Part shown: positions 1-64,000 of the stretch, one piece after another
Layout of the letters: the number at the start of each line of letters is the position of its first letter
How positions within the stretch are numbered: the stretch's first letter is position 1
From: Candidatus Dojkabacteria bacterium
GTDB lineage: Bacteria > Patescibacteriota > Dojkabacteria > JAHIVN01
Direction: 5' to 3'
DNA length: 64,000 nt
NCBI GenBank assembly: GCA_016932045.1
Contig: JAFGDO010000012.1
Location: 4,195 to 68,194, forward strand
Notes under the pieces: model-generated
What the model saw: the letters and a program-made list of their open reading frames with translations, nothing else
Told to the model about the DNA's origin: nothing
Database searches by the model: none
Program-made: the position numbers and the translations under genes

Positions 1-951
1 GGAGATGAAATAGTAGAGCCTCTTGCTCAGGGATCATTTTCATTCGTTTATCTTATAAAAGATCATAATGGTAGTGAAATAGTCGTCAAGAGAAGCCATG
101 ACGGATGGGTTCCTTTTCAAGTTGGTGAGTATGTTTATGTACCTGCCCCAAGGTCGTTAGTTAAATTTTTCTTTCCTGATTATGACATTACACCAAGGAG
201 TTTGAAAAGGGATGTATATGATTATGAAGAGATTCTGAAAAAGTTCTGGGGAGATGAGAGAGTTAAACTTGAAGGAGAGAAGTTTATGCCGTATCTAAAT
301 ATGGCTTTGCATATGGTTGATATGTTTCTGCCAGAATTTACAGTGCACGATATTTATTCTCAAAAATTCTGGGCAAAGCTGTTAAAGAAAGAAAGACATT
401 CAAAATTATTACACTTGCAGAAGTATTTGAGGAATATTGAGACCCCTGCACTTTTGATTCCAAAGGAGGAAAGATTTATATTTTATGATGCGTTCTCGGA
501 TTCACTGCAAACAGTATTTATACAAGAAGCTATGAAGGGAAAGGAAGATATCATACCAGGTAAGAAAATGGCTTTTCCTTTTGAACTTATCTCATCAGGA
601 GTTATACCTAAGGAAATGCCAAAGCTTATGATAGAGCATATACTTAGGGCTATTGAATGTTTTGTGAAGCAACTTGAACGAGAGACACCTATACCGAAGG
701 TTCCAGACTTTAGACCGCTTGAAAGCTGGAAAATATTCCCTCCAACAGCTTACGAGATATACTTTGCTGAAACTTCCAATTTGGTAGTTTATAAGGGCAA
801 GAATGGAAGGTTAAACATAGGCCTTGTAGATACGCATGTTCTTCATGAGCCTGATGGTGATCTGATTTACCGGTGGGTTGAAAGGAGATGCTGGATTAGT
901 ATGTTTTTGAACTTGAGGTTCTGGGTACGGAAGGCGCTAGAAGAGATGTAG
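1..951 (+). CDS. hypothetical protein, 5'-truncated by window edge (frame open from nt 1; glycine-rich GSFSFVY...VVK motif near visible N-terminus)
   Basis: Frame 1 has no stop from nt 1 to TAG at 949-951; the ORF track starts at an internal Met (202). A weak nucleotide-binding-loop-like motif is present, but no convincing kinase catalytic motifs. Confidence 0.5.
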   Translation, partial: GDEIVEPLAQGSFSFVYLIKDHNGSEIVVKRSHDGWVPFQVGEYVYVPAPRSLVKFFFPDYDITPRSLKRDVYDYEEILKKFWGDERVKLEGEKFMPYLNMALHMVDMFLPEFTVHDIYSQKFWAKLLKKERHSKLLHLQKYLRNIETPALLIPKEERFIFYDAFSDSLQTVFIQEAMKGKEDIIPGKKMAFPFELISSGVIPKEMPKLMIEHILRAIECFVKQLERETPIPKVPDFRPLESWKIFPPTAYEIYFAETSNLVVYKGKNGRLNIGLVDTHVLHEPDGDLIYRWVERRCWISMFLNLRFWVRKALEEM

Positions 952-989
952 TGAAGTAGTCCAAGAAGAACGGTGAGCGAATATAAATA

Positions 990-1200
990 TAGGTAGATAG
1001 TTTGATTGCTGGATGGTTGCATTGCTTCATTGCCCCATTTTCAATTTATAATGCTTCATTTTTCATTGAATATTTGTATCATTGAATAATTGCTACATTG
1101 TTATATGGCTATATAGATTGATAGCCGGATAGTCAGATAGCTAGGGGCAGTAAGCTGATAGCTGATAACTGAAAGGTTAGATTGTAGTATGTTTGACCCA
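990..1200. repeat. intergenic repeat element, copy A (GATAG/GATTG-rich; homologous to 27538..27712)
   Basis: Shares the blocks tcattgaataattgc, ggatagtcagatag and gtatgtttgac, in the same order and spacing, with the segment at 27538..27712. Confidence 0.5.
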
Positions 1201-1283
1201 TTACCTTTCACTTATAACTCATTCCCTGTTTGCCTTTTTATCCTGGTGATGTAAAATGTACTATAATTATTACATTATCCTCT

Positions 1284-2036
1284 ATGAATAAAAAACAAAA
1301 AATTTCCTTGTTAGTAGTCGTTGCTTTACTTATTATGATACCTGTTGTTACAGGTATTTTCCAAAGGAGCGGATTTGAGATCCGAATCTCAGCGCTTGAA
1401 GAAGATGATCCTCGCAACACAGCAATTTCAGACATCAAAGATACAAGTTTTAAAGTCTGCTGGATAACAGAAAGGGAAGTTATTGGAGGAGTATTACTTT
1501 CTGATGGAACACGGTTTAGTGAAAGTGACAAAACAAGTTATCACTCAGTTACAGTTACCGGACTAGAAAGTGTGCGTGTGTATGAGTTTAAGTTACTTTC
1601 AGGTACAAAGGAGTTTACGACGGAGGCTGGGAGTGATTATTCAGTTACAACAGCTTCTGTAAGCGGTACAGGTGATGATTTTCTAATTTATGGACAAGTA
1701 TTCAGTCCTGATGGTTACAGCTTCCAGCAAGGCGGAGTACTAACGTTAGTATTAGAAGAAACTGGGAAAGAAAGCCAAGTGTTAGCAACTACTATAAATG
1801 AAACCGGAGGCTATCAGTTTAATCTGGGAAGACTTCTTGCCAATACTCTCGATAGGGACTTCCCCTATAAAAAGAAAGTAAATGTTACGCTAAATGTATT
1901 CATTTCATTTGAGCAACAAGCTGTAGAGAAGAAATATACTGTAGATTTAACATCGAATAGGCAGATACCAAATGTTTATTTAGGGGAGGTGAATATAGAT
2001 ATTATTCCAGGAATAGAGGGGAGTGCTGGGCAGTAA
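1284..2036 (+). CDS. membrane-anchored secreted protein with fibronectin-III-like domain (start taken at the internal MNKKQK Met)
   Basis: N-terminal hydrophobic anchor (ISLLVVVALLIMIPVVTGIF). FN3-like segment (FKVCWITEREV...SYHSVTVTGLESVRVYEFKL). Lies immediately upstream of the sortase gene. No LPXTG signal. Confidence 0.55.
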   Translation: MNKKQKISLLVVVALLIMIPVVTGIFQRSGFEIRISALEEDDPRNTAISDIKDTSFKVCWITEREVIGGVLLSDGTRFSESDKTSYHSVTVTGLESVRVYEFKLLSGTKEFTTEAGSDYSVTTASVSGTGDDFLIYGQVFSPDGYSFQQGGVLTLVLEETGKESQVLATTINETGGYQFNLGRLLANTLDRDFPYKKKVNVTLNVFISFEQQAVEKKYTVDLTSNRQIPNVYLGEVNIDIIPGIEGSAGQ

Positions 2037-2109
2037 ACGGCACTCTGCAAACTGCTAACTGAAGATAGCAACAGTAGATAGATAAATTGTAACTTAGAAC
2101 TTCGTTCAT

Positions 2110-2772
2110 ATGAAGTTTTTTAAGGTCGCATTAAAATTTTTGGTTGTCTTCATTCTTGTTTTTGTCATCTATACACTGATCTATCATTATCAGGTAAGTT
2201 CGAGTCCAAAGGTGGAGGTGGAGAACACTTTTTTAGCTTCAGATGAGGAGATATCTGAAATAGCAGGCGAAAACGGATCCGGGTATGGAGTAGTAAATAC
2301 AGGTTTAGCTGAGGAGAAGATAGACAAGCAGGGATTTTATATCAGAATTGATAAGATAAACCTATTTAAACCAGTAGTAAAGAATGTTGATCCCAGGTAC
2401 AAGGAGGTATATATTGAAAGCTGGAAGACAGGTGTATCTCACGGAAAATTTACAGCGCTTCCTGATCAGATAGGAAATGTCTATTTATTTGCTCATGCCG
2501 TAAATAATGCTAGCCGCATGGAAAGTGAAAATGCCTGGTTTACAAGGACTGATGAGTTAGATGAAAACGATGAAATTGTTATTTATTATGCCGGTAAGAA
2601 ATATATCTATCAGGTTTCAAGAATTTATACGGTTTCTCCTACAGCAACAGGTGTCTATACTGGAGTTTCTCCTGTTCCGAAAATCACTCTTCAGACTTGC
2701 GGTCCGCCTCGTGGGTCACTCGACAGTAGATATATGGTAGAAGGTTTGCAGGTAAGTGTTACACTTCTCTAA
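2110..2772 (+). CDS. sortase family transpeptidase
   Basis: N-terminal membrane anchor. Conserved His (LFAHAV), catalytic TLxTC motif (ITLQTCGPP) and a downstream Arg (RGSLDSR). Confidence 0.7.
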   Translation: MKFFKVALKFLVVFILVFVIYTLIYHYQVSSSPKVEVENTFLASDEEISEIAGENGSGYGVVNTGLAEEKIDKQGFYIRIDKINLFKPVVKNVDPRYKEVYIESWKTGVSHGKFTALPDQIGNVYLFAHAVNNASRMESENAWFTRTDELDENDEIVIYYAGKKYIYQVSRIYTVSPTATGVYTGVSPVPKITLQTCGPPRGSLDSRYMVEGLQVSVTLL

Positions 2773-2809
2773 TCATTGAGTGTACTTTAATTTGAGTGAC
2801 GTTTTAGAT

Positions 2810-3058
2810 CTATGGCTCCGTTGTGGGGCTAATATATGTGGGATCAAGGTGGGTGAGTAATACCTCTGGTAGAGAGACTAATCCTTCACTATGCAGATTT
2901 AAAAGTCGTGAAGATAGTTCATCGGTCAAACTCCCTTGCTGCAAAATTTTTAGTGCATCACTAACGCTTAGACCAATAGGTTGGTTGCAGAGAATACTTA
3001 GCGCTTGGTCAATGTTTCGAAACCCAAATAGTTCTGGTAGAGAAACGGTTTCTGTCAT
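2810..3058 (-). CDS. small hypothetical protein (82 aa) with internal SLPE repeat; overlaps an alternative + strand ORF
   Basis: The ORF on the minus strand is more protein-like than the overlapping + ORF (2823..3089). The DNA carries a direct repeat of CTGGTAGAGA at about 2868 and about 3023. Confidence 0.25.
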   Translation of the reverse strand: MTETVSLPELFGFRNIDQALSILCNQPIGLSVSDALKILQQGSLTDELSSRLLNLHSEGLVSLPEVLLTHLDPTYISPTTEP

Positions 3059-3161
3059 CTTATATATGCTTCAAAATAAACAGGAATGATTATATAATTA
3101 CTATTGATGTCATGCAATAGATGTATAGTCGTTTTGAATTTAAATATTTGAATATGAAAAT

Positions 3162-3593
3162 ATGGACTTTCAAGCAATTGCAGAAACTTTTGTGGGTCAG
3201 GGACCTCCGAGGTCTCCTAGCTTTAATGTGAGTACTTTAGCAAGAGCGAGAGATGTACAAAGGGATAGAGAGCCAATTAGAGAGGAGCCGTTACCAGGGT
3301 TACTCGATGATATAAGATCGTTTCCTTCGACACAACAAGCTCAAGAGTTACTAGCTAGATGGGTTACCCATGATAGGGGTTTGAGTTATCGTGGTAGATC
3401 TGTACAAAGAACAGTCTACGGATTAACATATGAGCAATTAAGATATCTTGAAGAATTAGCAGCTTATGGACTACCTAAAGATGAAAGACCTCAGCCGGTT
3501 TATGTAGTCAGCGTATTAAAGGAAGTGCTAATACGAATGACAAAAGAGGTTCTAGGAAAAATGGCGAATGTATTTGCAAATCTTTCTGCTTAA
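3162..3593 (+). CDS. hypothetical protein (Arg-rich, slightly GC-enriched)
   Basis: Clean 143-aa ORF with a TAA stop; no recognisable motifs. Confidence 0.4.
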   Translation: MDFQAIAETFVGQGPPRSPSFNVSTLARARDVQRDREPIREEPLPGLLDDIRSFPSTQQAQELLARWVTHDRGLSYRGRSVQRTVYGLTYEQLRYLEELAAYGLPKDERPQPVYVVSVLKEVLIRMTKEVLGKMANVFANLSA

Positions 3594-3647
3594 AGATATG
3601 GAGCTAAAAGCGGATATCTAATAGCGACATGCGAACGACTAAAGACA

Positions 3648-4700
3648 TTAGATACTAATTGTTCCCCCTCCTAGGCACTCTTTATCTTTATAGAAAACAG
3701 TGCTTTGACCAGGTGTTGGAGCTCTTTGAGGCTTGTCAAAGAGAGCTATATATTTCTTGCCAACTTTTTTTATCCTTGCCGAAGCAGGTTTATGGTTGTA
3801 GCGGATAGATACTTTGCATTTTAGCGGCAATTTGGGCGGCTTACCTTGTATCCAGTGAGGTTTGTCAATTTCTATTTCTGACTTAAAAAGAAAAGGATCA
3901 TTACTTCCCTTTGCAACTATAACCTGGTTTATCTTAGAGTTTAACTCCACTACATAGCAGGGCGCGCCACCTCCTATTCCTAAACCTTCTCTTTGACCGA
4001 TTGTGTAATTATAGTACCCATTGTGTGTCCCCAAGACTTTGCCTTGAGTATCAATTATCTTACCCTTTTGCGACTTCAAATACTTTTTTAAAAATACTTG
4101 AGGTTTTTTACCAGCAAGAAAACAGATGTCCTGACTTTCTTTGCTCTCTGCTGTTGGTAGTTTAAATTCTTTTGCGATTTGCCTTGCTTCGTTCTTTGTA
4201 TATTCTCCTAAAGGAAAGAGTGTCTTGGAAAGTTGGTTTTGGTTAAGTCGATGGAGGAAATACGACTGGTCCTTTGAAGCGTCTTTTGCTTGAAGAAGAT
4301 GATATTTTTTTGATTTATTGTCGCAATATATTCGAGAATAATGTCCTGTTGCGATAAGATCAGCTCCTTCTTTCATTGCTCTTTTAAAGAAATGTCCAAA
4401 CTTTATTTCCTTATTACAAATAACACAAGGATTTGGTGTTCTTCCGACCTTATACTCACTGACAAAGTACTGTGTCACTTTTTGTTTGAATTCTTTCTGT
4501 AGATCAAAAATCCTGAAAGGTATTTCTAGCTTTGAACACACTCTTTTAGCGCTTAAAAGGTTAGCCCTAGATTTTGAGCCTGAGAATAGCTTAAAATGAA
4601 CACCAGTACAATCATAGCCCTGTTGTTTAAGCAGCGCAGCGGTGACAGAACTATCAACTCCGCCGGACAATGCAATGAAAACTTTTTCGTGGTTTTTCAT
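3648..4700 (-). CDS. mnmA: tRNA-specific 2-thiouridylase MnmA
   Basis: PP-loop SGGVDSS at the N-terminus; motifs RTPNPCVICN and DQSYFL; length 350 aa, typical for MnmA. Confidence 0.9.
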   Translation of the reverse strand: MKNHEKVFIALSGGVDSSVTAALLKQQGYDCTGVHFKLFSGSKSRANLLSAKRVCSKLEIPFRIFDLQKEFKQKVTQYFVSEYKVGRTPNPCVICNKEIKFGHFFKRAMKEGADLIATGHYSRIYCDNKSKKYHLLQAKDASKDQSYFLHRLNQNQLSKTLFPLGEYTKNEARQIAKEFKLPTAESKESQDICFLAGKKPQVFLKKYLKSQKGKIIDTQGKVLGTHNGYYNYTIGQREGLGIGGGAPCYVVELNSKINQVIVAKGSNDPFLFKSEIEIDKPHWIQGKPPKLPLKCKVSIRYNHKPASARIKKVGKKYIALFDKPQRAPTPGQSTVFYKDKECLGGGTISI

Positions 4701-4825
4701 AGTGATAATTATAGCATGAAGAAGTAAAGCTAATATTCAAATCATAACTCATAACTATTGCGTCTCCTTGCAGTCGGATACCTTTGCAACTATAATGAAT
4801 ACAATAAACTCTTAAAACTACTGCC

Positions 4826-7800
4826 ATGCAAATTACAGAATCATCAGATGCTCAGACCCCAGGAAATCCGAATGTCTTACCACCTCTTCCTCCAAAAGTG
4901 CAACCGAGTACTTCTCCAGGAAAATCTTATAAACTTCTTTCTTTATTTGGTGTTGTGCTAATTCTTGCTGGTCTTGGGGGTCTTGTCTTTCTTGGCGTAA
5001 GTAAGTTTTTTTTAGAAACACAGGGAAAAGATAAGTTAAAAATTGAAGGTGTAGATCCAGAAATTGGGGAAGAGCTAACAAAGCAGCTTGTATACTCAGC
5101 TGAGTCTCAGGAGATTGAGTATTATTCTCCAACTCTTGATATATTATTAAACTATCCAAAGGATAAATTTATCATAAATGAAGATTACCTGAGTATATCG
5201 GTTTCACTTACTGAAACAGGTGCATATTCAACGTATGCAAAATTGAAACTATACAAAAAGGAGGGAATTGAAGATATAAACAAGGAACTTAAAGGGTATT
5301 ATGAAGATATTTATGATAACGTTGAAACTGTTGAAGAAAAGACCCAGGAAGACGAGCTTGGATATTTAAGAATAAAATATCTTCAAGAATCTTTCTTAAA
5401 AGAAGGCGAAAGCGAGGAGATATATAGAACTTTTCTTGTAAGGGGTGATCTTGATGAGTATGTTTTTATAGATATAAAAGAGACAAGCGGAACAAAAACT
5501 ACTGATAAATATCTATCCCAATTTAGTGACCTGGTTCAAAGTGTTCAACTTCATCCTGAAAATATTGCCGAGGAGATAGAGTATATAGTCAAAGAAGGAG
5601 CAATCAAGGTTCGATTCGACAGAAAGAAGTGGAATGTAGCAGGCCAAAGCGATTATTCATTAAGTCTTGGTTTTAGAAGCAGTGACTATGAACAAGCTGA
5701 AGAATTAAAGTACTTTGCGACCGGAGTATACATCTCAGCCTACTCAACATATAGGGATGACCTTGATGAGGCTTATTTCAAAGATGAAATAGCAAAGGAA
5801 AGAGCGAATGCACAGGAAGCTTACTTGGAGAAAGGATTAGAATTCTTGGTTGAAGAGGAAACTTTACAAATTGGCGGAGTGGACTTTTATTTCACAAAGT
5901 ATAGATATACTGCATACGGCGAAGATACGGTTAAAACTATTTACAGGGGATACAATCCTACTGTCAAAGCAATTATCAGTATAAGTACATATGAACCTTA
6001 TGCGGATTCCGAGGGTGGCAAGGAGGTTCGAAGGTTGATTGATTATATTGAAGTTCTAACGGATGAAACTTCTTCTGCAAAAAGAAATAACAATGTACTG
6101 GGTGTAAGTTCCCTTGAGTTTGAAAGAGCAGCGATAATTGGGAAACCTGCAGTCGTACATATATTCAATAAGACCTGTACAAAACTAAAGGTAAACGAGA
6201 TTAGTGATATGCCGAATGTTTCTGGAAATACTTATACACTATGTATGGCTGGCTTTGGGTCAGGAGCATATATAAGTAGTGATGGTCATATCATTACAAA
6301 TGCTCATGTTGGAGCGATGAATCCTAAGGATGTCATTATCGATGCCGCATTGTATTCTCTTGAAGGTGAAGCTTCTAGTCAACCGCTGAGCGGTTTCGAT
6401 CAGGATGGATTTGTAAGTGATGTCCTGAATGATCTTGCAGTCTATTATCAGAACTTGTATCCGGATATTAATCTTGATAGTTACTATGTCCAGGAATCAA
6501 TGTTTGAGGATGCGATAAGTGTAATCCTTTTGTTTACAGTTGATGAAGCAGCCTCGGACTATGCAACGATAGACGAGTCAACTTTCACTAACTATATTCA
6601 AAAGAGTAAGCCTTTTGAGGTTGATCCGGATCTTTTGGATCTCTCAAATAAATCTGATATGTATGAGGCGGAAGTGGTAGCCTATAAAGAGATAGATTCA
6701 TTCTATCAGATGGCTTATGATTCCTATGCCGGTGAAGAAAGCGGACTTTCGGTGCCTGATCTGGCAATTCTAAAGGTTTCTGATTCTGATGTTAAAGAAT
6801 TCCCTGGCGTTGAGTTGGGAGATTACCAAATGCTAAATGTAGGAGAGAGAATTGTGGTCATAGGTTTTCCTGGAAGTGCTGAAAACGAAGCATTGTTCTC
6901 GGTTGAGTCGACTACAATTCCCACGATTACAACTGGAACCATAAGTGCTATTAAGCCAAATTTTGACAGTACTTTTAACCTAATTCAGATTGATGCATCG
7001 ATTTCACATGGGAATAGTGGTGGTCCGATCTATAATTCGGATGGGAAGATTGTAGCTGTTGCTACTTATGGTTTAACCTCGGAAGAAGCAGCTGATTTCA
7101 ATGCAGGTGTTTCTGTAGAAGAAGTACAAAAATTTATCTCGGAAAATAATGTGGAGAATAAGGTCGGTAAAATTACAAAGTATATCTCAGATGGTCTTGA
7201 TGATTTTGGTAAGCAATATTATAAAAAAGCAGTGGAAAAGTTTGAGGAGGCAAAGGCGCTAAATCCGCAACTCGAGGATTTGCTTGATCCTTTGATAAAA
7301 ATCGCGCAAGAGAAGATAGAAAAGGGGGAGGATAAGACTCCTTTATTTACTATTGGTGATCTCGAGTTCGGCAGTACAGAAGCAGTAGTGGTTATTGCAA
7401 TTGTTGTGTGCTTATCAATTGGATTTTTACTTGTTATTCTTATTTTGATTTTAAAGAAACGAACAGGAGGTTCTTCTGAGGGGTTGACATATCCTGCTCA
7501 GATGGAGCAGCAGATGAGACCACCGGGTTCCATGCCAATGCAGCAGTCTCAGCAGGTTGTGCCATCTCAAGTCCAGCAGACACAAGAACCATTTGTTCAA
7601 ACCAGTATGCCAGAACAAGCGGCAGATCCTTCTGTTCAACCGGTTGGAACCTCACCTGTACAGCAGGAACAGCCGGTAGTGCCACCTGTACATCCTGAGC
7701 AACCAATGATTCAACCAGGTGTGCCTATTCAGCCGATAGATCAATCTGAAGTTGGGCAACCTACTGTGCCTGCACAACAACAACCGCCTCAACCAATCGT

Positions 7801-8044
7801 TCAGCAGCCTGAAAATTTACAGCCTGAGCAGCAGGCTATGTCTGTACAGACTGATCAGCAGGGATTACCATCTGAGGTAGCTCAGCCCGTACATCCTGAA
7901 CAACCAATTAGAGAGCCTGTTGTTGCACCACAGGATACTGTGGTACAACAAATGCCGTCCCAAGGAGAAGTACAACCTCCACCAGTTGAGCAGCAGCCAG
8001 ATCCAAGTGCACTATACAAGCCGCCGGATCCGTTTAAGGTGTAA
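4826..8044 (+). CDS. membrane-anchored trypsin-like (S1/HtrA-like) serine protease with large N-terminal domain and C-terminal P/Q-rich low-complexity tail
   Basis: N-terminal TM helix; catalytic triad motifs DGHIITNAHV (His), DLAILKV (Asp) and GNSGGPIY (Ser); second TM (AVVVIAIVVCLSIGFLLVILILIL); then about 200 aa rich in P, Q and E with repeated VHPEQP units. Confidence 0.8.
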   Translation: MQITESSDAQTPGNPNVLPPLPPKVQPSTSPGKSYKLLSLFGVVLILAGLGGLVFLGVSKFFLETQGKDKLKIEGVDPEIGEELTKQLVYSAESQEIEYYSPTLDILLNYPKDKFIINEDYLSISVSLTETGAYSTYAKLKLYKKEGIEDINKELKGYYEDIYDNVETVEEKTQEDELGYLRIKYLQESFLKEGESEEIYRTFLVRGDLDEYVFIDIKETSGTKTTDKYLSQFSDLVQSVQLHPENIAEEIEYIVKEGAIKVRFDRKKWNVAGQSDYSLSLGFRSSDYEQAEELKYFATGVYISAYSTYRDDLDEAYFKDEIAKERANAQEAYLEKGLEFLVEEETLQIGGVDFYFTKYRYTAYGEDTVKTIYRGYNPTVKAIISISTYEPYADSEGGKEVRRLIDYIEVLTDETSSAKRNNNVLGVSSLEFERAAIIGKPAVVHIFNKTCTKLKVNEISDMPNVSGNTYTLCMAGFGSGAYISSDGHIITNAHVGAMNPKDVIIDAALYSLEGEASSQPLSGFDQDGFVSDVLNDLAVYYQNLYPDINLDSYYVQESMFEDAISVILLFTVDEAASDYATIDESTFTNYIQKSKPFEVDPDLLDLSNKSDMYEAEVVAYKEIDSFYQMAYDSYAGEESGLSVPDLAILKVSDSDVKEFPGVELGDYQMLNVGERIVVIGFPGSAENEALFSVESTTIPTITTGTISAIKPNFDSTFNLIQIDASISHGNSGGPIYNSDGKIVAVATYGLTSEEAADFNAGVSVEEVQKFISENNVENKVGKITKYISDGLDDFGKQYYKKAVEKFEEAKALNPQLEDLLDPLIKIAQEKIEKGEDKTPLFTIGDLEFGSTEAVVVIAIVVCLSIGFLLVILILILKKRTGGSSEGLTYPAQMEQQMRPPGSMPMQQSQQVVPSQVQQTQEPFVQTSMPEQAADPSVQPVGTSPVQQEQPVVPPVHPEQPMIQPGVPIQPIDQSEVGQPTVPAQQQPPQPIVQQPENLQPEQQAMSVQTDQQGLPSEVAQPVHPEQPIREPVVAPQDTVVQQMPSQGEVQPPPVEQQPDPSALYKPPDPFKV

Positions 8045-8187
8045 GAAATATGAAATTAAAAGTATGCGGTAAAAGGTAGTAGGTTAAATGTTAATGTTAT
8101 ATTGCTATAGTGTTATGGGGTTGAATTACTGGATTTTTCCACTGTTTTTAATATAATTATGCCTAATAAGCTTTTAGCCATGTAAAG

Positions 8188-9174
8188 ATGGATAAGGTCT
8201 ATTACCTTAAGAATATAAGAAAATATCGAAGTGTCCTGCCTAAAGTGTTAGGTAATACGTATCCAGAAAATAGCGAAGTGGTTGTGAAGCTACACTTCGG
8301 TGAGCCTGGGAATAAAACTGCTTTAACACCTCAGGAGGTGGCAGAAACAGTTAAAGTACTAAATGATTTAAATATTGATCCAATTCTTTTTGATACTCCC
8401 GTTGCATATACTTCAGAAAGGTCAACAGTTGGTGGATATAAAAAGGCTATCAGACGCAGGGGGTTCTTAAAAGTTGCAAGATGTAAAATTTCAAATAAAG
8501 GAGTTCCAGTAAAGACTAAAGATATGAGAGTCGAGGTAGCAAAGGTCCTTGCAAAAGCAAAACATGTTCTTGTCATCTCTCATGTAAAAGGTCATGAATG
8601 TTGTGGCTTTGGGGGCGCAATCAAAAATCTAGGAATGGGGGGGATAACTAGAGAATCGAAGGTAAAAGAGCACAATTTTGCAAAACCAATATGGGTGAAG
8701 GAATGTCAGGGTTGCGGGACATGCGCAAAGTTATGTCCGGCAAGTGCGATTAAAATTGTAAATGGCAAAGCACATGTTGACTTAAATGAGTGCATGGGAT
8801 GCTCTTTATGCGAGATGGTTTGCTCTTATAACTGTATAAAATCACGTAAGGCTTTATTCGATGACTTACTTGCTCAAGCTGCATGTGCAGTGATGAAGAA
8901 GATGCCGAGGAAAGTTCTATACATTAATTACCTGAAGAACATAACGGAACACTGTGATTGCTATGATGATGCAGGAAAGATCGTTTCAAAAGATATTGGT
9001 GTGCTATTTAGTACTAATCCTGTTGCAATCGATAAAGCCAGTATAGATCTGATAAACAAGATTAACAAAAAGGATGTTTTTAAAAAGCTGTGGAATAGAG
9101 ATCCCTTATTACATATTGAGTATGCAAGCAAGTATTCGACCTTTTCAGAAAGATATTCTCTCATTGATGTGTAA
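8188..9174 (+). CDS. DUF362-family iron-sulfur protein with 2x[4Fe-4S] ferredoxin-like motifs
   Basis: CQGCGTCAKLCP and CMGCSLCEMVC ferredoxin motifs inside DUF362-like flanks. Confidence 0.6.
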   Translation: MDKVYYLKNIRKYRSVLPKVLGNTYPENSEVVVKLHFGEPGNKTALTPQEVAETVKVLNDLNIDPILFDTPVAYTSERSTVGGYKKAIRRRGFLKVARCKISNKGVPVKTKDMRVEVAKVLAKAKHVLVISHVKGHECCGFGGAIKNLGMGGITRESKVKEHNFAKPIWVKECQGCGTCAKLCPASAIKIVNGKAHVDLNECMGCSLCEMVCSYNCIKSRKALFDDLLAQAACAVMKKMPRKVLYINYLKNITEHCDCYDDAGKIVSKDIGVLFSTNPVAIDKASIDLINKINKKDVFKKLWNRDPLLHIEYASKYSTFSERYSLIDV

Positions 9175-9249
9175 CTTTCGAGGTCGAATTTATAAATTCA
9201 TATAGCCTTTGCCTCTTAACCTTTTTCCTATTGCTTACTTCCTTTCACC

Positions 9250-11055
9250 TTACTTATACCCCAAAGCCTGTAGCTTAAATAACTTTGAGTACCGCCCGTT
9301 CTTTTTCATAAGTTCATCATGACTTCCATGTTCGAGTATAGTTCCCTTATCGATAATATATATATTATCAGCGTTTCGAACTGTAGAGAATCTATGTGAT
9401 ACCATTATTACAGTTTTATCTTTTTCAAATTTATCAAGTTGTTTAAAAATTTCTGCTTCGGCTTTTGCATCTATTGCAGATGTAGGTTCGTCAAGGATGA
9501 GTATTGGCGCATCTCTGAAAAAGGCCCTGGCTAGAGCAACTTTTTGCCATTGACCAATAGAAGGTTCAACCCCGCCTTCAAAGCGCTTAGAGAGTCTTGT
9601 TGATAATCCCTTTTTATAGTCTTTCACAAATTCTAGTGCTCCTGATTTCTTAAGTGACAGGTCTACAAGTTTTTCTTCATATGCTTTGTCAATATCTCCA
9701 AGCTTTATATTATCTAGTAGCGTGTATTCGTATCGGTTAAAGTCCTGAAATAATATTCCTAGGCATTTGTACCAGGATGATAGTTTTAGTCTCTTTATGT
9801 TTATCCCGTCAATTAAAATCTCTCCCTTTTGCACATCAAAAAAACGGCATAGCAACCGTATAATCGTAGTCTTCCCGCCGCCATTCTCTCCTATAAAAGC
9901 AATTTTTTCTCTTGGTTTGATAGATAAATTGAAATTCTTAAGTGTATAAGCTTCAGCGTTTGGATACTTAAAGTATACATTTTTAAATTCGATTCTAGGA
10001 GCTTGGGTTTTTACATAAACTGCTTTCGGGTGATCCTTTACTTCGTTTTCTAAAGATAGCACTTGAAAAAGGTCTTTAACATAAAGCAAATCTTCGTAAT
10101 TTCTGCCTAAGTTTCTAAAAAACGAAATTAAACTCTCATTTAGCCGGTAGATCCGGCCATTAAAAAATTCAAGTGAGCCGAGTGTAATCTTTTGTGTAAT
10201 AGCTGAGATGATGATATATACTTCTGCTATCGAAAAGATAATAATTGCAGCTACGGAAGAAATTACTGAAACTACAAATTTCTTCTTTACCTTTTGTTTC
10301 TGCGGAGCTAAAAATTGTTTGTAAAGTTTTTTTATACGATTAATTAAAAAGTTTGCTGATGAAAAAAGCCGTATCTCTTCTAGGTGTCTTTCACTTTTTA
10401 GGTAAAAGCTTGTTTCCCAGAAATCTCTTCTTATACTTCCCTTGGCAACATGGATGTTCCATACTTCCTTACCGTATTTCATATGGATTAATAGTTCGGG
10501 AATTGCAGATAGTACTATTGCCAAGAAGATCCATATATTCAGTGATATTATTACGGTTGCACTTGAAATCACTTCTATGATGTTTTGAAAAATCCATAAC
10601 TGTCTATTGGCAAAGTTTAGGGGACGCCAAGTATAGGTTTCTTTTACTCTGTTTAAAAGGTCATTTAGTTTAGGATTTGAATAATGTTCAAATCCAAGAG
10701 TAGAATACTTCTGTTCAACTAGAATATCTAAATATTTACCGAAATCCAAATATGCAATGTTCTCAACGTATTCTGCTATTAGCCAGCAAACTCTATTCAA
10801 TAAGCTTAAAATTATTGATATTGAAAGCAAAGGAACAAATTCCTTTATGACAAAATTCCCATCAGTGATTGTCTCAACTATCTTGTCTATGATTAGTTTA
10901 AAAACATATGCATTTGCAAAAGGAATTATCGATACAAAAATTATACTTAGCAGGAGTGCAGAAGCTGCTTTTCTATTTGATTTGAAATAGAGTCCTAATA
11001 TTGCTTTTGAGTACTTTATATATTCTCTTGTTTTATCTATATATCTTTTCAACAT
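9250..11055 (-). CDS. ABC transporter, fused permease/ATP-binding protein (exporter type)
   Basis: Six-TM N-terminal half; Walker A GENGGGKTT; Walker B ILILDEPTSAID; H-loop VSHRF. Signature motif is atypical (PSIGQWQK instead of LSGGQRQR). Confidence 0.85.
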   Translation of the reverse strand: MLKRYIDKTREYIKYSKAILGLYFKSNRKAASALLLSIIFVSIIPFANAYVFKLIIDKIVETITDGNFVIKEFVPLLSISIILSLLNRVCWLIAEYVENIAYLDFGKYLDILVEQKYSTLGFEHYSNPKLNDLLNRVKETYTWRPLNFANRQLWIFQNIIEVISSATVIISLNIWIFLAIVLSAIPELLIHMKYGKEVWNIHVAKGSIRRDFWETSFYLKSERHLEEIRLFSSANFLINRIKKLYKQFLAPQKQKVKKKFVVSVISSVAAIIIFSIAEVYIIISAITQKITLGSLEFFNGRIYRLNESLISFFRNLGRNYEDLLYVKDLFQVLSLENEVKDHPKAVYVKTQAPRIEFKNVYFKYPNAEAYTLKNFNLSIKPREKIAFIGENGGGKTTIIRLLCRFFDVQKGEILIDGINIKRLKLSSWYKCLGILFQDFNRYEYTLLDNIKLGDIDKAYEEKLVDLSLKKSGALEFVKDYKKGLSTRLSKRFEGGVEPSIGQWQKVALARAFFRDAPILILDEPTSAIDAKAEAEIFKQLDKFEKDKTVIMVSHRFSTVRNADNIYIIDKGTILEHGSHDELMKKNGRYSKLFKLQALGYK

Positions 11056-11074
11056 AGCGGCGTATTATAGCATA

Positions 11075-11860
11075 TTATCTCCTAGTCTTAAGCCTTCTGC
11101 CTTTAAGCTCGAGATTATACTCAAGATCTTTTTCTGGATTATCTGTTCTTTTTCCTTCACTTCCCAAAATCCATAGGGCTTTATCAAAAATGAGCCAGCT
11201 AATGTTTACTTCATTACAAGCCTTTTTCCAGATCTGCTTTACTTTTGTGACATTTGCTGGTGTCATCTTTTTCGTATTTATTAACCCCCATTCATTTGTC
11301 AGTCTTACATCATGAACATCAACAGGCATAAGGATTTGCTCGAGATTGTCCAATTTAAGGTTAAAAGTATTTACGATGGTTCTAAAAAAGAAGTTGCCTA
11401 TCTTAGGTCCAAAGCCACGGAACTTATAAATTTCTCTAATAATGACTTGAGAATCTTTTGACAGTTTAAAAATATTTAATGGATTCCCACTGTATTGTGC
11501 TAGCAATATTTTAGAATTTACAGTCCACCGCTTTACTGCTTCATTTATATATCTTGGAGAAAGAGTTTTTTTTATAGTAAAAGTTAATTTATTTTTATCT
11601 TGTTTAAGAATAAACTTGGGATCAAAATAATTCTTTTCGTGTGTCCATAACCTTTGAGCTCCCTTGTATAGTCGTTGTGATTTTGTGGCGTAGTCTAACT
11701 GGATGACGTAAAAGAGAAATAATGCCTTTTGTTGAACAGTAAGCGAAGCAGGAATCCAATCCTCAGCATTTACCCGTTTTTCAAAAACACCTTTTTTCTG
11801 CTTGTAGGCTTTTGTTATAAGAACAACAAGTTGTGTTGCTTTCAGCTTTTTCCTTGTCAA
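11075..11860 (-). CDS. HhH-GPD superfamily base-excision repair glycosylase-like protein (EndoIII/MagIII-like, no Fe-S cluster motif)
   Basis: Helix-hairpin-helix FRGFGPKIGN with Lys at the EndoIII lyase position; PVDVHDVRL resembles the VDTHV catalytic Asp segment; no C-terminal Cys cluster. Confidence 0.45.
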   Translation of the reverse strand: MTRKKLKATQLVVLITKAYKQKKGVFEKRVNAEDWIPASLTVQQKALFLFYVIQLDYATKSQRLYKGAQRLWTHEKNYFDPKFILKQDKNKLTFTIKKTLSPRYINEAVKRWTVNSKILLAQYSGNPLNIFKLSKDSQVIIREIYKFRGFGPKIGNFFFRTIVNTFNLKLDNLEQILMPVDVHDVRLTNEWGLINTKKMTPANVTKVKQIWKKACNEVNISWLIFDKALWILGSEGKRTDNPEKDLEYNLELKGRRLKTRR

Positions 11861-12021
11861 GAAAGATTGATTAATAATAAAGAATTATAAATTAACAATG
11901 AAATAATTCAAGTAAGGATCGAGGTTACAGGGTAACTATCTAGCCATGTATATTTCTATATGACAGTAAATTCTCGCTTAAGATGATATACATCAAACTA
12001 GTTACTTTTTCGTGAAGAATT

Positions 12022-12333
12022 CTAGACAAGCACATCCAATAAATAAACTCCAGTTAGTCCTCTGTGTTTATCATGGTAATAGATAGGAGCAATACTATTG
12101 GGTTTTGCCCCAATGATAGCCTTACCAAGATCTGATGTAGCTTCAATCTGAGGGTTATCGTTTGTGGTGTCAACTTGAGGAACAATTAAGCAAACTACGG
12201 GGTCCTTATCAAAATCACTTGTATACTTAATTTTTACTTTAGTTCCAATCTGTGCAGTCTGTGATTGTTCGCCTCTTTGCTTTTTATTCGAAAAAATTAT
12301 GTTAGGGCTTTTTTTATTTATTATTTTATTCAT
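12022..12333 (-). CDS. Gre-factor C-terminal domain protein (Rnk/GreA-CTD-like, 103 aa)
   Basis: IGTKVKIKY...SDLGKAIIGAKPNSIAPIYY...GLTGVYLLDV matches the GreA/GreB C-terminal FKBP-like domain. The N-terminal coiled coil is absent. Confidence 0.55.
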   Translation of the reverse strand: MNKIINKKSPNIIFSNKKQRGEQSQTAQIGTKVKIKYTSDFDKDPVVCLIVPQVDTTNDNPQIEATSDLGKAIIGAKPNSIAPIYYHDKHRGLTGVYLLDVLV

Positions 12334-12477
12334 AATATATATATATAATATACAAAAAAGAAAACGGTTTTTATTATAGAGGATAGGTTAGAAGAAGACA
12401 AGAGTAGGTTCATAAATATGAAGCTATTAAAAAATTCTAATGAAGGAGTGGGGGAGGGGGCAGAGAAAAAAAGGGAC

Positions 12478-12506
12478 TTGACAAAAACAGCTCTTTCCCC
12501 TATTAT
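12478..12506 (+). promoter_or_regulatory. sigma70-type promoter for the TetR gene (TTGACA-N17-TATTAT)
   Basis: TTGACA at 12478-12483, a 17-nt spacer, then TATTAT at 12501-12506; 31 nt upstream of the ATG at 12537. Confidence 0.5.
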
Positions 12507-12537
12507 TATTATGACCGACTAGTCAGTCATAATAATA
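12504..12537. promoter_or_regulatory. 34-bp palindromic operator (17-bp arms, one mismatch) overlapping the -10 element and start codon of the TetR gene
   Basis: TATTATTATGACCGACT|AGTCAGTCATAATAATA; near-perfect dyad symmetry centred between 12520 and 12521. Confidence 0.5.
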
Positions 12538-13115
12538 TGAACAAAAATAAAAAGATTTTTAAAAAACAAAAGATTGTAGAGGCTGCCGCAAAGATCTTTT
12601 CTCGTGATGGATTAGAACGAGCACGTGTTGAAGATATTGCGAAAGAAGCAGGGATCGGAAAAGGTACTGTCTACTTATATTTCCCGGATAAGGAATCTAT
12701 CCTTGAAGAAGGAATACGGTATTTCGCCTATATTCGTATAGATCAGCTAAGGTCACTACTATCGACCTATAAATCCCCAAAGAAGAAGTTAATAACATTG
12801 CTAAATTTGAGCACAAAGATTGCAGAAACAGATAGGTATATTTTTTTCATGAATTATGCTGCTCTACTTTCAACGCATAAAGATTTGAGGCAACGAGCTG
12901 TTACAGAATTCTTTGGACAATATGTTGATTTAGTGGCTGAGATTATAAAGGAGGGAATAGCAAGTGGTGAGTTTAGAAGGATAAATTCAAAAGTTGCTGC
13001 TCTTTCAGTTGTTCTTGTGCAGGACATCGGCAATCTATTACTTTCAAAAGTTAAGAGCGGTGTGAGTAGTGAGAGAACGGCTAAGGAACTTTTAAAGATG
13101 ATTGAGAATGATTGA
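12537..13115 (+). CDS. TetR/AcrR family transcriptional regulator
   Basis: N-terminal helix-turn-helix RARVEDIAKEAGIGKGTVYLYF; 192 aa with a helical C-terminal domain. Confidence 0.85.
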   Translation: MNKNKKIFKKQKIVEAAAKIFSRDGLERARVEDIAKEAGIGKGTVYLYFPDKESILEEGIRYFAYIRIDQLRSLLSTYKSPKKKLITLLNLSTKIAETDRYIFFMNYAALLSTHKDLRQRAVTEFFGQYVDLVAEIIKEGIASGEFRRINSKVAALSVVLVQDIGNLLLSKVKSGVSSERTAKELLKMIEND

Positions 13116-13200
13116 TATGATCTAATTATTAGAGATGATCATATCAATAAAACAGTTGGTCTTGGTAGTTAGAACCTAATAATATTTTAAATAATAAAGC

Positions 13201-13806
13201 ATGACAATTAAAAAGTACAAAATTTGTAAAAGTTGTGGCGGTCCTGTCAAGGATTACCCCGATAAAAAAGTATTAAATCCAGAATTCTGCCCGTACTGTG
13301 TAGATGAACAGGGCGACTTGCTTGGATATAGGCAAATTGTGGAATCAATGATTCTCTATATAAAGAATGATCATCCGGAAATCAAACCAAAGGACAGACA
13401 TAGCAAAGCCGAGACTATGCTTAAAGAAACGGAAATTTGGGGAGAAAGATTTACTGGTGTGATTATTAAAGAAAGTTTAAAGAGCGATAATGTATTGAAT
13501 TATGTAAAGATAGTAAAAGAAGAGGTGTCAAAGGACAATAATCCTGAGACCAATGGAGGTTATCCGACGTGGCATTTACTTTATGTAGAATTCTTTCGTC
13601 CACAGCTTGAAGATGTCCTAGGTTGTCTTAAGAAAGATTTAAAAGGTAAGGATTGGTACGCTGATTTTAAAGGAAGAAAAGACCATCACATTATTTTCTG
13701 TGGAAGAGTTTTTAGATGCATATTGGGAAAGAGAGATTCGTATAAGAAGGCTATTCAATATGGACTTAAGGTTGGAGTGCCAACGGAGCAGTTGGACTTT
13801 GTGTGA
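13201..13806 (+). CDS. hypothetical protein with N-terminal zinc-ribbon (CxxC...CxxC)
   Basis: CKSCGG...CPYC in the first 35 aa; the remainder has no known motifs. Confidence 0.5.
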   Translation: MTIKKYKICKSCGGPVKDYPDKKVLNPEFCPYCVDEQGDLLGYRQIVESMILYIKNDHPEIKPKDRHSKAETMLKETEIWGERFTGVIIKESLKSDNVLNYVKIVKEEVSKDNNPETNGGYPTWHLLYVEFFRPQLEDVLGCLKKDLKGKDWYADFKGRKDHHIIFCGRVFRCILGKRDSYKKAIQYGLKVGVPTEQLDFV

Positions 13807-13862
13807 TTAAACCAAAGTCCGAAAGATAAAGCGAATTTAGCAGATAAATTTATTTTAATTTT

Positions 13863-14213
13863 TTGTTAATATCCATGAATAAAACAAAATACGCAACACC
13901 TTGCGGTCTTTACTGCGGAACATGCCCTGAGTTAAACAAGGCCTGTAAGGGCAAAACCTGTATGGAGCATGATGGCGAGATGTTCTGGGGTAAGTGTGAG
14001 TTATTTGATTGCTGTGTACACGGGAAGAAATTAGAGCACTGCGGATTGTGTAAGGAGTTCCCCTGCAAGTTATTCATTAATCACAACGACCCGTCATTAG
14101 CCCCTGATGTTGCAAAGAAAGAAAATGAAAAAAGGCAAGTAGGACTTAAGAAAAGAGTTAAGGTTGGTACAGAGAAATGGGTGGAGGGGAAAGAGGCTAA
14201 AATTAAGAATTAA
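13863..14213 (+). CDS. Cys-rich small protein, DUF3795-like (putative metal/Fe-S binding)
   Basis: About 14 Cys in 116 aa, including a CGLYCGTCP start typical of DUF3795-type proteins; Lys-rich tail. Confidence 0.5.
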   Translation: MLISMNKTKYATPCGLYCGTCPELNKACKGKTCMEHDGEMFWGKCELFDCCVHGKKLEHCGLCKEFPCKLFINHNDPSLAPDVAKKENEKRQVGLKKRVKVGTEKWVEGKEAKIKN

Positions 14214-14459
14214 AAATGAGAGATGAAAAATTCCTGTGCAGGCATTTGTAGCGATTAAAGGTTGATATGTTGTTATGTGGTTGGACGGTTAAATGGTAAA
14301 TTTGACTCATTGGCACATTATCGTTTGTTTCCACTTCTAGCGTTATATTTTTTCCTTCTCATCGTTACTAATAAAACAAACTGGTATCAAAAAGAGTGTT
14401 ACCAGAATTTGTTAAAAATCTGAATTTCTAGGATAATAGTCGAGCTTACCTTTTATATA

Positions 14460-15362
14460 ATGAATATGCCAGGTAGCGGAAAAATTACAAAAGCGGTTAT
14501 AACCGCAGCAGGTTACGGTACAAGATTTTTACCTGCGACAAAGAATGTCCCCAAGGAACTTCTCCCTGTCATAGATATGCCTGTCCTTGAATATATTACT
14601 GAGGAATGCGTTGGGGCTGGGATTACAGATATCATCATTGTCACAAGTTACGGTAAAAATGCGATTGAGGATTATTTTGATTCTTCACCAGAATTGGAGG
14701 AAATGCTGAAAAAGAAAGGTAAGACAGATTTATATAAGAAGGTTCGGAATGTATACGAAAAAGCTAACTTTATCTTTGTAAGACAAAGCAAACATCTTCC
14801 GTATGGTACAGCAGCTCCACTACTTGTTGTGAAAAATCTAATTAAAGAGGACGAAGCTTTTGCACTTCTCTATGGTGATGATATTTATCAAAATGGAAAA
14901 AAGCTGGCAATAGGAGAGCTTATCGAAACATATAAGGCAAATAGATGGTGCGGGGCTGTAATTGGAGCAAAGATAATCCCGGATGAGGAGGTTTCTAATT
15001 TTGGTATATTTAAGTATCGTAAAGAAAGAGGTCACTTATTATTTGATGAGGTTGTTGAGAAACCTTCGAAACCCGTTGCGGATAAAAACTATACGAATGG
15101 CGGGAGATTTGTATTTAATTCTGAAATATTTAACTTCATTAATCGGGAAGATTATAAAGAAAATCCAAGGCGAGAACTTGAATTAACAGATGTGTTAAAC
15201 AATTATAAGAGGAATAACAAAATGATAATTCAGGAGATGAAAGCAGAATGGTATCCTGCCGGTAAACCTATTGATATGATAAGGACTACAATTAAACTGG
15301 CTCTAAAAAGAGATGATTTAAAAGCTGATGTACAGAAATTTATAAACTCCTTAGCTAATTAA
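14460..15362 (+). CDS. galU: UTP--glucose-1-phosphate uridylyltransferase
   Basis: AAGYGTRFLPATKNVPKELLPV motif and overall GalU architecture (300 aa). Confidence 0.85.
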   Translation: MNMPGSGKITKAVITAAGYGTRFLPATKNVPKELLPVIDMPVLEYITEECVGAGITDIIIVTSYGKNAIEDYFDSSPELEEMLKKKGKTDLYKKVRNVYEKANFIFVRQSKHLPYGTAAPLLVVKNLIKEDEAFALLYGDDIYQNGKKLAIGELIETYKANRWCGAVIGAKIIPDEEVSNFGIFKYRKERGHLLFDEVVEKPSKPVADKNYTNGGRFVFNSEIFNFINREDYKENPRRELELTDVLNNYKRNNKMIIQEMKAEWYPAGKPIDMIRTTIKLALKRDDLKADVQKFINSLAN

Positions 15363-15381
15363 GTTATAAGAAATTTAAACT

Positions 15382-16305
15382 ATGGCCGCAAAGAAGGTAA
15401 CGAAAGCTATCATTACTGCCGCTGGACGCGGGACAAGGTTTTTACCTGCTTCAAAAGCATTCCAAAAGGAGATGGTTCCTATCATGCATAAACCACAACT
15501 CCAATGGGTTATTGAAGAAGCTATAGAATCCGGGATCACAGATATAGCTGTTGTTATAAGAAAAGGTGTAGACACTTTCAAGGATTATTTTAATGATAAC
15601 AAGGATCTCTGGAAGTATCTTAAAAAAAGTAAGAAAGAAGATCTGCTGGATAGCTGGGTGAGTCTCAAGAAGGAGGCTCAAATAACATTATTCTATCAAA
15701 AAGAAACTGATCCTTACGGAAATGGTACTCCCTTTATCATTGCTAAAAAATTCGTAAAGGGTGAACCTTTTGCTGCAATGTGGGGAGATGACATCATGGT
15801 TAGAACAGATAAGAACAAACCGACCTGCCTCAAGCAAATGATCAACTATTATGGAATGTACGAACCTACAGCTGTCATGTCTGTATCAAGAGTTGATCGA
15901 TCAGTGATAAATAAATACGCAAGCTATGAGTATTTAAGACCTAAGGAGGCGAAGGTTCCTTATCAGGTGAAAAGACTTATTGAAAAGCCTGAACCTGAGG
16001 AAGCTCCTTCTCTTATGGCCAATGCCTGTCGTTTTATATTATCGTATGAGGTGATTGAAGAACTTGGGAAAAAGGTTAAAGGCAAGGATGAAGAGATTTG
16101 GCTTACAGATGCAGTTGACAGGCTTGTACAGCAAGGAAAAGTTGTAATGGCGCCGCCTTGGCAGGGAAGTTTCTGGATCCCAGTTGGTGATCCTATAAAT
16201 TGGCTTAAAGCAAATTTAGTGATCTCTCTAATTGATAAAAAGTATAGAAAGGATGCAAGAGAGATTATTCAAGATGTTGAAAAAATGCGTTTAATTAAGA
16301 CTTGA
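15382..16305 (+). CDS. UTP--glucose-1-phosphate uridylyltransferase paralogue (tandem duplicate)
   Basis: AAGRGTRFLPASKAFQKEMVPI motif; 307 aa; diverged from the adjacent galU. Confidence 0.75.
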   Translation: MAAKKVTKAIITAAGRGTRFLPASKAFQKEMVPIMHKPQLQWVIEEAIESGITDIAVVIRKGVDTFKDYFNDNKDLWKYLKKSKKEDLLDSWVSLKKEAQITLFYQKETDPYGNGTPFIIAKKFVKGEPFAAMWGDDIMVRTDKNKPTCLKQMINYYGMYEPTAVMSVSRVDRSVINKYASYEYLRPKEAKVPYQVKRLIEKPEPEEAPSLMANACRFILSYEVIEELGKKVKGKDEEIWLTDAVDRLVQQGKVVMAPPWQGSFWIPVGDPINWLKANLVISLIDKKYRKDAREIIQDVEKMRLIKT

Positions 16306-17117
16306 GATTTCATCTCGTGATTAAGAAGCTTATAGAGATAGCTAAGAATGCCGGACAGATACAACTAAAGTATTATAAGTCGGGCTTTGATATTCAAAAG
16401 AAGAATAATGATATGTATGACCTCTTAACTTCAGCTGACCTTGCATGCGATAAGTATATTTATGCTGAACTCAAAGAAGAGTTTCCAGATATCCTGATTC
16501 TTTCTGAAGAAAATAAAAAGATTCCAGGAAGCTTTTCCGGGAGGGTTTTTATGGTAGACCCACTTGATGGCACTAAGGAATTTGTTGCTAAGAATGATCA
16601 GTTTGCTTGTATGATTGGGTTATGCAAAGATGGTATACCTACGCTTGGAGTTGTATATGCTCCGGCATTGGATAAACTATACTGGGGTGAGAAGGGAAAG
16701 GGCTCATATTTAATTAGTAAAGATAAAACTTGCGAGTTAGAAGTATCAGAGCTTGATAATTTAGAAAGAGCTATACTGATAGATAGAAACTTTCATGGTG
16801 AGGAAAGACCCTTGGATTTTGTCGTAAAGAATTTGGGAGCGGGTAAAATAAAGCCATTTGGAAGTGTTGGATTAAAACTAGGTCTTATCTCAAGGGGTAA
16901 GGCCCATATTCACGTCAATAGCAATTTCCGTTTAAGTAAATGGGACAGCTGTGCTCCGCAAATTATCCTCGAAGAAGCTGGGGGAAAGGTTACAGACTTA
17001 TATGGGGATCCACTAGATTATAAACAGAAATCTCTCAAATGGGAAAATTCTGTTGTGGCGACAAATGGTGTTTTGCATAATGAGGTAATCACAAAGATCA
17101 ATAGCTTACTTAGTTAG
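16302..17117 (+). CDS. inositol monophosphatase / CysQ (3'(2'),5'-bisphosphate nucleotidase) family protein
   Basis: Metal-binding motif VDPLDGTKEF; DxxDxT and WDxxA-like (KWDSCAP) segments; ATGA start overlaps the upstream stop by 4 nt. Confidence 0.75.
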   Translation: MRFHLVIKKLIEIAKNAGQIQLKYYKSGFDIQKKNNDMYDLLTSADLACDKYIYAELKEEFPDILILSEENKKIPGSFSGRVFMVDPLDGTKEFVAKNDQFACMIGLCKDGIPTLGVVYAPALDKLYWGEKGKGSYLISKDKTCELEVSELDNLERAILIDRNFHGEERPLDFVVKNLGAGKIKPFGSVGLKLGLISRGKAHIHVNSNFRLSKWDSCAPQIILEEAGGKVTDLYGDPLDYKQKSLKWENSVVATNGVLHNEVITKINSLLS

Positions 17118-17119
17118 CC

Positions 17120-17461
17120 TTGATTATGGAGCAGCATACCTGTATATCAGCTTATGCAAAAAGGGTTCATGAAATGTCCTTTCTAGAAGCATTGAGTTCA
17201 AGGTCAATATTGCATACACAATCATTAATGGATGGTCAGGTAAAGGAAGTAAGTCCACACTTTCAATTGAACCATTACCTTGCAAGAAGTTTTGTCGGAC
17301 TTGCTGGTATTGCTTTATATGAACAAGTGAGAAGGGTACTATCATTTATGCCGAGTACGAATGATGTAGTCGGAAAACTTATCGCAACCGGTGCTTGTGA
17401 TGATAGCGATCCCTCACCACCAGAGAGAGTACCTGTCCCTGTACCGATCCCAAAAAGGTAA
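17120..17461 (+). CDS. hypothetical protein (weak; overlaps an antisense ORF)
   Basis: 113-aa ORF with a Pro-rich end (PVPVPIPKR); no motifs. Coding status uncertain. Confidence 0.2.
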   Translation: MIMEQHTCISAYAKRVHEMSFLEALSSRSILHTQSLMDGQVKEVSPHFQLNHYLARSFVGLAGIALYEQVRRVLSFMPSTNDVVGKLIATGACDDSDPSPPERVPVPVPIPKR

Positions 17462-17802
17462 TATGCATTTGGTTAGGCAGAGTAAGAGTGTTAAGAGGTG
17501 ACTAGAGTTACCTCTCTTATTTTCCACAACATCCATCTATAAGCTTCTTTAGGTCCTGTACCTTCAATCCATGTATTTCCATCTGCAATTACTGTCCCTC
17601 TTTTTGCATCTCTAGTTGGATAAACATAAACACTAAAACTAATTTTTATCCCTCTTTGATCTAAAAGTCTAACAATTTCTTGTGAAGCAAACATTACAAT
17701 CTGTTCGGGTTGAAAGGCTTGGGAAATGTAGTTGTTGAACCAAAAATCATTTAGTGCTTCAAGAATATGCTCAGGTGACCAATCACCTAATTCAGCAATT
17801 TC

Positions 17803-19035
17803 CTAGATTGCGTCGATTTCATGCCAGTCAAAACGTTGTTTTCCAGATACTGCTAGGTATCTACTGGTTCCTGACCAGTGAAAAGCTTCAGGCATTCCGG
17901 CTATTAGGCTCGATATTTGTCGATCAGGATTCATGTAAACTACTCCTCCATGAATATCAAGTGGGTAGACTGATTGTAAACCTGTGTGATAATTAAGTAC
18001 CAATTGATCAAGAGCCCTTCCTAACGCCATATCGCCAAATGGTATAGGCATAAGACCACCTATTGCACACAGAACTTTAAGTGAGATGACAGTGAATGGC
18101 CCAATAGGATTTTTCGAAATCATACTTTGTGTATTCCTATTTGCTAGTTCAGCTGTGAAGAGTTCTCTTCTGAGATCCCAGACTAGACTTAATACTGGAA
18201 ATTTCCTTTTTGCCTCCTTGTCAAAGTCATATGCTGTTGAAACTGCAACTGAGCCGGCTATATGAAAACGATCATGTGAAATAGGGGTATAAAGATCGGA
18301 TTGTAGTTTGGGGTCAATCATACCTGTTTCTGCTAATACGTTAATAGCTTGTTGAATGGATTCAGGCGAAAGTCCACTTATATCTGCATCAACTAAAACT
18401 AAGGGCACTTCTCTTTGCCCTCGTTGAACTAACATAGCCAGGTCCGCTGCAACCTTTTTTGCCGTTCCAACATTATAAAATTGTGGAACTTGTTCATTGA
18501 TAACATGAAGATTAGAGAAATGTTGAGAAGCTTTTGTTAATGCATGCCAGACTTCTGCTGATGGTTCATCAGTATAGTTATGATATACTAGGATGCAGAC
18601 TTCTTCTTCAAAATTGTCTCCATAAGAGTCTCTAACAGCTTGTAGAGCTCTTTCGAGGTCAGTTTCATTTCTCGCTGCAATGACAACTATAGACTTTGTT
18701 TTTTCTGTAACAAAATTTCCCGGAACACCTTCTACTAGTCTGGCAAGACGACTTGTATATTCATCCGTGTGCCTTTCCCAGTATCTTTCAGCTACTTCTT
18801 CCCAAGGTAGATTTCTTAGGAATCCAAGGACACGTTCAGATTCATTGTGAAGATCAGGTTGATTTGGTTTGTCAATAGAAGAGGTAGCCTCATCTATCCA
18901 TGTTGCAATGATTGGATCAAAAAATGGAAGTATGTCAGATCCCAAGGGATTTGTAGATTCTAGTTGTAAGTTTCCATCCCTATAAAAAGAAGTAAAAAGC
19001 CTTCTATCTAGAGGAATTGGTTCGGTTTCAATCAT
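17803..19035 (-). CDS. GT-A fold glycosyltransferase-like protein; the reading frame continues past a single in-frame TAG into 17491..17802
   Basis: SIVVIAARNE and LVLVDADI (a DxD-like motif) suggest a GT-A fold. Composition is atypical (more Trp, His and Arg; higher GC). The 67-aa ORF at 17491..17694 is in the same frame, with no other stop in between. Confidence 0.45.
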   Translation of the reverse strand: MIETEPIPLDRRLFTSFYRDGNLQLESTNPLGSDILPFFDPIIATWIDEATSSIDKPNQPDLHNESERVLGFLRNLPWEEVAERYWERHTDEYTSRLARLVEGVPGNFVTEKTKSIVVIAARNETDLERALQAVRDSYGDNFEEEVCILVYHNYTDEPSAEVWHALTKASQHFSNLHVINEQVPQFYNVGTAKKVAADLAMLVQRGQREVPLVLVDADISGLSPESIQQAINVLAETGMIDPKLQSDLYTPISHDRFHIAGSVAVSTAYDFDKEAKRKFPVLSLVWDLRRELFTAELANRNTQSMISKNPIGPFTVISLKVLCAIGGLMPIPFGDMALGRALDQLVLNYHTGLQSVYPLDIHGGVVYMNPDRQISSLIAGMPEAFHWSGTSRYLAVSGKQRFDWHEIDAI

Positions 19036-19068
19036 ATAACTAAACTTATTAAAAAGTAGTAAGGAATT

Positions 19069-20040
19069 ATGTATAATTTCCCAGTGAAAATCAAACTAAT
19101 TGAAGCAAAATCAGTACTTACTAAATCGCAACTACCAGGATGTGATTATGTTATTAACCCTTACACAGGCTGTACTTTCGGCTGCTCATATTGCTATGCC
19201 GATTTCACTAAAAGATTTACAGGACATTCGGGTGATGAATGGGGAGTTTACGTTGATGTGAAGGTTAATGCTGCAAATGTTTTGGAAAAGGAGTTGGAGC
19301 GGTTCAAACGAAAACGTTTGAACCAACATAAAGGTCTCATTGCGGATAATGGAACCAGCAGCAAGATAATCAAGATCTTGATTGGTTCAGTAACTGATCC
19401 GTATCAAGGTGTAGAAGCTAAGTATAAGATAACAAGAAAATGCTTACAAGTACTTGAGAAGAGTAGGTTCCCATTGGAAGTTAGTGTTCTAACGAAATCG
19501 CATCTTGTAACTAGAGATATAGATGTTTTAAAAAATATTAGAAATGTTTCTGTTGGCATGACAATTACAGCGACTGATGATACGGTAGCAAGAATTCTTG
19601 AGGGAAACGCGCCGCCTGCAAGGTTAAGGCTATCTGCGCTTAAAAAGCTTAATCAAGCAGGAATTGAAACTTATGTTTGTGTAAATCCACTTCTTCCTCA
19701 TTTTGTTGCAAACGAGAAAAAATTACGGAAGTTATTTGATGCTATTAAAAAAACTGGAAATAAAGAAGTGTGGTTGGAGCACATTAACGTTGGAGGAAAC
19801 AGATTAAAGCGGATAAAACAGATGATAGTTAATAAAGTTCCTGAAGCTGCTGAAGCTTTTGAACAGGCAAAGACTAGTAAGTATAAAGATGATTTAAACA
19901 GATTGCTTTTTAGGGTACTAAACGATTATAGTTTTAAAATAGGGGGCGGTGGAATAATTGATCACAAACGAAAGGCCATTATTACTAATAGCAATAAGAC
20001 ATTAAAAGTAAAAAAAGGGTGGAAGCTTGATAGAGTGTAG
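19069..20040 (+). CDS. radical SAM protein, SplB-like (spore photoproduct lyase / DNA-repair photolyase COG1533 family)
   Basis: NPYTGCTFGCSYCYA contains the CX3CX2C radical SAM motif in the N-terminal context characteristic of the SplB family. Confidence 0.65.
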   Translation: MYNFPVKIKLIEAKSVLTKSQLPGCDYVINPYTGCTFGCSYCYADFTKRFTGHSGDEWGVYVDVKVNAANVLEKELERFKRKRLNQHKGLIADNGTSSKIIKILIGSVTDPYQGVEAKYKITRKCLQVLEKSRFPLEVSVLTKSHLVTRDIDVLKNIRNVSVGMTITATDDTVARILEGNAPPARLRLSALKKLNQAGIETYVCVNPLLPHFVANEKKLRKLFDAIKKTGNKEVWLEHINVGGNRLKRIKQMIVNKVPEAAEAFEQAKTSKYKDDLNRLLFRVLNDYSFKIGGGGIIDHKRKAIITNSNKTLKVKKGWKLDRV

Positions 20041-20100
20041 GGCACATATGAGTCTCCAAGGGATGGTAAGGGCCCTTGTAATAGTCGTTTGATGGAACTG

Positions 20101-20364
20101 TTATTCCTTTACAAGATACACACCGTAGCCTTCTTTCACCTTTTGGTCCGCTTTCATCCCGAAATCATCTCCCTTTTTCGCCACCTTTATATCAGTTCCA
20201 TCAATTTGCATGGAGGTAACTGTCTGCTCAAAAAGCTCTTTTCCCTCCCTATCTGCAACTTTTATCTTATCATCTAACGCCAACTTCCCTTTTTCGAGCT
20301 TGATAACCGCTACCCCGATTTTGTCATAGTAATGTTCTACGACTCCAATCTTGTCACCTAACAT
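20101..20364 (-). CDS. small beta-barrel protein (EF-Tu domain-2-like), hypothetical
   Basis: 87-aa ORF rich in Gly, Lys and Val, with repeated GDKIGV/GDKIKV strand-like motifs. The + strand ORF 20089..20277 antisense to it was rejected. Confidence 0.45.
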   Translation of the reverse strand: MLGDKIGVVEHYYDKIGVAVIKLEKGKLALDDKIKVADREGKELFEQTVTSMQIDGTDIKVAKKGDDFGMKADQKVKEGYGVYLVKE

Positions 20365-20471
20365 TGATTGGTGGTGGTGATAAATTAGCTATTACATTAT
20401 TATAAAATAAAAAGAACGGATGTACAAATTTTTTTATTTAGCTATTTGATGGTCGGCATTTTTGTTGTAAT

Positions 20472-20534
20472 GGACGAAAGTTAAACTTTCGTTCCTGCGT
20501 AAATCCTGACTGGATGAAGGTTAAACCTTCATCC
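20472..20534. promoter_or_regulatory. two tandem ~23-nt palindromes with GTTAAAC centre in the cysK upstream region
   Basis: GGACGAAAGTTAAACTTTCGTTCC (20472-20495) and GGATGAAGGTTAAACCTTCATCC (20512-20534). Each is a perfect or near-perfect 10-bp-arm palindrome. Candidate dimeric-regulator operators or RNA hairpins. Confidence 0.3.
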
Positions 20535-20770
20535 ATAGAAACTATAGGAAACATGGGTAAACTTTGACTTTTTTATCCGAACTCTGATAATATCAACTCA
20601 TGCAGAAAATTTTCCTAAACAATAATTTCTTCTGTTGTTGCGAGCCAATAATCTAACTATTGGCTGATTTCTGCGTATCTTCCCAAAAATTCCCAGATAA
20701 ATAGAAACAAGCTAATAGTAATTAAATATCTAATATTTAACTATCTGAATATGTATACTCGATGTTGTAG

Positions 20771-20815
20771 CTCTGAAAGTTTATCTGTTAAGTATTTTAT
20801 TTTTCACTTTCAGAG
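20771..20815 (+). promoter_or_regulatory. 10-bp perfect inverted repeat (CTCTGAAAGT...ACTTTCAGAG) ending 3 nt before the cysK start codon
   Basis: The stem would sequester the RBS region of cysK; the loop is 25 nt. Confidence 0.3.
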
Positions 20816-20817
20816 TT

Positions 20818-21711
20818 ATGATCAAGAAAAATATACTAGAATTAATCGGAAAGACACCTATTATTCAGATTAAAAAATTGAATCCTCATGAAGAAGTTGA
20901 AATACTTGCAAAATTAGAGGGCTTAAATCCTTCGGGGAGCATAAAGGACAGAGTAGCGTTAAATATGATCGAAGAAGCTGAGAAGTCACGAGAGTTGACA
21001 AAAGATAAAGTAATACTTGAAGCTTCTTCGGGAAATACTGGAATAGCGATTGCAATGGCTGGGGCTTATAAGGATTATAAAGTAACTGTGATCATGCCTA
21101 GAAGCGTCAGCAAAGAAAGGAGGCAGATTCTAAAGGCATACGGTGCGGAAGTTATTCTTACAGATTCAAAAGATGGAACAGATGGAGCTATTAAAAAAGT
21201 TGAAGAGATGCTGCAAAAGAATCCTGCTAAGTATTACAATCCAAACCAATATTCAAATCCGAATAATCCATTTGTGCATTTTAAGACAACTGCTCATGAA
21301 ATCATTCGTGATACGAGGGGAAAGTTGGATTATATAGTAGTATCTCTTGGATCATCTGGTACTCTTATGGGGATTTCGAGATTCTTTAAAAAGAATTATC
21401 CATCTGTGAGGATTGTATCTGCTGAAGCAAGAGTTGGACACAGGATTCAAGGTTTGAAAAACATGGAAGAATCCTTGGTTCCAGAAATATTTGATACAGA
21501 AGATATTGATGAACGTGTGGAGGTGAAAGACGAAGATGCGTTTAGAGTGACTAAAAAATTGGCCAGAAAGGAAGGAATACTTGCTGGACTTAGTTCCGGT
21601 GCTGCAATGTGGGTTGCATTGCAACTTGCGAAAAGGATTAGGAGAGGAAGAATTTTAGTAATTCTTCCTGATCGAGGTGAAAGATACTTGAGTACTGGCG
21701 TGTTTGATTAA
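20818..21711 (+). CDS. cysK: cysteine synthase (O-acetylserine sulfhydrylase), PLP-dependent
   Basis: PLP-Lys motif SGSIKDR; glycine loop SSGNTGIA; 297 aa. Confidence 0.9.
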   Translation: MIKKNILELIGKTPIIQIKKLNPHEEVEILAKLEGLNPSGSIKDRVALNMIEEAEKSRELTKDKVILEASSGNTGIAIAMAGAYKDYKVTVIMPRSVSKERRQILKAYGAEVILTDSKDGTDGAIKKVEEMLQKNPAKYYNPNQYSNPNNPFVHFKTTAHEIIRDTRGKLDYIVVSLGSSGTLMGISRFFKKNYPSVRIVSAEARVGHRIQGLKNMEESLVPEIFDTEDIDERVEVKDEDAFRVTKKLARKEGILAGLSSGAAMWVALQLAKRIRRGRILVILPDRGERYLSTGVFD

Positions 21712-21748
21712 CTTTTTTATCTAATATATTATATTATTACTTACTATC

Positions 21749-23221
21749 ATGCTGAAACTCTATCATACTTACAAGAGAAAGTTAGTACCATTCAAGCCCA
21801 TAGAAAAGGGAAAGGTGAGGATGTACACCTGTGGTCCTACAGTTTATGACTATGTCACAATAGGAAATTTGAGGGGAGATATGTTCTACGACATACTTAG
21901 AAGGACACTTGAATATTTAGGATTTGAAGTAACACAAGTGATGAATATAACTGATGTGGGGCATCTGACTTTAACAGATCTTCAGAAAGAGGCTATGAAA
22001 GACAGGGATATTGAGATAACTGACACAGATGACGGACTGGATCGGATGGAAAAAGCTGCAAAACGTGAAGGGGTATCTGTGTGGGACGTAGCACAGAAGT
22101 ATATAGATGCAACATTTGGCAAGAATTATACAAAGGTCAAGCAGTATGAATTGGATGGTGATTTCGGAAAGATGAATTTTGAAAAGGCAGAATTCATCCC
22201 TCGAGCCACTGAAATGATTGATGAACAGATTGAACTTATAAAAAGACTTGAAGCTAAAGGTTATACTTACAAAACCAAGCAAGCAGTTTACTTTGATATA
22301 AGCAAGTTTCCTAAGTATGAAGAGCTGGTTGGGCAGAGTTTTGACGAGATGAGAAAGGGGGAGAGGGCAGATGTTTCTGATAAAGATAGAAAGCATCCAG
22401 CCGACTTTCGGCTTTGGCAGCTCGATCAACCAGAGCATGAGATGCAGTGGGATAGCCCATGGGGAAAAGGATTTCCTGGCTGGCATATAGAATGTAGTGC
22501 AATGAGTGCGAAGCTTTTGGAAATCCCTTTTGACATTCATACCGGAGGTGAAGATCACATAAAAGTTCACCATCCGTCTGAGATGGCACAGACCGAGTCA
22601 GCTTATGATAAGCCAATGGCAAATTATTGGCTTCATAATGCTTTTCTAACAGTCGAGGGAAAAAGAATCGGTAAAAGTCTTGGGAATGCGTATTTACTTT
22701 CAGATATTATAAAGAAGGGATTTGATCCTTTAGATTTAAGATACTTCTTTCTTCAGGCTCATTACAGAACTAAGCAGAGTTTTAGCTGGGAGAATTTTAA
22801 GAAGGCTAGGATAGGTCTAGGAAAGATTATTGATAAGGTAAAGGAATATAGTAAGAGTGGGAAAGGAGAGATTCTTGAAGATTATAAAAAGAAATTTGTA
22901 GAATCCATTGAGGATGATCTAAATACACCTAAAGCTTTAGCTGTTTTTTGGGATTTAATTCATTCTGATGAAGATAAGGGAAATAAATTAGCAACAATTC
23001 TTGATTTCGATAAAGTTCTAGGGTTACGTTTGGATACAATAAAGTCTGTAAAAATATCGGAAGCAAAGAAAGAAGAGATTGAGAAGCTGATTCAAGAAAG
23101 AGAGAAGGCAAGGAAGGAAAAAAGCTGGGATAAAGCAGATGAGATTAGAGAACGATTGGAAAGAGAATTCAATGTAGAAGTTGAAGATAAGGATGGGGGG
23201 ACAAGTTGGAGGGTGAAGTGA
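21749..23221 (+). CDS. cysS: cysteinyl-tRNA synthetase (class I); non-canonical TIGN in place of HIGH, and RIGKS in place of KMSKS
   Basis: MYTCGPTVYDYVTIGN (Zn-Cys plus HIGH-region); WHIECSAM; GKRIGKSLGN; C-terminal anticodon-binding helical domain. Confidence 0.9.
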   Translation: MLKLYHTYKRKLVPFKPIEKGKVRMYTCGPTVYDYVTIGNLRGDMFYDILRRTLEYLGFEVTQVMNITDVGHLTLTDLQKEAMKDRDIEITDTDDGLDRMEKAAKREGVSVWDVAQKYIDATFGKNYTKVKQYELDGDFGKMNFEKAEFIPRATEMIDEQIELIKRLEAKGYTYKTKQAVYFDISKFPKYEELVGQSFDEMRKGERADVSDKDRKHPADFRLWQLDQPEHEMQWDSPWGKGFPGWHIECSAMSAKLLEIPFDIHTGGEDHIKVHHPSEMAQTESAYDKPMANYWLHNAFLTVEGKRIGKSLGNAYLLSDIIKKGFDPLDLRYFFLQAHYRTKQSFSWENFKKARIGLGKIIDKVKEYSKSGKGEILEDYKKKFVESIEDDLNTPKALAVFWDLIHSDEDKGNKLATILDFDKVLGLRLDTIKSVKISEAKKEEIEKLIQEREKARKEKSWDKADEIRERLEREFNVEVEDKDGGTSWRVK

Positions 23222-23300
23222 GGTTTTGGCTCCATTATCAGTAAAGGAGCCAAAGGAGATAAATTATTGGTCTGGAATTTTGGATTTTATTTAAACACTG

Positions 23301-23843
23301 ATGGCATATGCAGGACCTGAACAAATAGAGAGTAATTTGCTAGATAAACCACGGGAATTAAAACGTGGTAAAGATCTTCCTTTCGGTAGAGATACTGTTG
23401 AGGGAACTCGTGGTGAGAGAGAAATATCTTCAGCTGCATTTGAAGTAAGACTCTCGAGGGAAAGAGATGATAAGGAAAAAATTACTATTAAAGCTGGGAC
23501 GAGAAATTTAGTAGTTGTTCAGGCTTTTAAAGAGTCAGGAGTTAAGGCCGATTTTGTCTTAATTCCAAGTGAAGTGCGATTAGGATATGAAGATTTGGTA
23601 GGAGAATCTGGTGAGGCAATTGCGATGCGAGATCTTGAACTGATAGTTGAAGCTGATGAGGGAGATGATCCATTTGCTTCTGTGAGGGTTATTGTAGCAC
23701 CTTATCAGGTCCAACCTTATGCAGTAAGGCAAGTTGTAAGTGAAGGGATAGAAAGTGGAACTAGGAATTTTAGAGGGGCTATTGGTTTCGGATTTGCGTT
23801 CGATAAAAGAGAGTGGCACTTGACTGAAGTAAGAAAATACTGA
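23301..23843 (+). CDS. hypothetical protein
   Basis: 180-aa ORF, moderately GC-enriched; a rho-independent terminator follows. Confidence 0.5.
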   Translation: MAYAGPEQIESNLLDKPRELKRGKDLPFGRDTVEGTRGEREISSAAFEVRLSRERDDKEKITIKAGTRNLVVVQAFKESGVKADFVLIPSEVRLGYEDLVGESGEAIAMRDLELIVEADEGDDPFASVRVIVAPYQVQPYAVRQVVSEGIESGTRNFRGAIGFGFAFDKREWHLTEVRKY

Positions 23844-23882
23844 TATAAATAGATAAGTGAACAGGGATGACCATAAACCACG

Positions 23883-23917
23883 CAGGGTTTATGGTGAAGT
23901 GAAAACCCTGTCTTTTT
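23883..23917 (+). terminator. rho-independent terminator (8-bp stem CAGGGTTT/AAACCCTG, 12-nt loop, followed by TCTTTTT)
   Basis: Hairpin followed by a T-run, about 40 nt downstream of the stop of the 23301..23843 gene. Confidence 0.55.
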
Positions 23918-24224
23918 AAGTAGTGACTTAAAAGTGAATACTTGTTAATGAGCCACGTAGAATCCCGCATAGCGGAATCACGTGGGAATGAAGGTGGCAC
24001 CACCTTTCCGCCTTTAGCGGGAAAAACTAAATTTGAATTTCCAATTACTTGGATTTTAGATTTCAAATTTAGAGTTTAAGTTATAAAGGTCCTTTGTCTA
24101 AGTTAGAAATTTTCTGATTTAGATGAAGGACTTTTTTTTATAAATATACTTTAAATTATTTCGGTTCAAAGACAGAGCTTTGAACCAACTCTTAAGATTA
24201 ATCTAAATTATTAATTATTAAAAA

Positions 24225-25526
24225 ATGGAAAGAACATTATCAATAGATTGTAAGAAAAAGAAAGGTGAAAGAGTACTTGTTAAGGGTTGGATGGATCAGC
24301 TTCGGCGATTAGGAAAGATCAATTTCTTAGTACTTCGAGATAGAGGTGGATATATTCAAGTAGTTGTCGAAGATCAGAAAGAATTAGATAAAGTTAAGCA
24401 GCTTCAGATTGGAACTGTTCTTTATATCGAAGCTCAAGTTCAAGAGGCAAAGCAAACAGATCTAGGAGTTGAGCTAGTAAATCCCGAAATTTCTGTTGTC
24501 TCATCTGTTGAGCATGTACCGCCAGTTGAATATAACAAGGATGACATTAATGCAAGTCTGCCAACTATTCTTGACTATCGACCTTTGACTATAAGGAATA
24601 AAAAGATCCAAGGAGTATTCAAAGTACAGGCCACAATTCTAAAGGCATTTAGGGAAAGTTTACGTTCACAGGATTTTATAGAATTCCGTAACCCTGTTTT
24701 GATAGGGTCAGCAAGTGAAAGCGGTGCTGACGTTTTTGAGGTTAAGTACTTTGATAGAAAAGCATACCTTTGTCAAAGTCCCCAACTTTACAAGCAGATC
24801 ATGATAGGGGGTTTTGAAAGAGCCTTTTGCATCACACCTGTATTCAGAGCGGAAAAACATCATACAAATAGACACTTAACTGAGCTTACCCATATGGATG
24901 GTGAAATTGCATTTGTGGAAGATTATCACAATGTACTAAAGGTTTGCGAGAAGGTAGCAAGGGACGTTATTTCTGCTGTCGAAAAGGAAAATAGTGCAGA
25001 ACTAAAGCTTTGGAATGTTAGCGTGCCGAAGTTACCCAAAGGACAAATTCCGGAAATTACGATAAAAGAAGCTTTAGAAATAATTGAAAAGAAAACAGGA
25101 AAGACATCAAAGAGAAAGCTTGATCTTGAGCCCGAAGATGAAAGAGAGATATGTGAATGGGCGCAGAAGGAGCATGGTTCAGATCTTTTATGGGTGACTC
25201 ATTTTTACAAGGATAAGAATTTTTATACTTGGAATGATCCTAATGATCCTGAAACGTCACTGAGTTATGACCTTCTCTGTAGAGGAATCGAATGGCTGTC
25301 AGGTACTGTAAGAATTGAGAAATACGAAAAGCTAGTAGCGAATATGAAAAAACAAGGTCTTTCGGAGAAAGATTATGACGGATATTTACAGGCATTTAAA
25401 TATGGCATGCCTCCTGAAGCTGGGTTTTCTTTTGGTCTTGAAAGAATGACAATGAAAATATTTAATTTTAAGAATATTAGGGAGGCCACATTATTCCCCA
25501 GGGACGTTGAGAGATTGGCGCCATAA
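24225..25526 (+). CDS. aspS: aspartyl-tRNA synthetase, archaeal/eukaryal type (class IIb; AsnRS not excluded)
   Basis: N-terminal OB-fold anticodon-binding domain; motif 2 FRAEKHHTNRHLTE; motif 3 GFSFGLERM; 433 aa, typical of the compact archaeal-type enzyme. Confidence 0.8.
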   Translation: MERTLSIDCKKKKGERVLVKGWMDQLRRLGKINFLVLRDRGGYIQVVVEDQKELDKVKQLQIGTVLYIEAQVQEAKQTDLGVELVNPEISVVSSVEHVPPVEYNKDDINASLPTILDYRPLTIRNKKIQGVFKVQATILKAFRESLRSQDFIEFRNPVLIGSASESGADVFEVKYFDRKAYLCQSPQLYKQIMIGGFERAFCITPVFRAEKHHTNRHLTELTHMDGEIAFVEDYHNVLKVCEKVARDVISAVEKENSAELKLWNVSVPKLPKGQIPEITIKEALEIIEKKTGKTSKRKLDLEPEDEREICEWAQKEHGSDLLWVTHFYKDKNFYTWNDPNDPETSLSYDLLCRGIEWLSGTVRIEKYEKLVANMKKQGLSEKDYDGYLQAFKYGMPPEAGFSFGLERMTMKIFNFKNIREATLFPRDVERLAP

Positions 25527-25767
25527 GAATATTGGTAGACAAATAACGAAGAAATTAAAAAGTTGTAATTTCATTATAATTTTCCATAGAATCCTTGAAT
25601 AATTGGATCCTTTTACTACGCTCAGTATAAATAGCGAACAGAGATTGGAGATTGGGAATTGATATGTTGCTAGATGGTCAAATGGCTGTACTTCTTACCT
25701 TGTCCCTTGTGCTTTTACGCTATGCTTTGTATACTTGGATACTAGTTTAAATAAGTGAAATATAATA

Positions 25768-27444
25768 ATGCAACCAGATCAAAATCAACCAGTTGACCCA
25801 CAAGATGCTCCTGTACAACTTGCTCAAAGCAGGATGCCGGCTCAAACGACTCCTACACAGGATCAAGGAGTAGAACAACAGCCCGACCAGGCGGGCGTTG
25901 CTTCGAGTGCTCAGACTATGCCATCTGTCACTTCACAACCGATGCCAGAGCAACAGCCAGTATCTCAAGTTCCTCAACAGCCAGATCCATCATTTCAACA
26001 AGATCAAGGAGGATTGCCAGTTATTGGTTCATCGCCTAAAGTAATGAATGAAGCTCCAGAGAGCATGAGAAGGCAGCAACCCTCAGCCTTTGTCCCTGGT
26101 GTGACTGAGAAAAAGCCAAGGAAAAGGAAATTTGTATGTGCCTGCATTCTGGGTATCTTTTTGTTTTTGATATTGGGTTTTGGAGGATTAGGTGCTTATG
26201 CGTACTTTACTGATGCAGAAATACCAGTTGTATCTGATGTCGTAAGAAAAATTGAAGAATTCTTTAGGAATCCACAAGAAGAAGCGAAAAAAGCTGCCGA
26301 ACAGGTTGCAGATACTTTCTTGGCAGCATTCTTGCCTGTTATTGCCCAAGAAGAGGGAGTTGCATCAGCGTTTGCGAAAAGTACTGTGTCTCAAGACTAC
26401 ATTAAACAGTTCATAGAGGAAAATCAGGATATCCAAAGTTTTCAGTATGACCTTTCAATGAATTTCGATTTTGAGAGTGGTGGTAATGAAAGTCTTGAGG
26501 ATATGGTGAGTAATATTGATGTTGAGATGGCTGGTGCTATAGATACAAAGGAAGAAGGGAATGAGAAGATTAAAACAGACTTCGATGCCAGCCTTGGGGA
26601 TGACAGTATGACTATGTCCGTTAAGGGCGAGATGAGGATGATCGGTAATGATTCATATGTTAAAATAGATGAATATCCGGTACTTTTTAGTACTTATATC
26701 GGTTCTATAGAGGGGCAGTGGATTGATCTTGCGACTACTGATGTCGAAGAAACGGCGGATTTGTTAGTAAGTGAAGAGACTGGAACTAGTAACATTACAG
26801 ATGAAGATGTTGATAACCTTATAGAATTTATGACAGATGAAACAGTGCTTAAAAATGCAGAAATTCTTCCGGATGAGGAGATAGGCGGAAATAAGTGTTA
26901 TTGTGTGAAAGTTTCTTGGAATCAGAACGAGCTGAAAGATGTCATTCGACGTTATTATGAGATTTATGACCAGGAATACGATGAAGAAGAAATAAATAAC
27001 GCAGTTGAAGGTCTAAATTCTATGGAAGTAGAGACCTGTGTTGGTAAGAAAAGCAATATGGTCCACCGTATTAAAGCTAAAATAGAAGGGGAAAGTGATG
27101 GAAATAAGATGGCAATGGAGGCGAACCTTAAGTTATGGGATTATGGTGGCACTATGAATATTACTGCTCCCGAAGGTGCTGTTACACTTGAGGAAGCAAT
27201 GGCGGATTCCCCGCTTATGACTGTATCGCAAGATGCCGAAGTTAAAGCTGAGATGCTAAATATCCAGATAGCTCTTGAAGAATATTATGTGAATAATATG
27301 AAGTATCCTGAGAGCCTAGCTGAAGCTGGAGTAGAAAAAACTACTTTTTATGAGGAAGAAGTGCATTATACAAAAGGAGAGACAGGCTATGAACTTTGGA
27401 TAGTGCTTCCAAGCGGTGAAAAGTATGATATAAGTAGTGAGTAA
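25768..27444 (+). CDS. membrane-anchored protein with P/Q-rich N-terminal region; member of a 3-copy paralogous family (with 41568..42446 and 55256..56119)
   Basis: About 110-aa P/Q-rich N-terminus; TM helix (FVCACILGIFLFLILGFGGLGAYAYF); the extracytoplasmic domain shares blocks with the two shorter paralogues. Confidence 0.6.
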   Translation: MQPDQNQPVDPQDAPVQLAQSRMPAQTTPTQDQGVEQQPDQAGVASSAQTMPSVTSQPMPEQQPVSQVPQQPDPSFQQDQGGLPVIGSSPKVMNEAPESMRRQQPSAFVPGVTEKKPRKRKFVCACILGIFLFLILGFGGLGAYAYFTDAEIPVVSDVVRKIEEFFRNPQEEAKKAAEQVADTFLAAFLPVIAQEEGVASAFAKSTVSQDYIKQFIEENQDIQSFQYDLSMNFDFESGGNESLEDMVSNIDVEMAGAIDTKEEGNEKIKTDFDASLGDDSMTMSVKGEMRMIGNDSYVKIDEYPVLFSTYIGSIEGQWIDLATTDVEETADLLVSEETGTSNITDEDVDNLIEFMTDETVLKNAEILPDEEIGGNKCYCVKVSWNQNELKDVIRRYYEIYDQEYDEEEINNAVEGLNSMEVETCVGKKSNMVHRIKAKIEGESDGNKMAMEANLKLWDYGGTMNITAPEGAVTLEEAMADSPLMTVSQDAEVKAEMLNIQIALEEYYVNNMKYPESLAEAGVEKTTFYEEEVHYTKGETGYELWIVLPSGEKYDISSE

Positions 27445-27537
27445 GTAGATATTGGCGAAGAAAGTTGTTAATGGATATACCCAAATAGTTACACATAGCT
27501 GCTTGACCCTGCGTGTCGGCAGACAGGCGTTTCAGTC

Positions 27538-27712
27538 GGAGATAGTTGGATTGTCGGATAGCTGGATAGTAACATTGTTGCATTGTTTGCTAGCCTCTGG
27601 AGTAGTTTCATTTCTAATTCTTCATCCTTTATTGAATCTTTGTGTCATTGAATAATTGCATAATTCAGGCATGGCTGGATATCTAGATAGTCAGATTGTT
27701 GTATGTTTGACG
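27538..27712. repeat. intergenic repeat element, copy B (homologous to 990..1200)
   Basis: Same conserved blocks as copy A (tcattgaataattgc, ggatatctagatagtcagat, gtatgtttgac). Confidence 0.5.
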
Positions 27713-27914
27713 CTAGATGTTCGATGAAGAATTAATTATTGATAATTTTCTTCATACTTTTAACTTTGTACCTTCTCTCTTTTATATTCTTCTTGATAAA
27801 AAATTTCAATCATACTTGCCAATTGTATTTAACTAGCGCCTATAAATTAGGAGTACTAAAAAAGAGTTACTTATAGGTCATACACTTGACATAGATAAGT
27901 TTATGGCTTACTAT

Positions 27915-27939
27915 GGTGATAGGTGGTGAAAAGTGGTGA
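27915..27939 (+). promoter_or_regulatory. three GGTGA direct repeats at exact 10-bp spacing (AAAGTGG-type MraZ-box-like) ~80 nt upstream of mraZ
   Basis: GGTGA at 27915, 27925 and 27935. MraZ proteins are known to autoregulate via helical-phased direct repeats upstream of mraZ. Confidence 0.45.
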
Positions 27940-28019
27940 TTAGTAGAAAAGCCTATAAAAAGAAATTCTTTTACTTTAAGTATTGAGAGTATTTAAACCA
28001 CTTGGAAACTAAATAAATT

Positions 28020-28454
28020 ATGTTGATAGGGGAATATTTTAATAAAGTCGGAGAAAAAAACAGAATTGCTCTTCCAAAAAAATTTAGAGATATACTTGGA
28101 CAGAAAGTTATAGCAACAAGAGGTTATGAAAACTGTGTAATTGTAGTAAACAGTGATCAGTGGAAACGATTACTTGAAGTGTTTGATGATAAACCTTTTA
28201 CGAAGAGTCCGGTAAGGGATACGAGACGATTCTTAATAGGAGGTGCAAGTGAGCTAAGTCTCGATAAACAAGGACGATTTGTCTTGCCGCAAAACTTAAA
28301 GGAATTTGCCGGAGTTGAAAAGGAGATAGTTTTTATAGGACTTGTTGACTGGGTTGAGATCTGGGACAAGGAAGCTTGGGAAAAGAGGATGGAAATGATC
28401 AAACCCAGTGCTGACAAGATTGCCGAGGAATTGCAGAAGAGCAGTGAAGAATGA
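28020..28454 (+). CDS. mraZ: transcriptional regulator MraZ
   Basis: Duplicated SpoVT/AbrB-like halves; conserved context upstream of rsmH; 144 aa. Confidence 0.9.
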   Translation: MLIGEYFNKVGEKNRIALPKKFRDILGQKVIATRGYENCVIVVNSDQWKRLLEVFDDKPFTKSPVRDTRRFLIGGASELSLDKQGRFVLPQNLKEFAGVEKEIVFIGLVDWVEIWDKEAWEKRMEMIKPSADKIAEELQKSSEE

Positions 28455-28483
28455 AAAATTAAGAATTAAGAATTAAGAATGAA

Positions 28484-29464
28484 ATGGGGAGTATTCACAA
28501 ACCAGTTCTTTTAAAAGAAAGCATTGAACTTCTTGAAATAAATGATGGTGGAATATTCGTTGATTGTACTTTAGGAGGCGGAGGGCACACGTTAGCAGTA
28601 TACGAAAGGCTGAAGGGAAAAACGGGTAAGATCATCAGTTTTGATATTGATTTAGAAGCAATAAGCCGTTTTGAAGAGTATTTATTGAGAAGTAGCTGGA
28701 AAAGAGAAAATAGCACTTTCAGAAAGGGAAATATTGATATAACTCTTGTACATGATAACTTTGAAAAAATAGACAGTGTTTTAAAGGATTATGGGATAGA
28801 GAAGGTAAACGGAATAATAGCAGATCTAGGAGTTTCTTCTGATCAGCTTGAAGAGAAGAATCGAGGATTTAGTTATATGAAGGAGGGGCCTCTAGACATG
28901 AGGATGGACAAGGAACTGAATGTAAAGGCGGAGGACCTGGTAAATGGTTTATATGAAAAAGAATTAACAGAACTATTTATATCACAAGATGAAAGATACT
29001 CAAGGAGAATAGCAAAGGAAATAGTAAGAGAAAGGAACAAGTATCCCATAAAAACAACATCGCACCTTGTACAAATTATAAAAAAGTCCTTACCTAAACA
29101 AAAAGGTAGGGGGAAATTTTTCAATAAGGCAAAAACCCGCCAGTTGTTTCGGCAGGAAGGTCCTTATTGGATAAAGCCAGCAATGCGAGTGTTTCAAGCT
29201 CTCCGCATAGCAGTTAATTCTGAACTTAGTTCTCTGCGAAAAATGCTGCCCCAAGCTCTTGACTCACTCGCGGCTGGCTCAAACCTTGTAATCATTAGTT
29301 TTCATTCTGGAGAAGATAGAATAGTTAAAAGCTTTTTTAAGAAGCAGGAGGATCTTGGTAAGGTTATGATTCTAACTAAAAAGCCTGTTATACCAGGGGA
29401 AGAAGAGATCAGAAGGAACGAGAGAGCTAGAAGCGCAAAGCTTAGAGCGGGAAAGAAGATATAA
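28484..29464 (+). CDS. rsmH: 16S rRNA (cytosine1402-N4)-methyltransferase RsmH (MraW)
   Basis: VDCTLGGGGHT SAM-binding motif; 326 aa; position after mraZ. Confidence 0.9.
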   Translation: MGSIHKPVLLKESIELLEINDGGIFVDCTLGGGGHTLAVYERLKGKTGKIISFDIDLEAISRFEEYLLRSSWKRENSTFRKGNIDITLVHDNFEKIDSVLKDYGIEKVNGIIADLGVSSDQLEEKNRGFSYMKEGPLDMRMDKELNVKAEDLVNGLYEKELTELFISQDERYSRRIAKEIVRERNKYPIKTTSHLVQIIKKSLPKQKGRGKFFNKAKTRQLFRQEGPYWIKPAMRVFQALRIAVNSELSSLRKMLPQALDSLAAGSNLVIISFHSGEDRIVKSFFKKQEDLGKVMILTKKPVIPGEEEIRRNERARSAKLRAGKKI

Positions 29465-29576
29465 CTACATCGTTGTATAGCCGGATAGTTAGATAGCTGT
29501 TGGTTGAGACTGAGGGCTTGCGGATGATTGATAATTGTAGATTGAATATTAATTATTTGTAGATTATAAACTGCCT

Positions 29577-29897
29577 GTGAACCGATTGAATGAAGAGAAA
29601 AAAACAGTAGGATTCCGGCCAAGTATACTCATAGTTCTTGGCATAATTCTTGTTATAGCTATGGTAACTCAACTGGCATTTCTTTCAGTATTCGGAACAA
29701 GAGGTAAGGAAGTAGCTAAAATTCGAGAGGAGCAGAAGCGACTTATACTCGAGAATGAACTTCTGGAAGCTGAAATAAGCAAACAACAGTCACTAGTACG
29801 TATAAAAGACATTGCAACTGAGGAACTAGGTATGGTGAACGTTGTCGAAGTTGAGTACATAACTCCGCACGAGACTATAAGCTCTCAAAATCCATAA
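29577..29897 (+). CDS. ftsL: FtsL-like cell-division protein (single TM + coiled coil)
   Basis: 106 aa with TM ILIVLGIILVIAMVTQLAFL followed by a heptad-like coiled coil; positioned between rsmH and ftsI. Confidence 0.55.
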   Translation: MNRLNEEKKTVGFRPSILIVLGIILVIAMVTQLAFLSVFGTRGKEVAKIREEQKRLILENELLEAEISKQQSLVRIKDIATEELGMVNVVEVEYITPHETISSQNP

Positions 29898-30041
29898 GTT
29901 GTCTAGAAATTTCTAAATTCAAATATCAAACAAGTTCGAAAACCTATATTCGAATGAATATGTATCATTTATTCTTGTACATCAGAATTGTGCTTTGCTT
30001 TTTGCTATTGTATAGTATTAAGAATATTAAGGCGTAAACAG

Positions 30042-31805
30042 ATGAGTGGTCAGAAAATTTCATTTTGGAGGATAAGAATTATATACTTTTTCTTTGTCGT
30101 TGTTGTGTCAATAGTGACTTCGTTTTTATTCAGGTGGCAGATTCTTGAATATGACAGGTATCGTGTTTTAGCAAATCAGCGAGTAAAAGACTCTCAGCTT
30201 GCTTCCCTTAGAGGTTCAGTTCTTGCTTCAGATGGTTCACCCCTTGCTTACAGTGTCCCTGTATACGATGTTTATGCTTATTTGCCTGAGATTGAATATG
30301 CTGAAGATCTGCTTAGGCAGACAAGAAGTGAGTTCGTCAGGAAGGTTACTGAAATTTTGGTACTAAACGGAGAAGAACTAGAGGATAAGTTATCGACCGA
30401 CATTATGTACACGATAGTTGCAAGAGAGGTTTCTGTTGAACAAAAGGAAAGTTTAGAATCGCTTCTAACAGATAAGAATCCAGATAGAAAGTTGGAAGGG
30501 CTACATTTTGAACCTAGCGAAAAAAGAATTTATCCTGACAAAACACTAGCTAGTCATATCATAGGATTTGTAGGAAAAAATACTATTGGTGAGGATATCG
30601 GAAGAAACGGCATTGAGGGTTACTGGAATGGCGATCTTGCCTGGAAGAAAGGTTTCATCATAGAAGAAACCGACAGTTTTGGAAACCAGATACTTACTGG
30701 AAAGTATGAACCAATTTATCCCAAAGTTGGCAGAAGCGTACGTCTGACTATAGACAGGGGACTTCAGGAAATAATTGAGCGTAAGATTGAGGAAGGAGTA
30801 AAGGAGTGGGATGCAGTAAGCGGTACTATTATCATTCTTGATCCCCGAAGTGGTGCCATACTTGCTATTGCAAACTATCCAACTTATGATCCAAACGTTT
30901 ACTGGGAATTTGAGGACTTTAGTGTTTTTAAGAATAAAGCGGTAAGCGACCCTTATGAATTTGGGTCAGTCGGCAAGTGTTTTACTGCAGCAGCCGCAAT
31001 AGACTTGAAGAAAGTAAATCCAGATACAGTCATCTTTGATCACCATGAGGGTTGCGTTGATTTAATCGATGATAAACAGGTATGCACTTCTAATAAGAAG
31101 GCATCGGGACCGATGGATTTAACCGATGTTCTTGCATACAGTGACAATATTGGAGCTTATTTTACGGCAGAAAAAGTCGGGCCTGAGTATATGTATAGAT
31201 ATTTAAGAGAATTTGGAATCGGAAGCAAGACAAATGTTGGACTGTCTGAGGAATCTACAAGTTTTTTAAAATCTGCAAGAGACTGGAATATAGCTGACCT
31301 TGCAACCTACTCGTACGGTCAGGGTTATTCAGCGACGCCCCTTCAGATTGTATCGGCTGTTTCAGCTATTACAAATAAAGGTAAAAGAATGCAGCCATAT
31401 ATTGTTTCAAAGATTTATGATGATGAAAAGGTAATTGAGATAGAGCCGCAGGTTGCAAGTGAACCAATCAGTCGGGAAAGTGCTATAATCTTAAACGAAA
31501 TGTTGACAGAGGTTTTTGACAGGAATGGTTCAAAGTGGACATATAAGGAACTCTTGAACTATAAATTAGCTGGGAAAAGTGGAACGGCATCAGTGCTTGA
31601 CGAAACTGGTCTTTCTTATTCGCAAGACCAGGTTAATGTTACTTTTGTCGGATGGGACTCGTCAGATAATCCAAAATTTGTTATGCTTATTAAACTTCAG
31701 GAACCGACAGGAGCGCCTTTTTCTGTGCAGTCAGTGCAGCCGCTTTGGATGGAAACATTTTTTGAAATTAAAGATTTTGTTGGTGTTGTACCGATTGTGA
31801 AGTGA
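30042..31805 (+). CDS. ftsI: penicillin-binding protein 2 / FtsI-type D,D-transpeptidase (ORF also open from 29988)
   Basis: N-terminal TM; SxxK (GSVGK), SxN (YSDNIG) and KSG (AGKSGTAS) motifs. Confidence 0.85.
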   Translation: MSGQKISFWRIRIIYFFFVVVVSIVTSFLFRWQILEYDRYRVLANQRVKDSQLASLRGSVLASDGSPLAYSVPVYDVYAYLPEIEYAEDLLRQTRSEFVRKVTEILVLNGEELEDKLSTDIMYTIVAREVSVEQKESLESLLTDKNPDRKLEGLHFEPSEKRIYPDKTLASHIIGFVGKNTIGEDIGRNGIEGYWNGDLAWKKGFIIEETDSFGNQILTGKYEPIYPKVGRSVRLTIDRGLQEIIERKIEEGVKEWDAVSGTIIILDPRSGAILAIANYPTYDPNVYWEFEDFSVFKNKAVSDPYEFGSVGKCFTAAAAIDLKKVNPDTVIFDHHEGCVDLIDDKQVCTSNKKASGPMDLTDVLAYSDNIGAYFTAEKVGPEYMYRYLREFGIGSKTNVGLSEESTSFLKSARDWNIADLATYSYGQGYSATPLQIVSAVSAITNKGKRMQPYIVSKIYDDEKVIEIEPQVASEPISRESAIILNEMLTEVFDRNGSKWTYKELLNYKLAGKSGTASVLDETGLSYSQDQVNVTFVGWDSSDNPKFVMLIKLQEPTGAPFSVQSVQPLWMETFFEIKDFVGVVPIVK

Positions 31806-31917
31806 TATATATTTATCTCTTAATGCTAATTTAGAGCTTATATATAATGGTTAAAGTATTGCGTTCTAGATATGCGTCATATTAAAATAAGAGCCAATTA
31901 TATTATATGTATAGAAT

Positions 31918-33039
31918 ATGTTAACTCAAGAAGCAGGGATGGATTTAAGTGAATATCTTCAACAAACTTCAAGTGAAAATGGTGGATGGGCTGGAGGACT
32001 CGGAACAGCTTATATGTTTGGGATTGAAGTCTATGGCTATAAGAGCCTTGGGATGTCAAAAAAGGAAGCGTTAGTACTTGCTGGACAGACATTAAACATG
32101 CATATCATTCGATCACTCGAGAGTAGTGGGCTGAGAGATATTGATGAAATAAGACAAGCAGTATTGGCTTCAGGAGGAAGAGCTGTTATTTCTCAAATTG
32201 GTTTTGATTTGATCTCTGGAATATTTCATAATCCGAATTTGGATAATCCCTTTGACGGCACAGAGGGTCCGAGATTCCATTTGAGTGAAAGTTGTTATTT
32301 TACTGTCTTTGGAGGTCAATCCTATGAAGCTGTAATGATGGTAGCCGAAGAAAGTAGCTGGAGATGGCATTTCGGTAAAACAGTTGAAGCAGTTGTTGCG
32401 AAACAACCCAAGGTATTAATTGATTTATCAAGTGGAACAGGAGGACCCATAGCTGAGATAATTAGACAAGCAGGACCAGAAAGAGTAGTGCTTGGTGCTT
32501 ACACACTACCTGAAATGCTAATGACAGCGTTGAGAATGAATTACTTGTATGAGAACAGGGCTAAGTTTGGATTACCTGAAAACTTTGAATGGGAGATTTT
32601 TTTACTTGATTTTAATGATACTGCAGTAGGATGGGTTCAAATTCAAGGTTATCTTAGGAGTATTGGGATTCAAGACGCCAATTTAGAATTTATAATTACT
32701 GGAAATACAGCTAATTATAGAGCTTTAAAACATACGCTAAATTTTGGGAGAATGATTTGGATTGTTAGAAATTTGAGCTTTGTCTCCTTATCAGCTCCAC
32801 TAAATGCATTGCATGCTGATGGAAGAATAAGAGATACGGATATCACAAAGAGCAATTTGATAGAACTTGGATTAATTCCTATTGAACATAGTATAAATGC
32901 AGATGTACACTTCCTTCATCTAGGTATAAAAAGAGGTAAGGGTCAGAATGTAGTAATATCAGCATTTTCACAGCTTCAAACATTATCTAGTGTTGGTTTT
33001 GCTGATTTTGCTTCACGTCTTCAACAATTAGCTGTATAA
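31918..33039 (+). CDS. hypothetical protein with SAM-methyltransferase-like glycine motif
   Basis: VLIDLSSGTGGPIAEII resembles methyltransferase motif I; otherwise no recognisable domain. Confidence 0.4.
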   Translation: MLTQEAGMDLSEYLQQTSSENGGWAGGLGTAYMFGIEVYGYKSLGMSKKEALVLAGQTLNMHIIRSLESSGLRDIDEIRQAVLASGGRAVISQIGFDLISGIFHNPNLDNPFDGTEGPRFHLSESCYFTVFGGQSYEAVMMVAEESSWRWHFGKTVEAVVAKQPKVLIDLSSGTGGPIAEIIRQAGPERVVLGAYTLPEMLMTALRMNYLYENRAKFGLPENFEWEIFLLDFNDTAVGWVQIQGYLRSIGIQDANLEFIITGNTANYRALKHTLNFGRMIWIVRNLSFVSLSAPLNALHADGRIRDTDITKSNLIELGLIPIEHSINADVHFLHLGIKRGKGQNVVISAFSQLQTLSSVGFADFASRLQQLAV

Positions 33040-33065
33040 TTTCCAAATAATACATTTTCAGTGAT

Positions 33066-35405
33066 ATGAAGTTAAATACTTTCATTGAGCTTATTACAAT
33101 TTTTCTTAATCTCGTCTTTGCTGTATTCTTGATTGTTAAAGGCAAGAAAGTTGTTTCTAGCTATTTATTTGTTTTGCATATTCTACTAACAGCGATTTGG
33201 GCTTTTATATTATTTTTATATGATAATCCATTTTTTGGTAATCCAAGAGTCTGGGCTAACATGGTTTTTTCGGTCTCATTCCTTCAAATACCTTCACTAA
33301 TAATATTTTCTTCATATTTTCCCAAGAGGATTGCTAAACCACTAAAAGTGTTGCCGACACTTTTATTTACCTTACTTGTATTTTCATTAAATATCTATGG
33401 ATATTGGTTTACAGATTTATATATTAAAGAAGTTATAGTTCACGACACCTGGACAGAAGCAGTTATAACGCCGTATTTCTTCTATTATAATGCTTTAACT
33501 TATTCTTTAATAATGATAGTTTTCAGAAATTTTTATATTTCGTGGGTATCGTCAAGCGGAATAGAACGAATGCAAATAAAATACATTTTAATTGGTTTTG
33601 CTCTTCAATCTATACCTGCAACTTTAACTGCAATAATTCTTCCGATTTTTGGAATTACTAGATACTTCGGTATTAATGCTTCAAGTAGTTTATTATTTAT
33701 AGGTGCGGTTTTATACTCCATTGCTAAACACAGATTTTTAGGAATTAGGTTCCTAGTTGGTAAACTCTCATATTATATCATAATTTCTGCATTTGTTTAT
33801 ATAATTTATTACTCAGTTATTTTACTTCAAAGCCATTTATGGGGAGGAGTATTTACTTATACATCTCTTATTGCGGGTGTTTTTATAGCATTAGCTTTTA
33901 CTTTTCTTTATAAAGAGTTTGACTCTATACTAAATAAGTTTTTAAGCAAAAGATTAATATATACAGATTTCAGTCCTTATGATGTAATTGAGAAACTTAT
34001 TAAATCTACAAGCACAGAGCTGAAATTAAAGGAAATTGTACAATCAATTTTGTCAATTACTCAAAACACTTTGAATGTTGAAAGGGTAGGAATCGTAGTT
34101 TTTAACAACAAAAATGGCAATGATATACTGTTCAAAGAATTAAAATCGTTTGAACAAAACAATGAGGTTAATAAAAATAGACTTCACAACGTAATTGAAC
34201 TGTGGGAAAGACAGGAAAAAGAAGGTGAAAAATCGGAGATATTAGTTTTCCAAGAGCTTATTGCACGAAAACGAGGAATGTATAATACCTATCAACCATA
34301 TGATCAAATAATTAAATTTATGAGAAAAGAGAAACTTGCGATTATTCTTCCTTTGAATAGAAAAGTACAGTTAAATGGGATGCTTCTGGTAGGTCATAAA
34401 GAAGAAGAGGAAGCATTTACAATAGAAGAAATAAATCTTTTAGAAAATATTATTGGGAACGCTTCGGTGGCAGTAGGAAGATCTTTGCTTTATGAGGAGG
34501 TACAAAGATTTGCAGATACCTTAAAGGGTAGAGTTAATGAAGCAACAAAAGAGCTAAGAGAAAAGATTCAGGCTCTTAAAGATGCAAGACGAAGAGAGCG
34601 CGATATGATAGATATACTCGGACACGAACTTCGCACCCCAATGAGTATAATTAAAAGCGGCTTTGAGTACATTGCTATGTTATGCGGGCCTAACCATACT
34701 CAGATGAATGAGAATGACCGAAGAAAAAAAATTCTCCAATACATAGAGGTGATAAACAAGAATGTCGAAAGAGAAGTAAATCTGATAGACTCGCTACTTG
34801 GAGCTACTAAAATTGATAGGGGTCAGTTGAAGCTTTCTAGAGACAAAGTCAATATGCTTGATGTAGTAGGGGACTCACTCCTTGCTGAGGGCGGAGATGC
34901 AAATAAAAAAGGACTCTACATAAAATTTAGTAGCCCGGAAGATTGGAAAGATTTTCCTTGTGCCTTTGCAGATAGAGAAAGAATTCAGGAGGTTATGGAT
35001 AATCTGCTTAATAATGCAGTAAAATATACTGATAAAGGAGGAATTACAATCGAAGTCGAACATAACGAAGAATTTATAACTGTTCATATACAAGATACAG
35101 GAGTAGGGATATCCCCCAAGGATATCCAAAATCTGGGTAGAAAGTTTTTCAGAGCAAAACAATATACAGAAGGTTCGGAAAAGCGGGCAATGAAGATGGT
35201 ACGTGCGGGAGGAACCGGTCTTGGACTGTACTTTACGTTTAAAATAGTTAAGATGCATGGAGGAAAGATCTGGGTAGATAGTGTGATGAACAAGGGGTCT
35301 ACATTTCATTTCTCAATACCTATTTATAAAGGGCAAAGAATCGAAAAGATCGATCTAAAAGATGGCTCAGTTGATGTGTTTAAAAGAATGGGGTATAGAA
35401 AGTAA
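33066..35405 (+). CDS. sensor histidine kinase with polytopic N-terminal membrane domain
   Basis: About 7 TM helices; H-box ILGHELRTPM; N-box LLNNAVKYT; G1 IQDTGVGI; G2 GGTGLGLY. Confidence 0.8.
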   Translation: MKLNTFIELITIFLNLVFAVFLIVKGKKVVSSYLFVLHILLTAIWAFILFLYDNPFFGNPRVWANMVFSVSFLQIPSLIIFSSYFPKRIAKPLKVLPTLLFTLLVFSLNIYGYWFTDLYIKEVIVHDTWTEAVITPYFFYYNALTYSLIMIVFRNFYISWVSSSGIERMQIKYILIGFALQSIPATLTAIILPIFGITRYFGINASSSLLFIGAVLYSIAKHRFLGIRFLVGKLSYYIIISAFVYIIYYSVILLQSHLWGGVFTYTSLIAGVFIALAFTFLYKEFDSILNKFLSKRLIYTDFSPYDVIEKLIKSTSTELKLKEIVQSILSITQNTLNVERVGIVVFNNKNGNDILFKELKSFEQNNEVNKNRLHNVIELWERQEKEGEKSEILVFQELIARKRGMYNTYQPYDQIIKFMRKEKLAIILPLNRKVQLNGMLLVGHKEEEEAFTIEEINLLENIIGNASVAVGRSLLYEEVQRFADTLKGRVNEATKELREKIQALKDARRRERDMIDILGHELRTPMSIIKSGFEYIAMLCGPNHTQMNENDRRKKILQYIEVINKNVEREVNLIDSLLGATKIDRGQLKLSRDKVNMLDVVGDSLLAEGGDANKKGLYIKFSSPEDWKDFPCAFADRERIQEVMDNLLNNAVKYTDKGGITIEVEHNEEFITVHIQDTGVGISPKDIQNLGRKFFRAKQYTEGSEKRAMKMVRAGGTGLGLYFTFKIVKMHGGKIWVDSVMNKGSTFHFSIPIYKGQRIEKIDLKDGSVDVFKRMGYRK

Positions 35406-35566
35406 ACCGTGGCTGGATATGTAGGTTTCTAAATTGTGTGATTTCTTCCCTGTTTTAGCGTTTATGTAGTAAGTAAGAGATACGTATAGTTAATAGTTAT
35501 ATAGCAATGTTGTTGGACTGTTATATTGCTGAGTAAATATTATCTTATATATTTTAATTTGAGGTT

Positions 35567-36847
35567 ATGACTTCATACAAAATTGAAGGGGGTGTACCCT
35601 TGAAGGGCGAGATTACTCCTGTTCCGAATAAAAATTCAATTCTAAAAATTATTCCTGCTTGTATCCTTGCTGAAAAGCCTGTAACTCTCCATAATGTACC
35701 TAAAAGTACTGCTGTAAGGATAATGCTTAGAATATTTAGGAAATTAGGAGGGAAAGTAGCTTATTTAAAGGGGAGTACTATAAGATTAAATGCTCAGAAC
35801 ATAAAAAGCTATGTAATTGACGAGGATCTGGCAAATAAGGAAAGAACAAGTCTAATGTTTTCCGGTCCTCTGCTTGCTAAGTTTAAAAGAGCGGAAATTG
35901 GTGGATCCGGAGGATGTAAACTGGGTAATAGACCTCTTGATACAATGTTTCAGGGACTTTCTGCTCTTGGTGTTGTGATTGATAAAGAGAAAGGCTATAA
36001 AATGTCAACAAAAGGTCTAAAGGGTAGAGAGGATATTTGGCTAATTGAAGCGTCTGTCACTGGGACAGAGAATTTGATAATCGCAGCAGTAAAGGCAGAG
36101 GGACGAACGATCATTTACAATGCAGCATGTGAACCCCATACTCAGGATCTATGCAATTTCCTTGTATCTCTGGGTGCAAAAATTCAGGGTATTGGGTCAA
36201 ATAAGCTGATAATAGATGGTGTTGGAAGTCTTGGTGGAGGAGAATGGACTATTATAAATGATCATATAGATATAGGTGGTCTTATTGTAGCCTCAGTAAT
36301 AACAAATGGCGAGCTCCTTATAAAAAATGCTATACCAGAACATATGACTCAAATATTGAATTACTTCGGTAAAATTAACGTAAAAGTTGATATCCGAGGA
36401 GATGATATCTTTGTACCTTCCGGACAAAACTTATTCTGCAAAAAGAATTTCAAAGGCAATATTGATAAGATCATGGATCAGCCATGGCCAGGCTATCCTG
36501 TCGACCTTATACCACAGGCAATTGTACTTGCTTCTTACGCAAAAGGAAACATCAATATCTATGGTGTCATGTACGAAACTCAGCTTTTATTTGTAAATGA
36601 GCTTCTGAAAATGAGAGCTGAGCTTGTTCTTTCCAGTATGCATCAGGTTGTAAGTTCAGGTCCAAGTGAGCTTACAGGTGCAACAGTAGATGCCCCGGAT
36701 ATTCTTCAGTGTGGTCACGCACTTGTACTAGCCGGCCTTGCAGCAAAAGGAACAACAATTATCAGAAATGCTGATATGGTATCAAGGAGATATCCTAATC
36801 TTGTTAAACGATTCAGAAAACTAGGTGCGAGGATTGAAAAGGTATAG
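35567..36847 (+). CDS. murA: UDP-N-acetylglucosamine 1-carboxyvinyltransferase
   Basis: EPSP-synthase fold length (426 aa); the catalytic Cys lies in GGCKLGNRPLD. Confidence 0.85.
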   Translation: MTSYKIEGGVPLKGEITPVPNKNSILKIIPACILAEKPVTLHNVPKSTAVRIMLRIFRKLGGKVAYLKGSTIRLNAQNIKSYVIDEDLANKERTSLMFSGPLLAKFKRAEIGGSGGCKLGNRPLDTMFQGLSALGVVIDKEKGYKMSTKGLKGREDIWLIEASVTGTENLIIAAVKAEGRTIIYNAACEPHTQDLCNFLVSLGAKIQGIGSNKLIIDGVGSLGGGEWTIINDHIDIGGLIVASVITNGELLIKNAIPEHMTQILNYFGKINVKVDIRGDDIFVPSGQNLFCKKNFKGNIDKIMDQPWPGYPVDLIPQAIVLASYAKGNINIYGVMYETQLLFVNELLKMRAELVLSSMHQVVSSGPSELTGATVDAPDILQCGHALVLAGLAAKGTTIIRNADMVSRRYPNLVKRFRKLGARIEKV

Positions 36848-37043
36848 TATAAACAAATGGTAGTTATTGGATTGTAGATTTAAATTCTGATCTGAAGTCC
36901 AATGTGGTTACAAGCTTGAGCTTGGAACCAAAATGTTGAATTCTTTACTTATTGAGAACTGGTCACATTTCCCCCCAGAGGATATAATTACTAGATTCAT
37001 TTACTGCACAGAAAACTAAAAAATCAGTTATTAATAACAAAAA

Positions 37044-37829
37044 ATGAGGAGCTTTTTAAGAAAAACATTAAGAAATATATTAGGGTATCTCAGCATACGT
37101 ACTATTAAAAAACATAGTGCTGAAGTGATTTTGATCTCAGGCTGGGCTGGATCAAGCATTGTTAGGGAAATGACTTATCACATGCTTAGTGAAGATTTCC
37201 ATCTCCGCCGCAATGTAAGCGGTATTTGGTGGGATTTATCAGTACCGCTCAATATTCTCGGGTATGAAGACAAGAGAAGATCCATTTTGGGCTGGTCTAT
37301 ATTAATTCTGAGGGCCTTTCTAAGCCTGCTTTTTAAACAGTCTTATCAGCACAAGATAATCCTCAATCTTGATACGTCTATAGAAGACATTGCAGAATTT
37401 TGGTCGAAGTATGTAAATCCTCATATTTTAGTTATCCTGCGTGAGAAGCCGAATAGTAAATTAATAAAGATTCTTCGGAAACGTGAAGGAAGAGAAAAAA
37501 TTCTATATGTATATAATCCAGAGTTTTTTAAAGGTTTTGGGAAGAAGACAATCCGTGAATTTAAATATGCAAAAGGGAATGCAGATTTAGTATATAAGAA
37601 GAAAGCGGGAGCACTTGAAATAATTTACAAAAAAGAAAAGATAGAAGTTAGAATCCCGAAAGCGTATAAATTTATTCAAGAATTTATTCCTGCGGCTTTT
37701 TCTATAGGGATTCTTGAAGGTATAAGCATTGAAAACCTAGCAAGGAACTTCTCTTCTTTTGAATTCCATCCAAAACAACTGCAAAGAGGGATTTCAAAAT
37801 TAAAAAGATTTGTTCATACTCATGAATAG
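37044..37829 (+). CDS. degenerate Mur-ligase (MurF-like) fragment lacking Walker-A lysine
   Basis: VILISGWAGSSIVREMTYHML aligns to the Mur ligase P-loop (VIGVTGSNGKTTTKEM), with GKTT replaced by GSSI. Only 261 aa, against about 450 aa for MurF. Confidence 0.4.
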   Translation: MRSFLRKTLRNILGYLSIRTIKKHSAEVILISGWAGSSIVREMTYHMLSEDFHLRRNVSGIWWDLSVPLNILGYEDKRRSILGWSILILRAFLSLLFKQSYQHKIILNLDTSIEDIAEFWSKYVNPHILVILREKPNSKLIKILRKREGREKILYVYNPEFFKGFGKKTIREFKYAKGNADLVYKKKAGALEIIYKKEKIEVRIPKAYKFIQEFIPAAFSIGILEGISIENLARNFSSFEFHPKQLQRGISKLKRFVHTHE

Positions 37830-38397
37830 CAAAGACACAAAAGAAAAAGAATTAATCAGCTTAATAAAGAAAGACAAAAAAGCTTTTGAAAAAGTATATT
37901 CTCTATACTACAAAAAAGTTCTAAATTATATCAGAAGTAGGGTAAACGAGAAGTCGGTGGCTGAAGATCTTGCTAGTGAAGTTTTCGAAAAGGCATTTAA
38001 AGCAATAGAAGATTTTAAATGGCAGGGAATCAGTTTATCGGCATGGATATTTAGGATTGCAAGAAACCTCTTAACAGATTATTATAGAAAGGTAGGCAGA
38101 GTCGGGGAAACAGTTTCGTTAAGTGAGATTGAAGATTTATTTGAAGACCCAGGGGCTAAAGTTTATCTTGATTTTATAAAGGGTGAGGAAGAGATTGCTC
38201 TTTATGATGCTATACGAGAATTTCCAGAGAAGGATCAGTATCTTATTTACTATAAATTTTTTGAGGGTTTTTCTAACAAGGAAATAGCAAAAATTACTGG
38301 ACTTGCAGAATCCAATGTCGGAACAAGGCTTTATAGGATTAGGGGAAAGTTACGCCAAATTTTAAAGAAAAGCGGTTTTGAGGTGAATAGTAGGTAG
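37810..38397 (+). CDS. RNA polymerase sigma-70 family factor (ECF/small sigma)
   Basis: Region 2 (YYKKVLNYIRSRV...DLASEVFEKAF) and region 4 helix-turn-helix (FSNKEIAKITGLAESNVGTRLYRIRGKL). An alternative start at 37822 overlaps the upstream stop (ATGAATAG). Confidence 0.75.
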   Translation: MFILMNSKDTKEKELISLIKKDKKAFEKVYSLYYKKVLNYIRSRVNEKSVAEDLASEVFEKAFKAIEDFKWQGISLSAWIFRIARNLLTDYYRKVGRVGETVSLSEIEDLFEDPGAKVYLDFIKGEEEIALYDAIREFPEKDQYLIYYKFFEGFSNKEIAKITGLAESNVGTRLYRIRGKLRQILKKSGFEVNSR

Positions 38398-38451
38398 TAA
38401 TTCATGTATAAAGAATAGTAAGTAGTATGTCTTAAATAATTATATAAAAAA

Positions 38452-39831
38452 ATGAATCTAAAGGATCTAGTTCCTCAATTTATAAAAAACTTCATACATC
38501 GCCTGCAATCAGATTGGGCAAACGTTAAGTATGGTTTTCCGTCAGACAATCTAAAGATAATTGGAGTAACTGGAACAGATGGAAAAACAACTACTTCTAC
38601 CATGATATATTCGATCCTTAAACAGGCTGGTTTGAAGGTTGGCCTGATAACCTCAGTTAGCGCGAAAATCGGTAAAGATGAATTTGATACAGGATTACAT
38701 GTCACAACACCCGATCCTTGGGATATACCAAAGTACCTCAGAATGATGCTTGAAGCCGGTATAAAGTGGGTCGTCCTTGAAGTAACTTCTCATGCACTTG
38801 ACCAAAACAGAATCGCAAATATAACTGTTGAAAAGGCTGTTTTTACAAATATTACTAAAGAACATCTTGATTATCATAAAACTTGGCTGGCATATGCTCA
38901 AGCAAAAGCTAAACTCATTCGTATGGTTAAGGAAGGTGGTGAAGTCATTTATAAACGCGATGAGATTGGCGGTAAATTTATTGAAAAAAGAATTAAAAGG
39001 AGTCATCAAGTATTATTACCAGTTGTATGTGATGATGAGTTAGTTAAAAAGAAAGAAGCTGCGAGGGAGGGATTAAAATTTAAATATGAAATTAATCGCG
39101 AAGAGACTGACGTAGAGATCCCAATTCTAGGCGAATACAATATCTCAAATGCTCAGTGTGCGATCAAAGCTTGCGAAAGTCTTGTTGAAACTAGCAGTAT
39201 ACTTGAAGCTTTAAAAGAATTTAGGGGTGTTTTAGGAAGAATGCATGTTGTTAGAAGAAAGAGACCCTGCCTTACAATAGTTGACTTTGCTCATACACCA
39301 AATGCATTAAAGAAAGCACTAGAGACAGTCAATAATCTGAAAGAAAAAGGCAAATTAATCGTGGTATTTGGATGTGCAGGTTTACGAGACAGGTATAAAC
39401 GTTCAATGATGGGAAAGATTGCTGCGAAACTTGCAGATATTGTTATCATTACAGCAGAGGACCCAAGAAGTGAAAGTTTGAAAAGGATAAATAGCAGAAT
39501 TCTTGAGGGCGCATTAAGTAGAAGAGGCATAGTACTAAAAAGATTTCAAAACAGGAAAGCTTTCAGGAAAACAAAAGTGCAAAATCTTAAAGAGAAGATT
39601 CAGGAGATATTCAAAGAAGGACGGAAGCCAGTATTTGTATTTGACCAGGAGAAGGTTTATTCAAGGGAGGATGCTTTAGAGCTTGCTGTAAAACTTGCAG
39701 AGAGTGAAGATATCATCATTGCTACAGGAAAGGGACATGAAAAAAGTTTATGCTTTGGTTCAGTAGAATATCCTTGGAGCGATTTCGAAGCGGTAAGGAG
39801 AGCTGTTAAACTTAGATATATGAAAAAATAA
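38452..39831 (+). CDS. murE: UDP-N-acetylmuramoyl-L-alanyl-D-glutamate--2,6-diaminopimelate ligase (MurE-type Mur ligase)
   Basis: P-loop IGVTGTDGKTTTS; Mur ligase middle and C-terminal domains; EDPR at the position of the DNPR (mDAP-specificity) motif. Confidence 0.8.
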   Translation: MNLKDLVPQFIKNFIHRLQSDWANVKYGFPSDNLKIIGVTGTDGKTTTSTMIYSILKQAGLKVGLITSVSAKIGKDEFDTGLHVTTPDPWDIPKYLRMMLEAGIKWVVLEVTSHALDQNRIANITVEKAVFTNITKEHLDYHKTWLAYAQAKAKLIRMVKEGGEVIYKRDEIGGKFIEKRIKRSHQVLLPVVCDDELVKKKEAAREGLKFKYEINREETDVEIPILGEYNISNAQCAIKACESLVETSSILEALKEFRGVLGRMHVVRRKRPCLTIVDFAHTPNALKKALETVNNLKEKGKLIVVFGCAGLRDRYKRSMMGKIAAKLADIVIITAEDPRSESLKRINSRILEGALSRRGIVLKRFQNRKAFRKTKVQNLKEKIQEIFKEGRKPVFVFDQEKVYSREDALELAVKLAESEDIIIATGKGHEKSLCFGSVEYPWSDFEAVRRAVKLRYMKK

Positions 39832-39955
39832 TCCGGAATTACTGTATTGTGTGGCGGCTGGTATAACACATATCTAGTATCTAATAACACATAACGGATA
39901 ACTGACATTGGCCATCATTAGGTAGAATATATATAATAAAACATAAGATTTTAAT

Positions 39956-40729
39956 TTGAACCTTGTGAAATTCTTATTCTCTGAATTCCAGCCTAATTAC
40001 TCAAACTATTATTTTCCTTATCAGGTATATCTTGTCAAAGAAGAATTGGACAAGATTGACAAGATTTATAGCTTGGGTTTTTTGCCTTCAAGAATGCGCC
40101 TAAACCTATTTTATCTTGCTAGAAGTTTAAGGGTTAACCTTACAAATTTTAAACCATCCAGCGAGAACAGAAGAATCAGTCGAAAAACTGAGTACCTCAC
40201 AATGAAGGTTCTGGACCTTTCTGAGTTTGAGTATCATTATTCAATCGGTAAAATGGGGAAAGATTTTTATAAGGAGCGTTTTGGTGAAGGGACAATGAGT
40301 GCATTCAGGATCAAGTGGCTTTTTACTAAGGGTGCTTGCTCTCATGTTTTGGTCTTTACTGACAAACAAAAAGAAAATCTAGTTATTGGTTATTGCCCTG
40401 TTATAAAGACGGAGAAAATTCTCCATTACGCTTATCCGTTTTATGATTTGTCTTATTTTGATAAAAATTGCGGTATGGGGATGATGCTTAAGGCTATTCA
40501 ATGGGCACAAGAAAAAGGATTGAACTATGCTTATCTTGGAACTTGTTATACTGAGGCTTCACTTTATAAAACCCAGTTTGAAGGCTGCGAGTACTTCACA
40601 GGTTTTAGCTGGAGCGATAACCTAGCGCGGTTAAAAGAGTTAGTAAAGATAAAGAGAGAAGGGCATATGTTTGCGGAGGTAGAAGATAAGGATGATCTGC
40701 TTAAAAAAGAAGGGGTGAAGATAGGGTAA
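39956..40729 (+). CDS. aminoacyl-tRNA--protein transferase-like protein (ATE/Bpt C-terminal domain-like, GNAT fold), putative
   Basis: YAYLGTCY...SLYKTQFEGCEYF resembles the Y-LGYYI / YK-xF-P-E signature of arginyl/leucyl-tRNA protein transferases. Confidence 0.4.
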   Translation: MNLVKFLFSEFQPNYSNYYFPYQVYLVKEELDKIDKIYSLGFLPSRMRLNLFYLARSLRVNLTNFKPSSENRRISRKTEYLTMKVLDLSEFEYHYSIGKMGKDFYKERFGEGTMSAFRIKWLFTKGACSHVLVFTDKQKENLVIGYCPVIKTEKILHYAYPFYDLSYFDKNCGMGMMLKAIQWAQEKGLNYAYLGTCYTEASLYKTQFEGCEYFTGFSWSDNLARLKELVKIKREGHMFAEVEDKDDLLKKEGVKIG

Positions 40730-40948
40730 AGCATCCTAAGTTGATATCAGCAAACAGCAAACGGAGATAAGTTAAGAGCCATTTGTATACAGAGACAAGA
40801 TACGGAAAATTATATCAGTCATTGTAGATTCTTGATTGTCCTTCGACAATTCGGTAAACTTATTGCAAGCAAGCTCAGTATAGATAGATTGATATATTGC
40901 TAGATGGTTGGATGGCTGACTTTCTACATTTTACTTTAAACTTTCAAA

Positions 40949-41473
40949 CTAATAGTCAATTCCCTTTACAGCCTTAAGTCCCTTGTCAAAGGGGTGCTTT
41001 GTGTTTTGCATTTTTGTTACCAGGTCTGCCTTTTCTACTATACCTTTTGATGCTCCACGACCAGTGAGTATAAGGTGAATTTTTTCCCTTCTAGCGTTGT
41101 CCATGAGTTTTATAATATCCTGTTCAGTAAGTAGCTTAAATCTAAGTGCTACTAAAATTTCATCAAGTACTAAAAGGAAGGGTTTTTTCTTTATGATTGA
41201 AGATGCTGTATTCAGAGCTTTTCTCATTAACAAGAAGTCTTTTCCTTTTAGTTTCATCGAGTCTGTAAGCGAACTTTTTCCGAAGGAAAATATTGTTAGT
41301 AAATTAAAAGGTTTTACTTTTGAAAGCATATTTAGAAGCCTGATTTCGCCTGATTTCCCATCTTTTAAAAATTGAACAATGGCAACAGGTTTATTATTCG
41401 ATAATGCACGAAGAGTAGTGCCAATTGCGGCAGTGGTTTTTCCCTTGCCATCACAAGTGTAGACTATTATCAT
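40949..41473 (-). CDS. cobO: ATP:cob(I)alamin adenosyltransferase (CobA/CobO/BtuR family)
   Basis: P-loop CDGKGKTTAAIG; C-terminal KHPFDKGLKAVKGIDY matches the BtuR family end; 174 aa. Confidence 0.8.
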   Translation of the reverse strand: MIIVYTCDGKGKTTAAIGTTLRALSNNKPVAIVQFLKDGKSGEIRLLNMLSKVKPFNLLTIFSFGKSSLTDSMKLKGKDFLLMRKALNTASSIIKKKPFLLVLDEILVALRFKLLTEQDIIKLMDNARREKIHLILTGRGASKGIVEKADLVTKMQNTKHPFDKGLKAVKGIDY

Positions 41474-41567
41474 GATTGTAATTTTAGCTCTTTGAAGGCA
41501 ATGTGTAAAATAGTCTGTAATCTGCAGGGGTGTAACTTTTAAGTATAAGGAGCTTAAGCCCCTTGTT

Positions 41568-42446
41568 TTGGAAATATCTCTATTGTATTTTTATGAAATT
41601 TCGTTTATTATCTTACTATTACTTATTTTATATTTTATATACAAATATATGAAGAAAGGACTTCCAATCGTAATTGTCCTTGTTCTTCTCCTTTGTATAT
41701 TCGTAGTTGTTGGTGGTGGTGCTGTGTATTACTTTGTGTTAAGAAATACACCTGAAAAGGCTTTTGACAAAGCCATTGCTAGCATAAATGAAGACTCCTA
41801 TGAGTATACATCAGAAGCAGAGATCTCAATGGATATTTCTGTTCCGGATTATCCGGAATTTAGCATGTCAATGACGATGACTGCTGATGGGGAGGGAAAA
41901 GTAGATAGTGCAAATGACAAGGAATACACAAAGTCAACAGTGACAACAGAAGGAGTTACTGAGACAACAGAGGTCTACTATATAGGAGAGGATGTATACT
42001 CAAGAACAGGTGACGATGACTTTAAAAAGATGTCAAAGGATGAAGTAGAAGATATAAGCGGTGAAACGTATGATGTCTACAAAAATCTTAGTTCTGATGT
42101 AGACTATACAGTTCTTGATGATGAAGAAGTTGATGGTGTAGATTGTTATCACTATAGCGTTCCATTAGATGAGACACTGCTTGAGGACTTTCTTGCTTCA
42201 TTCACTGAGACAATAGGAAACGATCCAAGTGTTACAATGGGTGATGTTACTATCAATGATGCTAAAATAGAGATGTGGGTGTCAAAATCCTCTAGTAAAG
42301 CTGTAAAATCAGTAATGATGATAGGAGAATTATCAGTAAGTGCTACAACATCAGGAGTTGAGATGAAAATGTCAATGAATGATCTTGAGGTAGCAACTAT
42401 GTTCATGAATTGGGGAGAAAAGGTTGATATAGAGGCACCTATCTAA
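41568..42446 (+). CDS. membrane-anchored protein, paralogous family member 2
   Basis: N-terminal TM; blocks EGKVDS, YYIGEDVYSRTGDDDF, CYHYSVPLDETLLEDFLASFTE and IEMWVSK are shared with 55256..56119. Confidence 0.6.
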   Translation: MEISLLYFYEISFIILLLLILYFIYKYMKKGLPIVIVLVLLLCIFVVVGGGAVYYFVLRNTPEKAFDKAIASINEDSYEYTSEAEISMDISVPDYPEFSMSMTMTADGEGKVDSANDKEYTKSTVTTEGVTETTEVYYIGEDVYSRTGDDDFKKMSKDEVEDISGETYDVYKNLSSDVDYTVLDDEEVDGVDCYHYSVPLDETLLEDFLASFTETIGNDPSVTMGDVTINDAKIEMWVSKSSSKAVKSVMMIGELSVSATTSGVEMKMSMNDLEVATMFMNWGEKVDIEAPI

Positions 42447-42526
42447 GTTTGATGTGTAAGTTAGTGGAGCTGTCTTAACTTTATCTACTATATTGATTGG
42501 TAGAAGTAAGTTGGGCGCTCCACTAA

Positions 42527-43951
42527 TTGTATTTACTCAGAATTTTCTTCATGATTAGTAGCGATCAAAAATATATTTCAATAATTTCAAGGTTTTTAGT
42601 TTTAATATTTCCACTCCTTTTGAATCTATTTCCGGGAAGCATTTCAGCGCAGGAAAGTAAAGTTCCAGAAGACTCATGGGAATCTCAGAGGGAATTACTT
42701 GTTCATAAGCCCGCTTTGGCTCAAGCTGTAAACATTGTTGAAGGCAGATTAACTATACATGAAACTCTGGCAAATTCTCTTGGTGCTCCCGAAGCGAGCG
42801 GCAAGTTCTATGCGTTTACCATCATATTCTCTTCTTCCGCTTTTTTTATAACCGATAGTGGGTATTTGATAACAAATGGTTTTGTTGTTAATCCTCCCCT
42901 AGAGACTATTGCGTATTATGCGTGTGAACAGTTATCTGAGGTGATATTTAAGGATGCGATAAGTTTGACATGGGAAGCTCTTTATGGATATGTTCCTTCA
43001 GAAGACGAGATAAATAACGCATTCAAAACAATTCTTAAGGAGACTTATGGGGGAGAAAAAGACGCGCTAGTTTGGGATCTTTACAAAACCAATTATAAAA
43101 ACGGAGAAATAATAATGGAAAATGTTAGTCGAAACTATTATATTCAAACAGGAAAGGTGTATGCTCAAAAAGAAGATATTGAAAAATATGCTAGTTCAGC
43201 AAAAGTGATAGATACACCATTTGAAGAGGCTTTTGATAATAGTAATTTTGCAATTATTAAAGTCGGGGGAAAAAATTATCCTATTGTTAATCTGCCTACT
43301 GAGAAAGGTGAAGGGTATAATTCAGATGAAGTATTTATACTTGGTTACTCTGCAATTCCTGATGAGCAAAATGGAGACTTGTTACAGACAGAGGAGGGAA
43401 CATTTCCCTCACTTATAAAAGGGGAGACAAAGAAAATGCAAAGGCTTGACGGAACCGAGTATGTTGAGCTTAAAGCAGAGATAGATAAGGGATTTTCAGG
43501 CAGCGTTATCACAAAGAGCAGTGGTGATGTAGTCGGTATTGCCGCATTTGGTTTGCAGAATGAGGCTTCTGAAGCAGAGTTTTATTACATGATTCCTATT
43601 GAAGATGTTTTAGACTTGATTGAGGAAGATAATTTAAAATTAAGCGAAAGTGATACAACAAATAAGTGGGAACAGGGTTTAGATCTTTATTCCAGCAAGT
43701 GTTTTACTGCTGCAAGGAATAAATTTGAAGAATCAAAAATACTTTATCCTCAAAACATTGATGTGGAAGCTTTTATATCGAAATGCAATGAAGCTATAGA
43801 AAACGGTGAGGATGAGTGCTTACCAGACTATACTTTGGTTATTGCTTTGGTGGTTGTTACAATAAGTTCTGTTGGTTTAGGATTAATAGTGTTTATAGGA
43901 GTAGCTTATGTCAAAAGTAGTAAGAAGAAAAAGCGAATAGCAAATTGTTAA
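42527..43951 (+). CDS. catalytically degenerate S1 protease homologue (pseudo-protease), C-terminally membrane-anchored; paralogue of 4826..8044
   Basis: Signal peptide; His motif is ITNGFVV (His to Phe); Asp motif is NFAIIKV (Asp to Asn); GFSGSV retains the Ser. The post-protease helical region and C-terminal TM are homologous to the 4826 protein. Confidence 0.7.
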   Translation: MYLLRIFFMISSDQKYISIISRFLVLIFPLLLNLFPGSISAQESKVPEDSWESQRELLVHKPALAQAVNIVEGRLTIHETLANSLGAPEASGKFYAFTIIFSSSAFFITDSGYLITNGFVVNPPLETIAYYACEQLSEVIFKDAISLTWEALYGYVPSEDEINNAFKTILKETYGGEKDALVWDLYKTNYKNGEIIMENVSRNYYIQTGKVYAQKEDIEKYASSAKVIDTPFEEAFDNSNFAIIKVGGKNYPIVNLPTEKGEGYNSDEVFILGYSAIPDEQNGDLLQTEEGTFPSLIKGETKKMQRLDGTEYVELKAEIDKGFSGSVITKSSGDVVGIAAFGLQNEASEAEFYYMIPIEDVLDLIEEDNLKLSESDTTNKWEQGLDLYSSKCFTAARNKFEESKILYPQNIDVEAFISKCNEAIENGEDECLPDYTLVIALVVVTISSVGLGLIVFIGVAYVKSSKKKKRIANC

Positions 43952-43987
43952 CTCGTAAGTCATAACTCATAACCGATGTCTCACAAC

Positions 43988-46540
43988 TTATATCATGCCC
44001 CTTTGAACTTGCTCCTTCATCCTCTCCACCTCATCTGAAAGCATTTGCGTATATAGACCAAGTCCAATTGCTGAGATATTTCCATGTTGTTCTCTTCCCA
44101 AGAGATTTCCTGCTCCGCGGATTTCTAAGTCTCTACTAGCTATTTTGAAGCCTGAACCCAGTTCTTGAGCCTCCAGGATAGCTTCTAGCCTTGCTTTAGC
44201 TTTTTTTTCAAAAGATATCTTCACACTTTTACCTTTTTCCTTTAGATCTAAATCTTCAATTTCTTTTAGTAAATTCTTTTGAGTGTAAAATAAATGACAA
44301 GAAGCTTGCCTTGTATTTCTTCCAACTCTACCTCTCAATTGATACATCTGAGCAAGTCCGAAACGCTCAGCCTTATTTATAATGATTGTATTCACATTCT
44401 TAATATCAATTCCATTTTCAATGATAGTAGTACAGATGAGACAGTCAAATTTATGCTTGTAGAATTCTCTCATGACCTTGTCAAGTGTAGACGGATGCAT
44501 CTGGCCGTGAGCTACTCTAAATGATATGTTTGGAAGTATCTTCTTAAGTTTTGCCCTCATTGATTCTATTGTTCTTACTTCATTATGTAAGAAGTATACT
44601 TGTCCATCTCTTTTCGTTTCTTGAACTATAGCTTGAGCAACTTTATTCCAATTAAACGGCTCGACTTTTGTTTTAATGGCCTTCCTTCCTGGAGGAGGGG
44701 TTGTGATTAGACTTATGTCTTTCAGATTTGAAAGAGCCATACTTAGAGTTCTTGGAATTGGTGTTGCCGACATTGAAAGTACATTGCATTTATATGCAAG
44801 CTTTTTGATTTTTTCCTTTTGTTTGACTCCGAACCTTTGTTCTTCATCAACAACTAAAAGATTCAAATCTTTGAATTTTACATCATTTGACAAAAGCCTG
44901 TGAGTACCAATTACAATATCAACCTGTCCTTTATTTAGTCTTTCGATAATTCTTTGGTTTTCTTTCCTGCTTCCAAAACGCGAAAGAGTAGCTATCTCAA
45001 TTGGATAGTTTCTCATCCTGTGTTTAAAGACCGAATAATGCTGAGATACAAGAATTGTTGTTGGGCACAAAACAGCAACTTGCTTATCATTTAATACTGT
45101 TCGAAAAGCAGCTCGTATGGCAACCTCGGTCTTTCCAAAACCTACATCTCCAACAAGCAATCTATTCATAGGCTTTTTTGATGATAAGTCAACAAGTATT
45201 TCATCTATAACCCTTTTCTGGTCTTCGGTTTCACTAAATTCAAATTCTGAAGCAAATTTATCTTCCCACTCATGTTTTATCAACCTATCTCCTTGAGCAA
45301 TTTCTGATTTTGCATAATGTTCAAGCAATTGTCTTGCGATGAGAATTACAGATGTTTTTACTTTATTCTTAATATTACGCCAAGTGGTTTTACCTAGTCG
45401 AGTGATTTTTGGAGGTACATTGTCTGGCCCTATATATTTGGTAAGTTTATGAACTTGGCTTAAAGGAACTGACAACTTGTCGCTTTCAGCATATTCAAGA
45501 ATTAAGTAATCACTGAGCTTCTCAAGAATCTTTTTTTGCTCAATACCTTTGTAAATTGCAATACCATAGTCCTCGTGTACGATATAATTATCTACTTCTA
45601 TTTCACCTTCAAGTTCTGCAAGATACCTATTAATCTTTTTCTGTGATTTAGCTCTTTCAGATGCTACAAAAATAGTTCCGAAAATTTCTCTGTCAGTATA
45701 GAAAGCAATTTTAAGTTTTGGGTTTTCAAAACCTGAGTTAATATGAAGATTGTTAAACTCTTTCTTTTCTGAGAATTTAGCTAGATTGGCAGGCAGCTGA
45801 TCCTTGTGAATGGTTTTTATCTGAATAAGCCAGCCTTTCTGAGTCCTTTTTACTATCTCGTCTTGTAGAAGATCAAGACGCTTAAAGAAAAGTGATGGAT
45901 AAACGAAATTGAAATTTAGAAGCTTTCCTTTTTCCTTTCGATGTCCAAATACAATAAAAGTGGGATTTATTTTATTTGATGCAGAAGTGATATTTACAGC
46001 CTGCATCTCAGCATCGTCCTCAAGTAAGTTTTCATTGCCAAGGCAAAATTCATCTAAACTATCAAGTTTATTTAGATAAATCTCATCAATCATTTCTTTT
46101 GATTCAAGTTCATTCCCCCAAAAGCTTAGTCTCAACGGGTGAAGATAAATCGATGGCCAGAAAGTAATTGTGTCTCCTTTTAGTGTGTATTCCGCTTGCT
46201 TCGTTACTTTGTTGACACGAACAAAGGTATTTGCATCGAGGAGTTTCTTTAGTTTTTTAAAAGTTAGTTTCTTATAAATGTTTAAACTTTCAAGATATTT
46301 TAATGTGTTTGAAGATGATAGTGTGGAATATATAAAGGCATGTCTAGTTATCTTTTCGAGAAGCCTAAGAAGCATTCTTTGTGTGTCTATAGTTGTTCCT
46401 GAAAGCGTACATAACCGTCTGGTTGTTTTACTTACCGGGGTATTAACAAACTTTATTAGCTTTTTAAACTCAGCACTTTGACTGATCTTGTTTTCAATTG
46501 TCACGACGCTATTATATCTTAAGAGCTGTGAAATAAGCAA
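43988..46540 (-). CDS. mfd: transcription-repair coupling factor Mfd (short form, 850 aa)
   Basis: Superfamily 2 helicase Walker A GDVGFGKTE; DEEQRFG; C-terminal TRCF domain (IRGAGNLLGREQHG). The N-terminal UvrB-homology region is shorter than in canonical Mfd proteins of about 1150 aa. Confidence 0.8.
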   Translation of the reverse strand: MLISQLLRYNSVVTIENKISQSAEFKKLIKFVNTPVSKTTRRLCTLSGTTIDTQRMLLRLLEKITRHAFIYSTLSSSNTLKYLESLNIYKKLTFKKLKKLLDANTFVRVNKVTKQAEYTLKGDTITFWPSIYLHPLRLSFWGNELESKEMIDEIYLNKLDSLDEFCLGNENLLEDDAEMQAVNITSASNKINPTFIVFGHRKEKGKLLNFNFVYPSLFFKRLDLLQDEIVKRTQKGWLIQIKTIHKDQLPANLAKFSEKKEFNNLHINSGFENPKLKIAFYTDREIFGTIFVASERAKSQKKINRYLAELEGEIEVDNYIVHEDYGIAIYKGIEQKKILEKLSDYLILEYAESDKLSVPLSQVHKLTKYIGPDNVPPKITRLGKTTWRNIKNKVKTSVILIARQLLEHYAKSEIAQGDRLIKHEWEDKFASEFEFSETEDQKRVIDEILVDLSSKKPMNRLLVGDVGFGKTEVAIRAAFRTVLNDKQVAVLCPTTILVSQHYSVFKHRMRNYPIEIATLSRFGSRKENQRIIERLNKGQVDIVIGTHRLLSNDVKFKDLNLLVVDEEQRFGVKQKEKIKKLAYKCNVLSMSATPIPRTLSMALSNLKDISLITTPPPGRKAIKTKVEPFNWNKVAQAIVQETKRDGQVYFLHNEVRTIESMRAKLKKILPNISFRVAHGQMHPSTLDKVMREFYKHKFDCLICTTIIENGIDIKNVNTIIINKAERFGLAQMYQLRGRVGRNTRQASCHLFYTQKNLLKEIEDLDLKEKGKSVKISFEKKAKARLEAILEAQELGSGFKIASRDLEIRGAGNLLGREQHGNISAIGLGLYTQMLSDEVERMKEQVQRGMI

Positions 46541-46664
46541 TGTTATATTGCTATACTGCCATATTGTTATGATGATAAATAGCTTGATAGGTGAGTAGCC
46601 GGATAGCTTGCTCCCCTTTGGCGGATAGGCCGTAGTTATAGCTCTTTCCCTCTACTTTTTACAT

Positions 46665-47336
46665 TCAGCTTAGTGAAGTACTGTTATCAAATAAAAGTCT
46701 TGACAGAAAAAGCTTAAGGGGTTTTTGTGAAGATTTATATTCACTTAAACGGGCTGTGACTCTTCTAAGTAGAAGGGTAGCCGTCAAACTCAATGCAAGC
46801 AATTCGTCAAAATTCTCCTTTGTCTGGAAGGTTAAATATATGTAAGCTCCCAATGCGAAAAGTGTCATTGTTGGAGAACTTATCCATTTCCATTCGATAC
46901 CAGCTTTACGTCTAAGGAGTGAAGGTACAATGGTAAGAACAAAGATGATGAAGGGGATTATCGAAGCTTTAAAGGTTAAGAATACAATTACGCCTAAAAG
47001 AGTTCCAACTCCTCTACCTCCAGAAAAGTTGAACCATATTGGCCAGCAATGACCGGCAACTGAAGCTATAGCTATGACAGAAAGCCAATGTTCATCTACC
47101 TCAAGATACTTTGCTAAAGCAAGAATCGGGATACCCTTTAGGAAATCAAAAACTGCTACTATTATGCCCCACTTTAGACCAATATTTTGAGCCACATTTG
47201 ATCCGCCTGCTGTTTGGTAGCCAATTTCCCGTATGTCTTCTTTTTTGGTATACCTTGCAACCAGTATAGCTGAAGAAACAGAACCCAATAAGTAGTTTAG
47301 TATAGTAAGAAGTAATGGAAGAAAATAATTTGTCAT
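46665..47336 (-). CDS. plsY: glycerol-3-phosphate acyltransferase PlsY (acyl-phosphate dependent)
   Basis: GGSNVAQN and FSGGRGVGT match the PlsY GSGNxGATN and FKGGKGVAT motifs; about 5 TM helices; 223 aa. Confidence 0.85.
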   Translation of the reverse strand: MTNYFLPLLLTILNYLLGSVSSAILVARYTKKEDIREIGYQTAGGSNVAQNIGLKWGIIVAVFDFLKGIPILALAKYLEVDEHWLSVIAIASVAGHCWPIWFNFSGGRGVGTLLGVIVFLTFKASIIPFIIFVLTIVPSLLRRKAGIEWKWISSPTMTLFALGAYIYLTFQTKENFDELLALSLTATLLLRRVTARLSEYKSSQKPLKLFLSRLLFDNSTSLS

Positions 47337-47387
47337 ATCTAAATAGTTGGATAGTTAGATAGTTAGAAATCAATCTTCTACTATATA

Positions 47388-48254
47388 TTACTCAAGCAAT
47401 ACACATACCCCCCAAACCTCTGGACCTAAATGACATGCTATTGCAGTAGATATTTGATTGTAGGAAACTACTTCAGCATCGAATTCTTCCTTTATCCTAA
47501 GATTTACTACTTCCATCAGAAAGTCATCTGATAATCCATAGTCATACATCACTTTTACAGTTGTAGCACCAGTACGCACTATATCTTCTTTAATTTTTTG
47601 TACAACAAGTTCAAGGGCTTGATTGTTTGTGCGTGCTCTTGCAACAGGTTCAAGTAATCCGTTTTTTGCTGAAATGATAGGTTTAAATGAAAATATATTT
47701 GCCAGCCATGCCTTTGCTTTGCCGATACGTCCATTTTTTTCTAAGTACTTTAATGTTTGTATAACTCCGTACTCAACTACTCTTCGCTCGTCACGAAGCT
47801 TTTCAAGGTATTTCCAAATTGCATTAAAATCATTTCCTTCGTCTGCTAAAGATTCTGCCACATAAGCCATGAATCCTTCCATTGACACGACAGTTTGAGA
47901 ATCAAATACTTGTATATCCTTTCCTTCATCTCTTAGCTTCTGTGCAGCTTTTTGACCAGCACTGAAAATTCCGGAAAGTTTTGAGGATGCTGCTATGTAA
48001 ATCCCTTGTTCATAGCCCTTCATAGCTTCCTGCATTGACTTTATCATCTCACCTTGTGGCGGAACAGCAGTTGAAGGTATCTCATCAAATGTTGACATGC
48101 TTCTTATAAATTCCTCGGCCTTGTCATCCCTATCGTCTTTCAGGACTTTATCTTTGTGAATAATATCTACAGGGATTAAAAAAATATTTCTTTGCTCAGC
48201 AAATTTATATGAGAGCGAAGCTATTCTCTCGGTAATTATTCTTACTTTGGGCAT
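47388..48254 (-). CDS. fakB: DegV family fatty-acid-binding protein (FakB-like)
   Basis: DegV architecture and length (288 aa); adjacent to a Dak2-domain protein and plsY. Confidence 0.75.
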   Translation of the reverse strand: MPKVRIITERIASLSYKFAEQRNIFLIPVDIIHKDKVLKDDRDDKAEEFIRSMSTFDEIPSTAVPPQGEMIKSMQEAMKGYEQGIYIAASSKLSGIFSAGQKAAQKLRDEGKDIQVFDSQTVVSMEGFMAYVAESLADEGNDFNAIWKYLEKLRDERRVVEYGVIQTLKYLEKNGRIGKAKAWLANIFSFKPIISAKNGLLEPVARARTNNQALELVVQKIKEDIVRTGATTVKVMYDYGLSDDFLMEVVNLRIKEEFDAEVVSYNQISTAIACHLGPEVWGVCVLLE

Positions 48255-48454
48255 TTCCTTTGCATAACAGTTTTAAGGTAGTGTATAACAGTGTTTTTAA
48301 AATAGCAAGACTAAAGCCGATTAAGAATGAAGGACATAGAAAGTTAGACCGTGGACGTTATTATCAGCTGAATAACTACTAATTGCTTAATTTACAATTG
48401 GAGATTGGTATTTTTTTTGATAGCTGTTTAGTGGCTTTTCACCTTAACCTACTT

Positions 48455-50368
48455 TCATTCTAAAGTCACAATATAGTAATAATGAGGTTGGCCACCATCA
48501 TGAACTTGTACCTCAATGTGAAGTTTTTCCCATAGGTTTCGTCTGAGCTGAAAAGCTTCTTCTTTTGAAACATCTTCTCCAAAGTAAAGAGAAATCAGCT
48601 GTGATGAGTTTTTAATTTTTTCTATAGCGTTAATTATAATTTTATTTAAATCTTTGCCTCTCGATAGTAATCTGTTTTCAGAGATAGCGATAATTTCACC
48701 TTTATCAATATTTTGACCTGAAATGGATGTTTTCCTTGTTGATTTCGTTACTGAAAAAGTCTTAATCAGTTTTAATGAATTTGATATCATATCTGTATTT
48801 TGAGTAATGGTACTTAGTGGATTAAAGTTAAGTAGCGCGCTTAGTCCTTGGGCTTGATCTATGGTAGGTAGTACAGTGACATTCTTTTCGCTCTTGTCAG
48901 CGGCATTTTTTGCTGCCAGAAAAACATTTTTGTTATTGGGGAGAATTATAATATTTGAACTGTTCATGGCGGCCAATTTTTTTTCTAAATCCGCAACCGA
49001 CGGATTCATAGTTTTTCCGCCGTTTAGTGAGGTAATTCCTTCAAAGCTTGTATAAATTCGACTGAAGCCATCGCCATTTATAATAGCTAAAACCTTCGTG
49101 TCTTTTTCTTCACCCTTTGTTTCAAGCTTTTTTCCTATAAATTCCTTATGTTGCTTATGAAGATCATCAAATTTGACGGTTTTTACCTTACCAAGACTAT
49201 GAATAGCTTCCTCTGCTTCATTTTTATTCTTTGCGTGAAAGTGTATTTTTGTTATGCTTCCCTTTTGGGCTACGATGACCGAGGAGCCTACTTTTGAAAT
49301 CATTGCTTTGATATCCTTAATAGGTACTTTAACATTAGAAAGGATAGCTTCAGCGCAATATTTTTCCTCAGGAGTTTTCTGCCAGGCGTTAAGAAGCTTT
49401 AGAATTGAGAAATTTGTTTCTTTTATATTTTGCCATTTAAGCTGTTCGTATAGGTTTTTGACCAAACGAAATGCTTTTTTGAATGCTATTAGATTCCATC
49501 CCATCTTCATAACGCCCCAGGCTTTTTTGAAAAGCCACCAAGTATTCCCAAAAGTGAATTTTATGGCTTTTAAATTAAAATCAAGAATTGACCTCAATCC
49601 TCCCATTCCAAAGACACCAGAGGTTTCCTCCCAAATTCTTGCCAGTGGAGGGGATGAGTAGTCGTCAGTACCAGTTATGCCCTCAATGTTATTTTCAGTT
49701 AGTGCTCTATAAAAACCCTCTAAGAAATATATAAATCCAGCTCCGCCTGCATCAACTACTCCTGCTTCCTTAAGTTTAGGTAACATATCTGGAGTTTGCT
49801 TAAGTGTAATTTGAGATCTATTTATGACAGATTTTAAAATTCTTGTAAGATCAGCATATTCTTTCTTTGTATCAAATTCTTCTGTTGCGGATTTCATAAC
49901 CGTGAGAATTGTTCCCTCAACTGGTTCTGATACGCTCGCATAGGCTTCTTTTGTGCCGTTTCGGAATGATTGAAGTAGGGTTTCTTTGTCAATAATCTTT
50001 TTATCTTTTATAGTATCGCAGAATCCTCCAAGAAATTGTGAAAGTATAACTCCGCTGTTGCCTCTACCGCCCATTAGGCTCGATTCAGCTATAATTTCTG
50101 ATAATTCCTTTAGTGAATAGTCCTTTTTAGAATCAAGATTCTTAACTATCTCTTTTAGTGTAAGAGACATGTTTGTTCCGGTGTCGCCGTCTGGGACAGG
50201 GTAAACGTTGAGGTTATTGAGAAGCTCTTTTTTTGCGTTTACTGCCTTTTCTGCAGACTTAAATATTTCAACAAGCTGTGTTGTATCTATTGAAGTGATC
50301 ATCGTCCAATGGGCTATTATAGCAGAAAACTTAGTTCTGAAAAATAGAAAAAAATAAGCAAGCAGCAA
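48455..50368 (-). CDS. fakA: DAK2-domain fusion protein (YloV/FakA-like fatty acid kinase subunit); probable start at internal Met (about 50302)
   Basis: Dak2 motif PVPDGDTGTNM; YloV-like C-terminal domain; the given N-terminal 22 aa are probably an ORF extension. Confidence 0.7.
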   Translation of the reverse strand: MLLAYFFLFFRTKFSAIIAHWTMITSIDTTQLVEIFKSAEKAVNAKKELLNNLNVYPVPDGDTGTNMSLTLKEIVKNLDSKKDYSLKELSEIIAESSLMGGRGNSGVILSQFLGGFCDTIKDKKIIDKETLLQSFRNGTKEAYASVSEPVEGTILTVMKSATEEFDTKKEYADLTRILKSVINRSQITLKQTPDMLPKLKEAGVVDAGGAGFIYFLEGFYRALTENNIEGITGTDDYSSPPLARIWEETSGVFGMGGLRSILDFNLKAIKFTFGNTWWLFKKAWGVMKMGWNLIAFKKAFRLVKNLYEQLKWQNIKETNFSILKLLNAWQKTPEEKYCAEAILSNVKVPIKDIKAMISKVGSSVIVAQKGSITKIHFHAKNKNEAEEAIHSLGKVKTVKFDDLHKQHKEFIGKKLETKGEEKDTKVLAIINGDGFSRIYTSFEGITSLNGGKTMNPSVADLEKKLAAMNSSNIIILPNNKNVFLAAKNAADKSEKNVTVLPTIDQAQGLSALLNFNPLSTITQNTDMISNSLKLIKTFSVTKSTRKTSISGQNIDKGEIIAISENRLLSRGKDLNKIIINAIEKIKNSSQLISLYFGEDVSKEEAFQLRRNLWEKLHIEVQVHDGGQPHYYYIVTLE

Positions 50369-50431
50369 ACAGAAAGATAAGTAAATAGTTAAATAGCTAG
50401 ATAGTTAATTAGTGATAAGGATAGTAGAGGC

Positions 50432-51184
50432 TTAAGAAAAGCAATTAGTTTTTCTCAATTCTTTCATCATTCCGCTGCTATATTGGAGTGCTTTTTTGGG
50501 AGCCTTTACAATGCTTTGGTGTAAACCTAAAGCTTCTGCTACCTTTCTAAGGATGTATTTCCTTATTCCATTCCTAATGAAGAGATCATCAGGAATGTCT
50601 AAAACAAATTCTGCAAGCTCATCATTTGCAAAAGGAAGAATTAGGTTTTTACTGAAGTACTTTGCCATTTTATATTCTCTTTTTTTCAGCATTAATAAGA
50701 ATTCCTTATAACAACTTTTTATTTTAATCTTTACCCCTTTAACTCCCAGATACTTGTAAAACCCTCCAAATAACGTATCTGCTCCGTGTCCGGTAATTAT
50801 ATATTCCTCAGGAATATTTTTTACAAGAATAAAAAAAGGTAAGGAATAGGAAATAGATACCTTATCTTTGTCTCCTGTAAGGAGCATATATTCCTTTAAA
50901 TCCTTTGCTATTTTACTTTGCTGTAATTGTATATGTGTAAGCCTACGTTTAAGTGAAAGATGAGTTGCTGAAGTTGTACTTTGCTTAAAGTCATAACAAC
51001 CGGGAAAACCAATTGTGTACAGTTTAATTTTACAATTAGTATAATTTTTAACTATAAAGGCTACTAAACTGCTGTCGAGACTTCCTGAAAAAGGAATTGC
51101 TACTTCAGGAACATTATTTAATTCTTTCTGAATTATTGAAGTTAAAATGTTTTTTACATCTTGTATGGTTTTATTTTCATTCAT
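50432..51184 (-). CDS. PP-loop ATP pyrophosphatase superfamily protein (asparagine-synthetase C-domain / QueC-like), unassigned
   Basis: SGSLDSS PP-loop near the N-terminus; no C-terminal Cys cluster, so not clearly QueC. Confidence 0.5.
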   Translation of the reverse strand: MNENKTIQDVKNILTSIIQKELNNVPEVAIPFSGSLDSSLVAFIVKNYTNCKIKLYTIGFPGCYDFKQSTTSATHLSLKRRLTHIQLQQSKIAKDLKEYMLLTGDKDKVSISYSLPFFILVKNIPEEYIITGHGADTLFGGFYKYLGVKGVKIKIKSCYKEFLLMLKKREYKMAKYFSKNLILPFANDELAEFVLDIPDDLFIRNGIRKYILRKVAEALGLHQSIVKAPKKALQYSSGMMKELRKTNCFS

Positions 51185-51295
51185 ATTTTGAACAACTGGA
51201 CTGTTAGATAGCTAGATAGTCAAAAGATCTAGTTCATCGGATCAAATTCTTTACTTAGTGTATAATTATACTATCTAATATATTACAAATGTAAG

Positions 51296-51895
51296 ATGAA
51301 TTATAAAAATATAGCAGAGTTTCTTTTTGAGGTAGGGCAGGCAAGAAATGTTCAGAATGTTGGTTGGCAGCTAATTAACGCCGAAAATATTCCTTCAATT
51401 GCAGAACATTCTTACCGGAATGCAATTATTGCCTTACTTCTAGCTGAAATGGAAGGTGTAGAAAACATTGAAAAAGTAGCTTTAAATGGACTTTTACATA
51501 AATTGCATAAAGTACGACTTGGTGACCGTCATAAGGTTTCTGCGAATTATCTTGACTATCCACCGGAAGTAAAATCTTCAATAAGAGGAGATCAACTTTC
51601 ATTGCTAGGAGATGACTTAAAGAAAAGAATAGAAAATATTTTAGAATTAAATGATGAATTAAAAGAAATAGTAAAGGATGCAGATCAATTAGAGTTAGCA
51701 TTAGAAGCAAAGGAGTATATAGATAAAGGGTATAAAAAAGCGCAGGTTTGGCTTGATAGAATTGATCAGGTATTACAGACAAATTCAGCTAAAAAACTCT
51801 TTGACGAGATAATACAAACTCACTCATGTAATTGGTGGCTAAACCTCAAAAAAAAGCCTCAAACTAAAAGAAACGACTATATAAGTAGAGTTTAG
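51296..51895 (+). CDS. HD-domain-like phosphohydrolase (YfbR 5'-deoxynucleotidase-like) with non-canonical HK in place of HD
   Basis: SIAEHSYRNAIIALLLA matches the HD-family first His region; LLHKLHKVRLGD sits where LLHD..E..GD is expected. Confidence 0.45.
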   Translation: MNYKNIAEFLFEVGQARNVQNVGWQLINAENIPSIAEHSYRNAIIALLLAEMEGVENIEKVALNGLLHKLHKVRLGDRHKVSANYLDYPPEVKSSIRGDQLSLLGDDLKKRIENILELNDELKEIVKDADQLELALEAKEYIDKGYKKAQVWLDRIDQVLQTNSAKKLFDEIIQTHSCNWWLNLKKKPQTKRNDYISRV

Positions 51896-52153
51896 GATGG
51901 GTTAGCTATCTCACCCCTATAATTACATTCATCAATCTAGTTGATACTCCGAATATATTTTACAGTTACGAGAAGTTTCCTGTCATAGTGGTTCTATCGA
52001 GGAACTTCCTGAAAAGAGTAGTACCAACATACGCTTACAATATAAGTTATGCTATACTTGGGTCCCATAGTAAATTCGCGGAAAAATTTTTACAAAATAA
52101 GCTTATAGTTATCAACAAAAAACTAAAACACAAATCTTGATATAATTATCATT

Positions 52154-53782
52154 ATGAACAACATAGAAAAGATAATTGTTGAATTATCAAAACTTAAAAG
52201 AATGTCATATAAAAAATTTAGAAAGATTCTTTCGAAGTATCCTTGTGAAGGTACAAGGATTTATTCAAAGAGTGAGATCTTAGGTGGTTATAATGAATTA
52301 ATTAGACAAGGGAAAATAAAAAGAAATATTGGAATAGAAGGTTTTCTGCAAACTAAGCCAACACGAACAATTTCAGGTGTTGCTCCAGTAACGGTATTAA
52401 CTAAACCGTATAAATGTCCTAGAAAATGTATATTTTGTCCGACTCGCGAGGATCAGCCCAAAAGTTACTTATCTTCTGAGCCTGGTGCTATGAGAGCTAA
52501 AATGCTGGAATTTGATCCCTATCGACAGGTAAGTATACGAATTAAAGCACTTGAAAATATTGGCCACAACACAGATAAAGTCGAGCTAATAATTCTTGGA
52601 GGAACGTGGTCGTCATATCCCGAGAAGTATCAAGTTTGGTTTGTAAAGGAGTGTTTCAGAGCGATGAATGAACAAGATAATAAAAGTCATACTAATGATC
52701 AAATTGATCAGCTAAATGATTTAGGTCTACAAGTATTGAGAAAGGAATTATTAATTGAACAAAAAAGAAACGAAACAGCAAAGCATCGCTGTGTCGGCCT
52801 TGTCATAGAAACACGTCCGGACTGTGTTGATGATGAAGAAGTAAAATTCTTAAGATTTCTTGGAGTTACAAAAGTACAGATAGGAGTACAGACTCTTGAT
52901 GATAAAATTCTTAAGTTAAACCAAAGAGGCCACACAGTTAAGGATATTAAGAAGGCTATCACACTGTTACGTCTTGCCGGTTTTAAGCTACATTTACACT
53001 GGATGCTTAATTTGTATGGATCAAATTCTCAAAAGGATTACAGGGATTTTAAAAGACTGTTTGATGATCCCGGCATAAGACCAGATGAACTTAAGATATA
53101 CCCATGTGTGCTTATCAAGGGGACAGAACTTTATGAGTTATATAAGAAAGGTAAATATAAGCCGTATACGAAGGATGAATTACTTGACCTTCTAGTAAAG
53201 TGTAAACAATATATACCAAGATATACAAGAATTAGTCGTTTATTTAGAGATATTCCTTCATTTGAGATTATTGGAAGTGTGAAGGAGACAAATTTTAGAG
53301 AAATTGTACTGAACGAAATGAAGAATAGGGGACTTAGATGTAACTGTATAAGATGCCGTGAAGTTAGAGAATTAAAAATTAAAAATAAAAAATTAAAAAT
53401 TGAGAAGATTCATTACAGAACCAATGTTTCTGATGAATTCTTCATAAGCTTCATAAGTCCGGATGACAAGATTGTAGGTTTTTTAAGACTATCATTACCC
53501 TATAGAAAGTATGCAGAAGCAAATTCTATTCAGGAGATTCAAAACAGCGCAATGATTAGAGAAGTTCATGTTTATGGAGCAAGTCAAAAGTTAAATATAT
53601 CAAGTAAAAAAGCATCGCAACATAAGGGAATTGGGGTGAAGTTAATTAAAAAGGCTGAAGAAATAGCTAAAAGCAGGGGTTTCAATAAAATATCAGTTAT
53701 TTCTGCCGTTGGTACAAGAGAATATTACAAAAGAAGAGGCTACAGGATGGGAGAACTGTATATGTCAAAAGATTTAAAATAA
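52154..53782 (+). CDS. elp3: Elp3-family radical SAM / GNAT acetyltransferase (tRNA wobble uridine modification enzyme homologue)
   Basis: Radical SAM CPRKCIFCP in the Elp3 context (SSEPGAMRA); C-terminal GNAT QHKGIGVKLIKKAEEIAKSRGFNKISVISAVGTREYYKRRGY closely matches the Elp3 HAT domain. Confidence 0.8.
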   Translation: MNNIEKIIVELSKLKRMSYKKFRKILSKYPCEGTRIYSKSEILGGYNELIRQGKIKRNIGIEGFLQTKPTRTISGVAPVTVLTKPYKCPRKCIFCPTREDQPKSYLSSEPGAMRAKMLEFDPYRQVSIRIKALENIGHNTDKVELIILGGTWSSYPEKYQVWFVKECFRAMNEQDNKSHTNDQIDQLNDLGLQVLRKELLIEQKRNETAKHRCVGLVIETRPDCVDDEEVKFLRFLGVTKVQIGVQTLDDKILKLNQRGHTVKDIKKAITLLRLAGFKLHLHWMLNLYGSNSQKDYRDFKRLFDDPGIRPDELKIYPCVLIKGTELYELYKKGKYKPYTKDELLDLLVKCKQYIPRYTRISRLFRDIPSFEIIGSVKETNFREIVLNEMKNRGLRCNCIRCREVRELKIKNKKLKIEKIHYRTNVSDEFFISFISPDDKIVGFLRLSLPYRKYAEANSIQEIQNSAMIREVHVYGASQKLNISSKKASQHKGIGVKLIKKAEEIAKSRGFNKISVISAVGTREYYKRRGYRMGELYMSKDLK

Positions 53783-53797
53783 GGAGAGATTGTTTTC

Positions 53798-54862
53798 TCA
53801 TTTTACCTTTTGTTCTTTATTCATCCTTCTTACTTTCAAGATGATAAAGAAGCTCGTACCAAGGGAGATGCCGGCTGCAAAGGCTATCACTAGCCACCGT
53901 GGAATTTCGAGAGTTTTTGGTTTTTCTCCTGTAAAAGGCAATGTTATTTCAATAACAGTTCTAGGTGGTGTTATCTCAAAAGTCAGAGTATCTATTACTT
54001 CGGTTTTACCATCGCTCGTAACTTCAATATTTAATTTATATTCACCCTTATCAAGTCCTTCCGTATTAATAGTGATTGACCAAGTGCCGTTTTCATCAGC
54101 TTGAGTCTCATAAACCTGCGTTGTTCCTTCTATGACTATTCGCACTAGAGCAAAGGGTGTAGTACTTCCATAGACAGTAAAGGAATCAGAGTGTTCGATC
54201 TCAGGAACATTGTCATACCTGTATCTTACTCCAAGATATTCAATATAATCGACGAGAAGTTTATCTTCTCCATTTTCTTTGCTTTCCTCTTCAGTTTCTT
54301 GCTTCGGTGGAGGAGGTTGTACTGGTTGTGTTGGCGGTATTATTTGCTGTGTTGTGATAAAGCAGGATGATTTATTAAAAGTACAATTGCTGTAGCATGA
54401 TAATGTACCTCCAGTATATCCAAAAGTAGAGCAGCTATAGCCACCTAAGTCATTCTTGTCGCACTCTTCCTCGTCTTGACGTACACCGTTTCCACATGCA
54501 GGTTGTGCTGTTGTGCATTCTGAAGTGTTAAATGTACAATTACCATTACAACTTAATGTGCCAGTGTCGTAGCCTAGTGTAACACATGAATGACCCCCAA
54601 GATTGGTACCGTCACACTCCTCATATTCTTCAATAGCTCCATTGCCGCATGTTGTCACTGTTACATATGTATCTATCGCGCCCAGTATAGATGATTGTCT
54701 CCTCGGCTTTACTAAAGTATACGAACCTATAAATCCTGCATTTACCTTATGAGTGAAGATAAAGATTATTGATATACAGGTGATAATGACAGCAAATATT
54801 AAAGACGTTACATAAATAGCCTCATCTATTTTTTTTAGAAAGTCATTTAGTTTTTTTATCAC
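53798..54862 (-). CDS. cell-surface protein with two Myxococcus-type Cys-rich repeats (CGNGxxEEYEECD...) and C-terminal LPXTG sortase sorting signal
   Basis: Signal anchor; two CGNG...EECD...C...C repeats of about 45 aa; Pro-rich linker; C-terminal LPFTGE, a 20-aa hydrophobic stretch, then KVRRMNKEQKVK. Confidence 0.65.
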   Translation of the reverse strand: MIKKLNDFLKKIDEAIYVTSLIFAVIITCISIIFIFTHKVNAGFIGSYTLVKPRRQSSILGAIDTYVTVTTCGNGAIEEYEECDGTNLGGHSCVTLGYDTGTLSCNGNCTFNTSECTTAQPACGNGVRQDEEECDKNDLGGYSCSTFGYTGGTLSCYSNCTFNKSSCFITTQQIIPPTQPVQPPPPKQETEEESKENGEDKLLVDYIEYLGVRYRYDNVPEIEHSDSFTVYGSTTPFALVRIVIEGTTQVYETQADENGTWSITINTEGLDKGEYKLNIEVTSDGKTEVIDTLTFEITPPRTVIEITLPFTGEKPKTLEIPRWLVIAFAAGISLGTSFFIILKVRRMNKEQKVK

Positions 54863-55078
54863 ATTTTTGTGGAATGTAGATATAAATCATTATACACATA
54901 GGCAAAACGTTTGCAAAGATGGAGTTTGTTCGATATTTATAACTTGTACTTATTAATTTAAGAACACAGTATCTTTTTAAGAATCCAAAAGCTACATAGC
55001 TGAAAGCAGTAAGCTGTATTCTTCATTTTTAATTCCTAATTGATAATTGAAGATTGTGCTTCGGTAAGTTCGACTCGA

Positions 55079-55190
55079 CTGCCTCGGTCCCGAGGTCCCC
55101 CCTGGCCATACGTCCTGGACAGGCAGGCGGAAGGAAACTCGTCGCAGTCCGGATAGGAAGATTGAGAACCACAGACTCCAGGATGGCTTG
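55079..55190 (+). ncRNA. candidate structured small RNA (GC-rich island; weak resemblance to SRP-RNA domain IV GGAA-tetraloop region), class unassigned
   Basis: About 60% GC segment within roughly 35% GC intergenic DNA; hairpin CCTCG-GTCC-CGAGG; GGCGGAAGGAAAC...GCAGUCC; a long-range 7-bp pairing TCCTGGA (55113-19) with TCCAGGA (55177-83). Confidence 0.25.
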
Positions 55191-55255
55191 ATGTCTTTTA
55201 CCTTTGGCCTTGTAGTCTGATATAATTTCTATAGCATAAATTATTAATAATTATC

Positions 55256-56119
55256 ATGAAAAAGAATTATACTGTCGCTCTTATAACATGTTCAGTAGTA
55301 ATCTTTCTTGTCGTAGCCCTAGTTGGAGCCGGTTTTGCTACGTACTGGTTTGTTTTTAGAATACCAAGTCCTGCCAAAGCCTTTAAACAAGCTTCAGAGG
55401 AAGTGAAAGATATGGAAACAGTCAGCTTTGATATAAATATGGAAGCTACCTACGAACTTGCATTTGATGATGAGCTTGCTATTTACAATCAGGAGATTAG
55501 AAGTGAATTTGAAGGAGAGGGAGTAGTTGACTCAAAAAACGAAAGAATGAGAATGGAATTGACTGTCAAGATGTCCGGTATGAGCATGAAAATGATTGAA
55601 GTCCTAGATGGGGATACATTGTATATTAAGACAGGTAGCGATGATTTTGTTAAGATTGATATTAACGAACTTGACTCAAGTGAATATTCTGATTCAGCTA
55701 TGACTCGAGAGGATTTGACAAAACAGCAGGTTTGGTCTGACCTTCCATCAGAAGTAAATTATGAATATATAGAAGAGGATAAAATAGATGACGTTAAAAT
55801 GTATCATTATAGAGTTGATATTTCAGAGGAGAATCTAGAAGACTTTCTTGGTACATTTACAGAGTCCTTTGTTGATAGTTTTAATGCTTCAGCTGGAGGT
55901 GTTTTGGAGATTTCTGACGACGATATAGCTATAGAGGGAGTAAGCCTTGAGGTTTGGGTAAATCAGAAGGATGCCTCACCCTCAAAAGAGATGGTAGAAA
56001 TTGAAAGAATCACAATTAACCTTGGAGAATATGGTAAGATGTATATAAAGGATGTCTTTATGGAGTTTGTGTACAAGGAAGTGAATGGTGCAGTAGAAAT
56101 AGAAATTCCCGAAGTGTAA
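55256..56119 (+). CDS. membrane-anchored protein, paralogous family member 3
   Basis: N-terminal TM; homologous blocks shared with 41568..42446 and with the C-terminal domain of 25768..27444. Confidence 0.6.
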   Translation: MKKNYTVALITCSVVIFLVVALVGAGFATYWFVFRIPSPAKAFKQASEEVKDMETVSFDINMEATYELAFDDELAIYNQEIRSEFEGEGVVDSKNERMRMELTVKMSGMSMKMIEVLDGDTLYIKTGSDDFVKIDINELDSSEYSDSAMTREDLTKQQVWSDLPSEVNYEYIEEDKIDDVKMYHYRVDISEENLEDFLGTFTESFVDSFNASAGGVLEISDDDIAIEGVSLEVWVNQKDASPSKEMVEIERITINLGEYGKMYIKDVFMEFVYKEVNGAVEIEIPEV

Positions 56120-56137
56120 TATTTTAAGCCTACAATA

Positions 56138-56338
56138 GTGGAAAGACCTGGATTTAAGGAATTTAAAAGATCCCGAGAGATAAAATTTAGAAATTTTATG
56201 ATTGCAGTTGTTGGAGTATTAATTGTTAGTTGTGTTTGCTGCGAATGCTCTTCCCGCTTATTTCAAGAACAAAGACCTGCGGAACAAAGTGAAGCTTTAG
56301 TATTTGTCGTTTCAGAATATGTTTCTCTAGACCCTTAG
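56138..56338 (+). CDS. small hypothetical membrane protein (66 aa), weak
   Basis: One hydrophobic helix with a CVCCEC cluster; no other support. Confidence 0.2.
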   Translation: MERPGFKEFKRSREIKFRNFMIAVVGVLIVSCVCCECSSRLFQEQRPAEQSEALVFVVSEYVSLDP

Positions 56339-56498
56339 TAGACTTTTTATCTTTATTTTTTGCATACTCGACACGTAGCTGGGTGGTTGGATAACCAGCT
56401 GAAAGTAAATAGATTGAAGTTGAGGATTGTAGAATGTTATTTTGCTGGATGATTGGACAGCCAGATGGTTAGGATTCAGTAATAGACCTTTCCCTCTA

Positions 56499-59400
56499 TT
56501 ATCCACACTTTGAGTATCCGCAGCTCTGACACATCATGCAGCCTTCAGCGTATTGTAGATCTCCCCCACAATCAGGACACTCGGGAAGCATATCGTAATG
56601 ATTTTCTTTTACGTAATGTGAAGCATGATCATCTTCTGCCTTTGCGGTTTCTTTTGTTGGGGCGTCATGTGTATTAGAGGTTACTACTTTTGAGTCTGAA
56701 ACATGATTAGTCTGATTTTCAGAAATATCTTTTTCACTTTTTACTTCAAGCTTTTGATTTTCCTTAAACATGGAAATTTTTCCCTCGCGTTCTTTTTTGT
56801 AATTTTCTAATACTTTAGCAATAGCATCTGGAACTGAATATACAAACATGCCTTTATTTAATGTGGGTGCAGACGTTCGAATACCTTTCAGTTGATCAAT
56901 AATTGATTCAAGCGAAAGGCCTGCTCGCAGCGAAACAGAAACTAAACGACCGATAGCCTCACAATAACCAGATGAATAACCTCCGCTTTTGCCTATATTT
57001 AAGAATACTTCTGATATCCCTTTAGAATCTTCATTAATAGTTACATAAAGCGATCCTTGATCAGTTTTAACCTGTGTGGTTACTCCTCTTGTTGTTATAG
57101 GTCTTGGCCGTGGTTCTTCGAGTACTTTTTCCTCACCCGCTACTGTTTTAGTAAGACCAGCTTTTTGCGCCTCATCTTTACAGCCTTCTCTAAATATTGT
57201 AATTCCCTTACATCCTGATTCATAAGCTTGTTGATAAATTCTCTTCACGTTGTCCACGGTTGCACTCTTTTGTAGGTTGATAGTTTTTGAAACACCACTG
57301 TCACAATGTTTCTGAAACGCTGCTTGGATTAAAACATGTATACCCGGGTCAATCTCGTGACTGGTTTTGAAAATTTCAAGTACATCTTCTGGTATATTCT
57401 TATTTTCTGAGAGTTTTTTCCCTTCCGACAAGCTGTTCATCAGGTCATTTGAGTAAAAACCTCTCTGTCGAGCAACTCTTTCAAAAAGATTTTCAACTAC
57501 AGTTTGTTCTTCTCCTCCCAAAGAATTCATTCTCTTAAAAACAAGTGCAAATAAAGGTTCAATACCAGGATTACAGTTAGCTACTATTGAGATAGTTCCC
57601 GTTGGGGCAATAGTTGTGCATCGTGAATTGCGCATATTCTTTATACCTATCTTATCCCATACACTGCCTTTGAACTCGGGAAAATTGCCTCTTTTTTTTG
57701 CGAGATGTTGCGAGAATAGATGTGATTTGTCATTAAGAAAGTGCATAACCTTTTCAGCTATTATGATAGCATCCTTGCTTGAATACGAAACACCAAGCTT
57801 AATAAGCAGATCTGCAAATCCCATAAGACCCAAACCAATACTTCGAGTTGCTTTAGTAGCTCTTTCAATTTCCTTAATTGGATAGTTATTAATATCAATT
57901 ACATTGTCAAGAAATTCAATACCAACTTGTATTAAATATTCAAATTTTTCCCAATTGATATGTTTGAGCTTTTGACTAAGTTTACTCCTGAAAAAATCTG
58001 GTTTCTCAAGATAGGGAAAACCATCTACTATTTTACTTAGATTTATATTTCCCAGATTGCAGGATTCAAAGGGAAGAAGTGGTTGTTCTCCACAAGGGTT
58101 AGTTGCTTCTATTTCACCTAGATGTGGAGTAGGATTCCCTTTTTTGATGTGATCAAGAAATATAAGCCCCGGGTCTCCGCTTTGCCAAGCGTGCTTCGAG
58201 ATGAGATCAAACAATTCACGAGCTTTGACTTTTTCTTTTACAAGCTTGTCATGAGGGTCAATTAATTCCCATTTTCTGTCGTTTTTTACCGCTTGCATAA
58301 ATTCTTCTGTTATCCCTACTGAAATATTGTAGTGTGTAAGTTCACTATCATGATCCTTAGCTTTTATAAATTTTGTGATGTCAGGGTGATCAACATTTAA
58401 GATAGCCATTGAACCCATCTGTCTTCCGCCCCTTCCTATTACAGTATCTTGAGCTCTATTATAAACTTTGAGGTATTCGACTGGTCCTGCGGCATGTTCA
58501 CCTGTACTTTTAACCTTTGCATAGGTTGATCGAAGGTGTGAGAAGTTGAAACCAGTGCCGCCACCATGTCTTAGAACCTCAATATTGTCATTTAAAGTGT
58601 TAAAAATCCCTTTTATGGAGTCCTCGATAGGTAAAACAAAGCATTTGGACCAGATAGCATTCTTACCCTCATTTCCTGCCATTCCTGCCCAGATTAAAGC
58701 TCCTCCGCATTGGAATTCTAGGTTCTTCAAGGCATTAAAGAATTTTATCTTGCTTTCTTCGATTTCAGATTCAGTATAACCATAATTTTTAGCAGCCGAA
58801 GATATATACTCAGCTATTCGCATAAAGAGTTCTCTTGGTGTTTCTATAACCTTTTCTTCTGAGTTTTTTTTCAATGCACGCTTCTCAAGAACTTTGTAAG
58901 CATTCTTTGTAAGGTTTACTTCAATTGACTTCGCTTTGTATGTTGAAAGCTTTTCGAGTACTTTTTGTAAGGCTTTATATCTAGGATTAAAGCTCTTAAA
59001 GTCTTCTTCGCTGGGAGATTTAGTAAATATATTTAACCCTTCATGTACAAAGATATATTTGTATCTCTTTTGCCCTGTTTTTATGAGTTTACCGGGTATC
59101 TTGGTTATAGAAGAAATAGTATTTTGTGTTGATGGATCGTATATAGCTATAGCACAAGAAATATAGGCTTTTGATCCATCTTCTTTAGAGAATTTAAGGA
59201 TTTTTTTGTACAGTTTGGAAGAATATTCGTCTTGTAAACCAAAGTGCAGAATCTGATCATTTTTTCTTATAAATCTCGGTTTGTTATAGATAAAACCGAT
59301 AGCATCTACTATAACCATGCTACTTTTTTCACTGCCAATTTTCTTAGCAGCTAATTCCACCTCTTTGATTAATCCTCGTTGAGTAGTCTTATTCCTGATT

Positions 59401-61313
59401 GTCTCATTAAGCTTCACTTGGTCACTTATAGTGTCTAAAACATAAGACCCATTATACTGCTTAAAGAATTCCTTTATGTCACCTATTTTGTTTTCATCTT
59501 TTGAGGCTATATGGAGTTTTACCTGTTCCTTTGGTTTGACCTTTACATTTAAGTTGCTTTTTTGGGTACTGACATAGGTCTGGCTATCCTTGCAACCGTC
59601 TCGAAAAATAGTTATACCTTTTACTTTATTCCTATAAGCTTCAATAAAAACTCGTCGTACATCTTCTACTGATGCTTCATTTGAAAAATTAATGGTTTTT
59701 GAAATCGCATTATCAACGTGTTCCTGAAAAGCTGCCTGCATCTTTAAGTGCATCATTGGTTCTATCTCGTGTGCTGTTATAAAAATTCTTTTATATTTAT
59801 CGGGTACTTCTTGTATTTGCAGGATGGGTTTATTATTAGCCAGCTCTTCAAGGAGTTCTTCAGAATAAAATCCTTTTTGCTCAGCAATATATTTAAAGGC
59901 TTGGTTAACATTGAACATTATTTTGGTTGCACGGTAATTTTTGTCTTCAATACCTCCAATTTTGAAGGCTAGAGCATAAACAGGTTCAATCCCACCTGTT
60001 GAACCGCCGATGATACTTGTATTCCCGTTTGGTGCAATTGTTGTTATCGTAGCATTTCTTACTGGTAGTTTTTTCTCTTCCCATTTACTTCCTTTATAAG
60101 CAGGAAATGTACCTCTTTTTTTAGCCAGACTTATTGATGCTTTTATACCTTCTTTCCTGATGAAGCTCATTATCTTCTTAGCATATTCTATAGCAGCATC
60201 TGAGCTATATGAAATTCCTTTTAGTATAAGTACATCGGCAAATCCCATGAGCCCCATACCTATTTTCCTGTTTGTAAACCGAGTGGTCTTTTTTATCTCC
60301 TCAAGTGGATAATAATTTATGTCAATTATGTTATCAAGGAAATGAACAGCAGTTCGGATTGTTTCCTTGAGTTTTTTCCAATTTATATCTTTCCCTTTGA
60401 AATCAAAGTGAGTTCTTAGATTTAAAGCCCCAAGATTACATGATTCATAGGGCAGAAGTGGTTGTTCACCGCACGGATTCGTTGCATTAATTGTCCCAAT
60501 ACTCGGAGTGGGATTATCTTTCTCAAGATTATCAAGAAAAGCAACGCCAGGATCACCTGTTTTGTGAGCAAGTTCTATAATTTCATTAAAAATATATCTT
60601 GCATTAAGTTTTTTCACATTCCTTTTTGTCCTAGGGTTTATAAGGTCGTACTCTTCATCGTTCTGTAAGGCTTTCATAAATTTGTCAGTAATCCCAACAG
60701 AAATGTTGAAATTCATGATAGTTCTATCACGTTCTTTCAGGTGTATGAATTCCAATATATCAGGGTGATCTACATTCAGAATAGCTATATTTGCTCCTCC
60801 TCTTTTTCCTCCCTGTCTGATTCCCATCAAGGCTTCTGAAAATGTTTTTATAAAGTGGCAGGGTCCGGCAGCAACATCGGGTATTCCACCAGCTTGATCA
60901 CCTTTGGGCCTAATTGCAGAAAAATTAAATCCTGTACCGCCGCCCTTCCACTGAACCTGAACAGCATCGGAAAGCGTTTTATAGATACTATCAAGAGAAT
61001 CTTCTATTGGCAGTACAAAACAAGCAGATAAAGTTTTATTTTTTTTGCCTGCATTAAGAAGAGTAGGTGAATTAGGAATAAAAAGAAGATTATAAAGAAT
61101 ATCATAGAATTCCTTTTCAGTTTTTTTTAATTGAGTTTCACTTTTAGTATAAATAAGATCAGCGCTTGATACCCACTTTGCAACTCTTTCAAATAGATCA
61201 TGAGGTGTTTCAATAGGGTGACCCTCCTTATCAGTTTTTAAAAATCGACTTTCCAAAAGCTGAATAGAATTCTCTGTGTAACAGGCCGGCAGGTTATATT
61301 TACCGATTTTCAT
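56499..61313 (-). CDS. nrdJ: tandem fusion of two complete class II (adenosylcobalamin-type, NrdJ-like) ribonucleotide reductase catalytic cores, joined by a ~240-aa linker, with C-terminal Cys-rich redox tail (1604 aa)
   Basis: Core 1 spans aa 1 to about 580, core 2 aa about 821 to 1380. Each has the first redox Cys ([10 protein letters not shown], then [10 protein letters not shown]), the finger-loop [10 protein letters not shown] with thiyl Cys and Glu, and the second Cys (ESCNLG). The tail is ...CPDCGG...[13 protein letters not shown]. Confidence 0.85.
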
Positions 61314-61333
61314 TTTCGAGTGTTAGTAAGATA

Positions 61334-61401
61334 TGAAAAAATAAAGTTATCTTCTGCCCCATATGAAGTAATCTAAATTTTGATTACTTAAAAAGATAAC
61401 T
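61334..61401 (-). terminator. rho-independent terminator-like hairpin (10-bp outer plus 8-bp inner stem) with U-run, 20 nt upstream of the nrdJ fusion start
   Basis: AAGTTATCTT (61343-52) pairs with AAGATAACTT (61392-401); inner AAGTAATC pairs with GATTACTT. On the minus strand a TTTATTTTTT run follows, then the ATG at 61313. Confidence 0.4.
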
Positions 61402-61421
61402 TTTATATGTATACTTTTACT

Positions 61422-62039
61422 TTACATATCAAAATCATCAAAGCTATCTGTGTCTTCAAGATCAGGTATTTTATGATTCCTTAATATTCTTTCGAGTTTT
61501 TCATTTAATTCATTTAGCGAGCCGTCGTTTATTATCACCTCGTCGGAAAGTTTCTTGCATTCGTTTATGTTTGGAAGATATTCTTTGTCAGCTCCATCAG
61601 GAGAATGTTCAAAATCGTCCTTCTTCTTGAATTCTTCTTTGGACATTCCTGCACTTATCTCTTTTAAGAATGTTCTTCTGTATCTAGTTTCAAAAGGAGC
61701 ATCAACGAAAATTATTAAAGCATTATAATCTTCTTTTAATAGCTTAATGTCAGCTGGATGTCTGATAGGACATATCACATATCTTTCGTCTTTTTGTATT
61801 TGCTCTGAGGCCTTTTTTGCCAAAACGCCTAGGCCTTGTTTTTTTCGAAGATCTACAAGTATATCAAGCCAATTTTGTCTATTGCTCATATCTTCCTTTT
61901 GTTTGAGACCTTCATCAAGTATAGGCTGAGTATTTCTTATTGCTTTAAAACCTCGATCAACTAAAAAGTACTGAAGTGCTCCTTTACCCGAAGTCATTGT
62001 CCCAGTTATTCCGATTATAATGTTATTAAGCTTAACCAT
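61422..62039 (-). CDS. P-loop nucleoside/nucleotide kinase-like protein with acidic C-terminal tail (dephospho-CoA kinase / NRK / dNK-like fold), function unassigned
   Basis: Walker A GITGTMTSGKG at the N-terminus; 205 aa; C-terminus DLEDTDSFDDFDM; embedded between the RNR genes on the same strand. Confidence 0.55.
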   Translation of the reverse strand: MVKLNNIIIGITGTMTSGKGALQYFLVDRGFKAIRNTQPILDEGLKQKEDMSNRQNWLDILVDLRKKQGLGVLAKKASEQIQKDERYVICPIRHPADIKLLKEDYNALIIFVDAPFETRYRRTFLKEISAGMSKEEFKKKDDFEHSPDGADKEYLPNINECKKLSDEVIINDGSLNELNEKLERILRNHKIPDLEDTDSFDDFDM

Positions 62040-62081
62040 ATATATAGTATTTTAAGTTATATAATAAAATAATCAAGCCGA

Positions 62082-63815
62082 TTATTTTGATTGAATGTTT
62101 AATACTTGTTTATCTCTGCTTCTATTTCTATATATTGTAACACCTTTTAGTTTTAATTTATATGCAGAAAGATATATTTTCTCAATTTCCTTAATTGAAA
62201 TATCTTCAGCTACATTTATGGTTTTTGAAACAGCATTGTCAGTGAATTTTTGAAATGCCGCCTGCATTTTCAGATGCCACAAAGGCTCTATCTCATAAGC
62301 AGTTTTGAAGATTTTTTTCATGCCGTCAGGAATTCCTTTAATATTCTGAATGCTTCCAGATTTTAAAATCTTTTTCATGAGCTCCTTGCTAAATAGCCAC
62401 TCTTCCTTCAGTTTTTCTTCGAGAATTTTATTAACAATAATTAATTTTTTATTGCCAAGTGTTTCCATGTTTGAACGATTATAGGCTAACGCAAAAAATG
62501 GCTCTATACCGCCGTTACAATCGGCAAAAAGGGAGATAGTACCAGTCGGAGCAATAGTTGTAATTGTAGCATTTCTCATGTTTTTATAGCCAAGGCGTGA
62601 AAATATACTCTTCTTGAAGCTGCCAAAGTTCCCCTTTAGCTTTCCCTGCTTACTACTCTCATCTCTTGTTATTTTTTGGATAAATCCCATTAGTTCTTCG
62701 GCTATTTCGAGTGCTTTCTTGCTATCGTAAGGGATAGATAATTTTGCTAGCATATCAGCCCAACCCATTATCCCAAGACCAATTTTTCTGTTGCCCTTTT
62801 TAACAATTTTTTCAATTTGAGGGAAAACATAATAGGCAATGTCAATTGTATTATCTAGAAATCGGACGGCAAGTCTCAAAATCTTTTCTAATTTTTCCCA
62901 GTGGATATTATTCTTATTAACAAACTTAGTAAGGTTCACTGAACCCAAATTGCATGCTTCATAAGGAAGAAGAGGCTGTTCACCACACAGATTAGTCGCT
63001 GTTATTTCCAAAAGTTTTGGAAGCGTATTCTTTTTATTAATCTCGTCAATGAATATAACGCCGGGTTCGCCGCTTGCATGAGCACTTTTTGCAATACTTG
63101 CCATGAGGTTTCGTGCTGACACTTTCTTTGTGGTTTTTCCATCATTCGGGTGTTTCAGTAGGAAATCGTCACCTTTCTCGTATGCCTGCATAAATTTATC
63201 TGTGATAGCTACAGAAATATTAAAATTAGTTAGTTGTGACAAATCTTCTTTTACAGCGATAAATTTTTCAATATCAGGATGATCGATTCTTAAGATTCCC
63301 ATATGTCCAGCATGTCTTGCGCTTCCACGGTTCAGTATAATCTCTGATGAAAAGTCGAAAAGCTGCATAAATGAAATAGGACCTGAGGATTCTTTGCCTG
63401 TAGATTTAATGAGAGATCCTTCTGGCCTTAAAGGGGAAAAGTCATATCCTACTCCAGCACCTAGCCTATGGAGCTGGACAGATTCATACAGAGTCTTATA
63501 AATTGATTCCAAACTGTCTTCAAGCGGAAGAACATAACATGCAGCCATAAGCTTTCTTCTTCCTCTGTCTGAGAGTGCAAAACCTGATAGGAATTCGAAA
63601 TTGGCCATCATTTCATAGAAATCCTTTTCAAGCTGTAATGTATCTTTTCTAGAAGTTTTATACTTGGTCTCAGCTGAAGCAATGTGTTTCGCAATTCTTC
63701 TGAACATGACATCTATCGTCTCTCTGGGTTTCCCATTCTTATCCAGCATTAGATACCTATTTTTAGCAATAAGCTTCTGTTGCTCATTAATTTGTATTTT
63801 ATTTTCTAGTTTCAT
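62082..63815 (-). CDS. nrdJ: class II ribonucleotide reductase (NrdJ-like) third paralogue, lacking the C-terminal Cys-rich tail
   Basis: AACYVLPLEDS; finger loop [18 protein letters not shown]; GDPGVIF; TIAPTGTIS; ends KGVTIYRNRSRDKQVLNIQSK with no Cys. Confidence 0.85.
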   Translation of the reverse strand: MKLENKIQINEQQKLIAKNRYLMLDKNGKPRETIDVMFRRIAKHIASAETKYKTSRKDTLQLEKDFYEMMANFEFLSGFALSDRGRRKLMAACYVLPLEDSLESIYKTLYESVQLHRLGAGVGYDFSPLRPEGSLIKSTGKESSGPISFMQLFDFSSEIILNRGSARHAGHMGILRIDHPDIEKFIAVKEDLSQLTNFNISVAITDKFMQAYEKGDDFLLKHPNDGKTTKKVSARNLMASIAKSAHASGEPGVIFIDEINKKNTLPKLLEITATNLCGEQPLLPYEACNLGSVNLTKFVNKNNIHWEKLEKILRLAVRFLDNTIDIAYYVFPQIEKIVKKGNRKIGLGIMGWADMLAKLSIPYDSKKALEIAEELMGFIQKITRDESSKQGKLKGNFGSFKKSIFSRLGYKNMRNATITTIAPTGTISLFADCNGGIEPFFALAYNRSNMETLGNKKLIIVNKILEEKLKEEWLFSKELMKKILKSGSIQNIKGIPDGMKKIFKTAYEIEPLWHLKMQAAFQKFTDNAVSKTINVAEDISIKEIEKIYLSAYKLKLKGVTIYRNRSRDKQVLNIQSK

Positions 63816-64000
63816 AATAAAAGCGAGCTATATGTTCACTTGAATTATTTTATAAAGTACGGTTTTTTCATATCTGTTTTTCAAGATCTGAGGCAGAATC
63901 TCTTCCTCCCTGCCACTGCCCGCGATATGTGTTCTTGATTGAGCCCTTGACTTCCATAAAATAGACACTGCAATACCTTGCTCCCATCTCGATCTGAAAA

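Follow-up and report, generated by a model that had tools for sequence, protein, structure and literature searches.

Ribonucleotide reductases (RNRs) are the textbook case of one active site that serves four substrates by way of allosteric switching at the symmetric interface of a dimer. In dimeric-type class II cores, the specificity site forms only at the dimer interface. Among the closest described enzymes is NrdJ of Thermotoga maritima (1XJE, 3O0O), which has the same fold, chemistry and Cys/Asn/Cys/Glu/Cys set as the three cores analyzed here and which each of them matches best in both sequence and structure. It has one core per chain, functions as a homodimer and ends in a long C-terminal extension with an IscU-like domain and a zinc finger, whereas the present locus encodes three diverged cores, two of them in one chain, with a single tail.

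Several other RNRs share individual features with this locus. In NrdJd of Stackebrandtia nassauensis, a six-Cys zinc-binding domain in the tail passes electrons to the active site, including, as demonstrated experimentally, that of a different subunit; the tail drives the formation of tetramers and hexamers, and the cross-talk is efficient only in tetramers or larger assemblies (Loderer 2017, PMC5704485). The S. nassauensis subunits are, however, identical and each is tailed, whereas two of the three cores considered here are tail-less. In the split NrdJa+NrdJb of Pseudomonas aeruginosa, a type also described by Loderer 2017, the core lacks a Cys-rich domain of its own and the tail is encoded elsewhere, as we propose below for two of the present cores, but that tail is a small protein in its own right and serves only one kind of core, whereas the present tail belongs to the same chain as one of three cores. 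The monomeric NrdJm of Lactobacillus leichmannii represents a single-chain answer to a dimer-like specificity interface, with an inserted partner-mimicking domain and one active site (Loderer 2017); in the present case, a second complete catalytic core would take the partner's place. Finally, the tandem ATP-cones of class I RNRs (NrdAz; P. aeruginosa, Chlamydia) exemplify duplication of an RNR domain within a chain followed by divergence, as seen here, but involve a small regulatory domain, the inner copies of which decay, rather than a whole core of ~590 aa with the catalytic residues kept in both copies. No published description of a tandem-core class II RNR was found in the literature searched, in agreement with the preliminary description of this DNA, the author of which was aware of none.

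Organization of the reductase locus

The locus spans ~7.3 kb of the window, that is, the whole 64,000-nucleotide stretch of DNA analyzed, and belongs to an organism with a probably very small genome. Its main components are a fusion open reading frame (ORF), with cores denoted c1 and c2, and a free-standing core, c3 (Table 1). The 1604-aa and 577-aa ORFs are identical over their full lengths (100%) to NCBI proteins from a Candidatus Dojkabacteria metagenome-assembled genome, on a contig of 104,271 nt. Pfam searches delineated two complete Ribonuc_red_lgN+lgC units in the former and one in the latter, confirming the initial reading of three class II cores, two of which are covalently fused. An intein-interrupted NrdJ was considered as the cause of the gene size and ruled out: no intein or homing-endonuclease domain splitting a core was detected by Pfam, and the two cores of the fusion are both complete, N-terminal domain and catalytic motifs included.

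Table 1. Features of the reductase locus and the associated adenosyltransferase gene (coordinates in the window)
Feature	Position	Strand	Evidence
c3, free-standing class II RNR core, 577 aa, without C-terminal reducing tail	62082..63815	-	ORF; Pfam lgN+lgC; NrdJ_Z
P-loop kinase-like protein, 205 aa	61422..62039	-	ORF; weak family matches
Fusion ORF, 1604 aa: c1, Ham1-like domain, c2, TSCPD/IscU-like domain, six-Cys zinc finger	56499..61313	-	ORF; Pfam
c1, fusion residues 1 to ~590	59544..61313	-	NrdJ_Z, 622 bits alone; T. maritima NrdJ alignment
Ham1/ITPase-like domain, fusion residues 601-787, inside the inter-core linker	58953..59513	-	Pfam PF01725; profile; AF2; Foldseek
c2, fusion residues 793 to ~1383	57165..58937	-	NrdJ_Z, 597 bits alone
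TSCPD (IscU-like) domain of the class II C-terminal extension, residues 1415-1505	56799..57071	-	PF12637, 74.5 bits
Six-Cys zinc-finger tail: C1579, C1582, C1592, C1595, C1598, C1603	56502..56579	-	Sequence
ATP:corrinoid adenosyltransferase (CobA/CobO/BtuR), 174 aa	40949..41473	-	Pfam PF02572, 162.8 bits

The tandem architecture extends beyond this genome, being conserved in Dojkabacteria and some neighboring Patescibacteria. Among the 120 best homologues of the fusion, originating from Dojkabacteria/WS6, Kerfeldbacteria and other Patescibacteria, 116 are full-length tandem proteins, every one of which has two NxCGE motifs and one tail, located after the second core, and a single C-terminal CxxC...CxxC is present in 119 of the 120. 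Thus, the NrdJ norm of one core per polypeptide, functioning as a homodimer, gives way to two cores per polypeptide in the 1604-aa protein and 116 homologues. Fourteen full-length homologues show 58-68% identity to the fusion at ~100% coverage. The inter-core linker, which joins the two cores head to tail, consists of ~30-45 residues and is predicted to be flexible, the two NxCGE motifs being separated by ~590-620 aa; in one subclade, which includes this genome, a Ham1-like domain is added and the spacing increases to ~790 aa.

The possibility that the fusion is an artefact of assembly, frameshift or gene calling that joined two nrdJ genes is effectively refuted. Although the source is a metagenome-assembled genome, nothing else was found in favor of such an artefact; the ORF is open throughout, and independent assemblies (NCBI, JGI, ENA and Logan) contain more than 100 proteins with the same fusion, at identities down to 37%. 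Moreover, c1, c2 and c3 share 40-44% pairwise protein identity but almost no similarity at the DNA level that could cause assembly collapse, indicating that, as originally proposed, they are old, diverged paralogues rather than the product of a collapsed or duplicated assembly.

The free-standing core is conserved as well. At least 120 tail-less c3 orthologues of 557-605 aa were identified, at least 44 tandem/c3 pairs are encoded on one contig, and c3 is located directly upstream of the tandem gene in all seven relatives for which upstream sequence is available (L001-L006 and L087). In five of these seven (L002, L003, L005, L006 and L087), the operon is headed by nrdR; no nrdR gene was found in the window or upstream in L001, and visual inspection of the 185 nt upstream of c3, all that the window contains, disclosed no clear NrdR boxes. 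A corrinoid adenosyltransferase gene adjoins the tandem gene in L004, L005 and L088, and is directly downstream of it in some relatives; the window homologue of the L004 gene (tblastn, E=2e-20) lies 15 kb away and would supply the adenosylcobalamin cofactor.

Three complete but diverged catalytic cores

When searched alone, each core passed the 400-bit cutoff of the TIGR02504 (NrdJ_Z) model, c3 with 592 bits and c1 and c2 with the scores given in Table 1. By comparison, the class I model TIGR02506 yielded 323, 298 and 339 bits for c1, c2 and c3, respectively, all below its cutoff of 341, and the monomeric RTPR model yielded 54, 55 and 73 bits, far below its cutoff of 340. T. maritima residues 130-216 align to each core without gaps, the monomer-type insertion is absent, and the effector-site residues D141 and R171 of T. 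maritima NrdJ are also present. AlphaFold2 (AF2) models of the cores superimpose on the T. maritima NrdJ monomer with TM scores of 0.82-0.84. The locus is thus predicted to encode a three-paralogue, dimeric-type class II RNR system dependent on adenosylcobalamin. The order of the duplications was assessed by neighbor-joining bootstrap, which gave 29% for c1+c2, 47% for c2+c3 and 60% for all three cores as one clan.

The thiyl-radical Cys, the finger-loop Asn and Glu and the redox-active Cys pair, which the preliminary description held to be retained, are indeed complete in all three cores: C98, N279, C281, E283 and C292 in c1; C891, N1072, C1074, E1076 and C1085 in c2; and C93, N275, C277, E279 and C288 in c3. 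No variation occurs at the corresponding positions (C134, N320, C322, E324 and C333 in T. maritima numbering) among 116 c1, 116 c2 and 117 c3 sequences. These observations bear on the possibility that only a single core is a working reductase. There is a precedent in the duplicated ATP-cones, the inner copies of which lose ligand binding (Burnim 2022 preprint), and neither c2 nor c3 retains the canonical loop 2 or substrate-phosphate motif. Against such decay, apart from the invariance of the five catalytic residues, 78 alignment columns have the same residue in all three core groups with at least 90% conservation, the between-lineage identity of 46-66% per core points to similar constraint and rates of evolution for c1, c2 and c3, and each core exceeds the NrdJ_Z equivalog cutoff by ~200 bits. 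We therefore regard this possibility as very improbable; all three cores are predicted to be active reductases.

The cores differ from each other in loop 2 and in the N-terminal substrate-phosphate motif. Whereas loop 2 KQGGTRRGAN and the motif PNSPTLMNAG are common to 67 ordinary single-core NrdJs, the group consensus sequences are LQGkKRgGGN and PGsRvLyEAG for c1, rGrGGRglGS and cGGtllwag for c2, and lNRGavRHAGH and SGMsLLDRG for c3. Each version is kept within its own core group, and all differ from the canonical one, c1 the least, with c3 derived to the same degree as c2. The window proteins conform to this pattern: c1 has a near-canonical loop 2 and its own N-terminal motif (10 residues each), loop 2 of c2 (10 residues) is divergent, and that of c3 reads LNRGSARHAGH. 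The fixation of a distinct loop 2 and phosphate motif in each core suggests that the three active sites are not redundant and probably are tuned to different substrate or effector regimes. The earlier suggestion of specialized cores thus gains indirect support, although the loop 2 differences represent divergence under constraint and say nothing on which substrates are preferred.

A single reducing tail and the proposed pairing of the cores

As previously noted, only c2 carries the tail, for which a reducing function is predicted from that of S. nassauensis NrdJd (Loderer 2017, PMC5704485). It consists of a TSCPD domain, read as IscU-like following Burnim 2022 (PMC9669993), and a cysteine cluster of the form C1579-x2-C-x9-C-x2-C-x2-C-x4-C1603. 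The C-terminal extension also matches PRK08665 (positions 599-759), and all six tail Cys columns are invariant in an alignment of 115 sequences. Both the TSCPD domain and the six-Cys tail are absent from c1 and c3, and c3 lacks any C-terminal cysteines.

Because dimeric-type cores form the specificity site only upon dimerization, we propose that the most likely partner of c1 is c2, in a heterodimer tethered by the covalent linker, whereas c3 would either pair with itself or dock onto the fusion. The tail would re-reduce c2 in cis and, by analogy with the cross-talk in S. nassauensis NrdJd, c1 and probably also c3 in trans within a higher oligomer. An AF2 model of a direct-tandem relative, built from the 115-sequence alignment, shows both cores folded (pLDDT 89.9); the overall pTM is 0.59, with no confident placement of the cores relative to each other, and the linker (residues 588-617) is disordered, so that a fixed intramolecular c1:c2 packing is not predicted and we infer, rather than observe, the arrangement within one chain. 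The original idea that one tail serves several active sites in a heteromeric or intramolecular arrangement receives indirect support. Altogether, we assign a probability of roughly 0.6 to a three-paralogue class II RNR with all cores active, in which c1 and c2 would form a tethered heterodimer and a single reducing tail would be held in common.

The locus might instead encode two independent isozymes, one a homodimer of c3 and the other made up of c1-c2, which would serve under different conditions or accept different reductants and would neither associate nor share the tail. In keeping with this scenario, c3 is always adjacent to the tandem gene yet never fused to it, AF2 gives no sign of obligate inter-core packing, and some Frankia and Alphaproteobacteria have two NrdJd proteins of which only one is tailed (Loderer 2017, PMC5704485). 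Furthermore, tail-less S. nassauensis NrdJd remains active with DTT (Loderer 2017, PMC5704485), which would leave c1 and c3 free to accept a different reductant. However, the 1:1 adjacency has been maintained across lineages that are only ~50% identical and in presumably very small genomes, a pattern that favors a single functional unit; c3, having no C-terminal cysteines, would need an outside electron donor; and a self-sufficient enzyme acting on four substrates should stay canonical, whereas loop 2 and the phosphate motif of c3 are as derived as those of c2. On balance, independent isozymes appear somewhat unlikely, and we favor the shared-tail arrangement with a tethered c1-c2 pair.

A Ham1-like domain between the fused cores

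The region between c1 and c2 had been described as a linker but turned out to contain a full-length Ham1/ITPase-like domain. PF01725 (cutoff 22.5) scored 24.3 bits when the whole protein was searched and 32.3 bits with the domain alone, and 15 of the 19 inserts compared matched this family. A profile of the insert family retrieved T. maritima Ham1 (1vp2) over its full length (E=1.8e-8), the AF2 model of the insert is confident (pLDDT 86, pTM 0.82), and the top 29 matches in a Foldseek search of the PDB were all Ham1, ITPase, RdgB or KomB structures. Thus, the insert is the same in fold as the Ham1/ITPase/RdgB pyrophosphatases and homologous to them over the full-length profile. No report of a Ham1 domain within an RNR was found in the literature searched.

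The motifs of this copy, as equated by HMMER alignment to TM0159 and compared with reference ITPase sequences, are V-D-A-I-G-F in place of the catalytic A-D-D-S-G and N-P-R in place of S-H-R. Across the family, an acidic pair followed by [ST]-G occurs in 12 of 19 inserts (mostly ADE[ST]GF) and HHR in 11 of 19. The insert also evolves much faster than the cores, with 19-40% identity among homologues vs 58-68%. Given the replacement of catalytic-motif residues, the domain in this genome probably is catalytically dead and devoid of pyrophosphatase activity, and is more likely to bind nucleotides or play a structural part than to act as a house-cleaning enzyme. A catalytically dead HAM1 that serves as a nucleotide sensor is known in KomB (bioRxiv 10.1101/2024.12.20.629578); the catalytic Asp position is substituted in both, and the window insert differs from KomB as well as from Ham1/ITPase/RdgB in also lacking the SHR histidine.

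These features could be accommodated in a more elaborate scheme, in which the three cores would form one hetero-oligomer with divided labor, each site being tuned by its own loop 2 and phosphate motif to one classical specificity regime (pyrimidines, GDP or ADP) or to a different phosphorylation state, served by the shared tail and, in the Ham1 subclade, by a catalytically dead Ham1 domain as a built-in nucleotide sensor. We consider this scheme unlikely as a whole; if it holds, dedicated active sites on paralogous cores would here, for the first time in an RNR, take over part of the role of allosteric substrate switching.

Implications and the associated kinase-like gene

That ~7.3 kb is kept across the whole class despite a probably very small genome suggests that the locus confers a genuine selective advantage in nucleotide supply on an organism that relies on salvage and externally supplied B12. 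The combination of fused, unlike cores with a third paralogue provides an asymmetric system for tests of half-site reactivity, cross-subunit specificity signaling and trans-reduction. The sequences are already public and named as ordinary NrdJ; because pipelines call all three products [quoted passage not shown], the architecture is invisible from annotation.

The 205-aa protein encoded between c3 and the fusion probably is a (d)NMP kinase. Its family matches are weak (PRK08356, 59 bits, below the cutoff; DNMK; AAA_18), a search against the PDB by sequence yielded nothing significant, and a PHROG dNMP kinase was matched with E=4e-5. Its closest relative from outside is the kinase domain of a fusion with a dCMP deaminase. 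The gene is accessory to one operon subclade, with ~28 orthologues on contigs shared with the reductase genes.

A recurrent fusion of two catalytic cores

The locus comprises three open reading frames (ORFs) arranged head to tail on the minus strand, with boundaries exactly as in the preliminary description: a free-standing class II ribonucleotide reductase (RNR; NrdJ) core, hereafter c3, a P-loop kinase-like gene, and a long ORF encoding two further cores, c1 and c2, in one polypeptide. NCBI contains exact, full-length matches (100% identity) to the 577-aa and 1604-aa proteins, derived from a metagenome-assembled genome of Candidatus Dojkabacteria (104-kb contig) and both carrying the generic name [quoted passage not shown]; the tandem proteins are already public, under this generic name only. 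Scored separately, all three cores pass the NCBIfam NrdJ_Z equivalog (c1, 622; c2, 597; c3, 592 bits; cutoff 400), and each scores under the class I and monomeric RTPR cutoffs. The cores share 40-44% protein identity, with essentially no DNA similarity.

Features of the tandem reductase locus and of loci in related genomes
Feature	Position	Strand	Length or pattern	Basis
c3	62082-63815	minus	577 aa	ORF
P-loop kinase-like gene	61422-62039	minus	205 aa	ORF
c1-c2 fusion	56499-61313	minus	1604 aa	ORF
c1, RNR all-alpha and barrel domains	residues 1 to ~590 of 1604-aa protein			Pfam
Ham1p_like domain	residues 601-787 of 1604-aa protein			Pfam
c2, RNR all-alpha and barrel domains	residues 793 to ~1383 of 1604-aa protein			Pfam
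TSCPD domain	residues 1415-1505 of 1604-aa protein			Pfam
Six-Cys tail	end of 1604-aa protein		C1579-x2-C-x9-C-x2-C-x2-C-x4-C1603	sequence
Predicted membrane-anchored protein	53798-54862	minus	354 aa	
Flanking genes shared with L001	43988-53782 (L001, 12735-20734)			
ATP:corrinoid adenosyltransferase (CobA/CobO/BtuR)	40949-41473	minus		Pfam, 162.8 bits
NUDIX hydrolase, L002 (WS6 OLB20)	7000-7878			
NUDIX hydrolase, L087 (Kerfeldbacteria genome)	6219-6686			
IscU/NifU-like fragment, L088	2-253			

A set of 5.8 billion proteins was searched for tandem homologues and the best 120 matches were analyzed. With two truncated fragments set aside, these span 1139-1668 aa; two NxCGE motifs are present in all 116 full-length tandem proteins, and exactly one C-terminal CxxC...CxxC in 119 of the 120. 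The two NxCGE motifs are separated by ~590-620 residues in about 100 direct tandems, in which c1 and c2 are joined by an E/K-rich linker of ~30-45 residues, and by ~790 residues in 17 homologues, which, together with the two fragments, hold an insert of Ham1 size. The proteins derive from independent NCBI, JGI, ENA and Logan assemblies assigned to Dojkabacteria/WS6, Kerfeldbacteria and unclassified Patescibacteria. Given this recurrence in more than 100 homologues and the near-zero DNA similarity between the cores, an assembly artefact was rejected, and our confidence that the tandem architecture is real and conserved is very high. An intein as the source of the long RNR gene was also rejected, based on the Pfam domain content and the two motif sets per protein.

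Among 1.84 billion representatives of 50%-identity clusters, only P0006 and P0241, both full-length tandems, score like double cores; the other long RNRs score like single cores. This restricts the tandem architecture to this lineage; elsewhere in the Patescibacteria, for instance in a Parcubacteria genome (L026), NrdJ is of the ordinary single-core kind. A contig scan with a c3-segment alignment, which relied on patterns common to ordinary NrdJs and listed relatives only at ~50% identity, yielded the loci that served as 67 outgroup NrdJ sequences.

A search of 8 million open-access papers and preprints recovered tandem ATP-cones only, and an in-text search of two comprehensive surveys of RNR architecture across the family found no tandem catalytic cores, in line with the earlier remark that no description of such an RNR was known. 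Whereas the tandem known in the RNR literature is one of ATP-cones, here it is the catalytic cores that are duplicated. What is new is thus a conserved three-core architecture, absent from the literature searched, with a Ham1 insertion in one subclade; the class II chemistry itself is orthodox.

Neighbor-joining analysis of the core sequences (200 bootstraps) recovered c2 (99%) and c3 (100%) as robust clades and c1 as a weak one (52%), with support of 29% for c1+c2, 47% for c2+c3 and 60% for the three as one clan. The core triplication is older than the divergence between Dojkabacteria and Kerfeldbacteria-like lineages. The sister relationship of c1 and c2 seen in the first tree was dropped at its bootstrap of 29%.

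Probable catalytic competence and divergence of the three cores

The thiyl-radical Cys, the finger-loop Asn and Glu, and both redox Cys are present in c1, c2 and c3, and alignment to Thermotoga maritima NrdJ together with reading of the sequences bore out the original assignment of the Cys and Glu residues. In an alignment of 116 c1, 116 c2 and 117 c3 sequences with T. maritima NrdJ segments, C134, N320, C322, E324 and C333 (T. maritima numbering) are invariant in every core group, and 78 columns, among them those of D141 and R171 in the effector site, share one residue across the three groups at 90% conservation or more. The cores are also under similar constraint, with identities to six relatives of 50-65% for c3, 48-66% for c1 and 46-63% for c2. 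The possibility that some of the cores are pseudo-enzymes rather than working reductases is unlikely in the face of this conservation: none of the three is decaying, and we estimate a probability of roughly 0.75 that all three are active. The insertion typical of monomeric NrdJ is absent from c1, c2 and c3; all three are of the dimeric type, each needing a partner to build its specificity site.

Loop 2 transmits the signal of the bound effector to the base of the substrate. In the 67 ordinary single-core NrdJs, loop 2 (KQGGTRRGAN) and an N-terminal motif (PNSPTLMNAG), the Ser of which we take from yeast and human R1 structures to contact the substrate phosphates, are nearly fixed. The tandem system carries three other versions, each conserved within its own group: LQGkKRgGGN, with Q203 and R207 kept, and PGsRvLyEAG in c1; rGrGGRglGS and cGGtllwag, with a one-residue deletion, in c2; and lNRGavRHAGH and SGMsLLDRG in c3. 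In the subclade of the window, the ten-residue N-terminal motif of c1 is fully canonical. Given the role of loop 2, its group-by-group fixation points to functional differentiation without naming preferred substrates. Judging from these motifs, the cores are probably not redundant; an actual division of labor among them is a tentative idea that we consider rather unlikely.

Proposed core pairing and a possible shared tail

In all cases c1 is fused to c2, whereas c3 is never fused, suggesting obligate pairing of c1 with c2, which would form a covalently tethered heterodimer. An AlphaFold2 (AF2) model of residues 1-1195 of a direct-tandem relative (P0015), built ligand-free from a 115-sequence alignment, shows both cores with confidence (mean pLDDT 89.9), each superposing on the T. 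maritima NrdJ monomer at a TM-score of 0.82-0.84. The pTM of the model reaches no more than 0.59, with disorder across the linker (588-617); therefore, the relative placement of c1 and c2 is not confidently predicted, and the model counts neither for nor against an intramolecular dimer. RNR dimerization in Stackebrandtia nassauensis NrdJd is effector-dependent (PMC5704485), a dependence that may restrict the power of a model built without ligands.

The locus has a single reducing tail, as the preliminary description proposed: the IscU-like TSCPD domain and six-Cys zinc finger follow c2 only, with the six Cys invariant in 115 sequences, and c1 and c3 end shortly past the barrel without conserved Cys. 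In S. nassauensis NrdJd, the six-Cys domain binds zinc, passes electrons to the active site, also from one subunit to another, and drives oligomerization to tetramers and hexamers; in split NrdJa+b enzymes it is a separate protein, and some genomes encode two NrdJd enzymes with a tail on just one (PMC5704485, PMC9669993). By analogy with these precedents, one tail servicing several active sites is mechanistically plausible. We put the odds of c1:c2 pairing with a shared tail at about even.

A Ham1-family domain between the fused cores

The segment between the fused cores, previously taken for a linker, turned out to be a folded Ham1-like domain by Pfam, family profile and AF2. The isolated insert scores 32.3 bits on PF01725, which 15 of the 19 inserts match. 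With the single sequence of the region as query, phmmer recovered no PDB entry; the match required the 19-insert profile, which aligns over its full length with T. maritima Ham1 (1vp2; E=1.8e-8). The AF2 model of the insert (pLDDT 86, pTM 0.82) has Ham1/ITPase/RdgB proteins, including KomB, as all of its best 29 PDB matches. The insert is a Ham1-family domain. It evolves much faster than the cores, with 19-40% identity compared with 58-68% for the entire proteins.

Of the 19 inserts, 12 keep an acidic pair with [ST]-G after it (mostly ADE[ST]GF) and 11 keep HHR; the equivalence of these motifs to those of ITPases is backed by the profile match to 1vp2. The window insert reads VDAIGF and NPR, and thus has Ala at the catalytic Asp position; in six other inserts the acidic pair has likewise degenerated. 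In the Kongming defense system, the catalytically dead HAM1 protein KomB can serve as a dITP sensor (bioRxiv 10.1101/2024.12.20.629578). Considering the lost Asp alongside this precedent, we infer that the window copy probably binds nucleotides or has a structural role, and is unlikely to be an active pyrophosphatase.

Operon context

The search with c3 recovered at least 120 tail-less orthologues (557-605 aa), at least 44 of them on contigs equal in size to that of a tandem protein. Gene neighborhoods were taken from relatives (L001-L006, L087 and L088). In all seven relatives with upstream sequence (L001-L006 and L087), c3 lies immediately upstream of the tandem gene; c3 is part of the tandem-reductase system. 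In L088, a distant relative, the contig begins just upstream of the tandem gene, and an IscU/NifU-like fragment occupies the place of c3, which may be absent or displaced in that lineage.

In five of the seven relatives with upstream sequence, the operon starts with the repressor gene nrdR; this gene was not found anywhere in the 64-kb window or upstream of c3 in L001, and the 185 nt upstream of c3 within the window contain no convincing NrdR box. In L004, L005 and L088, the next gene downstream of the tandem gene is a CobA/BtuR homologue of the window's adenosyltransferase gene, which itself lies 15 kb from the tandem gene; B12 activation is thus genomically linked to the reductase in the relatives. 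There, DUF4430 proteins are sometimes encoded next after the adenosyltransferase.

Between c3 and the tandem gene there is nothing in L004 and L005, small ORFs in L003 and L006, a NUDIX hydrolase in L002 and L087, and the 205-aa kinase-like gene in the window and L001. The NUDIX gene, present in some direct-tandem operons, occupies the kinase slot; pool-sanitizing or sensing modules were therefore recruited to the operon more than once, with different nucleotide-handling modules (NUDIX, kinase, Ham1) in different lineages.

The kinase-like protein has ~28 orthologues, all in this Dojkabacteria subclade, annotated as "hypothetical" or, automatically, as "dephospho-CoA kinase". Outside the subclade, it is closest to the kinase domain within a 342-aa dCMP-deaminase fusion (P0418), and it matches the NCBIfam "anti-phage dCTP deaminase" weakly; a PDB search gave no significant match. 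One orthologue (P0414) shares a 35,812-nt contig with a direct tandem without the Ham1 insert (P0020), so that the kinase is not exclusive to the subclade with Ham1 inserts.

The flanking genes common to the window and L001 encode a radical-SAM/GNAT ELP3-like protein, a FakA fatty-acid kinase subunit and an Mfd-like helicase. The predicted membrane-anchored protein in the window contains two copies of a Cys-rich repeat (CGNG..EECD..LGG.SC..GY.GG.LSC...C.FN.S.C), a proline-rich stretch and a weak match to a bacterial Ig-like domain (Big_13).
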